Virus record (IMG/VR): IMGVR_UViG_637000105_000004
DNA length: 51,153 nt
Direction: 5' to 3' (one strand)
DNA from: a virus
Taxonomy: Duplodnaviria > Heunggongvirae > Uroviricota > Caudoviricetes
Positions 1 to 51,153 of the stretch are shown here, piece by piece. The translations under genes and the position numbers were made by a program. The notes under the pieces are model-generated. The model had not been told where the DNA came from, ran no database searches, and worked only from the letters and a program-made list of their open reading frames with translations. Numbering within the stretch: position 1 is the first letter of the stretch; each line of letters opens with the position of its first letter.

Positions 1-483
1 ATGACGAAGAAAAAAGCACATAAACCTGGTTCAGCGACCATCGCGCTTAACAAGCGCGCCCGTCACGAATACTTTATCGAAGAAGAGTTCGAAGCGGGAC
101 TTGCCCTGCAAGGCTGGGAGGTTAAATCCCTGCGCGCAGGAAAAGCCAATATCAGCGACAGCTATGTCCTTCTGCGCGACGGAGAGGCATTTCTGTTTGG
201 CGCTAACATCACGCCAATGGCTGTGGCCTCCACGCATGTGGTGTGCGATCCTACCCGTACCCGCAAGTTACTTCTCAACCAGCGCGAACTGGACTCATTG
301 TACGGTCGCGTCAATCGAGAAGGCTATACCGTAGTGGCGCTCTCCCTGTACTGGAAAAATGCCTGGTGCAAAGTGAAAATCGGCGTCGCCAAAGGTAAGA
401 AACAGCACGATAAACGTTCAGATATCAAAGAACGCGAATGGCAGGTGGATAAAGCGCGTATCATGAAAAATGCCCACCGTTAA
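1..483 (+). CDS. smpB: SsrA-binding protein SmpB (160 aa)
   Basis: Full-length ORF; translation matches enterobacterial SmpB from memory; lies directly upstream of tmRNA as in E. coli. Confidence 0.96.
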
Positions 484-697
484 ACCTATATAAGCGATAC
501 TAATCAAATCCTCACCGCGCCTCCCTATCCGGTGGCGCGAATGAACATCTTATCGACTGTCAAATCTGACACAGATGTAGCCATCCCATTGCTTAATCGA
601 AAAAAAATCATACTATGCAGGCGCTAATTCCAGGATGATAACGCCTTTTGGGCTAGTCATGCTGCTCATAAATCTGGTATACTTACCGTTACACATT

Positions 698-1060
698 GGG
701 GCTGATTCTGGATTCGACGGGATTTGCGAAACCCAAGGTGCATGCCGAGGGGCGGTTGGCCTCGTAAAAAGCCGCAAAAAATAGTCGCAAACGACGAAAA
801 CTACGCTTTAGCAGCTTAATAACCTGCTTAGAGCCCTCTCTCCCTAGCCTCCGCTCTTAGGACGGGGATCAAGAGAGGTCAAACCCAAAAGAGATCGCGT
901 GGAAGCCCTGCCTGGGGTTGAAGCGTTAAAACTTAATCAGGCTAGTTTGTTAGTGGCGTGTCCGTCCACAGCTGGCAAGCGAATGTAAAGACTAACTAAG
1001 CATGTAGTACCGAGGATGTAGAAATTTCGGACGCGGGTTCAACTCCCGCCAGCTCCACCA
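698..1060 (+). ncRNA. ssrA: tmRNA (SsrA), 363 nt
   Basis: Starts GGGGCTGATTCTGGATTCGACGGG, contains tag-coding region, ends with tRNA-like GGTTCAACTCCCGCCAGCTCCACCA; near-identical to E. coli ssrA from memory. Confidence 0.96.
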
Positions 1061-1065
1061 ATCAT
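1034..1065. repeat. attL core: 32-bp ssrA 3'-end sequence, exact direct repeat of 49466-49497
   Basis: cgggttcaactcccgccagctccaccaatcat occurs at both positions; about 150 bp of diverged (~80-85% identical) homology follows each copy. Confidence 0.75.
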
Positions 1066-1188
1066 AATTGCTCGGTGTAAGGACAGCACCAACAAAAACA
1101 GGATGTTAGCAGTCTCAGCAGGACCAGGGCCAGGCGGTGAAGGGACAAAAAAGGATACGCAAAGGAGCCGCGGCTCTTTAGTTACATG

Positions 1189-1217
1189 AAAGCCCGCTAA
1201 TGCGGGCTTTTTTTATG
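1189..1217 (+). terminator. Rho-independent terminator downstream of ssrA
   Basis: aaagcccgc-taa-tgcgggcttt hairpin followed by T-run. Confidence 0.75.
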
Positions 1218-1228
1218 GGATAAGACAT

Positions 1229-2149
1229 ATGAACCAACTGCAAGAAATCATTCAGATACTAAGTACTGGTGATGAAGGCACAACAAATGCTCTCATAAAA
1301 ACGAAGATCCTTCTTTTCTCTATCGGGAAAAAGGAGCTTGCTGCATGGGTAAATCATGAGATAAACGGTTATCCTGATTCAGTTTCCCTTCCAGATTATA
1401 GAATTGTTGGCACAAGAATTCTTGCAGATCTGAATAACGGCGTTCGCCTATATAGAGCTTTTCCGTTACCGATTGGTTATCTAAGTGAAGATGACTATGA
1501 AGATGCTACAACCAGTAATGTGAGGCTTTCAATCAGTCAAATCGAAGAACTAGTGACCAATGCTGGTGATAGCCATGCTCTTCAGCAGCCAATTCCTTTA
1601 GATTACGCGTTAGTTAAGTACTGCAAAGGTATCGATAAAGGCTATGAGTTAACACGCTGTTATAAAGAGATCGCACTACATAACTTTACTTCCATCTTAA
1701 CTCAGGTCAGGTCACGGCTACTTGATTTTATACTTGAACTTTCTGATCAAGTTTCTGAAATACCAGATGAGAAAAACATGACAGAAAAACTTAAAAATAT
1801 CGACACGTCTTCATTATTCCATAACTCAATTTTTGGAGACAATACTGTCATAAACTTCGGAAATGAAAACTCATTTTCTGTGAATAACCACGTCGTAAAA
1901 AACGACACTGAGTCATTAAAAGAGTTTCTCTCAGCTCAGGGGTTCCCTAAATCTGATGTTAACGATTTAGAAATTGCTATTGGTGAAGATGGCCCGATAG
2001 CTAACAAACGTGGTGAATATGGTCAATCTGTTAGTAAATGGTTGGCAAATATTGCGAGTAAAGCAGCCCATGGTACTTTGGGCATAGGAATAGCTGCTGC
2101 AACTCAAGCAGCTACAGCGGCTCTGAAAAAATACTACGGTCTATCATAA
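1229..2149 (+). CDS. Hypothetical protein, 306 aa, AT-rich cargo gene; helical N-terminal region, Asn/Ser-rich linker, C-terminal Gly/Ala-rich amphipathic segment (candidate Abi-like effector)
   Basis: Clean ORF with atypical AT-rich composition; C-terminus GTLGIGIAAATQAATAALKKYYGLS looks like a small-residue membrane-interacting helix; no confident family assignment. Confidence 0.7.
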   Translation: MNQLQEIIQILSTGDEGTTNALIKTKILLFSIGKKELAAWVNHEINGYPDSVSLPDYRIVGTRILADLNNGVRLYRAFPLPIGYLSEDDYEDATTSNVRLSISQIEELVTNAGDSHALQQPIPLDYALVKYCKGIDKGYELTRCYKEIALHNFTSILTQVRSRLLDFILELSDQVSEIPDEKNMTEKLKNIDTSSLFHNSIFGDNTVINFGNENSFSVNNHVVKNDTESLKEFLSAQGFPKSDVNDLEIAIGEDGPIANKRGEYGQSVSKWLANIASKAAHGTLGIGIAAATQAATAALKKYYGLS

Positions 2150-2156
2150 CCATCAT

Positions 2157-2198
2157 GGGGTGTCGGGGGTCGGAGGTTCAAATCCTCTCGTGCCGACA
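2157..2198 (+). other. tRNA-Pro 3' fragment (T-arm plus acceptor 3' strand, no CCA); probable relic attachment site
   Basis: ggggtgtcgggggtcggaggttcaaatcctctcgtgccgac closely matches the 3' half of E. coli tRNA-Pro (proM/proL type) from memory; no 5' half is present. Confidence 0.6.
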
Positions 2199-2212
2199 AA
2201 AAATCCCTTAAG

Positions 2213-2240
2213 AACCAGCCTATTATGGCTGGTTTTTTTA
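2213..2240 (+). terminator. Putative Rho-independent terminator
   Basis: aaccagcc-tatta-tggctggtt hairpin followed by ttttttt. Confidence 0.55.
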
Positions 2241-2440
2241 TGATTGTTTTTTATGCGGAGAAATACCGGGGAATAATTGGGGTAAAACACCTTTAGGCTA
2301 TTCACTTAGCCTACCACCATCAAAATCTTTCCGAATGTATCCATCTCTTTTTTCTTATGCAGCTAAAACGAAGTCTTGATACTGTTTATTTACACAGATA
2401 AGAATAATACTGTCTACAAACGCAGTACAAAAGAAGTGTT

Positions 2441-2688
2441 ATGCGTATTGAGATCTCCATAGCCAAAGACAAAATGACCAAATGCCAAACGGTGCTGTGG
2501 ATGCGTTAAAGGAAGAATTAACTCGACGCATCAGTAAGCGTTATGACGATGTAGAGGTGATCGTAAAAGCCACCAGCAACGATGGCCTTTCTGTTACGCG
2601 CACCGCCGATAAAGATTCAGCTAAAACTTTTGTTCAGGAAACTCTGAAAGATACCTGGGAGTCTGCTGACGAGTGGTTTGTTCACTAA
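2441..2688 (+). pseudogene. dinI-like gene with apparent frameshift
   Basis: ATG at 2441 encodes [13 protein letters not shown] (DinI-like N-terminus) and stops after 22 codons; the +1 frame from 2482 encodes the rest, ending [16 protein letters not shown] (DinI-like C-terminus). Confidence 0.55.
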
Positions 2689-3114
2689 TTAACACGTAAA
2701 ATCGGTAACGGCTGGAAATCATTCAATACTCGCACTATCGGAAGTTCACCAGCCAACCGCAGCACGTTCTTGCATACGACGTGTCTGCGGTTTTTCAACC
2801 ATTTAGATACAGCACTCTCATCGCATTCATTCTTCCGCATTAAAGTATATATGACCATATCACCTTAATATTTTTCTTCTTCAGATAAAAATTGTTATCT
2901 ATGTATACTTTTAAACCGAATCCGTGTAGAGTCTCTACCTAAGTTAGTTCACAGTTACCCCTTCAGTTTGCGCCATTAACCTCCTGACTTTTGCCGCTAT
3001 CTGTAAGCATTCCTGTATACCTGAAACTACAGGGGTCATCTACGAACTTTAAGAACACCCAGGATAAAAATTGTCAACTATATTATATATAACACCATAC
3101 TAATTCGAGGTTAT

Positions 3115-3228
3115 ATGAACAGCATACTGATAATCACTTCACTACTTATCATATTCAGCATTTTTGGTCATGCTCTAATAAAATTAGGGATTGGCATATC
3201 CAATAACCCGGACAAAACCGATGTATAA
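3115..3228 (+). CDS. Small hydrophobic peptide (37 aa), possible small membrane protein or type I toxin-like
   Basis: GAGGT Shine-Dalgarno 5 nt upstream of ATG; translation [37 protein letters not shown] is a single TM helix with polar tail; below the 60-aa ORF track cutoff. Confidence 0.35.
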
Positions 3229-3296
3229 GTCAACATATCCTTAATCAGACATACAATATTGCAATGAAAACCAATAATATTTTAAGGAATATCTTC

Positions 3297-3530
3297 ATGA
3301 AATCAAAAGACACCCTAAAGTGGTTCCCTGCGCAGCTTCCTGAAGTCAGAATTATCCTGGGAGATGCTGTCGTGGAAGTAGCAAAACAGGGAAGACCTAT
3401 CAATACCAGAACATTGCTTGATTACATTGAAGGAAACATAAAGAAAAAGTCATGGCTGGATAACAAAGAATTATTACAAACAGCGATATCAGTTCTTAAA
3501 GACAACCAAAATTTAAATGGTAAAGTGTAA
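3297..3530 (+). CDS. YdfK/YnaE-family prophage protein (77 aa)
   Basis: Translation from MKSKDTLKWFPAQLPEVRIILGD resembles Qin/Rac YdfK/YnaE from memory; position next to pin matches the Qin layout. Confidence 0.6.
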   Translation: MKSKDTLKWFPAQLPEVRIILGDAVVEVAKQGRPINTRTLLDYIEGNIKKKSWLDNKELLQTAISVLKDNQNLNGKV

Positions 3531-3904
3531 CCCCCCTGAAAAATAATTTTTTAATGCATTAAAAAATATCAACAACTACGTTATCCCTCAACAACCTACT
3601 TTTTTACCATTTTTCCACTTTAACAACATTTTGCTCCACTTTTCCACGACCAAACAACTTGAAATCTGGTTAAAATAACATACAACACTATTATTCGTCT
3701 TCCTCGAGTCCGCCCGGATTTCGAAAAACAAACCGAGTTAAAGCCATTTTTCAAAAAATCGATTTTGGGTTACACCAAAATTACGGGACTGCATCCGAAT
3801 TCGTTTATTTTCGAACGTATACATACAAATATGTACAATAATAAGCGAAATAATTTTTGGATATGCATTATGATATGTACACCAATTTCGTATAGAGTCT
3901 CACT

Positions 3905-4495
3905 ATGTCTCGAATTTTTGCTTACTGTCGGATATCAACTCTGGATCAGACCACCGAAAATCAACGCCGGGAAATCGAAAGTGCAGGTTTTAAAATCAAA
4001 CCTCAGCAAATAATCGAAGAACACATTAGCGGCTCAGCAGCAACCAGTGAGCGTCCTGGTTTTAACCGGTTGCTTGCTCGCCTGAAATGTGGTGATCAAT
4101 TGATTGTGACAAAACTGGATCGCCTTGGTTGTAATGCAATGGATATCAGGAAAACAGTGGAACAACTGACCGAAACAGGTATCAGAGTGCATTGCTTAGC
4201 ATTGGGGGGCATTGACCTGACCAGTCCAACAGGAAAAATGATGATGCAAGTAATTTCAGCAGTCGCTGAATTTGAACGAGACCTTTTACTTGAACGCACT
4301 CATTCCGGGATAGTAAGAGCCCGGGGCGCAGGGAAACGTTTTGGTCGACCACCTGTGTTAAATGAAGAACAGAAACAGGTGGTATTCGAACGAATTAAGT
4401 CAGGTGTAAGTATAAGTGCCATTGCCCGGGAATTCAAAACCTCGCGGCAAACCATTTTAAGAGCCAAAGCAAAACTTCAGACACCTGACATATAA
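3905..4495 (+). CDS. pin: Serine recombinase / DNA invertase (PinQ/PinR-like, 196 aa)
   Basis: N-terminal catalytic motif YCRISTLDQ with Ser, resolvase core, C-terminal HTH; adjacent to tail-fibre genes. Confidence 0.92.
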
Positions 4496-4722
4496 AAAAT
4501 AATCTCGGTGTGAGATGCTTTACGTCTTCCAAGCCCCCTTCCTTGCCGTAAATGGAAAGATACATCTAATTATAGAATTTATATGTTTTACCCTACGGCA
4601 GTGCTGGCCATTCAATATCCTGTGCAGTTGACGTATCAACACGGTTCAGCAACACCCGATACTTTTTCCAGGCTTCCAGCAACGGGGTTTCTTCCTCCGT
4701 TGCATATACAGCTCACCTTTTT

Positions 4723-5031
4723 TCACCCACGATTAACCAACAGCCAGACCAGCAGACACGCCACCACCGGCACAGCAAAATCCATCAGGCTTGCCACATC
4801 CCACACGCGCGGATCAAAACCGCCCCACCACGGCATGTTAATCCTCTTGCCATGCCCAAACATTTCAATCCAGCGATATTCCGCCTGGGTGTGTTCACGC
4901 GCAATGAAGAACGTACAACCGGCTATCGCCCCGTAAGCCCAGTTCCCGGTAAAAAGACCAACCAGTAGCTGCGCAGCCACAGCACAAAGCGCATGAAGGA
5001 AAGGTGTTATATCCATTTTCATCCTACCCAA
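4723..5031 (-). CDS. Small hydrophobic membrane protein (about 98 aa)
   Basis: ORF with predicted TM segments (LHALCAVAAQLLVGLFTG, AVPVVACLLVWLLV); likely start at MKMDITPF. Confidence 0.5.
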   Translation of the reverse strand: MGRMKMDITPFLHALCAVAAQLLVGLFTGNWAYGAIAGCTFFIAREHTQAEYRWIEMFGHGKRINMPWWGGFDPRVWDVASLMDFAVPVVACLLVWLLVNRG

Positions 5032-5058
5032 TAAAACGGGGCGCTCGGCCCCTTGATA

Positions 5059-6099
5059 TTATTTAGACGCAAGCGCCGCCTCAATTGCAGATAATCTTTG
5101 TCTTAATTCTGCGTTTTCTTCTTCCAGTGCTGTTATTCTGTCGTCTGACTCTCTGGCTACCTGAACAAGCAAGCCAGTAACACCAGAATAATCTACTGTG
5201 TAATAACGTTCACCTTCTTCACCTTCCGATCCGCTTGCACCGTCCTGATATTTCATTGCGGAACCTACAACTTCTGGGATTGCTTCCAGAGCTTCCTGTG
5301 CAATGACACCAGCATAGGGCATACCGTTTTCTTTAAGCGTGTATGTATAGCCGTTCATTTTACGGATGCGGTCGGTTGCATTATCGATCACCTGAATGTT
5401 GTCTTTCAGATCCCGGTCGGAATGCTGGTTAAATGCGGTGGCATGACATGCACCATTAACGCTTAACATATAGGTGTTATCGGTATTTTTTTGCGCATAG
5501 AACATATAAGCGCCACCATCAACACCGACTTCATAAACAACAGGACGGCTGGAGTTGCCCCACAATTGAGCAGTAACACCAGCATAAGCGGTTCCCTGTG
5601 TGTTTAATGTCATGGTTGACCCATGATTGGCATATTTGATCTGTAATGTGTCGGTGTAATCAAATTTAATAAGCGCGTTACTTCCACGCTTGCTGTATGA
5701 CATAAGGCAGTTACCCATTTTGAGGTATCCGCTGTCACCGGGAAAAATCATCGTACCGCCATAAAGGTTGGTAAAGTCCCAGCAAATGTTTGTCCCGTTA
5801 TCGTTCAGGTTAAGGCGCGCCATTGCGTTACCTGGACTGTCTATCCATTTTTTGAGGTATAGTTCGCAATACGCATCCTCAACACCTGCCGTCCTGTGAG
5901 TTGAGCGGAGTTTTCTCCCAAATATAGCTCCGCTAGTTGGCAATACCTGCTGATACCATGAAGCAGACCAGTCACCAACGATTTCATCTTTGCTGTCTAC
6001 ATATAATTTTGTTGCGTAGCTTCCTTGATCGTTTTTTAATTTGCTAACGTCGGATTTTAGCGTTTTGATGTCATCAGGAATTACTGTCGATGTAGCCAT
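5059..6099 (-). CDS. Tail fibre / receptor-binding protein with C-terminal intramolecular chaperone (peptidase S74-like) domain, 346 aa
   Basis: C-terminus DLKDNIQVID...YTYTLKENGMPYAGVIAQE...LLVQVARESDDRITALEEENAELRQRL is typical of self-cleaving tail-fibre chaperone domains; start overlaps upstream gene. Confidence 0.7.
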   Translation of the reverse strand: MATSTVIPDDIKTLKSDVSKLKNDQGSYATKLYVDSKDEIVGDWSASWYQQVLPTSGAIFGRKLRSTHRTAGVEDAYCELYLKKWIDSPGNAMARLNLNDNGTNICWDFTNLYGGTMIFPGDSGYLKMGNCLMSYSKRGSNALIKFDYTDTLQIKYANHGSTMTLNTQGTAYAGVTAQLWGNSSRPVVYEVGVDGGAYMFYAQKNTDNTYMLSVNGACHATAFNQHSDRDLKDNIQVIDNATDRIRKMNGYTYTLKENGMPYAGVIAQEALEAIPEVVGSAMKYQDGASGSEGEEGERYYTVDYSGVTGLLVQVARESDDRITALEEENAELRQRLSAIEAALASK

Positions 6100-6108
6100 T
6101 TGTCTCCC

Positions 6109-6390
6109 TCACATCCAGCCACGAAGTTGATGCTCAACAACAATCGCGTATTTATCGAATATTGACGATTTTTTTGCATCATTAATGATGCGCACGTTTA
6201 CAAAATATCCGTCCTCCTTAACACATACCGGTTCGCCATCTTCAGTCAGTTCTCCGGTTTCTTTGTACACGTTACCTATCACGTCAATAAGAATATCACC
6301 CTGCATCGACTCGTCATCATAATAGCCAATACTCTCCATAAAGGCCGAAAAGTCGGCCCTGTCTGCAAATTTGAGCGTTAAATCTTTCAT
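6109..6390 (-). CDS. Hypothetical protein (93 aa) in tail-fibre operon
   Basis: ORF translationally coupled to stf stop (ATGA overlap) and to the downstream fibre gene; acidic; no family recognised. Confidence 0.5.
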   Translation of the reverse strand: MKDLTLKFADRADFSAFMESIGYYDDESMQGDILIDVIGNVYKETGELTEDGEPVCVKEDGYFVNVRIINDAKKSSIFDKYAIVVEHQLRGWM

Positions 6391-8786
6391 TTAATACTCT
6401 CCCCCATTTGCGCATCAGTTAATTCTTTATGCCAGAGACGAAGATTTCTCAAATGGCCGAATAGATGACGAGTTCCCGATGTGGCTTGACCTCCAATTCG
6501 AATAAAGGTCCGTGTTTTTACGCCCGTCCACTCCGTTTTCATGGTTTTAGTAGCCTCACCGTTAGAAACTACTCGTTTAGTACCATCAGAATAAATATTA
6601 AAACCACCAATGAATTTTCGAACATCAGTTCGACCAGCAAACACACTAGAAACGTAAGTACTTGTCGACGCTTTATAAGTTTGCATATAAAGCTGACCGT
6701 AATATTTCTCAGTTGTGTTAAAAGCGTATGTAATTGACTCAATAGGTGGCACACCAGAAAAATCAAAAATACGCGGTGCTACATTAGGAGGAATATCGCC
6801 CCAATTTCTATTAACCTCGACCAGGCACGTAAGCGGTCTATTATAGATATTATTTTCAGTTGGGATCGTCACCATATCACTGGAGCGGGTTGCGGGTACA
6901 GTTGTCGTAATAACAAAAGATGAAGCACATCCGCCGTTTTCAAATTGTGGTGTTGCAAGGTAAATATAATCTCCCGCTTCAGTTACACCACCTTTTTTCG
7001 GCGCATACTGAATCATTGCGCCAATTAAGGTTTCACCTTCAACAGCTTCTATAGTTGCCTCATAGAAAATCCACCCTGTAACCGGATCTTTAGTTGCAGT
7101 AGCTGCTATTCTATTGGCTGCTCCGCCAGTTTTTTCTATTATCAGAGTTCCGAAAGTTAAATAAGCATCTCCTAAAAATGTATAAACCGACCCATCGTAT
7201 TTTTCAAAACGCAAACGACAACGAAGACCATCAGGAGCTTTAACCCTGCATGAAACAGTGCAATACTTATTATCGCCACTAACATCAATCCCCCGGGATG
7301 CACTGCATGTATGCAGACTAAGTGCAGATGATTGTCCTGTCATATTATCTTTTGTTCGCATTTTGGCATATGAAAAACCAAATTCATCAACACCATTATT
7401 AGTTTTATCGATATTGCTGGTACTCGTCCATTCAGCGGGGATATTGGATTTAACAAAATAGTTAGTGCGCTGTCCTTCAATCAATAAACCTTCTTTTTCA
7501 AATCGTGGCTCATCAATTTTAGCAACACTAAATACGCCTGATTTATTGATATATGTGGCAGTTGATGCGCGTTTAAACTTTACAACCTTATCGCCAGGCA
7601 TCGTTATTTCATCATCACCAATAACAATCTTTTTATATGACGGCGAAAAGCCCGTAATCATATCCAGTGAATCGTTAAACGGTATCCACACATCGGGAAG
7701 CGGCTGCAAAACTTGTTTATACGGCTCCGCAGCCTGGCTTGCATACTCTCTGGCTGCGTCTTCACTTGCTTTTGCAGCCGTCTGGCTTGCTGCCGATGCT
7801 TTCGCTGAGTTAGCCGCCGCAGTCTCGCTCGCCTTTGCGTTGGTTTCACTGGTTTTTGCAGCTTTTTGACTGTTGGCTGATGCAGAGGCAGAAGAAGCCG
7901 CCGCACTTGCAGAACCAGCTGCGGCACTCTCGCTTTGGGCTGCTGCATCCTGACTGTTTTTCGCCGCAGTTTCACTGGCTTTGGCATTCGTTTCGCTGGT
8001 CTTCGCTGCCGTCTGGCTGGACTTTGCGTTAGTTTCACTCGTCTTCGCAGCTTTCTGGCTGTTAGCCGCAGCAGTTGCTGATCCAGTTGCTGAAGTCGCA
8101 GAACCGGCTGCCGCGCTCTCGCTTTGGGCTGCTGCAACCTGGCTGTTTTTTGCCGCAGTTTCACTGGCTTTGGCATTCGTTTCGCTGGTCTTCGCTGCCG
8201 TCTGGCTGGACTTTGCGTTGGTTTCGCTCGTCTTTGCGGCTGTCTCGCTATTTTTCGCGTTGGTTTCTGATTTTTTGGCTGCTGTCGCGGAGTTTTCTGA
8301 TGCAGTCTGTGAGGTCGCTGCCGCCTGTGCACTATTAGCTGCATTCGTTTCTGAGGTTTTCGCCGCGTTCTTCGATGATGCCGCTGCAGTTTCGGATTTC
8401 TTTGCCGCCGCTGCGCTCTGAGAGGCGGCTTCGGCGTTGCGTGCCGCTTCTTCCACCATTTCCTCAAAACGACGCAATGCCTCCGGCATGACATCATCTT
8501 CCGTCATGGCACCGAGAAAATCATTCAGCGTACCTGGTCTGGAACCTTCATAGACGGTAATGGTTCCGGCATGTGAAGGCGGAAAACCTTCAACAAGCAG
8601 GATAACGCTGTACTGGCCATACTCAACATCCATGCTGTAACGCCCGGCTTCATCCGGATTTTCAGAGGCCACCGTGTTCACCAGTACCGTGGTGCTGTTA
8701 CGCTTTGCCTTCAGTTGAATAGTGCAGTTCTGTATTGGTTTTCCCGCACCATCTTTCAGCACACCTGAGATTTTTACTGCTGCCAT
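6387..8786 (-). CDS. stf: Side tail fibre protein Stf (about 799 aa) with Ala/Ser/Thr-rich repeats and divergent C-terminal domain
   Basis: N-terminus MAAVKISGVLKDGAGKPIQNCTIQLKA matches lambda Stf from memory; repeated KTSETNAK units in the shaft. Confidence 0.88.
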   Translation of the reverse strand: MAAVKISGVLKDGAGKPIQNCTIQLKAKRNSTTVLVNTVASENPDEAGRYSMDVEYGQYSVILLVEGFPPSHAGTITVYEGSRPGTLNDFLGAMTEDDVMPEALRRFEEMVEEAARNAEAASQSAAAAKKSETAAASSKNAAKTSETNAANSAQAAATSQTASENSATAAKKSETNAKNSETAAKTSETNAKSSQTAAKTSETNAKASETAAKNSQVAAAQSESAAAGSATSATGSATAAANSQKAAKTSETNAKSSQTAAKTSETNAKASETAAKNSQDAAAQSESAAAGSASAAASSASASANSQKAAKTSETNAKASETAAANSAKASAASQTAAKASEDAAREYASQAAEPYKQVLQPLPDVWIPFNDSLDMITGFSPSYKKIVIGDDEITMPGDKVVKFKRASTATYINKSGVFSVAKIDEPRFEKEGLLIEGQRTNYFVKSNIPAEWTSTSNIDKTNNGVDEFGFSYAKMRTKDNMTGQSSALSLHTCSASRGIDVSGDNKYCTVSCRVKAPDGLRCRLRFEKYDGSVYTFLGDAYLTFGTLIIEKTGGAANRIAATATKDPVTGWIFYEATIEAVEGETLIGAMIQYAPKKGGVTEAGDYIYLATPQFENGGCASSFVITTTVPATRSSDMVTIPTENNIYNRPLTCLVEVNRNWGDIPPNVAPRIFDFSGVPPIESITYAFNTTEKYYGQLYMQTYKASTSTYVSSVFAGRTDVRKFIGGFNIYSDGTKRVVSNGEATKTMKTEWTGVKTRTFIRIGGQATSGTRHLFGHLRNLRLWHKELTDAQMGESIK
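7700..8420. repeat. Tandem in-frame coding repeats within stf
   Basis: Reiterated ~24-48 bp units encoding SETNAKxSQTAAKT motifs. Confidence 0.8.
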
Positions 8787-8829
8787 ATCCACTCCACAAT
8801 AAATATCCTCCGGCATAGCCGGAGGTTTT

Positions 8830-9500
8830 TCAAATGCGCCTATAAGGCTCTCTTACCAGCCGCGCCCTAACAGGCGCACACGATCTGACATTTGCATCCA
8901 ACTTCGTTACTTACGGCCCGTAAACGGGCTGCCCGGATAGGGAATCGATAACTGCTCTCCCATTTTATCCTCTTCAAGCTGGTGCTTTATGTAATCCTGT
9001 ATCTTCGCCGTGTTCTTACCCACTGTATCGACGTAGTACCCTCTGCACCAGAACTCCCTGTTCCTGTATTTGAATTTCAAATCACCAAACTGCTCGTAAA
9101 GCATCAGACTGCTTTTCCCTTTCAGATATCCCATAAACCCGGATACGCTCATTTTGGGCGGGATCTCCACAAGCATATGGATATGATCTGCACAGCATTC
9201 AGCTTCCAGAATCCGTACGCTTTTCCACTCACACAGCTTTCTCAAAATACTGCCTATTGCTCTACGCTTCTCTCTGTAGAACACCTGTCTTCGGTATTTT
9301 GGCGCAAAAACTATGTGATATTTACAGTTCCATCGGGTGTGCGCTAAGCTCTTTTCGTTCCCCATTGGGACCCCCTTTTGATTTCTTGTTTGACACTTGC
9401 AGTTGCCAGACCGCAAAGTGTTTTAACAAATCAAAAGGGGTTTTAATAACTGGCTCAAAGCTGAAAGCTTTCCGGAACCCCCAGCCTAGCTGGGGGTTTT
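8830..9500 (-). mobile_element. IS200-like insertion sequence (IS200/IS605 family); boundaries approximate
   Basis: Contains Y1 HUH transposase gene with flanking hairpins; inserted between lom and stf. Confidence 0.75.
8907..9365 (-). CDS. tnpA: IS200 transposase TnpA (152 aa)
   Basis: Translation MGNEKSLAHTRWNCKYHIVFAPKYRR...HIHMLVEIPPK... matches IS200 TnpA from memory. Confidence 0.9.
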   Translation of the reverse strand: MGNEKSLAHTRWNCKYHIVFAPKYRRQVFYREKRRAIGSILRKLCEWKSVRILEAECCADHIHMLVEIPPKMSVSGFMGYLKGKSSLMLYEQFGDLKFKYRNREFWCRGYYVDTVGKNTAKIQDYIKHQLEEDKMGEQLSIPYPGSPFTGRK

Positions 9501-9509
9501 CTGTGCACA

Positions 9510-9536
9510 AAAAAGCCCGCCTGAACCGGCGGGCTG
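9510..9536 (-). terminator. Rho-independent terminator downstream of lom
   Basis: Minus strand gcccgccggttcaggcgggc followed by ttttttgtg. Confidence 0.7.
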
Positions 9537-9561
9537 TCATAACACTGTGTTACCTGGCTAA

Positions 9562-10161
9562 TCAGAATTTATAACCGACACCCACGATGAAACCGTCAGT
9601 GCGCCAGTCACCACTGCCGGAACCTTCATAAGCAAGGTCAATGGCCACGGATTCGGTCGGGTTAAACTGCACGCCAGCCCCCCACGCCAGAGACGTGTTG
9701 CTGTGGCGACCGTCATCACTTCCGGTCAGCACATCGTGCGTTTTCCCCTTGTTGTCAGTTACGCGGAGATAATCCCCGGAGAAGGTCGACACACGGCTGT
9801 AAGCCATACCCGCCATCGCATAAGCACTGAACCATTCATTCACGCGTACAGATGGCCCCGCCATCATGCTGAACCAGCGGTTACGCACGGAATCTTCATG
9901 CCAGCGGGTATCGCTGTAATGCGTTTTTTGCTCATCTTTGGCATTGGCATAACTGAATGACGTCACCAGCCCCAGCGTGTCCGTAAATTCATAACGGTAT
10001 TTCACGTTAATGCCCTTCAGGTCATCACTGCCTGGCATATCAGTATGGGTCTGAAGATACCCGGCGCTTAGTGTGGACTGATGCTCTGCTGCGCTCGCTG
10101 GCGTACCAGCGGCAACCAGCCAGACTACTGCGGACAGAATAACAGCACATAATTTACGCAT
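9562..10161 (-). CDS. lom: Outer membrane protein Lom (Ail/Lom family, 199 aa)
   Basis: Signal peptide plus beta-barrel pattern ending GYKF; lambda Lom-like; located after J as in lambda. Confidence 0.9.
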   Translation of the reverse strand: MRKLCAVILSAVVWLVAAGTPASAAEHQSTLSAGYLQTHTDMPGSDDLKGINVKYRYEFTDTLGLVTSFSYANAKDEQKTHYSDTRWHEDSVRNRWFSMMAGPSVRVNEWFSAYAMAGMAYSRVSTFSGDYLRVTDNKGKTHDVLTGSDDGRHSNTSLAWGAGVQFNPTESVAIDLAYEGSGSGDWRTDGFIVGVGYKF

Positions 10162-10186
10162 AATTACCTCTCGCTTTTCTGCAATA

Positions 10187-10215
10187 AAAAAGGCGTCATT
10201 TCTGACGCCCGTATT
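10187..10215 (-). terminator. Rho-independent terminator between J and lom
   Basis: Minus strand ggcgtcagaaatgacgcc followed by ttttttatt. Confidence 0.7.
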
Positions 10216-10228
10216 GGGGCTATAAAAT

Positions 10229-13200
10229 TCAGCTGATACTGATGCCTGCGGTGGCTTTCTTCATCACCACAACCAGCAAATCGCTGATACTTGCTGTGGG
10301 ATACCAGTTATTTACCAGCCATGCTGACACCGAAAACTCCAGCGTCATGTGACCGTGACCGGCAGGCATATCAATAACGCCACTGTAAATCAGCGTATTA
10401 TCCAGCGCGGTACGGTTATAAATTTCAGCACCGTTTTTCCGCACTATCAGACGGCATGAGGAGTAAATATCAGTATGCTCTCTCTCATGCTTAGCGCCGC
10501 TGAATGCCACCGCCGGAATAACAATCTGTCGGTCAAACGGCTGATCGTCATAAATCCTGACGGTAATGGTCCCTGATGGCCACCGTTCCGGTGCACGGGA
10601 GTCCCGGGGGAAAGCTTTACCCACTGTTTTAACGAGATCGCCTTCAATCTGGTTCGCGGACAGTTTTCCCAGAACCCGGCAGTTCTCGTTAATCGTGACG
10701 TTGTTGAGCGTCCCGGAGTTCGCATTCACGTTACCGCTGATATCGGCATTTTTCGCCGTCAGCCGCCCGTCCGGTGTCAGGGAAAATGCCGGAGGATTAC
10801 CGCCGCTGGTAATGGTGGGAGCCGTCAGATATTTCAGGAACACTTCGTTCATGAATATCTGATCGCCCTGACCAACAAACATCGGCTTTGTGTTGCCATT
10901 CGCAGGATTAACCATCGCAATCCTGTCCGCCGCCAGCAGCACCTGACTCTGCATGCCGTCAGGGGTGTTCTCAATACCGGCACCAATACCCGCGATATAA
11001 AGGCGTCCGTCCTGCATCTGCTGCAGCTTCACAGCCCACATGCTGTTCAGGTTATTATTTGTATCAACCTGAACCTTCTGTATCTGCTGAATTGCCGCAC
11101 TCTGGTCTTCCAGTTTCTTATTGACGGTCTGCGTGATTTCATTGCTGACATCCGTAATGGACGTCCTGATTTCAGCCAGGTCAGGCGCAAGCTGACCGTT
11201 ATCAATCTGCGTCCACAGCTCCTGAGCCAGATGGCTTTTCCCTATCTCGCCTTTGAAAAAATCCAGATAGCCGGATGCATCATCACTCGGCTGGCCAACA
11301 GCCTCCACAAATGCCGATTTGCCAACGGTGTTCACACTGCGGATGTAAAAATAATAATCATGGCCCGGTTTGATATTGATACTGGCAGCTATCCAGTACA
11401 GCGCCGTGCCAAGATAGCGGGCTGTGGTTTCAACCTGCCTGATATCCGCAATCCGCTTTTCCGAGAACCAGAACTCAAACTGTACCGTCGGATCATAAAC
11501 GGCAAGATGGGGCGTGGCGGTTATCTGAAAATAGCCCGGCGTCAGCTCAATCCGCGACGGCGCTGCCGGTGCGGCAATCCGGAACGATACCGATGCAGGA
11601 TCGCCCTGCTGCCCCCAGGCATTTGCCGCCCGGACTGTCAGCCTGTAGCTTCCCAGCGCCAGCTGCCTGAAGCGGTATGTGGTTTCCGTCGTCCGGGCCG
11701 TGCTGACCAGCCGCTCACTGCCGTCATCCGCTGCCACGGTCAGGCGAAGCATAAAGCTCACACCCTTCACCACCTTCGGCGTATCCCAGCGCGCCAGCAC
11801 CTGATATTCCCCGCTGTCTGCAGTGACTTCTGCGGTCAGGTGCTGCACCGCTGGCGGCGTGACACCATTCACCGTGCCACTCTGTTCGCCGTCAAAGTGC
11901 GCCCCGTTATCCACGATGGCCTCTTTTTCCGGCACATGCTGCACGGCGGTGATGGCATACGTGCCGTCGTCGTTCTCACGGATACTCACGCAGCGGAACA
12001 GTCGCTGGCGCAGCGTCGGCAGCTTCAGCCCCCATACGCTGTATTCAGCAACACCGTCAGGAACACGGCTCACTTTTACCTTCACGCCGTCGGTGACGGA
12101 CTGAACCTCCACGCTGACCGGATTGCCACTTCCGTCAACCAGGCTTATCAGCGTGGTACCGGAGGATGGCAGCGTGATTTCACGGTCGAGCGTCAGCGTC
12201 CGGGTCTGGCTGTTCACCGCCAGCACACGACCACTGGTGCTGATACCGGCATAGTCATCATCGCAGATTTCAATGATATCGCCCGGTACATGGCGAAGCC
12301 CTTCAGCACCCACGCTGAAGTCCACGGTCTGCGTTTCCAGCAGTTCCGTTTTAATCAGCCACAGCCCGGCGCGGTGTGCCTGCCCCCGACTGGTACAACC
12401 AAAGGCATCCATCTTCGTGACATTACGACCGTAACGGGCAATGGCCTGCGTATCTTCAACAAGCTCTGTCGCCGTCTCCCAGCCGTTGTCCGGGTCAATC
12501 CAGTTCACCTCAACGGCATTATGGCGGTCCTTCAGGGCGCTGAAGCTGTAGCGGAACGGCGCGCCATCATCCGGCATCACCACATTACTGCGGTTATAGG
12601 TCCACACCTTATCTGATGGTCGGTCCTGCACGAACGTCAGCGTCTGCCCGTTCCATACCGGCATACAGCGCATCGCCGAGCAGAAATCACTGAGCACATC
12701 CCACGCCTTACGCTGCGTGGTCAGCCAGGCATTACAGGTGATGCGCGGCTCCGTGCCGCCAAAACCGTCCGGCACCGACTGGTCGCAATACTGTCCGATG
12801 ACATACAGCGCCCATTTGTCCACATCCGCCGCACCAAGACGTTTCCCCATGCCGTAGCGCGTATGGGTCAGCATATCCCACAGACACCAGGCCATGTTGT
12901 TGCTGTATGCCGGTTTAAACGTTCCGTCCCAGATACCGCTGTATTGCCGCGTCTGCGGGTTATAATTCGACGGCACCTGCAGAATACGCCCGCGAAGATG
13001 ATAATTACGGCTCACCTGCTGACTGCCGAACTGTTCCGAGTCCACCTGCACGCCGACCAGTGCCGTGTTCGGGTAGCACTGTTTCACATCGATGATTTCG
13101 GTGTATGACGACCAGAGCGTTTTGTTCTGCAGCTGGTCTGTGGTGCTGTCCGGCGTCATCCTGCGCATCCGGATATTAAACGGGCGCGGCGGCAGGTTAT

Positions 13201-13708
13201 CCACCACCACCGAGGCCAGATACTGTGAGGTGGTTTTGCCCTTAATGGTGATGTCTTTTTCCGTCACCCAGCCACCATTACGCTGTATCTGAACCAGCAG
13301 GCGAACTTCCGACAGATTCCGGTCCCCCTTTGAGGTGGTTTCCACCAGTGCCTGCACACCGAAGGTAAAGCGCAGACGGTCGATGTTTGCCGACGTGATG
13401 GTCCGGGTAATCGGCGTGTCGTACTTCACTTCCGTACCCAGCACCGTCTCGGAGCCGGAGGATTCAAATCCCTCCGGCGGTGTCTGCTCCTGCTCACCTG
13501 CCCGGAACACCACCGTGACACCGGAGATATTGGTATTCCCCTCACTGTCCAGCACTGGCGTACTGTTCAGCAGCACACTTTTTAATCCGTCCACCGGACC
13601 TTCAACCGGCCCTTCACTGATGGCGTCTATCACGCTCAGCATCTGGGATGATTTCAGGTTGTCCTTCGCTTCGCGCGGGGTATGCCCCTTACTGCTGCCT
13701 TTACCCAT
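10229..13708 (-). CDS. J: Tail tip host specificity protein J (1159 aa)
   Basis: Large ORF in lambda J position; lambda J-like N-terminus. Confidence 0.93.
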
Positions 13709-13768
13709 TCGTCATGATCCATAAACGATAAAACCGCCCGGAGGCGGTTTCACATAAAACATTTTGCA

Positions 13769-14440
13769 TCAGCGACCAATCACCACAACCTGACCACCAT
13801 CCCCTTCGTCTGCCGTGCTGATCTCCTGAGAAATCACGCGTGACCCCACGCGCATTTCACCGTACAGAACGGGCAGAACATTCCCCTGGGCAACCATGTT
13901 ATCCAGTGAGGAGAAATAGGTGTTCTGCTTACCGTTATCCGTTGTCTGTGTGCGGGGAGTTCTGGCTTTCGGTGCCAGCATCTGCGCCACACCACCGAGC
14001 ACCATACTGGCACCGAGAGAAAACAAAATGCCGGTCATACCACCGGCACCAATGGCTGCCCCCCATGCTGCAAGGGTGGCTCCGGCGGTAAAGAATGATC
14101 CGGCAATGGCGGCTGCTCCCAGGACAATCTGGAATACACCACCTGACTTGGCCCCGGCGACTCTGGGAACAATATGAATCACAGCGCCATCAGGCAGAGT
14201 CTCATGTAACTGCGCCGTTAATCCGGACGTGCTGACGTCCCGCCCGGCAATCCGTACCTGATACCAGCCGTCGCTCAGTTTCTGACGAAACGCCGGGAGC
14301 TGTGTGGCCAGTGCGCGGATGGCTTCAGCCCCCGTTTTCACACGAAGGTCGATGCGGCGGCCAAATCGTTGCAAATCCCCGTAAAGGCAGATGCGTGCCA
14401 TTCCCGGTGACGCCAGAGGGAGTGTGTGCGTCGCTGCCAT
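13769..14440 (-). CDS. I: Tail assembly protein I (223 aa)
   Basis: Size and position as lambda gpI; overlaps K. Confidence 0.88.
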   Translation of the reverse strand: MAATHTLPLASPGMARICLYGDLQRFGRRIDLRVKTGAEAIRALATQLPAFRQKLSDGWYQVRIAGRDVSTSGLTAQLHETLPDGAVIHIVPRVAGAKSGGVFQIVLGAAAIAGSFFTAGATLAAWGAAIGAGGMTGILFSLGASMVLGGVAQMLAPKARTPRTQTTDNGKQNTYFSSLDNMVAQGNVLPVLYGEMRVGSRVISQEISTADEGDGGQVVVIGR

Positions 14441-15081
14441 TTGTCGGTATACCTCTCTCGTTTACTCAGTTGTTCAGGAATATGGTGCAGCAGCTCGCCG
14501 TCGCCGCAGTAAATTGCGGCATGATTCGGCACCGATGAACCAAAGCAGCACAGCAGCACGTCGCCAGGCTGCGCCTCTGTCAGTGCGACACGGTAAAAAC
14601 CAGTCGCCTCCATATTGCCAAGATAGAGATTCTGACCGTTACGCCACCAGTCATCCCCGCGATGAAAATCCGGCATCTCAATCCCCGCCAGATGATAAGC
14701 ATCCCGGAACAGCGTGTAACAGTCCGTCACCCCGTGCTCAAAGCGACGCCCGGTAAGATGTGGCACACAGCGGAACTTGTGAATCGCCCCCCGGCAGACC
14801 AGCCACCACGGCAAATCACTCTGCACCTGCAGCCGCCGGTCAGCCTCACTCAGCCAGGGCAGACCACCGGGATGACTGTGGACCAGTGCCACAATCTCAC
14901 CCTGCATCTCTGCCTGCAGCCAGTCCTCCGGAGCCATCCGGAAATAATCCTCCGGCTCACCGGAAATATTCACGCAGGGAAAATATCTTTCCCCCTCCGG
15001 CGCTCTCACCACGAAGCCGCACGACTCCGCTGGCGCACATCGCAGGGCGTGCGCCAGAATCGCTGATTCTGTCTCTGTCAT
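14338..15081 (-). CDS. K: Tail assembly protein K (NlpC/P60-type, about 247 aa)
   Basis: Translation from MTETESAILAHALRCAPAESCGF resembles lambda gpK; overlaps I as in lambda. Confidence 0.88.
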   Translation of the reverse strand: MTETESAILAHALRCAPAESCGFVVRAPEGERYFPCVNISGEPEDYFRMAPEDWLQAEMQGEIVALVHSHPGGLPWLSEADRRLQVQSDLPWWLVCRGAIHKFRCVPHLTGRRFEHGVTDCYTLFRDAYHLAGIEMPDFHRGDDWWRNGQNLYLGNMEATGFYRVALTEAQPGDVLLCCFGSSVPNHAAIYCGDGELLHHIPEQLSKRERYTDKWQRRTHSLWRHREWHASAFTGICNDLAAASTFV

Positions 15082-15085
15082 GGGA

Positions 15086-15784
15086 TTACTGCGAAAGTTT
15101 GTTAATGGAAAGGAAGCCGCCAAAGTTGCCGACGTTATTGCGAAACTTACAGCCGCTCAGGCATTTGCTGCATTTATCCTTCGTGATATCGGACGTCGGC
15201 TGGTCATATTCATCCGCGACCGCCGGACCGCTATAACCGCACTCATCACCGCGATAGGTCCAGGTGCAGGTGTTGGCCAGCATGATGCGCCCCGGAAAAA
15301 CAGCACCATCCGTTTCCGTCGGCGTGGACAACACAAAGGAGGCACTGACCGCGCTCAGTTCGCTGCACTGCTCGACGCGCCAGCGGCTGATCACCTCCTG
15401 CTCCGGATCGGCATCGCTGTTTCCGTTGACGAAATTCACCGCATCCAGAAAACGGGCGTAAACCTTACGCCTGACCACCGTTCCGCCGACCAGACTCTGC
15501 AGATCTTCCACCATCCCGGTGACCATACCGTACAGGTTAGAAACCGTCAGCGTGGGGCGCGTACTGGTGCCTTTGCCATTCAGTTCAAAACCACTCCCCT
15601 GAATGGGATACGGCTGATACTGTCGCCCCTGCCAGGTGACCGGCTCACCTTTTTCGTTCTGCTCATTACAGAAAAAATAACGTTCTCCACCGACCTCTGT
15701 CAGGTCGATTTCCCAGAGCACCACGCTGGCCGACTGCTCCGCACGGGTGCATTCATTCAGTGTTTCCTGCCGGATATCCTGCAT
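15086..15784 (-). CDS. L: Minor tail protein L (232 aa)
   Basis: Size and position identical to lambda gpL. Confidence 0.9.
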   Translation of the reverse strand: MQDIRQETLNECTRAEQSASVVLWEIDLTEVGGERYFFCNEQNEKGEPVTWQGRQYQPYPIQGSGFELNGKGTSTRPTLTVSNLYGMVTGMVEDLQSLVGGTVVRRKVYARFLDAVNFVNGNSDADPEQEVISRWRVEQCSELSAVSASFVLSTPTETDGAVFPGRIMLANTCTWTYRGDECGYSGPAVADEYDQPTSDITKDKCSKCLSGCKFRNNVGNFGGFLSINKLSQ

Positions 15785-16113
15785 CAGTTCACCACCTGTT
15801 CAAACTCTGCGCTGAACTCAACACGCAGCATACTGACCCGCGACGACCATTTTGCGCAGGTCACCTTTATCTGCCGCCACTCATAAGGCGGCGTCCACAG
15901 AAAGGCTTTCCAGCCCCCGTGCTCAGCCAGAAACGACTCCAGCGCCGCGGCCTCCCAACGGGGAACAGAAAGCGTCACGCTGTACGTTTTCAGGTCGGCA
16001 TTCAGCCCGGCAGGCGCTCGCTGGGAATAGCCATCACCAAAGCGCACCTTTCTTACGGAAGGGGCCGAAGCCACATCCATACCGGGTTTCACTTTCCAGC
16101 GGAAGGTTTTCAT
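15784..16113 (-). CDS. M: Minor tail protein M (109 aa)
   Basis: Size and position identical to lambda gpM. Confidence 0.9.
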   Translation of the reverse strand: MKTFRWKVKPGMDVASAPSVRKVRFGDGYSQRAPAGLNADLKTYSVTLSVPRWEAAALESFLAEHGGWKAFLWTPPYEWRQIKVTCAKWSSRVSMLRVEFSAEFEQVVN

Positions 16114-18671
16114 CGTCCACCTCCGGAGAACAGACCACCATCACGCATCTGTGTCTGAATTTCATCACGGGCACCCTTGCGGGCCATGTCATACACCGCC
16201 TTCAGAGCAGCCGGACCTATCTGCCCGTTCGTGCCGTCGTTGTTAATCACCACATGGTTATTCTGCTCAAACGTCCCGGACGCCTGCGACCGGCTGTCAG
16301 CCAGACTGCCCGGTGTACCGACATAACCACCGGTGGCATAGCCGCGCATCAGCCGGTAGAGATTCCCCACGCCAATCCGGCTGGTTGCCTCCTTCGTGAA
16401 GACAAATTCACCACGGTGAACAATCCCCGCTGGCTCATATTTGCCGCCGGTTCCCGTAAATCCTCCGGTTGCAAAATGGAATTTCGCCGCAGCGGCCTGA
16501 ATGGCTGTACCGCCTGACGCGGATGCGCCGCCACCAACAGCCCCGCCAATGGCGCTGCCGATACTCCCGACAATCCCCACCATTGCCTGCTTAAGCAGAA
16601 TTTCTGTCATCATGGACAGCACGGAACGGGTGAAGCTGCGCCAGTTCTGCTCACTGCCGGTCAGCATCGCTGCCATATTCTGTGCAATACCATCAAAGGT
16701 CTGCGTGGCTGCACTTTTTACCTGCGACATACTGTCCGTGGCGCTCTCTTCCCACTCACTCCAGCCGGACTTCAGGCCTGCCATCCAGCTCCCGCGAAGC
16801 TGGTCTTCAGCCGCCCAGGTCTTTTTCTGCTCTGACATGACGTTATTCAGCGCCAGCGGATTATCGCCATACTGTTCCTTCAGGCGCTGTTCCGTGGCTT
16901 CCCGTTCTGCCTGCCGGTCAGTCAGCCCCCGGCTTTTCGCCTCAATGGCGGCCCGTTTTGCCCGTTGCTGCTGTGCGAATTTATCCGCCTGCTGCGCCAG
17001 CGCGTTCAGGCGCTCCTGATACGTAACCTTGTCGCCAAGTGCAGCCAGCTGGCGTTTGTACTCCAGCGTCTCATCTTTATGCGCCAGCAGGGATTTCTCC
17101 TGTGCGGACAGCTGGCGACGTTGTGCCGCCTCCTCCAGTACCGCGAACTGACTTTCTGCCTTCCACAAATCCCGGCGCTGCTGGCTGATTTTCTCATTCG
17201 CTCCGGCATGCTTCTCCAGCGTCCGGAGTTCTGCCTGAAGCGTCAGCAGGGCAGCATGAGCACTGTCTTCCTGACGATCGCCCGCAGACACCTTCACGCC
17301 GGACTGTTTCGGCTTTTTCAGCGTCGCTTCATAATCCTTTTTCGCCGCCGCCATCAGCGTGTTGTAATCCGCCTGCAGGATTTTCCCGTCTTTCAGTGCC
17401 TTGTTCAGTTCTTCCTGACGGGCGGTATATTTCTCCAGCGGCGTCTGCAGCCGTTTGTAAGCCTTCTGCGCCTCTTCGGTATATTTCAGCCGTGACGCTT
17501 CGGTATCGCTCTGCTGCTGCGCATTTTTGTCCTGTTGACTCTGCTGTTCAGCCTTCTTTCGGGCGGCTTTAAGCGCAAGACGGGCCTTTTCACGGTCATC
17601 CCAGTAACGCGCCCGCGCTTCATCGTTAACAAAATAATCATCCTTGCGCAGATTCCAGATGTCGTCCGCTTTCTTAAACGCAGCCTCTGCCTTAATCAGC
17701 ATCTCCTGAGCGGTATCAGGACGACCAATATCCAGCACCGCATCCCACATGGATTTGAATGCCCGTGCTGTCCTGTCTGCCCAGGTTTCCAGCGTGCCCA
17801 TGTTCTCTTTCAGGCGTCGGGTCTGGTCATCAAACCCTTTCGTTGCGGCCTCGTTCGCCGCCTGCAATGCCCCGGCTTCATCGCCGGAACGCTGCAACTG
17901 AGCAACATACGCAATCTGCTCCGCCGTCACGTTATGGAACTGGCGCGCCATCGCCGTCAGCCCCGACGTCGGGTCAGTGGTCAGCTTCCCGAAGGCTTCA
18001 GCGACCTTGTCCACCTCCACGCCGGATGCAGAAGAGAAACGCGCCACACTCTGGCTGATGGACGCAATCTGAGCCTCACCGCTTACCCCCGCCTTAACCA
18101 GTGCGCTGAGTGACTCGCTGGTCTGGTTAAACATCAGCCCTGCCGCCTGCCCGGCTCTGGACAGGACCAGCATACGATCTGCCGTCAGCCCCGACTGATT
18201 GCCGGAAAGGACCAGCGTTTTGTTGAAATCGGACAGGGTTGAGTTGCCCTGATACCAGGCATACGCCAGCGCACCGGTCGCCACCGCCAGCGAGGTGGCC
18301 CCGACCATCGGCAGGGTGATCGCACCGGCAAGCCCCCGGAACATGGGGATCATCCCGCCGAAGGAGTCCTTCACCTGACCCCCCTGTTGCAGCAGGATCA
18401 GCCACGGACTTTGCCCGCCTGCAAGCTGCGTGGCCACGTCGGTGAACTGTGCAGGCAGCATACGCATGGCGGCTTTATACTGCCCGACGGAAATCCCCGC
18501 TTTCTGTGCAGCCAGCGCCTGCCGGTTCATCGACTGTTCAACGACTGCCGCTGTTTTTTTCGCATCACTTTCCGTACCGGAAAAATGACGCCTGACTCTG
18601 GCCATCTGCTCGTCAAATCTGGCCGCATCCAGACTTAAATCAACGACCAGATCGCCTACCGGTTCAGCCAT
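16110..18671 (-). CDS. H: Tail tape measure protein H (853 aa)
   Basis: Same length as lambda gpH; coiled-coil-rich; Gly-rich C-terminus. Confidence 0.93.
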   Translation of the reverse strand: MAEPVGDLVVDLSLDAARFDEQMARVRRHFSGTESDAKKTAAVVEQSMNRQALAAQKAGISVGQYKAAMRMLPAQFTDVATQLAGGQSPWLILLQQGGQVKDSFGGMIPMFRGLAGAITLPMVGATSLAVATGALAYAWYQGNSTLSDFNKTLVLSGNQSGLTADRMLVLSRAGQAAGLMFNQTSESLSALVKAGVSGEAQIASISQSVARFSSASGVEVDKVAEAFGKLTTDPTSGLTAMARQFHNVTAEQIAYVAQLQRSGDEAGALQAANEAATKGFDDQTRRLKENMGTLETWADRTARAFKSMWDAVLDIGRPDTAQEMLIKAEAAFKKADDIWNLRKDDYFVNDEARARYWDDREKARLALKAARKKAEQQSQQDKNAQQQSDTEASRLKYTEEAQKAYKRLQTPLEKYTARQEELNKALKDGKILQADYNTLMAAAKKDYEATLKKPKQSGVKVSAGDRQEDSAHAALLTLQAELRTLEKHAGANEKISQQRRDLWKAESQFAVLEEAAQRRQLSAQEKSLLAHKDETLEYKRQLAALGDKVTYQERLNALAQQADKFAQQQRAKRAAIEAKSRGLTDRQAEREATEQRLKEQYGDNPLALNNVMSEQKKTWAAEDQLRGSWMAGLKSGWSEWEESATDSMSQVKSAATQTFDGIAQNMAAMLTGSEQNWRSFTRSVLSMMTEILLKQAMVGIVGSIGSAIGGAVGGGASASGGTAIQAAAAKFHFATGGFTGTGGKYEPAGIVHRGEFVFTKEATSRIGVGNLYRLMRGYATGGYVGTPGSLADSRSQASGTFEQNNHVVINNDGTNGQIGPAALKAVYDMARKGARDEIQTQMRDGGLFSGGGR

Positions 18672-19502
18672 ACCGGACTCCTCCTGCGATCCCTTCTGAT
18701 ACTGTCATCAGCATTACGTCATCCTCCGTCATGCCCGCCATATCCGGGGAAGCGGGGATAACTTCATTTCCGTCCGGGGCAAAGCGGACGCCTCCGGCAA
18801 GCCCTGCCGCTTTCTGCATCAGCACATCATCTTCAGGCTCTTCGTCAGCCTCACGCCGGTTCAGCAGACTGAAATCCAGCGGATGCATATCCGGATCGCT
18901 GAAAAACAGGCTGAGCACGGTGTACGTCAGCCCGGAAAAGTGCATATCCAGCAGAACATCATGAAAATAATGGGTACTGTAAAAGCGGTGCCAGTCGGCA
19001 TACTCTGTGGATGACATCCCGGCAAGCATGGCGCGCCAGTCAGGTCGCCCCATCTCACGCGCCAGTTTCAGGGCAAAACTCAGCTCACCGTCGAACACTT
19101 TCCCGCAGAAACAGGCTCTGCAGGCCCGGCGTCATCTGCCTGTTCAGGAGTATCATTCACCACAAACTCATACATACCGGACAGCCGGTACACCACGTTT
19201 TCAGCATGAGAAATTGCCTCCGCGGGCCAGGTGGTAAGCACTTCCTGCTCAATCTGTTTAACGGCTTCATTCATGGACGGCTGCTTTGTCTTCTGTGGAT
19301 GGTTATGCCACAGGGACATCGCCACCACAAAAGCACCGGTTCTGATGGCGTCTTCCACAGTAAACTTCCGGTTGCTGTCTGACTCCGCCTGTTCTGCCTG
19401 CCGTTTCATCAGGGCGAGATGCTCAATACGCTGCAGGGCTGACAGTTCAGAAAGCGTGACGGTCACGCCGTTATGTTCAAATGATTCGGTTTTCAGGAAC
19501 AT
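18664..19502 (-). CDS. T: Tail assembly chaperone G-T fusion produced by -1 programmed frameshift
   Basis: T frame (18664-19098) overlaps the end of G; GGGAAAG slippery heptamer on minus strand at 19098-19104, as in lambda. Confidence 0.85.
19080..19502 (-). CDS. G: Tail assembly chaperone G (140 aa)
   Basis: Size and position as lambda gpG; slippery heptamer near its 3' end. Confidence 0.9.
   Translation of the reverse strand: MFLKTESFEHNGVTVTLSELSALQRIEHLALMKRQAEQAESDSNRKFTVEDAIRTGAFVVAMSLWHNHPQKTKQPSMNEAVKQIEQEVLTTWPAEAISHAENVVYRLSGMYEFVVNDTPEQADDAGPAEPVSAGKCSTVS
19098..19104 (-). other. Programmed -1 ribosomal frameshift slippery site (G GGA AAG)
   Basis: Plus strand ctttccc equals minus strand GGGAAAG, located 6 codons before the G stop. 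Confidence 0.85.
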
Positions 19503-19517
19503 CGCTGATTCTCCGGA

Positions 19518-20258
19518 TTAACTGGCGGTGACGTTGATTTCTGCAACCGCAGCAAACTCACCATTACCGGATACGACCGGAATGTTGACCTTGCCTGCAG
19601 CAACACCTTTCACGGTGATGGTCATACCACTGACCGACACGGTGGCTTTTGTTTTATCCGCAGACACCGCACGGAAGCTCTTGTCGGTTGCGCCTTCCGG
19701 CTGGAATGCCACGGTCAGCGTCGTGCTCTGCCCTTTAACCACCGAGGTGCTGGCAGGCGTCACGGTCATGCCGGTTGCCGCTGTTACCGTGCTGCGATCT
19801 TCTGCCATTGACGGACGGCCCACATTGGTGACCTTCACCGTACGGGTGATCACTTCCTTCGCTGTCACCGCCTTACCGATGCTGCTGACCCAGCCGCGGA
19901 ACACATCGACCGTGCCGTTCGGGAAGCGGATTTTATAGGCACGGGTATCACCTTCATTAAACCACGCCAGCAGCGCCTGCTGCCCCTGCTCTCCGGGCAT
20001 CCACGCCAGCGTGAAGCTGGTATCTCCGGCTGATTTCTGCCCCTGTCCGGTCGCAGTCCAGTCCGCATCTTCATCATCGAGATAGCTGTCGTCATAGGAC
20101 TCAGCGGTCAGTTCGCCGGGCGTCAGGTCTTTAACCTTTGCCAGACGCGACCAGTCAACGTCTGAAAGCGGGTTTGCGTAAGGGTCGCCGCTCCCGTTAT
20201 AAACCCACAGTGTGGTCCCGGCCCCTTTCACCGGTGCCAGAGGATTTGGTGTTGGCAT
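19518..20258 (-). CDS. V: Major tail tube protein V (246 aa)
   Basis: From [20 protein letters not shown]; lambda gpV-like with C-terminal Ig-like domain. Confidence 0.93.
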
Positions 20259-20265
20259 ATCGTCC

Positions 20266-20661
20266 TCACATTTCATAGGTAATGACATAAGTCAGATCGG
20301 CTGAACTCCACAGGCCCGCATCATCGTCGCGCCGGTAGTCATAGCCACTGGCCACCATACTGGTGATCAAATCTGACAGTGCCGGGATATCGCTCATCAC
20401 CGGATAAATCCGGGACTCCATCCACGCATCCAGCTCTGAATCCGGCACATGAGCAGGCAGGAAAACTTCGATATGCAGCTCCGCCTGCCAGGTATCGCTG
20501 TCCAGCTCTTCGCCCGTGTATTCAGCGCCGGTGAGATAAACGGCAACTGCCGGAAAATCCGCCTCATCAAAAACAGCGGGGCGACCATCAAAAAACGTCG
20601 CCCCGGTGTCATGCCTCTCCAGTGCATCCAGTACGGCTGCACGGATATCAGTATGTTTCAT
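20266..20661 (-). CDS. U: Tail terminator protein U (131 aa)
   Basis: Size and position as lambda gpU. Confidence 0.9.
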
Positions 20662-21236
20662 CGCTTTATTACCATCCTAAGTTGATGCTGCAGCGCATAG
20701 CCCAGCTCTTTCGGAAGACGTTCACGCCGTATCTGCTCAATATTCTGTTTAAACGCCGTGGTCAGCGGCACCGCCATCGGGATTTTCACCACATCAATGG
20801 GGTAACGGTTTTTCCCGGCCACACGCTGCATGACATGCCACCGGCCATTTTTCAGTTGCTGAATAAACGCGCCGGGAATACGACGGTTTCCCACCACAAG
20901 CACGCTGCCGCCACCTTTCAGGGATGAACGCTGCCCCTTTTTACGACGCCTGCGTCGGGACAGGACAACCCGCGCGTTACCCAGCTTTATTACGGGCAAA
21001 TCCCCCCGGTTAACCTTGATTCTGGCCTGCGGATTTTTGACCGTGGCCCTTTTCAGCCTGGCCCTTTCCTTTACCAGTTTCCGGCGTACCTTTGTCTCAC
21101 GGGCAACCTGTGACGCCGACTGCGATATCGCGGATGAAGCAACGCGGTTAATGGCCATTGCGGCGGCACCGGGCACCGCCGTTCTGCTGATACGGCTGAG
21201 GTTTTCAACGGCCTGCTCAAGACCTTTTATGGCCAT
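20658..21236 (-). CDS. Z: Tail completion protein Z (192 aa)
   Basis: Size and position as lambda gpZ. Confidence 0.9.
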   Translation of the reverse strand: MAIKGLEQAVENLSRISRTAVPGAAAMAINRVASSAISQSASQVARETKVRRKLVKERARLKRATVKNPQARIKVNRGDLPVIKLGNARVVLSRRRRRKKGQRSSLKGGGSVLVVGNRRIPGAFIQQLKNGRWHVMQRVAGKNRYPIDVVKIPMAVPLTTAFKQNIEQIRRERLPKELGYALQHQLRMVIKR

Positions 21237-21247
21237 ACATCCCCCTT

Positions 21248-21601
21248 TCAGCGGCGACGGTTAACGGCAGGCGGTACGCCCCGACCAAGCCAGAGATGAC
21301 AGCTTCCGCCATCATCCGGCGAAATCCGGTCTATCCAGAAGTTTTCCTCACCGATGATCAGCGTGTCGCCGCGCCGCAGCTGCCGCACATCATCAGTCCG
21401 GACAAACAGGGACGGGCTGGAGCCTTCAACGCGCACGCCCTGTCCGGCATAGCTGATATTTTCAGGGTCATCAAAAACACCACGTATCACAGCACCGGAC
21501 TGCTCACCGGATGTCATGGTGGCTGACGTTCCCATGTACCCGCGTATCGTTTCATCGGCGCAGGCAATGGCAGCATCGAACAGGTTATCGAAATCAGCCA
21601 C
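21248..21601 (-). CDS. FII: Head-tail joining protein FII (117 aa)
   Basis: Size and position as lambda gpFII. Confidence 0.9.
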   Translation of the reverse strand: MADFDNLFDAAIACADETIRGYMGTSATMTSGEQSGAVIRGVFDDPENISYAGQGVRVEGSSPSLFVRTDDVRQLRRGDTLIIGEENFWIDRISPDDGGSCHLWLGRGVPPAVNRRR

Positions 21602-21612
21602 AGCGCCTCCCG

Positions 21613-22008
21613 TTATTGCATTCTGGCCAGGCCGCGCTCTGTCATTTCAGCTGCCACACCGGCAGAGACACGGAACGCCGTTCCCGGCAGCACAAATGCC
21701 ACAGCCTCATCCCGCGTGGCGTGAAGTGCATCAGTATGCAGCGTCACCAGTGCCACAACCGTGACCAGATCAGCCGTATCAGTCACGGTATCCGGCTGCG
21801 CTGATACAACCTCATTTTCATGTCCGGTCAGCACATTTTCCGGGCTGAGAGGGGTATCCTGACCGGCAGTGTCGCCCGTGTCATCAAGCTCTTCTTCCAG
21901 CTCTGCCACACGGAGCGCCAGTTCTTCTTTCGTCCCCGTCAGGCTGATATCACGGTTCAGTTGTTCACCCAGCGAGCGGAGACGGGCAATCAGTTCATCT
22001 TTCGTCAT
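21613..22008 (-). CDS. FI: DNA packaging protein FI (about 131 aa)
   Basis: From MTKDELIARLRSLGEQLNRD; lambda FI-like. Confidence 0.88.
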   Translation of the reverse strand: MTKDELIARLRSLGEQLNRDISLTGTKEELALRVAELEEELDDTGDTAGQDTPLSPENVLTGHENEVVSAQPDTVTDTADLVTVVALVTLHTDALHATRDEAVAFVLPGTAFRVSAGVAAEMTERGLARMQ

Positions 22009-22049
22009 GGACTCCTCCACAGAGAGAAAATGGCCCCGAAGGGCCATGA

Positions 22050-23075
22050 TTACGCCAGTTGTACGGACACGAACGCATCAGGGTCAGCCAGCAGCATCAG
22101 CGGTGCTGACTGAATCATGGTGAACTCACGCGCCGGATCGCCGGTGGTCACCCAGTTTTTCGGGTAGCGGGCAGAGGCGTTAATACCTTCGCGCTGTGCG
22201 TCCGCATCCTGAATGCAGCCATAGGTGCGCAGACCGCGTGCCTGAGTGTTCCCCAGCACCATCGTGTTGTCCGGCAGGAAGTTCTTTTTGACGTCGTTTT
22301 CCACGTACTGTCCGGAATACACGACGATCGCCGTATCGCCATACATCCCCTTATAGGACACCGCTTCGCCCAGGTCTTTTACCGCTGTCTCCAGCTCGGA
22401 ATTAGAGCCGCGACGGGTATCCAGCTTCTCCTTGACGGCTTTGAAGGAACGGAACAGCGCCCAGCCTTTCGGATCAAACACGATGATATTCACCACGCCG
22501 CTGGCGTTCAGCGCGTAGGCTTCGATATCGTCGGTCGGGTCATACGTGGACTTGTCACGCTTGCTCCACTCCGTACCACCGGACTGTGTGATGTTGTTCG
22601 CCGCACTGCGGCCCATATCCACTTCAACCGGATCGAAGGCTTCACCGGTCATGGTGTATTTGCCCTTAAGCACGGCAGAAACTGCCTGCATCTCTTCGAC
22701 CTGAGCAATGGCCAGCTCTTCGTCTCGCATGTTCTGCATGATGATGCGACGGCGGCGGTAAGCCGGGTCCGCCAGATTCTGTGGATCTTCATCCGGCAGG
22801 CGACGCAGGGTCATCTGCGGATTCACCTCATGCTTGGGTTTGACATATCCCGGTGTAAATTCAGAGGTGGAGCCGCCACGGGATCGGATAACCTCACCGG
22901 AAACAATCGGCGAAACGTACAGCGCCATGTTTACCAGTCCCGGAATTTGTGAGAGATAGACTTTCTCCGTGGTGAAGGGATAGCTCTCACGGAAAAAGAG
23001 ACGCAGAAACAGCGGATCAAACTTAAATTTCTTCTCATTTGCCGCCAGCAGCTGGGCGGTTGTGTACATCGACAT
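22050..23075 (-). CDS. E: Major capsid protein E (341 aa)
   Basis: Same length as lambda gpE; position after D. Confidence 0.94.
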   Translation of the reverse strand: MSMYTTAQLLAANEKKFKFDPLFLRLFFRESYPFTTEKVYLSQIPGLVNMALYVSPIVSGEVIRSRGGSTSEFTPGYVKPKHEVNPQMTLRRLPDEDPQNLADPAYRRRRIIMQNMRDEELAIAQVEEMQAVSAVLKGKYTMTGEAFDPVEVDMGRSAANNITQSGGTEWSKRDKSTYDPTDDIEAYALNASGVVNIIVFDPKGWALFRSFKAVKEKLDTRRGSNSELETAVKDLGEAVSYKGMYGDTAIVVYSGQYVENDVKKNFLPDNTMVLGNTQARGLRTYGCIQDADAQREGINASARYPKNWVTTGDPAREFTMIQSAPLMLLADPDAFVSVQLA

Positions 23076-23129
23076 AAAAAAATCCCGTAAAAAAGCCGCA
23101 CAGGCGGCCTTTAGTGATGAAGGGTAAGG

Positions 23130-23462
23130 TTAAACGATGCTGATTGCCGTTCCGGCAAACGCGGTCCGTTTTTTCGTCTCGTCGCTGGCAGCCTCCGGCC
23201 AGAGCACATCCTCATAACGGAACGTGCCTGACTTGTAGAACGTCAGCGTGGTGCTGGTCTGGTCAGCATCAACCGCCAGAATGCCAACGGCAGCACCGTC
23301 GGTAGTGCCATCCCACGCAACCAGCTTACGGGTGGAGGTGTCCAGCATCAGCGGGGTCATTGCAGGCGCTTTCGCACTCAATCCGCCGGGCGCGGTTGCC
23401 GTATGTGCCGGGTCACTGTTGCCCAGCGGCTGGTAATGGGTAAAGGTTTCTTTGCTCGTCAT
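23130..23462 (-). CDS. D: Capsid decoration protein D (110 aa)
   Basis: From [27 protein letters not shown]; lambda gpD-like. Confidence 0.93.
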
Positions 23463-23471
23463 AAACATCCC

Positions 23472-24771
23472 TTACACTGGTGTGTTCAGCAAATCGTTAA
23501 CGGCATCAGATGCCGGGTTACCTGCAGCCAGCGGAGCCGGTGCCCCCTGCATCAGACGATCCAGCGCAGTGTCACTGCGCGCCTGTGCACTCTGTGGTGC
23601 TGCGGCCAGAATGCGGCGGGCCGTTTCCACGGTCATACCGGGGGTTTCTGCCAGAACGCGCGCCTGTTCTTCGCGTCCGTGAGCCTCCTCACAGTTGAGG
23701 ATCCCCATAATGCGGCTGTTTTCTGCCGCAACCGCTGCGGTGATCTGCGCGTTCACGTCCGGTTGCGCCGCGCTGGCGTTTTCGCCCTCCGTCGCTGGCA
23801 CCACGTCAGTAACGTCAGCCTGCGAAGCAGTGGCTGAAACAGTTGTTGATTGAGTCTCTTTGGTCATTCGCCCTCCTGAGAGACGGGATTTACGTGCATC
23901 CAGTGCATCACGCATAACGGTGATCGCATCGGTGCTGTTGACAAGTTCATCAGCCAGTCCGGCATCAATGGCCTCCTGACCGCTGTACACTGCAGCCTCG
24001 GTATCCAGCACAGCCTGCACGGACAGGCCGGTATATGCCGACACCTTCTGCGCAAACATCTGGCGGGTTGCATCCATCCGGGACTGCAGTGTCTCCCGGA
24101 CGTCATCCGGAAGATGGCTGTAGGGGTTGCCATCCACCTTATGGCTGCCGCTGTAAATCAGCGTGATTTCCACGCCCTGTTTCTCCAGCGCAGCACCGTA
24201 ATTACTGTGAGCCATCATGACGCCGATGGAGCCTGTCCGGGCGGTCTGCGTGACCAGACGCCGGGAGGCGGCGCTGGCAAGCAGCTGCCCTGCACTGCAG
24301 TTCATGTCATTGGCCAGCGCCCATACCGGCTTTATGTCACGCACACGGGCGATGATGTCAGCGCAGTCAAATGCCCCTGCCACCATTCCGCCGGGCGTGT
24401 CCATATCGAGCAGAATGCCGTCCACCATCGGGTCGCTGGCAGCCTGTTGCAGACGGGCGATAATGCCGTTGTAACCGGTCATTCCCGAATACGGCTGCAG
24501 CGCCCGCGTCCGGCTGACCAGCGTGCCGGACACCGGCAGCACGGCGATGCCGTTCATGACCTGATAACTGCGGGTCTGTCGTGGGCCGTCATCATCACCG
24601 GATAATGCCAGCGTCGCGAGTGCCTCCTGGGCAGTCAGGCTGTCGCCGGACACCGCATCCGTCAGGCGGCTGATCCCAAGCTGGCCTGCAAGCGCACAAA
24701 AGAAAACCCGCGCATAGGCGGGTTCAAGCATCAGCGGCTCATTAAAGGCCATGCTGGCAATATGCGGGAGA

Positions 24772-24791
<20 letters not shown>
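23472..24791 (-). CDS. C: Prohead protease / scaffold C (439 aa), with Nu3 scaffold nested in frame in the 3' third
   Basis: From VTAELRNLPHIASMAFNEPLMLEP (likely GTG start); ClpP-like fold region; overlaps B by 20 bp as in lambda. Confidence 0.88.
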
Positions 24792-28472
<3,681 letters not shown>

Positions 28473-28498
<26 letters not shown>

Positions 28499-29018
28499 TC
28501 AGCAACCCCGGTATCAGTTCATCCAGCGCGGCTGCTTTGTTCATGGCTTTGATGATATCCCGTTTCAGGAAATCAATATGCCGGTTATCCAGCTCAGGAA
28601 AACGTCGCTGCACCGACAGAGGAATACCGTCGAGAATACTGGATATTTCCCTTGCTATACGCGACAGCACGAAAGTACAGAATGCGGTTTCCACCACTTC
28701 AGCCGATTCTTTGGCATTTTTCAGTTCCTGCGCCGTCGCCTGAGCACGGGTCAGGCGATGGCGCTCAAATTCAAGTGTTCCGGGGTGAAGATCTGCCTCG
28801 CTGGCCAGCCGCAGTTCTTCAACCTCCCGGCGCAGCTTTTCGTTCTCAATTTCAGCATCCCTTTCGGCATACCATTTTATGACGGCGGCAGAATCATAAA
28901 GCACCTCATTACCCTTGCCACCGCCTCGCAGAACGGGCATTCCCTGCTCCTGCCAGTTCTGAATGGTACGGATACTCGCACCGAAAATATCAGCCAGCTG
29001 CTTTTTGTTGACTTCCAT
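28473..29018 (-). CDS. Nu1: Terminase small subunit Nu1 (181 aa)
   Basis: Translation MEVNKKQLADIFGASIRTIQNWQEQGMPVLRGGGKGNEVLYD matches lambda Nu1 from memory. Confidence 0.95.
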
Positions 29019-29260
29019 TGTTCATTCCACGGACAAAAACAGAGAAAGGAAACGACAGAGGCCAAAAAGCCCGTTTTCAGCACCTGTCGTTTCCTTTCTT
29101 TTCAGGGGGTGTTTTAAATAAAAACATTAGGTTACGGCGAAGAAGAACGGAAACGCCTTAAACCGGAAAATTTTCATAAATAGTGAAAAACCGCGAGGTC
29201 GCCGCCCCGTAACCTGTCGGATCGCCGGAAAGGACCCGAAAAATGATAATAATTATCATC
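29019..29260 (-). other. cos site (cosB, cosN, cosQ); cosN 12-nt cohesive end at 29196-29207
   Basis: Reverse complement of 29100-29207 reads GGGCGGCGACCTCGCGGTTTTTCACTATTTATGAAAATTTTCCGGTTTAAGGCGTTTCCGTTCTTCTTCGCCGTAAC, near-identical to the lambda left end from memory. Confidence 0.9.
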
Positions 29261-29406
29261 TACATATCACAACGTGCGTGTACGCCATCAAACCACGTCA
29301 AATAATCAATTATGACGCAGGTATCGTATTAATTGATCCGCATCAACTTAACGTAAAAACAACTTCAGACAATACAAATCAGCAACACAGAATACGGGAC
29401 AACCTC

Positions 29407-29601
29407 ATGTCAACGAAGAACAGAACCCGCAGAACAACAACCCGCAACATCCGCTTTCCTAACCAAATGATTGAACAAATTAACATCGCTCTTGATCAAA
29501 AAGGGTCCGGGAATTTCTCAGCCTGGGTCATTGAAGCCTGCCGTCGGAGACTAACGTCAGAAAAGAGAGCATATACATCAATCAAAAGTGATGAAGAATG
29601 A
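29407..29601 (+). CDS. Lambda right-end orf-64-like protein (ribbon-helix-helix-like, YlcI/DUF3950-like, 64 aa)
   Basis: MSTKNRTRRTTTRNIRFPNQMIEQINIALDQKGSGNFSAWVIEACRRRL; same position relative to cos as in lambda. Confidence 0.6.
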   Translation: MSTKNRTRRTTTRNIRFPNQMIEQINIALDQKGSGNFSAWVIEACRRRLTSEKRAYTSIKSDEE

Positions 29602-29851
29602 ATATCCCGGTTTCTTTACCTCCCCTCCCACCCCGCACAGGACTGGCGAGCGTGTGGGACAAATATGTGAGTCATAAACGCCTTATCCTCAGAAATGCAG
29701 TTGGCATCCGAACAGGACGATATTGTAAATTCACCTAATTACGAGGCATTGCAGTAGTTGAATTGTAGTTCTGTATTAGCCTGACAGTGACAGAATGCGA
29801 TATTGACTCTGTCACAGGTGAAATAGTTTGAATGGTTAGCAGTTATGGTGA

Positions 29852-30058
29852 TCAGTCAACCACCAAGGAATAATCCTTCGAATTCTTATCGTGCTTCACC
29901 AACGCTGCCTCAATTGCCCTGAATGCTTCCAGAGACACTTGATGTTCTATACATGCAATTACAACATCCGGGTAACCCATCGAAATGGTGCTATTAAGCA
30001 TAGTTTTTACACGAACCTGCTCCTGGGAGGGGGCATCAGTGTATTGATCTTTATGCAT
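29852..30058 (-). CDS. Lambda right-end small protein (p78-like, 68 aa)
   Basis: ORF in conserved block adjacent to cos; resembles lambda right-end ORF from memory. Confidence 0.5.
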
Positions 30059-30353
30059 TTTGTCGCTCCATGCGTTTGCTCTTCACTTGCGGCTAAAAAT
30101 ATAACGTCAAATCACTCAGCATGAAAGAGTGAAAGTTTCAGCGCGTTTCCCTTACATAATCTGTCATTTGTATTCTCTTCAGGTATACCGGAAAGACTAG
30201 GTATTGTCACACAACCAATACCATCGACAATCGAGATTTATATCTATTCGGTAATGTTTAAATATAACAAAACCCCGTAAAAACGAGGTTTATGGGTAAT
30301 TTGTATTGTTGAATAGCATCTGATGAGAAATTGATGCTAATACTATAAACATA

Positions 30354-30527
30354 CTAGATTAAATCAATCTTGATATCATAGCTTTCAAGACCAGTCATTT
30401 TTTCCCGTGCAGTAAACTGGATACTGGTAACTTCTTTCCCGGTCTTTTTCTTAAGCTCAATGATTTTTTTTGTTATATATTCAGAAATATCTGCTTCTGT
30501 TTTTGTTTTTAACTCTTCAATGTTCAT
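30354..30527 (-). CDS. gnsB: GnsA/GnsB-family protein (57 aa)
   Basis: MNIEELKTKTEADISEYITKKIIELKKKTGKEVTSIQFTAREKMTGLESYDIKIDLI closely resembles GnsA/GnsB from memory. Confidence 0.8.
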   Translation of the reverse strand: MNIEELKTKTEADISEYITKKIIELKKKTGKEVTSIQFTAREKMTGLESYDIKIDLI

Positions 30528-30699
30528 CATTTCCTCTTTTAGTCTGTTATGACTGTCCTGGTACACAGTAGTGTCAATTATATGGAGCAAACGTATAAAA
30601 GATAAGATGAAACATCGCAATAATCAACATACGACGGTCTAAATTTCACACAAACAGATAAAGATGATTATCATTTATTATCAATGCATTAGAATCAAA

Positions 30700-30930
30700 T
30701 CAATTCAAGAGTCTCATTGCTGCTTCCAGAATTTCTTCTGAAGTTACATGTCGATCCGCTGCTACATAAATGACTTTATGATCTCCGGTCAGAGATGGAA
30801 ACCCTGCAGCCATTACAGTGAGGTGTGTTGTTTCGCCATTTGGATATTCACGCATGATGGTGTTAACTCCGGTCATCACTGGCACTACCATTGCTGGTTC
30901 AGAGTTAAAAAAAACTATTATTTTTTTCAT
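30700..30930 (-). CDS. Hypothetical small protein (possibly YnfN-like)
   Basis: ORF between gnsB and cspI; probable start MKKIIVFF; the longer 30700-30969 ORF is an alternative. Confidence 0.45.
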   Translation of the reverse strand: MKKIIVFFNSEPAMVVPVMTGVNTIMREYPNGETTHLTVMAAGFPSLTGDHKVIYVAADRHVTSEEILEAAMRLLN

Positions 30931-31201
30931 AATGTTACCGTAATATGTGAGTATCCATCGACTAGACACTAAGCAAAAAAGCTCCCGAAGGAGCCTTCAT
31001 TTTCACTTTCTTAAATCTAACGACAGATGGCTAACATTTAAGTATTGTGAAATATTATCAAATGTAATCATCATTGATTTACAAAAGATACATTTTGCCC
31101 CGAAAGGATTTCTGTCAGAAACATCAAAAGATGATGTTCTATACTGAGAACCATGGCAACACGGGCATCTAAAGTGAATATGGTTTGTAATATTTTCTAC
31201 C

Positions 31202-31414
31202 TCAAAGTGCCACTACATGAACAGCTGCAGGGCCTTTAGGTCCGTTCTCAATACCAAATTCGACTTCCTGATTCTCAGTTAACGTTTTGAAATCGTTGCT
31301 CTGAATAGCTGAGAAATGCACAAACACATCTTTGCTACCATCTTTCGGCGTGATGAAACCAAAACCTTTTTCAGGGTTAAACCATTTCACTAAACCAGTC
31401 ATTTTGTTAGACAT
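31202..31414 (-). CDS. cspI: Cold shock protein, CspA family (CspI-like, 70 aa)
   Basis: [38 protein letters not shown] with RNP1/RNP2 motifs. Confidence 0.9.
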
Positions 31415-31778
31415 CATTATTACCTTTTGAAGAAGTTAGCCCTTGGGCAGAATGGTCCGAAAAAAAATATCAGAGAGAAAAACCAACAAGAAAATCTCAA
31501 GAGGTACAAATAATAAAATTATAACAATGACTGCTTCAGATAATTTTGTAACAAACCAGAACACCATTAACGCATGATTAACCAACCATAGCAAGGATTA
31601 CTTTTGTAAAGAAAAACACACGAATGAAACAATAGCTTTATTTATTAATAAAACGTGTCATTCTGTCTAATGACCTTTTATCTTACCCTTAAGATTTCAA
31701 GGATTTTGACTCATGGAAGAGTCCTTTTTATTTAAATTTCACATTCAAGCGCTAAAAATAATCCGATTTAATATTAAT

Positions 31779-32806
<1,028 letters not shown>

Positions 32807-32919
32807 GGATATTTATCAGGATTTATCGGCTTCAAATCCCCGGATATGTTAAATCTTACCTCACCAGTGATGGGCACTGGCGGGAGGAGGATGTCAATCT
32901 GATAAACACAGAGGTGACT

Positions 32920-33180
32920 ATGGATTACACAAATCTACCAAAACAAACTTTTGCTGATTTAATCGCACTCAGGCAAGCAGTCGTAGCTCTAATCAACTTG
33001 TTGCCGGAGAAGGAAAAGGAATTAGTTAAAGCGCTTCTTAACAGAACTGCCGCCGATTTTTCATCATATCCACTGACAGATGACCTTGCGGACCTTCCTG
33101 AATTAATTGCAGCGTCCGCCATTAAGCTTACTGAAGAGATTTACCCTCCTCAAAAATCTTCACAAAATTCCTGCGAGTAA
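32920..33180 (+). CDS. Hypothetical protein (86 aa) on the opposite strand within the lysis cassette
   Basis: GAGGTGA Shine-Dalgarno 4-5 nt upstream of ATG; helical-looking translation; 3' end overlaps the convergent 33128-33679 gene by about 50 bp. Confidence 0.4.
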   Translation: MDYTNLPKQTFADLIALRQAVVALINLLPEKEKELVKALLNRTAADFSSYPLTDDLADLPELIAASAIKLTEEIYPPQKSSQNSCE

Positions 33181-33679
33181 CTTCAATGCAATAATCGTAA
33201 AACGCCGCAAACTGCTCATCGCGGCGTTTTTTTTCATCTTCAGAAGGGATCAGCACCGACAATTTTTTATTCAGATCAGCGACGCTGCCCTCCAGTTTTT
33301 CAATGGGCGATTCAATATCATCTTTTTCTGACCGCAATGCCGTCGGTGGCGTCTTCAGAGAACCAGTAATTCTTCCCGGTAGCTTTCCTTTGTAGGTTAT
33401 CCACACATTCTGCGCCTCTAAAATTATGGGGCGCTTTTCCGGCGACTGCTCATCCCCTACACATAACCCGGCAGCAACATCCAGGAATACCTGTCTGATT
33501 CTCATTCTGGCTGCTGCCTCATAAAACTCCAGCGCGGCACCTTCAACACGGTCCAGCGAGATGTCCAGGTCAAAAATTTCACCGTCAAAGCGTTTTTTGT
33601 CCCGTAAGGCTACAGTTACCGCCACTTTATTCTCAAAATTGCGGACTCCTTTCACAACCAGTTCATAGTCTTGTGTCAT
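33128..33679 (-). CDS. Hypothetical protein between holin and endolysin (YdfR/DUF1327-like N-terminus, about 183 aa)
   Basis: ORF starting MTQDYELVVKG immediately after holin stop; N-terminal half resembles Qin YdfR from memory, with a C-terminal extension. Confidence 0.6.
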   Translation of the reverse strand: MTQDYELVVKGVRNFENKVAVTVALRDKKRFDGEIFDLDISLDRVEGAALEFYEAAARMRIRQVFLDVAAGLCVGDEQSPEKRPIILEAQNVWITYKGKLPGRITGSLKTPPTALRSEKDDIESPIEKLEGSVADLNKKLSVLIPSEDEKKRRDEQFAAFYDYCIEVTRRNFVKIFEEGKSLQ

Positions 33680-33683
33680 TGGA

Positions 33684-33899
33684 TTACTCTCTTCTCGCAA
33701 CCTTACGCCTGTCTTCTTTAATCTTGAAATAAAGGTTTGTCAGATACGTCAGCAGGCCAAAAACCAGACTACCCAGCACACCGATTGCAGCCCACTGTGA
33801 CGGAGTTACTTTATCGAGTAACTGCAATGCCCAGAAACCAGCATTACCAGCCGATGTGCCATAGGCGATACCTGTTGTTAACTTATCCATTGATTTCAT
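33684..33899 (-). CDS. Phage-21-type pinholin S (71 aa) with dual-start motif
   Basis: [28 protein letters not shown]...[15 protein letters not shown] resembles S21; Met1-Lys-Ser-Met4 gives antiholin and holin starts. Confidence 0.88.
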
Positions 33900-34117
33900 A
33901 TCCTCACCCCGATGTACACAGATGGTGCAATATGTTTGAAAAGATCGGAGTCTATGGGTTAGTTTTTATAGCAAACGTTGTTCTCAACGGCGCTAAAAAA
34001 CAGACACATTAAAAATGTGGGTAATTATTTTAAAAGAAAATCATATATTAAATAATAATACGAGATATGTTTTCATATTTAGTGTACTGTATACGGCCAT
34101 TTATACAGGAAAAGCCT

Positions 34118-34288
34118 ATGTCAGAACGTAAAGACTCAAAATCACGCCGTAATTATCTCGTTAAATGTTCCTGCCCAAACTGCACCCAAGAGTCAGAACA
34201 CAGTTTTTCAAGAGTACAAAAAGGTGCCCTTTTGATCTGCCCTCATTGCAACAAAGTATTCCAGACAAATCTTAAAGCTGTAGCTTGA
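34118..34288 (+). CDS. Small C4 zinc-ribbon protein (56 aa, YnfQ/YmcF-like)
   Basis: AGGAAAA Shine-Dalgarno; CxxC...CxxC motifs (CSCPNC, CPHC). Confidence 0.55.
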   Translation: MSERKDSKSRRNYLVKCSCPNCTQESEHSFSRVQKGALLICPHCNKVFQTNLKAVA

Positions 34289-34651
34289 TTGATTTTATTC
34301 GTAACAAGTATTTTTTATATTTTAATAACATATTTAAAGCAGATAATAAAAAACCCGCCTGAGCGGGTTTAATATTGTGGTACTTTTTGTGGGAGTCATC
34401 CACTTACGCACTTTGTTTTGCTATGCCAGCAGTTAGCTTCTGCTGTAAAACTATTCATGCAGCAAACCTGCACTTCACCACAATGGTTAGCATACTTTTC
34501 CTGATTAAGTTATTGCCAAATATGCTGGCCATTGTTTCATGTATTGGACCTCCTTACTATTTATTAAAGAGATCCAATATTCACCACTCTGTCTGTATCT
34601 CCACTCAGGCATCAGCCTTCTTCGTTATCGTATACAGACAAACTATGAATT

Positions 34652-34867
34652 TTAATCAGTAATTATGACATTTGCTGCTGCAGGACCTTTAGCACCACTC
34701 TCTACAGAGAAGGTAACCTTTTGACCTTCAAATAAGGTTCGAAAATTATCATTCTGAATCGCAGAAAAATGCACAAACACATCTTTACTACCATCAACAG
34801 GAGAAATAAAGCCAAAACCTTTATCAGCGTTAAACCATTTTACTAAACCAGTCATTTTATTTGACAT
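34652..34867 (-). CDS. cspB: Cold shock protein, CspA family (CspB-like, 71 aa)
   Basis: [42 protein letters not shown]... Confidence 0.9.
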
Positions 34868-35167
34868 TCTACATTCCTTAACTTGAGCCTTTCGGCATAA
34901 ATGGCTTGTATAACAGAAACGACTTCGTACTTAATTGGAGAGACTCAAAGAAGGAATAAGTGAATAACACCTGAAATGAGAACTGCTTTAGTAAACTACT
35001 TCGTATATCGTCTGTTCTTCAAACCGACGCAATCATTAACGCATAGTTGAACATATGAAGCAATGTTTATTTTAGACATCCAGCCATCTTCAACCCCATC
35101 AAAAAACTATAGCTTTCTTCAGGAACGTGTGTATAGTGCGCCCAGTTATCAGTATTAAGGAATTTTT

Positions 35168-35380
35168 TTGTCCCGTAAAATGACAGGAATTGTCAAAACC
35201 TTTGACGGCAAAAGCGGCAAGGGTCTTATCACCCCATCCGATGGTCGTATCGATGTCCAGCTTCATGTTTCAGCGCTCAATCTCCGCGATGCAGAAGAAA
35301 TTACCACCGGATTACGCGTGGAATTTTGCCGGATAAATGGTCTGCGTGGCCCTTCAGCTGCCAATGTTTACCTTTCATGA
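35168..35380 (+). CDS. cspF: Cold shock protein family member (CspF/CspH-like, 70 aa)
   Basis: [38 protein letters not shown]; divergent Csp paralog. Confidence 0.85.
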
Positions 35381-35654
35381 GCTATATTAAAGCTTTAATT
35401 TCAGGCCCCATCGAATCAAACATGGAGAGTTTTCATGAATAACCCCGTCTGTCTTGATGACTGGTTGATTGGCTTTAAAAGCTTATGCTGTACTTTGACC
35501 GTAATAGCTCTGCTAATAATGTAATATGCAGACTCATTGTATCTAGGGACATAGTACTGGAAGAAAACATTTTAAACATCAGGCAAAGTCACCCGATAAA
35601 TAATAAGTAAACAAACATGAATCCCGGAATGAGATTCAACATCTCTATTACCCT

Positions 35655-35690
35655 ATTTAAAGCACAAAAACCCGCTCATCAGCGGGTTTT
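35655..35690 (-). terminator. Putative tR'-like terminator downstream of the late promoter region
   Basis: Minus strand cccgctgatgagcggg hairpin followed by tttttgtgcttt, about 110-140 nt downstream of the Q gene end. Confidence 0.5.
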
Positions 35691-35795
35691 CTACTTTTTC
35701 TTAACGTCGGGTATATAAAGCCCATCGTTGAAAAAATTTTATCCATATTTTTTGAAAAATGCAAGCATTACGTCGCCATCTTCGGCGAAAATCAT

Positions 35796-36548
35796 TTATC
35801 TCGTCACTTTTCTTAATTGCACCTCAGCATATGCTTCTTCCTGCCAGCACTTTGTAACCAGTTTATCAATGACATCTGCATATCCTTTGTACCACTGATA
35901 ATCAGTCAGGTCTGGTACCAGCTTCTGGACATGACACCGCGCCAGTGTCGTTGGTAAACGACTAAACCGGTTTCCATTGCAACGCCCACAAATCTTATAA
36001 ACAGGCGCGCCATGAAGCCGGGTCCTTTTTTCATCCAGGACAATACCTTTACCCTTACACCCTCTGCACGCTGTGCTGACTTCTCCCTTACCATGACAAT
36101 GCTGACATAGTTCCTTCACCCACTCTTCCTTGATAACAGACTCCCCGCTTCTGGAGTATTTCACCACTTCGCGCAATACATTATGAAATCCAGTACCAGC
36201 ACAAGGCTCACAGCGAGCCTTACTTGCCGCAGACCTGGAATAATCAGCAAAGGCAAAACTCACAAGGTAAGGGATGATCTGTAACCGGATTTCTTCACTC
36301 AATTTGTTCAATGTCGGGTTATCCAGTGCCATCGCGTAATTGAGCAGACCTTCAATCGCAAACTGAGGATCCTGAACGCCAGCTTTTGCCAGGAATAAGG
36401 CAAACCCAAGCGGTGCTTTCGACTGCACCATCCCCTGCGCAGCCATCACATCCGTAATCGTTAAACCACCTGAGCCTGTCGCCGGTGCGGCATCACTCAA
36501 TTTTGGAGATTTTGGGGAGTAATATTTTGGTAAGGCTTCAAGGTTCAT
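35796..36548 (-). CDS. Q: Late gene antiterminator Q (about 250 aa)
   Basis: From MNLEALPKYYSPKSPKLSD with GGAGAA Shine-Dalgarno; Cys-rich zinc-binding region (CEPCAGTG, CQHCHGKG, CRGCKGKG); position upstream of lysis genes. Confidence 0.8.
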   Translation of the reverse strand: MNLEALPKYYSPKSPKLSDAAPATGSGGLTITDVMAAQGMVQSKAPLGFALFLAKAGVQDPQFAIEGLLNYAMALDNPTLNKLSEEIRLQIIPYLVSFAFADYSRSAASKARCEPCAGTGFHNVLREVVKYSRSGESVIKEEWVKELCQHCHGKGEVSTACRGCKGKGIVLDEKRTRLHGAPVYKICGRCNGNRFSRLPTTLARCHVQKLVPDLTDYQWYKGYADVIDKLVTKCWQEEAYAEVQLRKVTR

Positions 36549-36561
36549 GCTCGTTCTCCAC

Positions 36562-37557
36562 TTACGCCAGTACGCCAATTGCCAGCGCACGATCGATAAA
36601 ACGAAATATCAGCTCCAGTTGGGAGCCATACTTCTCTTCAAATGTCACGGTATCCGCATGCAGCTCGTCGTGATGCTTTCTGCACAAAGGCAACACAAAG
36701 AGATCATGCGCTTTTGTACCCATTCCACCCTGACCGTGGCCTATCAGGTGGTGGGGATCATCAGCTGGCTTTCCACAACATGCGCACGGCTGCGTCTTAA
36801 CCCAGCGCGTGTACTTTTCATTAACCCAGCGGCGACGTTTGGGGCGTAACATAAAAGACTCCGGCGACTCCGGATCCACTTTCAGCGCCAGCACCTTTTT
36901 CGCTTTATCCTGGATGATGCTGGTGGCAGGAACCGAAGGCACAAGGTCACTTTCCCGGGTGACAGATGGCACAACAGGCTTCGGTAATCTCAGTGCCTTA
37001 CGGGCTGCACTTTCCGGTAAGGCATCCGCCAAATCATTACGAACCAGCCACCAGCACAGTTCCGGCATTGTCACAACGTGACTGTCATCAAAACCGAGAT
37101 CCCGACGCACGACAGACAACACCCAGCGGGCACAGTTATCCGTTGCCATTGATTCCAGCCGTTCCGTGAACTGGTCACGCAGCTGGTTATCGCAGTGCCA
37201 GCACAGACGAATTGCTCCCGGAGCGTGCCGCATTGTGGTCATGTTCTCGCTGTGCCAGTCGGAATGAGGCCACTGACAGCCCTTTTCACGAAGTAACCAG
37301 CTTTCAAGACATTCCACGCCACCAGCACGACGGATCACTGCCTCATTGCGGAACACGGCCCGAACGGCAGGATCATCCGCCAGCGGTTGTGATGCCGCCG
37401 GAACGGCACCACTGGCGAAAGATGAATAACGTTCCGGCTCAGGCTCCAGCAGGACACGCCCCTGCATAAACAGGGGCATCAGCTCTGAACCTGGCCTGAA
37501 CAATACAATCCCCATACGCGGGGCAATTTCAGGGGTCAGTAGTGCTCTCACGGTCAC
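36562..37557 (-). CDS. DUF968 / YdfU-like protein (331 aa)
   Basis: Cys/His-rich C-terminus (CACCGKPADDPHHLIGHGQGGMGTKAHD, CRKHHDELH); resembles Qin YdfU from memory. Confidence 0.7.
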   Translation of the reverse strand: MTVRALLTPEIAPRMGIVLFRPGSELMPLFMQGRVLLEPEPERYSSFASGAVPAASQPLADDPAVRAVFRNEAVIRRAGGVECLESWLLREKGCQWPHSDWHSENMTTMRHAPGAIRLCWHCDNQLRDQFTERLESMATDNCARWVLSVVRRDLGFDDSHVVTMPELCWWLVRNDLADALPESAARKALRLPKPVVPSVTRESDLVPSVPATSIIQDKAKKVLALKVDPESPESFMLRPKRRRWVNEKYTRWVKTQPCACCGKPADDPHHLIGHGQGGMGTKAHDLFVLPLCRKHHDELHADTVTFEEKYGSQLELIFRFIDRALAIGVLA

Positions 37558-37558
37558 C

Positions 37559-38356
37559 TCAATGAACGGTATCGAGCAGCTTTAACAGCTCAGGGAATCG
37601 GGATTCGAAGAAATGCGGCTGCGTCTCGCGCGGATTTGCGGGACTGGTGATGTTCTTGCCGAACATGCAACCTTTCGCTGTCAGCGACCAGAATTTTTTG
37701 ATGTTGTTAATCGCGGTACGGCTGTATCGTTCGCGCTGCTCGACGATCCCCAGTTTCACCATCTGGTGATATGCCTGATTAACCGTCAGGCGGATACCAT
37801 ACTGTTTCAGCAGTGCACTCAGTGACAGTGTCGGGCGACTTGAGCCATCGTGTGCATCAGCAGGAGCATCAATGGCATAGCGCGGTGCCAGATTCGGTAA
37901 GCCAACAGCCTCCTGGAGTTTCTGACAGGCACCAAGCACTGATGAGTTAGACAGGTTTAATTCCCGGCGCATAAAGTCCAGCAGGATCACGCCAGCCTGC
38001 ATCTTGTCAGCAGCCTGCCCGGATAATTTTTCCGGTGTGCTGGTTACCATATCGAAAGTACGGATCACCTTCAGATGGAATGACGGGCTGATCCACATTG
38101 CATAGGCATACACCAGTTCTTTGCAGACATACGTCCCCTGGTTATTTCCGCCACGAATAACGTTAACTGGCTCTATATTGACCGAGTTGCAAATCTGCAA
38201 CTCGCTTATTAAACGTTCAGTTTGCTCATTGCGGAGCCAGAATGCAGGCTTATGCTTATCCAGAGAACCGGCAGCCCTGTGCAGATCGTTCAGGCTGTAA
38301 CGCCCATAAGCATCACGACGAACTTCAATACCATCAATAACCATCAGATTATTCAT
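37559..38356 (-). CDS. KilA-N domain protein (265 aa)
   Basis: N-terminus MNNLMVIDGIEVRRDAYGRYSLNDLHRAAG typical of KilA-N. Confidence 0.75.
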   Translation of the reverse strand: MNNLMVIDGIEVRRDAYGRYSLNDLHRAAGSLDKHKPAFWLRNEQTERLISELQICNSVNIEPVNVIRGGNNQGTYVCKELVYAYAMWISPSFHLKVIRTFDMVTSTPEKLSGQAADKMQAGVILLDFMRRELNLSNSSVLGACQKLQEAVGLPNLAPRYAIDAPADAHDGSSRPTLSLSALLKQYGIRLTVNQAYHQMVKLGIVEQRERYSRTAINNIKKFWSLTAKGCMFGKNITSPANPRETQPHFFESRFPELLKLLDTVH

Positions 38357-38375
38357 ACTTCGTTTCTCCTCTTAA

Positions 38376-38765
38376 TCAGGCGGCTGCACCCGCCGGTTTC
38401 TCATACTTACTGATAGTGATCTCGACCTTCCCTTCCGGGATAACCGGTCCCCACTCCACCAGCATTCTTTTCACCTGACTGTCGTCTTCCCACACACCCA
38501 CGTGGGTCAGGGCGTCAAACAGCGCCTTGTTATAGTTGTCCAGATCGCGGATCCGGTTATCCGGAGGAAACAACACGATCTCCACTGAAGCAGGTGCCGA
38601 CGTTGGTTTCGGCAGACGACGTAACTGCTCAACTATTGCTGCGCACGCCGCGCTCTGGAATTTTCGCCCCGCCGCGCTTATCAGGCTCTTACCAGCAAAC
38701 GCCCCTTTGTTAGGGTGTCGCCAGTACGTGTTCACGCTGGGCGGAAAAGGCAGGATCAGCTTCAT
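38376..38765 (-). CDS. rusA: Holliday junction resolvase RusA (129 aa)
   Basis: MKLILPFPPSVNTYWRH...DLDNYNKALFDALTHVGVWEDDSQV RusA motifs. Confidence 0.9.
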   Translation of the reverse strand: MKLILPFPPSVNTYWRHPNKGAFAGKSLISAAGRKFQSAACAAIVEQLRRLPKPTSAPASVEIVLFPPDNRIRDLDNYNKALFDALTHVGVWEDDSQVKRMLVEWGPVIPEGKVEITISKYEKPAGAAA

Positions 38766-39088
38766 ACTTTCAGGCCCCTCTCATGTAACCAGTGGGCTGC
38801 ACGCAGCCTGGCGTTTTCCTCACCGGCAAGCAGTGCGCAGATAATCCCGACCGCCTCGCTGTCGTCGTCCTTCACAGCGGTATGAAGCGTTATCCCCCGT
38901 GCCACGCCACGCTTTATCGTGATGACGCCTTTTTTCTCCAGTGCGCGAAGATGCTCCACCGCTGCATTCACCGAACGGTATCCCAGCATGGTTGCCACCT
39001 CCTGATTGGTTGGCGGGAAGCCACGTTCTTTCTGGTAAGAAATCAGCATATCCAGCACCTGCTGCTGGCATTGAGTTAACGTCGTCAT
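38762..39088 (-). CDS. LexA N-terminal DNA-binding-domain-like protein (108 aa) lacking a peptidase domain
   Basis: MTTLTQCQQQVLDMLISYQKERGFPPTNQEVATMLGYRSVNAAVEHLRALEKKGVITIKRGVARGITL aligns with the LexA winged HTH; start overlaps upstream stop (TAATG). Confidence 0.7.
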   Translation of the reverse strand: MTTLTQCQQQVLDMLISYQKERGFPPTNQEVATMLGYRSVNAAVEHLRALEKKGVITIKRGVARGITLHTAVKDDDSEAVGIICALLAGEENARLRAAHWLHERGLKV

Positions 39089-39582
39089 TAAGCCCCCACG
39101 TAATTCCCTGACAGATACCACTCTTCACCCGATACAGCGCGCTTGCTGCTTTTCCGTAAACACCGCTCACGACGCGCAAGAAAATTGTTTCGCTCTTGCT
39201 GGGAGTGGCTTTCACGGAATGCCGCCATCCACACCGTTGCAGCACGACGGTATAAGCCCCTGGACTCCAGTTCTTCCGCCTGGCGGGTCAGGCACAAAAT
39301 CACCCGGGGATCGTTAGTGCCGACATAGAAATTGCGCACAGGTCTGGATTCACGAACTGGTTGCGGTTCCGGCTCCTGCGGTATCTCAGTCAGCCGCGGG
39401 AAATGTCTGCGTGTATCCCCTTCACAACGGTGAGCCACACGCCCACTCTGACGTAACTTGCTTGCTGACTGCAGAACGCGCTGTCGTGAGTAACCTGCAA
39501 AAGCATCCGCAATGTCTCCGGAAGTACACCCCGGATGGGCTTCAATGAATTTCTGAACGTCATTCAAAAGACTCATGATCAC
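39088..39582 (-). CDS. Hypothetical regulatory-type protein (164 aa)
   Basis: ORF translationally coupled to neighbours; basic C-terminus; no confident family. Confidence 0.55.
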   Translation of the reverse strand: MIMSLLNDVQKFIEAHPGCTSGDIADAFAGYSRQRVLQSASKLRQSGRVAHRCEGDTRRHFPRLTEIPQEPEPQPVRESRPVRNFYVGTNDPRVILCLTRQAEELESRGLYRRAATVWMAAFRESHSQQERNNFLARRERCLRKSSKRAVSGEEWYLSGNYVGA

Positions 39583-40520
39583 CCCCTGAATCCTGCCGGG
39601 ATCTGGCTGTAGTCCACATTGTCGTAACTGGCTTTGAAGTACGGGTCTTCGCGTTTTTCTGTGTACGTGCTGACGGACGGCGATAAGCGCAGGGAAAGCT
39701 CATCCCATTTTTCCCGCAGCTTCGACGGGCTGAGCACGTTACGGCACCAGAACGGATCGCGGCTGACGCGGCTGTACATCTCGCAGATTTGTTTGTGAGT
39801 ACGACCATCCTGCACACACATCAGGCGAATTTCGTTTGCCCAGGCTGTCCAGTTCGGTTCTTTGGGACGAACCACCTCGCCGTCACATTCGGCAGCCTGC
39901 TCGTACAGGGCGATGATTTTTTTCCAGAGCCACTGTGCGCAGGTCAAATCATCCTGCGTCCCCCACTGGCGTTTTTTAGGGCTGAATACAACCGCATCAG
40001 GATGGCGAGTTAAAAAATCCTGTTCAGCCGTCTGCGTGTCCGGTTGCGAAGAGTCCGGACGAGAAGGTTTTTTATCTGACGGATCATGTTTTGATTTTAC
40101 TGACGGATCCCCGCCAGATTCTGACGGGTGAAAACCCGCTTTTTTGCCAGATTTCGACGCATCAAATTTTGACGGGTCAGATTTTGATGCGTCAGATTTT
40201 GACGGGTCAGAATCTGACAGTTGAGAAAATGCCGCTGCCTGAAGCTTCGCAACGTTAAGCTGATAAACATTCGACGCATTGCGGTTACCCTGGCGACGCG
40301 CCTTACGCGTTAACCAGCCTTCTGCTTCCAGCCGTGCGATAGCCGTTCTGACGGTACTCATCCCCGCGCCAATCTGGCGTGCAATGGTTTCAATCGATGG
40401 CCAGCACACACCTTCGTCATTACTGAAATCAGCCAGGCGGGCCATAATTGCCACGCTGGATAATTTCATGCCTGACGCTGCGCAACCATCCCATACATAG
40501 CCGGTTAATTTAGTGCTCAT
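39579..40520 (-). CDS. Replication initiator (O-like, HTH N-terminal domain) containing ori iterons in its coding sequence (313 aa)
   Basis: N-terminal HTH (SIETIARQIGAGMSTVRTAIARLEAEGWL); internal SDPSKSDASKSDPSKFDASKS repeat encoded by DNA iterons. Confidence 0.7.
   Translation of the reverse strand: MSTKLTGYVWDGCAASGMKLSSVAIMARLADFSNDEGVCWPSIETIARQIGAGMSTVRTAIARLEAEGWLTRKARRQGNRNASNVYQLNVAKLQAAAFSQLSDSDPSKSDASKSDPSKFDASKSGKKAGFHPSESGGDPSVKSKHDPSDKKPSRPDSSQPDTQTAEQDFLTRHPDAVVFSPKKRQWGTQDDLTCAQWLWKKIIALYEQAAECDGEVVRPKEPNWTAWANEIRLMCVQDGRTHKQICEMYSRVSRDPFWCRNVLSPSKLREKWDELSLRLSPSVSTYTEKREDPYFKASYDNVDYSQIPAGFRG
40091..40220. repeat. Tandem ~15-16-bp iterons (putative replication origin)
   Basis: Six or more copies of CAGATTTTGACGGGT-like units in tandem inside the initiator gene. 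Confidence 0.75.
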
Positions 40521-40529
40521 GACCGACCT

Positions 40530-40868
40530 CTATTTCCCTGAATTTACGACGAAACTGTTCGAGCGGGCTGAAGCACTCATGCTCATAGCCTTCGCGGAGG
40601 TAGATAACACGTTGTGTTTCCGGCTCCCAACGAATGACTCTGACGGGCACTCCGTAGTGATCTTTGAACCAGCGGTTAACTTGTCGCAAAGGACTGTCTC
40701 CTTCTGCCGGTTGAAATCACCCACAGCCCACTCTGCAAAGCTGTGGGTTACAATTTCCCTGTCACCTGGTACATTTACTGCATAGCAATACTCCACCTTC
40801 GCTTTTCCACCCGGTACAGGAAGCGCAATCAGTTGCGAGCGACGGTAGTGTGTTGTTAAACTGTTCAT
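40530..40868 (-). CDS. Hypothetical protein (112 aa)
   Basis: ORF between CII-like gene and initiator; Ser-rich C-terminal part is low-complexity, so gene model is uncertain. Confidence 0.4.
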
Positions 40869-41473
40869 GCGTTAGTTTCTCCACAGTCACGACACGCCAC
40901 GGCGCCCGGAGCTGCACACTCGCGGGCGTCACTACTTTCTGAAACGCAAAAGATTTTGTAGACCAGTGCTGCATGCTCCTGCAGCTTCGAAATTGAGAGG
41001 TACAGCTCATCGTTAATTGCTGTCTTCTCATGCGGTTCCACTACACCGTCTTCAATTGCTGAACGAATCTGTTTTGAATAACTGCCGATCTGTTCAATGA
41101 CTTCCAGCAGGCGTTGGTTGATATCGGCGTTGTCCACATCCTCGACGTCAGGAAGAGACACAAAGACGCCATTTGCAGACTGCGCCACTGCGTCAGCAAT
41201 GAAGTGAGTTCCACCAGCACGTTGCAAAATCATTGCCCATCCCAGCGGGAAAATCTGATCGCCATCGGCACGAAGGCGGTTAAATAATGCGTTCTCTGTT
41301 ACATCCAGCCAGTCAGCTGCTTCAGCGTAACCACCCGGCAACTTTGCGATAGTTTTTCTGACAGCTTTCACGTACCACTCAGGCTGTTTTTCTACTTTCC
41401 AGTGATGCTTACCCACGGTTAGCCTCATCGTTCTGTGGTTTCTGTTAATCGATTTATCCATTAGATTTTTCAT
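40865..41473 (-). CDS. Putative early regulatory protein (CII/CP76-like or YdaT-like, about 200 aa)
   Basis: ORF directly after cro-like gene with overlapping start; family assignment is tentative. Confidence 0.45.
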
Positions 41474-41654
41474 AAAGCTCAGGTTTAAATGGCAACCGTC
41501 CGCAAGTTCTATATGCAGCTTCTGCTGCACGTCCTTTTGGAATTAACTGGCCCGGACGGTTTCGCCACTGATAAACGGCTTCAGTTGTTATGCCGAAAAA
41601 AGCAGCAACTTTCTCAATACTGCCGAAGTAGCTTTCGATATCGTCAGTTGTCAT
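41454..41654 (-). CDS. Cro-like HTH regulator (66 aa)
   Basis: Small HTH protein (AAFFGITTEAVYQWRNR) divergent from the repressor gene. Confidence 0.8.
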   Translation of the reverse strand: MTTDDIESYFGSIEKVAAFFGITTEAVYQWRNRPGQLIPKGRAAEAAYRTCGRLPFKPELYEKSNG

Positions 41655-41751
41655 ACGCCCTCCAAACTAAGTTTTGTTAGATGCTAATTACAAATCTATC
41701 TTTGGTCAATAAAAACTAAGATTACTTAGCAATTAAAGAAATGGTGCTCCT
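41655..41751. promoter_or_regulatory. Immunity-region operator/promoter (OR-like) between cro-like and repressor genes
   Basis: 97-bp divergent intergenic region with repeated AACTAAG / CTAAG-N4-CTTAG / TTAG-N3-CTAA dyads. Confidence 0.65.
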
Positions 41752-42378
41752 ATGGAAACGGTTGGTCAGCGTATAAAAGCTCTGAGAAGAGTTACCAGAA
41801 CGTCCCAGAAAGAATTGGGTAAATTTTGTGGAGTAAGCGACGTTGCTGTGGGGTACTGGGAGAAAGACATCAATACCCCTGGCGGGGAGGCACTTTCGAA
41901 ATTAGCGAAGTTCTTCAATACGTCAATAGATTACATTCTTTATGGTGCTGAGTTTGAAGGCAAACTCGTCACAAACATGCGCAGAGTTCCTGTAATATCG
42001 TGGGTTCAGGCTGGGCAGTTTACTGAGTGCAGGGCAGCAGAAGTGTTTAGTGAAGTGGACAAGTGGGTAGATACATCATTAAAGGTTGGTGATAACTCAT
42101 TTGCATTAGAGGTTAAAGGTGACTCCATGACTAACCCTAATGGCCTCCCAACAATACCAGAAGGCGCAACAGTGATTGTAGATCCAGATGCAGAACCTCG
42201 TCATGGAAAAATAGTCATCGCTCGACTTGATGGAACAAACGAAGCTACAGTAAAAAAATTAGTCATCGATGGCCCTCAAAAGTTTTTAGTGCCATTAAAT
42301 CCTCGGTATCCCAACATCCCTATCAATGGTAATTGCCTTATCATTGGTGTAGTCAAAGGAGTTCAATACGAACTCTAA
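41752..42378 (+). CDS. CI-like repressor (HTH plus S24 LexA-type peptidase domain, 208 aa)
   Basis: N-terminal HTH (RTSQKELGKFCGVSDVAVGYWE) and C-terminal autocleavage domain with GDSM Ser and a downstream Lys. Confidence 0.9.
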   Translation: METVGQRIKALRRVTRTSQKELGKFCGVSDVAVGYWEKDINTPGGEALSKLAKFFNTSIDYILYGAEFEGKLVTNMRRVPVISWVQAGQFTECRAAEVFSEVDKWVDTSLKVGDNSFALEVKGDSMTNPNGLPTIPEGATVIVDPDAEPRHGKIVIARLDGTNEATVKKLVIDGPQKFLVPLNPRYPNIPINGNCLIIGVVKGVQYEL

Positions 42379-42384
42379 GATCTC

Positions 42385-42470
42385 TCTTCTCTAACTAAGG
42401 CACCGAACTAAGAAAAGTTTGGTGTTTTCTCTTGCCATGATAACTAAGTTAAGTTAGATTTTATATCAAA
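42385..42470 (+). promoter_or_regulatory. Putative OL/pL-like operator-promoter region downstream of the repressor gene
   Basis: Three more AACTAAG heptamers (42393, 42406, 42442) plus TTGCCA and TAGATT hexamers with 17-bp spacing. Confidence 0.45.
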
Positions 42471-42542
42471 GATAACGAACAGGCAGGACGCCCACGAAGT
42501 AGCCGCCTGGGGCATATGAAGTCCAGGATGATTCGTTAGCAA

Positions 42543-42568
42543 CAAAAAAGCGCCCTATAGGACGCTTC
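42543..42568 (-). terminator. Rho-independent terminator after the 42594-43106 gene
   Basis: Minus strand agcgtcctatagggcgct followed by tttttgttg. Confidence 0.6.
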
Positions 42569-42580
42569 GCTCTTTAACAA
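42569..42580 (+). promoter_or_regulatory. boxA-like element (GCTCTTTAACAA)
   Basis: Exact 12-mer matching the rrn/nut boxA consensus as recalled, on the strand transcribed from the putative pL. Confidence 0.4.
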
Positions 42581-42593
42581 TCTGGATGACTTA

Positions 42594-43106
42594 TTACTCA
42601 GATTTGAACTTTGGTTCTGGCAAAAGAGGAGGAGTTGAGTCCTCGAATCGTAGCCAGTGCTCCCAGATATCGTGGGATTGTAATTCCAGAAGACCAATTT
42701 GACGTGATGCAACTGCAGTGCCAGCTATAGTTCCTCCTACATAATCAACCTGGACGGACTTTGACGCTTTCTCAATTAATTCTGTCCAAGCTTCACTTTC
42801 CGCGTTAAAAGAAGCAGTTAATTCCTGCAGACGCTGTGGATCATCCTTGTTGTCTTGTTTCAAACGATTCAGGGCGGCCACCGAATACTTATTCTTAACC
42901 CAACTAACCTGAGCTAACTGAACTCTCTGACAAGCGTCCATATCAGTAGTTGTTTCCTGAGGCATATCAAAGCAGGAAATAAAAAAAGTCTCAACACCAT
43001 CATTTAGACTACTGCTCGGCTGGTTCAAAGCATCAGAAGCATTGGATGCTATCGGTATTATCAGTGCTACCGACAGAATCAAACGTTTAACATAAATCGC
43101 TCCCAT
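42594..43106 (-). CDS. Secreted protein with signal peptide (DUF1311/LprI-like, 170 aa)
   Basis: N-terminal signal sequence VKRLILSVALIIPIASNA; moron-like position and orientation. Confidence 0.65.
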   Translation of the reverse strand: MGAIYVKRLILSVALIIPIASNASDALNQPSSSLNDGVETFFISCFDMPQETTTDMDACQRVQLAQVSWVKNKYSVAALNRLKQDNKDDPQRLQELTASFNAESEAWTELIEKASKSVQVDYVGGTIAGTAVASRQIGLLELQSHDIWEHWLRFEDSTPPLLPEPKFKSE

Positions 43107-43129
43107 TTAATTATCCCCTCTAAGAACAG

Positions 43130-43560
43130 AGTCATCCAGATTAGCCGAATCCTTGTTGTTGGGGAATAACCAGGCCCACCTCGCCTGATGTGGCTAAAAG
43201 CAGGCACATAACAGCTAAGTATTTTCAACCAGAGAGAATCCTTAGCGTTGTGGTGAATGCGGCTCAGCGCACGCGGGTTAAGGTTGAGGCTGACAGTCGA
43301 CCTTCTGTGGATACCCACCCGCCTGGTGTGCAACCTTCGCCAGGCACCGGGAGGCCCCGGCACCACAACTTTATGCTGTGTGTAGTCCTGGCGGTACCAG
43401 CTTGTACCCTTGCTTCCGGCTGGTACCGCTCTTTTTACAAAACAGAGAAGAGCATCACCGGACGACGGGCTCATAACCCAATCCACCCGGGCGGCTGCCA
43501 CCGCAGGTGTTCTTCTCTGTTTTGTGGAGAAACCAACCGACCTTGCAGGGTCGATATGAT
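43130..43560 (+). other. GC-rich, highly structured non-coding segment (candidate cis-acting RNA or ncRNA)
   Basis: No credible protein in any frame despite open frames; perfect 15-bp long-range inverted repeat 43437-43451 / 43511-43525 and several local hairpins. Confidence 0.45.
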
Positions 43561-43573
43561 GAGGAGCAGCAAA

Positions 43574-43936
43574 ATGGCTAGCGAACGCAGTACCAACGTG
43601 CAGGAATTTATCGGGGAGCTGGACGGCGGCGTATTTGAAACCAAAATCGGCGCAGTTCTCAGTGAAGTCGCTTCCGGTGTGATGAACACGAAAACCAAAG
43701 GTAAGGTCTCGCTCAACCTGGAAATCGAACCGTTTGATGAGAACCGTGTGAAAATAAAACACAAACTCTCATATGTTCGTCCGACTAACCGCGGGAAAAT
43801 TTCCGAAGAAGACACCACCGAAACGCCGATGTATGTCAATCGCGGTGGTCGCCTGACTATTCTGCAGGAAGACCAGGGACAATTACTGACTCTTGCCGGT
43901 GAACCTGACGGAAAACTCCGCGCAGCAGGTCATTAA
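43574..43936 (+). CDS. YfdP-like protein (120 aa)
   Basis: AGGAG Shine-Dalgarno 9 nt upstream of ATG; followed by YfdQ- and YfdR-like genes as in CPS-53. Confidence 0.65.
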   Translation: MASERSTNVQEFIGELDGGVFETKIGAVLSEVASGVMNTKTKGKVSLNLEIEPFDENRVKIKHKLSYVRPTNRGKISEEDTTETPMYVNRGGRLTILQEDQGQLLTLAGEPDGKLRAAGH

Positions 43937-44001
43937 TATCGTTCTTAATTAACTGATTATTTATCTCATCACTGAATATCTTTATATAGTGAGGACTTAT
44001 T

Positions 44002-44826
44002 ATGTCTCAGAACTTAGACGCAACCGCAATTAATCAAATCCATGCCCTTATTTCTGCTCAGGGTGTTAATGAAATTATCAGTAAGATTGGTGCCGACGCA
44101 GTGGCATTACCTGAAAATTTCCGCATTCATGATCTGGAAAAATTTAATTTAAATCGCTTCCGTTTCCGTGGTGCGCTTTCCACTGCCAGCATCGATGACT
44201 TTACCCGTTATTCTAAAGATCTTGCGGATGAAGGCACCCGCTGCTTTATCGATGCCGATAATATGCGTGCCGTCAGTGTGCTTAACCTGGGTACTATTGA
44301 TGAGCCTGGTCACGCAGATAACACCGCCACTCTCAAACTGAAAAAGACAGCACCGTTCTCTGCTCTGTTGTCTGTTAACGGCGAGCGTAACTCCCAGAAG
44401 TCACTGGCAGAATGGATTGAAGACTGGGCCGACTACCTTGTGGGCTTTGATGCTAATGGTGATGCCATTCAGGCAACAAAAGCGGCTGCGGCAGTCCGTA
44501 AAATCACGATTGAAGCAAACCAGACCGCTGATTTTGAAGACAATGACTTCAGCGGCAAACGCTCCCTGATGGAGTCTGTCGAAGCGAAGACCAAAGATAT
44601 TATGCCAGTGGCATTTGAATTTAAATGCGTTCCGTTTGAAGGCCTGAAAGAACGTCCGTTTAAATTACGCCTCAGCATTATCACTGGCGATCGTCCTGTA
44701 CTGGTTCTGCGCATTATTCAGCTGGAAGCAGTGCAGGAAGAAATGGCTAACGAATTTCGTGATCTGCTTGTTGAGAAATTCAAGGACAGCAAAGTAGAAA
44801 CCTTTATTGGTACTTTTACCGCCTGA
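44002..44826 (+). CDS. YfdQ-like protein (DUF2303-like, 274 aa)
   Basis: Length and neighbourhood match YfdQ from memory. Confidence 0.7.
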
Positions 44827-44953
44827 TTTCATTACTGCAAATGCCCCTGCGGGGGCATTTATGGAAACGTAATTGACTCAATAATCGCCGGATGGTGAGG
44901 GCTTTCTTTTACCAGAATTCAGCGCGGTGCAGCGCATATACGTGGAGAACAAA

Positions 44954-45478
44954 ATGTCATTTATTAAAACTTTTTCCGGGAAGCATTTTTATTATGACAG
45001 GATAAATAAAGACGACATCGTTATTAACGATATCGCGGTTTCTCTTTCAAATATCTGTCGCTTTGCAGGACATCTTTCACATTTCTACAGCGTCGCCCAA
45101 CATGCGGTGCTTTGCAGCCAACTGGTACCGCAGGAATTTGCTTTTGAAGCGTTAATGCATGATGCAACAGAAGCGCATTGCCAGGACATCCCGGCGCCAC
45201 TGAAACGCCTTCTTCCTGACTATAAACGGATGGAAGAAAAAATAGACGCCGTAATCCGTGAGAAATACGGGTTACCCCCGGTTATGAGTACGCCCGTGAA
45301 ATATGCCGATCTCATCATGCTGGCAACCGAACGCCGCGATCTCGGGCTTGATGATGGCTCTTTCTGGCCCGTACTGGAAGGTATCCCGGCAACAGAGATG
45401 TTCAAAGTTATTCCACTGTCGCCAGGCCATACCTATGGGATGTTTATGGAACGCTTTAAAGAGTTAACTGAGTCGTAA
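44954..45478 (+). CDS. HD-domain phosphohydrolase (YfdR-like, about 174 aa)
   Basis: H...HD metal-binding pattern (HLSHFYSVAQHAV; MHDATEAH). Confidence 0.7.
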   Translation: MSFIKTFSGKHFYYDRINKDDIVINDIAVSLSNICRFAGHLSHFYSVAQHAVLCSQLVPQEFAFEALMHDATEAHCQDIPAPLKRLLPDYKRMEEKIDAVIREKYGLPPVMSTPVKYADLIMLATERRDLGLDDGSFWPVLEGIPATEMFKVIPLSPGHTYGMFMERFKELTES

Positions 45479-45586
45479 AAATCAGCACGTACGAATTCAA
45501 ACTCTGCCATAAAAGAACATATAAGTAATTTATTAACATATAGATATAGGTTATATTACAAATTGAAAAATTATTGGAGAGCAACA

Positions 45587-46453
45587 ATGAATCAAAATCC
45601 ATTCTCATTCTATGACTTTCTTGGATATTTAATACCAGGTGGTTTTTTTATCCTATTAATGTATTTCTGTGGTTTGACATTCGATCTAGATATTGTTATT
45701 GACTTAAGTGAATTGCTCAGAGGTCAAAGTCAAATCTTTGGCATTTTGAACTACGCTTCAATAGTTATTATATCTTATATAGCTGGACATTTTATTTCTA
45801 TCACATCAGCATTTTTTATCGAAAAATACATGAATAAAGAATTAGGATATCCTTCCAAATATCTATTTAAAAAATTGATAGATACCTCAGAAAGCATTTG
45901 TAGCCCATCATGCGATGAGAGAAGCGCTGATAAAAAAACAAAAATAAAGAATCGCATAATCAAATGCGTATTATGTCCAATAATACTATGGGATTTTATA
46001 ACACAAAAACTATGTTATTCTCAATCTCTACCATTTCATTTAGCTAATACAACATGGTTAATGATCAAAGAAGGTTATGAGAAAAAGTTCATAACAAATC
46101 GCCAATTATTACAAGATAAAAACGGACTTGATGATGATCTCTTCAGATTGGCATATCATTATGTTTATGAGTTTTCAAAACAACATCAAACAAAAATTCA
46201 AAACTATGTTGCATTATATGGTTTTTGCAGAAACATATGTTTAATCTTTATAATTTCATTTTGGGTATCAGTTCCAACCTTTATTTATCGATTATGTACT
46301 CATAGTGATTATCTTTATAGTTTACTTTCAATAATGCTTAGCTTTTTCTTCGTCTATGTTTTCTATGTTGGTTTTGTTAAATTTTATAGAAGATATACTT
46401 TAGAAGTATTAATGGCATTTGCTGTACTTCAAAGTAACGACACTATTCGTTAA
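45587..46453 (+). CDS. AT-rich integral membrane protein (about 288 aa, 4 predicted TM helices)
   Basis: GGAGAG Shine-Dalgarno 5 nt upstream of ATG; two TM helices at each end flanking a soluble middle; very low GC. Confidence 0.7.
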   Translation: MNQNPFSFYDFLGYLIPGGFFILLMYFCGLTFDLDIVIDLSELLRGQSQIFGILNYASIVIISYIAGHFISITSAFFIEKYMNKELGYPSKYLFKKLIDTSESICSPSCDERSADKKTKIKNRIIKCVLCPIILWDFITQKLCYSQSLPFHLANTTWLMIKEGYEKKFITNRQLLQDKNGLDDDLFRLAYHYVYEFSKQHQTKIQNYVALYGFCRNICLIFIISFWVSVPTFIYRLCTHSDYLYSLLSIMLSFFFVYVFYVGFVKFYRRYTLEVLMAFAVLQSNDTIR

Positions 46454-46494
46454 TAATGTTGCTCCCGTGTGCAGACGGGATAATGGAGAAACGT

Positions 46495-46701
46495 ATGCTG
46501 AACCTCGATTGTGTTCCTATCTCAACTTATTGCAAAGAAACTGGCGAAACTCCTGAAGCAATAAACAAACGTGTACAGCGCGGTGTTTGGCGTGAAGGTG
46601 TTCAGGTTTTAAAGGTTGAAGGCGTTAAGGAGAGGTGGATTGATCTTAGTGAGGTTGCAAAATGGGCCAGACAAAACTGCTCAAACTACCGCGCGGCGTA
46701 A
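46495..46701 (+). CDS. xis: Putative excisionase (Xis-like, 68 aa)
   Basis: Small basic DNA-binding-like ORF immediately upstream of and overlapping int; GGAG Shine-Dalgarno. Confidence 0.55.
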   Translation: MLNLDCVPISTYCKETGETPEAINKRVQRGVWREGVQVLKVEGVKERWIDLSEVAKWARQNCSNYRAA

Positions 46702-47834
46702 CAATCAGGAAACACCACCAGGGAGAAACGATCAATATAACTTTCACCTACAAAGGAGTTAGATGTCGTGAGCCGCTTTCCAATCTGGAAGTAACACCAA
46801 AGAACATTAAATACGCCGAGCGTACACTCGGCGAAATCCATAATAAGATCGAAAGGGGAACATTCATTTATGCAGAATATTTTCCCCGTTCTGCTCGTTT
46901 GAAAATTTTTGGTAATGCTGCTGCAAGCAAAACGGTAAAGATGTACCTAGACGAATATCTTGAAATCTGCGAAACAAGAAAACTTTCACCCTCTACGATT
47001 GGTGGCTATAAAAAATGCCGTAGTGCGTTAGCCTCACTTCACATTTGCCCTGCAAGTGAATTAACACCAGCAACCCTGAAAGCGTGGATTCAAAGCCAGA
47101 AAACAACCTTAAAAACCATTCGCAACCAGTTATCTTTCCTACGGTCAGCACTTGATGAAGCCGTGACCGATGGGGTACTTCAAATTAACCCCGTATCGTT
47201 AGTAACAGCTTCGCGCTACCAAAGTGATAAGTCAGAAGCAGAAAGCAGCTATGTGGTTGATCCGCTATCACCAGCAGAAGTTGATGCATTACTAGCAGCA
47301 GCCGGAAACAAACAATGGGAAAATCTGTTCCGGTTCGCCATACATACAGGCCTGCGTAGTTCTGAATTATGTGCCCTACGATGGCATGATATCGACTTTG
47401 TTGGAAAAACAGCCCATGTTCAGAGCGCAAGTGTTGTCGGAGTTATCAAAGGAACAAAGACAAAAGCCGGTACCCGTAAAGTTGAACTGACTGAAGAAGC
47501 AATGTTGGCGTTGATAAACCAGAAGCCATTTACATTCATGAAGGATGCTACTGTCTTTGAAGATCCAAAGACCAATAAACCCTGGACAAGTGCTGATGCA
47601 ATCAGGAAAAAAGCATGGGTGCCAACATTGCGAAAAGCAGGTATTCGTTACAGAAATCCATATCAAACTAGGCATACATTCGCCACCCGCCATATCAGCC
47701 GGGGAGCAAACCTGTTTTGGCTTGCAGCTCAAATGGGGCATAAAGGGCCGGAAATGTTATTTCGTCATTATGGTTCATATTTAAAGGAATATGACGGTAA
47801 TACGACCAGCAATATCACAAAAAAAGCCACTTAA
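46662..47834 (+). CDS. int: Tyrosine site-specific integrase (390 aa)
   Basis: N-terminal arm-binding type motif LPRGVTIRK...TFTYKGVRCRE; C-terminal catalytic region with R...HxxR...Y (RHTFATRHISRGANLFWLAAQMGHKGPEMLFRHYGSY). Confidence 0.92.
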   Translation: MGQTKLLKLPRGVTIRKHHQGETINITFTYKGVRCREPLSNLEVTPKNIKYAERTLGEIHNKIERGTFIYAEYFPRSARLKIFGNAAASKTVKMYLDEYLEICETRKLSPSTIGGYKKCRSALASLHICPASELTPATLKAWIQSQKTTLKTIRNQLSFLRSALDEAVTDGVLQINPVSLVTASRYQSDKSEAESSYVVDPLSPAEVDALLAAAGNKQWENLFRFAIHTGLRSSELCALRWHDIDFVGKTAHVQSASVVGVIKGTKTKAGTRKVELTEEAMLALINQKPFTFMKDATVFEDPKTNKPWTSADAIRKKAWVPTLRKAGIRYRNPYQTRHTFATRHISRGANLFWLAAQMGHKGPEMLFRHYGSYLKEYDGNTTSNITKKAT

Positions 47835-47847
47835 GTGGCTTTATCAA

Positions 47848-48231
47848 TTAGGAGGCTCTCGATTTAAGCATTTCCGTACACTTAGCAAAGAGCCTCTCAG
47901 TTGTTAGAATCGCAACTTCAGACTGTTTAGAAGTGACCGATTGATCAAGTCGATAGTCTGCAACAATCCTCTGAGCTTTAAGTTGACTCAGGATAAAACT
48001 AATCCCTTTTAGATATCTAGCTTCATATACTTCACTTCCTCTTGAAGCATCACCCTGCAAATAATTGATTAGCCCCTGATGACTGTCTTTCGGCCCGTTT
48101 ACCATACAAGGCAAGACATGATGGTAAGCGCCATAGTAGGATCTTGCTATAGCATTTCGATAGCCGATTTCGTCATTACGTTGATGACAGTCTTTTGCAA
48201 AACCGAGAAAATCTTGACTATTAACCGGCAT
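47848..48231 (-). CDS. Small AT-rich cargo protein (127 aa), possible HEPN-like domain
   Basis: GGAGGG Shine-Dalgarno 7 nt upstream of ATG at 48231; motif RSYYGAYHH fits Rx4-6H; second gene of a two-gene cassette. Confidence 0.6.
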   Translation of the reverse strand: MPVNSQDFLGFAKDCHQRNDEIGYRNAIARSYYGAYHHVLPCMVNGPKDSHQGLINYLQGDASRGSEVYEARYLKGISFILSQLKAQRIVADYRLDQSVTSKQSEVAILTTERLFAKCTEMLKSRAS

Positions 48232-49036
48232 GTGCAACCCTCCGGGTAATCAGACCTAATTCGGAGATAGCATTCTGCTCAATATGAGTGTCTTTACATT
48301 CAAACCAAACAGTAAAATCTTTACCGACTAAACAATCGTGCTCAGCCATTGAAAAAGCAAGCTCAATATTCATATCAGCGATTTGTTCAGCATCAGAAGA
48401 CTTTGTCATGAATACAATCGCATTCACTTTCTCTTCCGAAATATTATAAAAACGCATTCCCGAAAGATGAACCTTCTGAGAATCCATGACATTGGCTACA
48501 TTATTGAAAATAAGTTCATATTCTAAACCAGAAAGATCGGCACGTTGCTTAAAGGATTCGACCTGGGAAACAACTTCATCAAAATTGTTGTCCATTTTTT
48601 CAGGCTCCTTATCTCCGAACAATTTAGAGTATGACTGGAAATACTTCTCCGCCAACGCCATTTTCCCCATAAAGAGGGAGTTTTCATAAGCTTGAAGATA
48701 AATAAACGGGGATACGAAGCTTTCAGCAAGCTTAATGCTTGTTTCAAAGCTTTTCTTCAACGTACCGTAATCTGACAAGAAAACAAGAAAATTCTTTGCA
48801 ACAACCTTATTATGGCATACCTGCAAGGAACGCTCAAAGAAGCCTATCGCCTCATTCACTTGACCATGTGCACCATAGACCAACGCTAAAAGATAGTCCT
48901 CAGAGACAGGATCTCTAAGTGCTTCAATCTCACGTAACATCCTTCTAAAGTTAAAGTCATCAATCCTCACTCCATCTTTGAGGTATTTAGTTAGCCCCGC
49001 GCTAATAACTGATGCTTTTTTTGCTGGCTGCAACAT
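48221..49036 (-). CDS. AT-rich cargo protein (271 aa) with TPR-like helical N-terminal region
   Basis: First gene of two-gene cassette between int and attR; 8-bp gap to downstream gene; no family recognised. Confidence 0.65.
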   Translation of the reverse strand: MLQPAKKASVISAGLTKYLKDGVRIDDFNFRRMLREIEALRDPVSEDYLLALVYGAHGQVNEAIGFFERSLQVCHNKVVAKNFLVFLSDYGTLKKSFETSIKLAESFVSPFIYLQAYENSLFMGKMALAEKYFQSYSKLFGDKEPEKMDNNFDEVVSQVESFKQRADLSGLEYELIFNNVANVMDSQKVHLSGMRFYNISEEKVNAIVFMTKSSDAEQIADMNIELAFSMAEHDCLVGKDFTVWFECKDTHIEQNAISELGLITRRVAHAG

Positions 49037-49465
49037 TAAAAACCTTATCTTACAAATAGTTGGTAATGATGTTGAATTATTTTTTGTTCTTTATGGCTAA
49101 TAAGATTACATGAAGGGACAACTTCTGGCCACCTTAGAAAACACTCACTTTAGTAACAAGAGTCAATAATATTGTTGACAAATCACAAAAAAACAAACTT
49201 ATCCAAAACAATCTGGTTTATTACAAAGCCTCTGTGCATAAATCTGTGTATAACATCATTTTTACACACATTTTTATAAAAATATTTTTTAGCAAAAAAT
49301 GCTATCTATCTCCGAAACTGCAACCACAAACCATTAATTCCAAATGAAACTATTTTAAAATAAATAGTAAGACAGTAACAGGACGGAAAAAGTTCCGCAA
49401 AAGAGCCGCGTGTAAAATCAACAATATTTGGCTATTTAAATTCAATGAATTACATAACTATGGAC

Positions 49466-49497
49466 ACGGGTTCAACTCCCGCCAGCTCCACCAATCA
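49466..49497. repeat. attR core: displaced copy of the ssrA 3' end (direct repeat of 1034-1065)
   Basis: 32-bp exact match to the ssrA 3' end, followed by ~150 bp of diverged ssrA-downstream homology. Confidence 0.75.
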
Positions 49498-49620
49498 TGA
49501 TTGGACGGTGTAAGGACTACACCAACAAAAACAGGAAGTTATAAGTCTCAGCAGGACACCGACCAGACGGTGAGGAGACAAAAAAGGATACGCAACGGAG
49601 TCGCGACTCCCTATGACATT

Positions 49621-49649
49621 AAAGCCCGCTGATGCGGGCTTTTTTATTG
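49621..49649 (+). terminator. Terminator-like hairpin homologous to the ssrA terminator
   Basis: aaagcccgctgatgcgggctttttta. Confidence 0.6.
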
Positions 49650-50076
49650 GTCCTGACCCGCCCTGAATAGAATTCATCCAATTACAGTCCAGACATATAC
49701 AGTATCCCTCAGCTCAGTATCAGCTTCTCGACAAATGGTCACTGTTATTTACCCGTTGCCAGAAAGAGAATAATTTGCCCCCATAGCCAGCCTTCCTGGA
49801 ATCTGTATATTCATTAATATTGTTATCGATTCCATCAAGTAACATAGGTTGGATGCGATTGATCTTACTCACATTAGTCGACACGGAACTCAGTAAGTTG
49901 AACTCTGAAAAAGCAGTTTAAATAGCATTTAAACAAATGCCACCAGTTCGAAAAAGAGTATAAGCACACTTAATATATTGTTTTAATTATTCATTTCCTT
50001 TCAACCCAATTCTTATCCCTCACATTATTTGTTATTAATTTGTTGTTTTTGATCACAATAAGAAAACAATATGTAA

Positions 50077-51153
<1,077 letters not shown>

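What the first reader, a model, noticed from the sequence alone, without database searches (positions are those of the whole stretch)
47848..49036. AT-rich two-gene cassette between integrase and attR: TPR-like protein plus small possibly HEPN-like protein (candidate undescribed defence or toxin module)
Two co-oriented genes (271 aa then 127 aa, 8-bp gap, strong Shine-Dalgarno on the second) fill the space between int and the attachment site, a classic cargo hotspot. Their base composition is far more AT-rich than the phage backbone, which suggests separate acquisition. The small protein has an RSYYGAYHH motif compatible with the Rx4-6H signature of HEPN RNases; the larger protein has TPR-like helical repeats and no recognisable catalytic motif. 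A sensor plus HEPN-effector arrangement would be consistent with an abortive-infection or toxin-antitoxin-like module. I do not recognise either protein as a characterised family.
Basis: partly seen in the sequence, partly recalled or inferred. Interest (0 to 1): 0.8.

Follow-up and report, generated by a model that had tools for sequence, protein, structure and literature searches.

The report
Phage-borne TPR partner plus HEPN pair
Between the integrase and the right end of an E. coli CFT073 prophage sit two overlapping, uncharacterised genes, an acidic TPR-repeat protein and a small HEPN-fold protein (a predicted RNA-cutting enzyme), that always travel together in temperate phages and look like an untested toxin–antitoxin or anti-phage module.

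Summary
The two genes are real. They lie on the minus strand of the ssrA prophage of E. coli CFT073, between int and attR: 271 aa (49036→48221) and 127 aa (48231→47848). They overlap by 11 nt; the reported 8-bp gap is wrong.

The large protein has a TPR array plus a small acidic α/β domain of no known family. It has no invariant residue and is not a nucleotidyltransferase.

Pairing is obligate: 80/80 viral contigs and 11/11 intact genome loci. The pair occupies several accessory (moron) sites in gamma- and beta-proteobacterial phages.

Best reading (about 0.55): a toxin–antitoxin-like or abortive-infection module in which the TPR protein restrains or senses for a HEPN RNase. No toxicity, RNase or defence data exist. 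It matches no model in PADLOC, NCBIfam or Pfam. I rate it a new variant of a known kind, of moderate interest.

The parts
48221..49036 (-). Large gene (271 aa, WP_000941198.1). It has an N-terminal TPR-like helical array (about residues 4-147) and a C-terminal acidic α-α-β-β-α-β domain (about 152-247), followed by a disordered tail. I predict it is the non-enzymatic partner: an antitoxin, regulator or sensor.
47848..48231 (-). Small gene (127 aa, WP_001145022.1). It is a HEPN domain of the AF0298/UPF0332 (HEPN-T, PF05168) type and the predicted RNase effector or toxin. Invariant polar residues are E21, R25, R30, H37, H51, R88, D92 and Y93.
48221..48243 (-). Gene junction. GGAGG Shine-Dalgarno site (48243-48239), a 7-nt spacer, the small gene's ATG (48231), and an 11-nt overlap with the end of the large gene (TAA at 48223-48221). 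This arrangement implies translational coupling.
   Evidence: Read directly from the sequence. Stop/start overlap or near-abutment recurs in the 80 viral loci.
47823..47842 (-). Intrinsic-terminator-like hairpin (AAAGCCACTTAAGTGGCTTT followed by a T-run), 6 nt after the small gene's stop codon. It overlaps the 3' end of the convergent int gene.
   Evidence: Terminator scan and the sequence itself.
49037..49466 (-). AT-rich (29.7% GC) non-coding region of 430 bp between attR and the large gene. It is the presumed promoter or regulatory region of the cassette. No promoter was found above chance. It contains a near-palindrome, GTCAACAATATTATTGAC, at 49162-49179.
   Evidence: GC content. The promoter scan found no minus-strand site in this interval, and its count was no higher than in shuffled sequence. 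The palindrome was read; the repeat finder did not report it.
49467..49498 (+). attR core: a 32-bp direct repeat of the 3' end of ssrA (attL copy at 1034-1065). It marks the prophage boundary.
   Evidence: tmRNA gene at 698-1060. The exact 32-bp repeat was found.
46662..47834 (+). Tyrosine integrase of the prophage, convergent with the cassette. It is context, not part of the module.
   Evidence: Pfam Arm-DNA-bind_2 and Phage_integrase hits. RefSeq annotates it as 'site-specific integrase'.

Best explanation
This is a self-contained two-gene accessory cassette (a moron) carried by temperate phages. I read it as a toxin–antitoxin-like or abortive-infection module built on a HEPN effector.

Shown:
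- The small protein is a HEPN four-helix bundle of the AF0298/UPF0332 (HEPN-T) type.
- The large protein is a TPR array plus an acidic α/β domain with no conserved catalytic residue.
- The two genes overlap, are always found together, and sit at variable cargo sites of phages.

Inferred:
- The HEPN protein, probably as a dimer like other HEPN RNases, is a metal-independent endoribonuclease. It would use the non-canonical site proposed for AF0298-type proteins: R88 at the end of helix 3, H51 from the helix 2-3 insert, helped by E21/R25 and perhaps R30/H37/Y93.
- The upstream protein is made in step with it through translational coupling. It binds the HEPN protein and keeps it inactive, possibly by laying its acidic C-terminal domain on the RNA-binding face. 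It thereby takes the place that the MNT nucleotidyltransferase holds in classical MNT–HEPN pairs.
- The fast-evolving TPR array is the likely surface that recognises a trigger, such as a protein of a superinfecting phage, or the loss or degradation of the partner. That would release the RNase to cut tRNA, rRNA or mRNA and stop growth, protecting the lysogen population or stabilising the prophage.
For: HEPN identity of the small protein:
- 23/28 homologues match PF05168. Some are labelled UPF0332 or HEPN by their sources.

An active-site-like invariant set:
- E21, R25, R30, H37, H51, R88, D92 and Y93 are invariant in 38 sequences, down to about 28% identity.

A non-enzymatic, binding-type partner:
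- No invariant column in 68 sequences and 24% mean column identity. Only TPR hits were found.
- The family is uniformly acidic, with median pI 4.96.
- It diverges faster than the HEPN protein: 24-57% versus 44-74% identity in the same loci.

Operon logic:
- 11-nt overlap with a strong Shine-Dalgarno site and a terminator directly downstream.

Obligate pairing:
- 80/80 IMG/VR loci and 11/11 intact genome loci.
- Distant large-protein relatives (about 20% identity) are still followed by a HEPN homologue. The same holds in Burkholderia and Klebsiella phages.
- In the one decayed copy, in Proteus, both genes are degraded.

Mobile cargo behaviour. The pair occupies:
- the int–att end in E. coli and Enterobacter prophages;
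- the Q-antiterminator/lysis site in Yersinia prophages;
- a Mu-like prophage;
- tail-gene modules.

It is present in only 44 of 5426 complete E. coli genomes and is intact in all of them.

Precedents from the literature: HEPN proteins are toxins of MNT–HEPN pairs and effectors of several abortive-infection systems, and TPR or Sel1 partners have been noted for other HEPN families (LA2681, AbiU2) (PMC3710099).
Against: - There is no experimental evidence for toxicity, RNase activity, complex formation or phage defence.
- The canonical catalytic histidine is absent. RNase activity of AF0298-type HEPN proteins is itself only a 2013 prediction.
- The window protein does not reach any Pfam, NCBIfam or PADLOC threshold. 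The only defence-library hit is weak (HEPN_IX, E=0.0013).
- The partner has no DNA-binding domain for the autoregulation typical of type II antitoxins.
- No promoter could be identified, so expression in the lysogen is unproven.
- The HEPN family is not markedly basic (median pI 6.8).
- I could not model the complex or inspect model coordinates. The clustering of the invariant residues is therefore inferred from helix topology and the literature, not measured.
- In some phages the pair sits inside late or tail operons. That would also fit a function used by the phage during lytic growth.
Confidence: 0.55

Rival explanations
1. A pure addiction or stabilisation toxin–antitoxin pair. The chemistry is the same (HEPN toxin, labile TPR antitoxin), but the role is to prevent loss of the prophage or to tune induction. 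There would be no sensing of foreign phages.
For: The architecture is that of a toxin–antitoxin pair: overlap, a small effector and a faster-evolving partner. The cassette lies next to int and att, where excision is decided. It is intact in all 44 E. coli genomes that carry it.
Against: The cassette also occupies sites far from int, including the Q–lysis site and tail modules. It is carried by phages that need no anti-loss device during lytic growth. A TPR array of four or so repeats is more than a simple labile antitoxin needs. Many prophage toxin–antitoxin-like modules described in the literature act in defence, but that point is from my own knowledge and was not tested here.
Confidence: 0.15
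2. A non-catalytic HEPN protein. It would bind RNA or nucleotides and, together with its TPR partner, regulate or chaperone some phage or host process without killing the cell.
For: The canonical histidine of Rx4-6H is missing. The 2013 survey allows for non-catalytic HEPN domains that merely bind nucleic acid. Classical PF05168 HEPN domains were first interpreted as substrate-binding subunits.
Against: Eight polar residues are absolutely invariant across 38 sequences down to about 28% identity, including two histidines and three arginines. That is more typical of a catalytic site. The invariant set matches the alternative active site proposed for AF0298-type proteins. The patchy, mobile distribution argues against a core regulatory role.
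Confidence: 0.15
3. A phage-benefit function during infection, either counter-defence or host takeover. For example, the HEPN protein might cut a host immune RNA or bind an immune signalling nucleotide, with the TPR protein targeting or timing it.
For: The pair was found almost entirely in phage or prophage contexts, the exceptions being Gilliamella and Proteus. In several phages it lies inside late or tail operons, co-oriented with the structural genes.
Against: In CFT073 and Enterobacter it is an independent, oppositely oriented unit at the prophage end, with its own upstream region and terminator. That is the usual layout of lysogen-expressed morons. No known anti-defence family matched, although no dedicated anti-defence library was available. 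All carriers appear to be temperate phages. Gilliamella carries the pair outside any recognisable prophage.
Confidence: 0.1
4. Reversed roles: the large TPR/α-β protein is the effector and the HEPN protein is its regulator or antitoxin.
For: Before 2013 HEPN was itself predicted to be the antitoxin of MNT–HEPN pairs. The downstream position is not proof of being the toxin.
Against: The large protein family has no invariant residue at all and no enzymatic or membrane-active domain. All strict conservation is in the HEPN protein.
Confidence: 0.03

Closest known systems
AF0298-type HEPN-T proteins (UPF0332 / Pfam PF05168; PDB 2hsb, 1ufb, 1wol), normally encoded next to minimal nucleotidyltransferases (MNT)
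   Different: The partner is not an MNT. It has no nucleotidyltransferase motif or Pfam hit, a different predicted topology and no invariant residues. The window protein itself falls below every PF05168 threshold. The host range is proteobacterial temperate phages, whereas the classical family is mainly archaeal and thermophilic.
Type VII HepT–MntA (HEPN/MNT) toxin–antitoxin systems (e.g. Shewanella SO_3166/SO_3165, PDB 5yep; 7ae2; 8xdj)
   Different: HepT belongs to the DUF86 clade, which has a canonical Rx4H motif. Its antitoxin is an enzyme that AMPylates the toxin. Here the partner cannot be a nucleotidyltransferase, so neutralisation, if it occurs, must be by binding.
AbiV (lactococcal abortive-infection HEPN RNase with an RNA antitoxin)
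   Same: It is a phage-defence HEPN protein. The 2013 survey groups it with AF0298-type proteins for using an alternative histidine from the insert. It has been shown to be an RNase acting on rRNA (bioRxiv 10.1101/2024.05.05.592566).
   Different: No AbiV model matched in PADLOC. The AbiV antitoxin is an RNA, not a TPR protein. AbiV is larger and comes from Gram-positive hosts.
HEPN families noted in operons with TPR or Sel1-repeat proteins (LA2681-like HEPN; AbiU2)
   Same: The theme is the same: a HEPN effector encoded next to, or fused with, a TPR-type repeat protein (PMC3710099 Table 1).
   Different: Those HEPN families keep the canonical Rx4-6H motif and have their own Pfam models, none of which matched here. 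The large protein here has a family-specific C-terminal α/β domain.
HepS (Salmonella Gifsy-1 prophage HEPN defence protein that binds the lambda J tail tip; PDB 9oik)
   Same: It is a prophage-encoded HEPN protein for which a phage structural protein is the bound ligand (PDB title). It is conceptually the closest model for a prophage HEPN protein that senses a phage protein.

Membership tests
HEPN superfamily (fold level) | [quoted passage not shown] | tested here: met
HEPN superfamily (catalytic versions) | [quoted passage not shown] | tested here: not met
At that position the protein has R88-I-V-A-D92-Y93, with no histidine. All three residues are invariant in 38 homologues. The motif position is as given in PMC3710099.
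AF0298-type HEPN-T (UPF0332 / PF05168) | Motif arginine retained, motif histidine lost (often replaced by D), and a second strongly conserved histidine from the helix 2-3 insert | tested here: met
   R88 and D92 are invariant. H51 is invariant and lies in the 43-70 insert. The definition is taken from PMC3710099.
AF0298-type HEPN-T (UPF0332 / PF05168) | Match to the Pfam PF05168 profile | tested here: inconclusive
   The window protein has no hit at E≤1. However, 23/28 close homologues hit PF05168 at E≤0.1, the best at 2e-5, and one has a precomputed PF05168 assignment. A family profile hits the PDB 'HEPN domain-containing protein' 9xbd at E=2e-5 and 2hsb at E=0.017.
HEPN superfamily | Upstream acidic residue in helix 2, typically within an Ex3[KR] motif | tested here: met
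   E21-I-G-Y-R25 is present, and E21 and R25 are invariant in 38 sequences. The motif is as described in PMC3710099.
HEPN RNases | Metal-independent endoribonuclease activity; dimer with a composite active site | not testable with these tools
   There is no biochemical assay, no multimer prediction, and no access to model coordinates.
[quoted passage not shown] | Adjacent minimal nucleotidyltransferase (Pol-β fold with GS and DxD motifs) that neutralises the HEPN protein | tested here: not met
   The partner is a TPR array plus an α-α-β-β-α-β domain. No invariant residue exists in 68 sequences. No nucleotidyltransferase Pfam family appears among the hits of 68 members. A profile of the C-terminal domain finds nothing significant in the PDB.
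Type II toxin–antitoxin modules (generic) | Two adjacent, co-oriented, overlapping genes that are always inherited together | tested here: met
   The genes overlap by 11 nt. Pairing holds in 80/80 viral loci and 11/11 intact genome loci.
Type II toxin–antitoxin modules (generic) | Antitoxin with a DNA-binding domain (HTH, RHH or AbrB) for autoregulation; toxin toxicity neutralised by direct binding | tested here: inconclusive
   No DNA-binding domain was detected in the large protein. Toxicity and neutralisation cannot be tested here.
Known anti-phage defence systems (PADLOC-DB v2; DefensePredictor validated set) | Significant match of the component proteins to a system model or a validated protein | tested here: not met
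   In PADLOC the large protein has no hit, and the small protein has only HEPN_IX at E=0.0013 and an orphan methyltransferase at E=0.0089. The DefensePredictor supplements held do not list WP_001145022 or WP_000941198, although some of those files were truncated when stored. Its two-gene HEPN system DS-28 has an unrelated HEPN protein with an RNSVAH motif and a different partner.
TPR repeat proteins (large protein) | Tandem helix-turn-helix repeats matching TPR profiles or the TPR fold | tested here: met

The most novel reading that the evidence does not exclude
The pair is a previously undescribed class of phage-borne immune or toxin–antitoxin system. An acidic TPR/α-β protein, rather than a nucleotidyltransferase, holds an AF0298-type HEPN RNase in check and releases it on recognising a protein of an invading phage. 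If so, it would give the first functional proof that the histidine-less HEPN-T clade cleaves RNA through the alternative H51/R88 site. It would also add a new protein-sensing module found across temperate phages of gamma- and beta-proteobacteria.
Probability: 0.35. Interest if true: 0.72.

Novelty: new variant of a known kind. Interest (0 to 1): 0.55.

Why it matters
HEPN RNases are recurrent effectors of bacterial immunity and toxin–antitoxin systems, including Cas13, Csm6, RnlA, HepT, AbiV and HepS. The oldest structurally known clade (UPF0332/AF0298, PF05168) lacks the catalytic histidine. As far as I could find, it still has no demonstrated activity or biological role outside MNT pairs.

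This cassette offers a genetically tractable E. coli example, in the well-studied uropathogen CFT073. In it, that HEPN type is coupled to a completely different partner of a new family, and the pair is strictly conserved across temperate phages. Showing what it does would:
- test the alternative-active-site prediction made in 2013;
- define a new partner or antitoxin fold;
- possibly add a new prophage-encoded defence system, with its trigger, to the catalogue;
- assign a function to two PHROG families now labelled 'unknown function'.

If it proves inert, it is simply one more pair of hypothetical prophage genes.

Tried and rejected
- **MNT partner.** I looked for a nucleotidyltransferase in the large protein. 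There was no Pfam nucleotidyltransferase hit in 68 members, no invariant acidic or GS residues, and the predicted topology differs. Rejected.
- **Known defence systems.** PADLOC gave nothing significant. NCBIfam gave nothing. PHROGs gave only 'unknown function' families. The DefensePredictor supplements did not contain these accessions, and its HEPN pair DS-28 is unrelated.
- **Polyubiquitin hits.** Hits of the HEPN profile to polyubiquitin chains are an artefact: a 25-residue 'L.DqR..sDY' match is summed over nine repeats. Discarded.
- **Deeper alignment for the large protein.** A third word-based homologue search added nothing new. The afdb50 library was unavailable.
- **Single-sequence PDB searches.** Searches with the window protein and with P0045 found nothing.
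- **Transcription signals and RNA.** The promoter scan gave no minus-strand site above chance in the upstream region. No Rfam family lies near the cassette. No inverted repeat was reported.
- **Literature.** Searches for the accessions, for 9XBD/9XBC, for UPF0332 with HEPN, and for HEPN with TPR and antitoxin found no description of this pair. The Brenes & Laub prophage-defence paper is not in the library, so I could not check whether it tested this pair.
Full report
**Where the window comes from.** The window is 100% identical to E. coli CFT073 (NC_004431.1, around 3.06 Mb). A tmRNA gene lies at 698-1060. Its last 32 bases recur exactly at 49467-49498. A prophage of about 48 kb is therefore integrated at ssrA, with attL at 1034-1065 and attR at 49467-49498. 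The host gene glaH/csiD follows at 50176.

**Checking the observation.** Both genes exist at the stated coordinates, on the minus strand, convergent with int (46662-47834, + strand).
- The large gene runs 49036→48221 (271 aa).
- The small gene runs 48231→47848 (127 aa).
- RefSeq annotates the same two CDS as 'hypothetical protein'.
The small gene's ATG lies inside the last codons of the large gene, giving an 11-nt overlap (ATGCCGGTTAA).
- The strong ribosome-binding site is real: GGAGG, 7 nt upstream of the ATG.
- A terminator-like hairpin follows the small gene by 6 nt (47842-47823).
- The 430 bp between attR and the large gene are 29.7% GC. They hold no promoter match above chance.
- The cassette is 39.9% GC, against 49.1% for the whole prophage and 56.3% for the late genes. 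Its immediate neighbours are similar or lower: int 43.6% and the 296-aa ORF 28.3%. The composition argument is therefore only partly valid.

- Sequence libraries give nothing for the window protein itself in Pfam or NCBIfam. PADLOC gives only a weak HEPN_IX hit (E=0.0013). PHROGs place it in phrog_5176, 'unknown function'.
- Fifty homologues were found. A few are labelled UPF0332 or HEPN by their sources, and 23 of 28 aligned members hit Pfam PF05168.
- An AF2 model built on that alignment is confident (pLDDT 93.2). It is all-helical: 5-17, 21-42, a short helical insert at 51-64, 71-93 and 101-126.
- The HEPN survey of Anantharaman et al. 2013 (PMC3710099) places the Rx4-6H motif at the end of helix 3. 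It reports that AF0298-type HEPN-T proteins keep the arginine and lose the histidine, often to aspartate. They carry a substitute conserved histidine in the helix 2-3 insert, plus an upstream Ex3[KR] motif.
- This protein matches that description point by point: R88-IVA-D92-Y93 at the end of helix 3, H51 in the insert, and E21-x3-R25 at the start of helix 2.
- In 38 homologues spanning down to about 28% identity, A12, E21, R25, R30, Y32, Y33, H37, P47, H51, R88, D92 and Y93 are all invariant.

**The large protein.**
- Only ten close relatives came from the word-indexed search.
- An exhaustive HMMER scan of 1.84 billion representatives found 139 hits. About 90 are proteins of 245-290 aa matched end to end. 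The rest are generic multi-TPR proteins that match only residues about 40-85.
- A 68-sequence alignment has no invariant or near-invariant column, and mean column identity is 24%. That argues against an enzyme.
- The AF2 model has pLDDT 84.3. It shows a TPR-like array (helices between residues 4 and 147), then α-α-β-β-α-β (152-247) and a disordered tail.
- The C-terminal domain matches nothing. A C-terminal-only profile against the PDB gave only designed repeats and an insignificant RsfS hit. No nucleotidyltransferase family appears among Pfam hits. BFVD gives two uncharacterised full-length relatives.
- The family is uniformly acidic, with median pI 4.96 and range 4.47-6.05. In the window protein the charge sits in the C-terminal half (pI 4.66, net charge about -10).

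**The two genes are an obligate, mobile, phage-borne pair.**
- In a scan of one genome per species, 11 of 11 loci with an intact small gene have a gene of about 255-272 aa immediately upstream, overlapping or abutting it. These include Aeromonas, Gilliamella and a Thiotrichaceae genome assembled from a metagenome. One Proteus locus has both genes decayed.
- The large protein diverges faster than the small one in the same loci: 24-57% against 44-74% identity.
- Starting from distant large-protein relatives (about 20% identity), the next gene is again a clear HEPN homologue (E of 1e-22 to 1e-32 against the family HMM).
- The same holds in deposited Klebsiella and Burkholderia phages. In one Klebsiella record the intact small gene is mis-annotated as two CDS.
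- In IMG/VR, 80 of 80 loci retrieved with the small protein carry the large-protein family directly upstream.
- Positions vary:
  - between int and the prophage end, convergent with int, in E. coli and in Enterobacter prophages integrated elsewhere;
  - between antiterminator Q and the methyltransferase/lysis genes in Yersinia prophages;
  - inside a Mu-like prophage;
  - inside tail or baseplate modules;
  - outside any recognisable prophage in Gilliamella.
- Among complete E. coli genomes the cassette is rare. It occurs in 44 of 5426, always as a single copy, full length and ≥98.9% identical.

**Most likely mechanism (inferred, confidence about 0.55).**
- The layout is that of a toxin–antitoxin-like or abortive-infection module. 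A small, strictly conserved HEPN effector is translationally coupled to a larger, acidic, fast-evolving, non-enzymatic partner.
- I propose that the HEPN protein is an endoribonuclease using the AF0298-type alternative site (R88 and H51, assisted by E21/R25 and possibly R30/H37/Y93).
- I propose that the TPR/α-β protein binds and silences it, taking the position held by the MNT nucleotidyltransferase in classical HEPN pairs.
- I propose that the TPR array provides the surface that responds to a trigger, such as a protein of a superinfecting phage or loss of the partner.
- The fold, the motifs, the pairing and the contexts are shown. Activity, binding, trigger and phenotype are inferred.

**Rivals.**
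- A pure prophage-stabilising toxin–antitoxin pair with no defence role (0.15).
- A non-catalytic RNA- or nucleotide-binding HEPN regulator (0.15). The eight invariant polar residues weaken this.
- A function for the phage during lytic growth or counter-defence (0.10). The pair's placement inside late operons in some phages suggests it. The autonomous, oppositely oriented layout at prophage ends argues against it.
- Reversed roles (0.03).

**Comparison with what is known.**
- The small protein qualifies as an AF0298-type HEPN-T protein by fold and motif pattern, although the window sequence itself is below Pfam's threshold.
- The pair is not an MNT–HEPN (type VII) system, because the defining nucleotidyltransferase is absent.
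- It is not AbiV, which has no model hit and uses an RNA antitoxin.
- It does not belong to the LA2681 or AbiU2 HEPN families, for which TPR or Sel1 partners were noted in 2013.
- It is not any system in PADLOC v2.
- Its accessions are absent from the held DefensePredictor supplementary tables, some of which were truncated when stored. That study's HEPN pair DS-28 is unrelated.
- I found no paper describing this pair. One relevant prophage-defence screen is not in the library, so prior testing cannot be excluded.

**Verdict.**
HEPN plus TPR, conserved synteny and a cargo site all hold. The motif assignment is wrong and the function is untested.
- This is a new variant of a known kind: a HEPN effector module with a novel non-enzymatic partner. 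Interest is moderate (0.55). It would rise if toxicity or defence, and RNase activity of the histidine-less HEPN-T site, were demonstrated.

Noticed in passing
window 45563-46453 (+): A 296-aa ORF (RefSeq hypothetical WP_001075212.1) of very low GC (28.3%) lies just upstream of the xis-like ORF and int. It is hydrophobic and looks membrane-associated. It matches phrog_12528 (unknown function, E=9e-174) and weakly matches the type VI-B CRISPR accessory membrane protein Csx27 in PADLOC (E=1.4e-5) and NCBIfam (E=0.02, far below the cut-off). It may be a second cargo gene, perhaps for superinfection exclusion.
   Followed up: partly
window 31156-31572 (-) and 34589-35028 (-): Two full-length matches to the cspA thermoregulator RNA (Rfam RF01766; 107.5 and 156.5 bits) lie inside the prophage, in AT-rich segments. 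They imply prophage-borne cold-shock-protein paralogues with their 5'UTR thermosensors.
   Followed up: no
window 9375-9498 (-): A match to the Hfq-binding sRNA STnc490 (RF01405, 144.6 bits, full length) lies within the prophage.
   Followed up: no
window 49162-49179: The near-palindrome GTCAACAATATTATTGAC (GTCAA-N8-TTGAC) lies in the AT-rich region about 130 bp upstream of the large gene. It could be an operator or other protein-binding site. The repeat finder did not report it at its thresholds.
   Followed up: no
L030 4001-4396 (Klebsiella phage ST405-OXA48phi1.3, MK416008.1 19076-19471): The HEPN gene of this deposited phage translates as one intact 131-aa protein (E=3e-35 against the family HMM), but the record annotates it as two short hypothetical CDS. 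This appears to be an annotation error.
   Followed up: yes
L013 5136-6108 (Proteus hauseri): This is the only decayed copy of the module found. The large gene is split or frameshifted, and only residues 7-42 of the HEPN gene remain. It lies outside a recognisable prophage, and both partners have decayed together.
   Followed up: partly
L019-L023 8681-9727 (Yersinia prophages): In Yersinia lambdoid prophages the pair sits between antiterminator Q and the lysis genes. An N6/N4 DNA methyltransferase gene follows it directly, so two accessory functions share this one cargo site.
   Followed up: no
PDB 9xbd_A / 9xbc_A: Two recently deposited 'HEPN domain-containing protein' structures (125 and 131 aa) are the closest solved proteins by sequence to the small-protein family (E=2e-5 and 1e-4 with the family profile). 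They are closer than AF0298. No associated paper was found in the library.
   Followed up: partly
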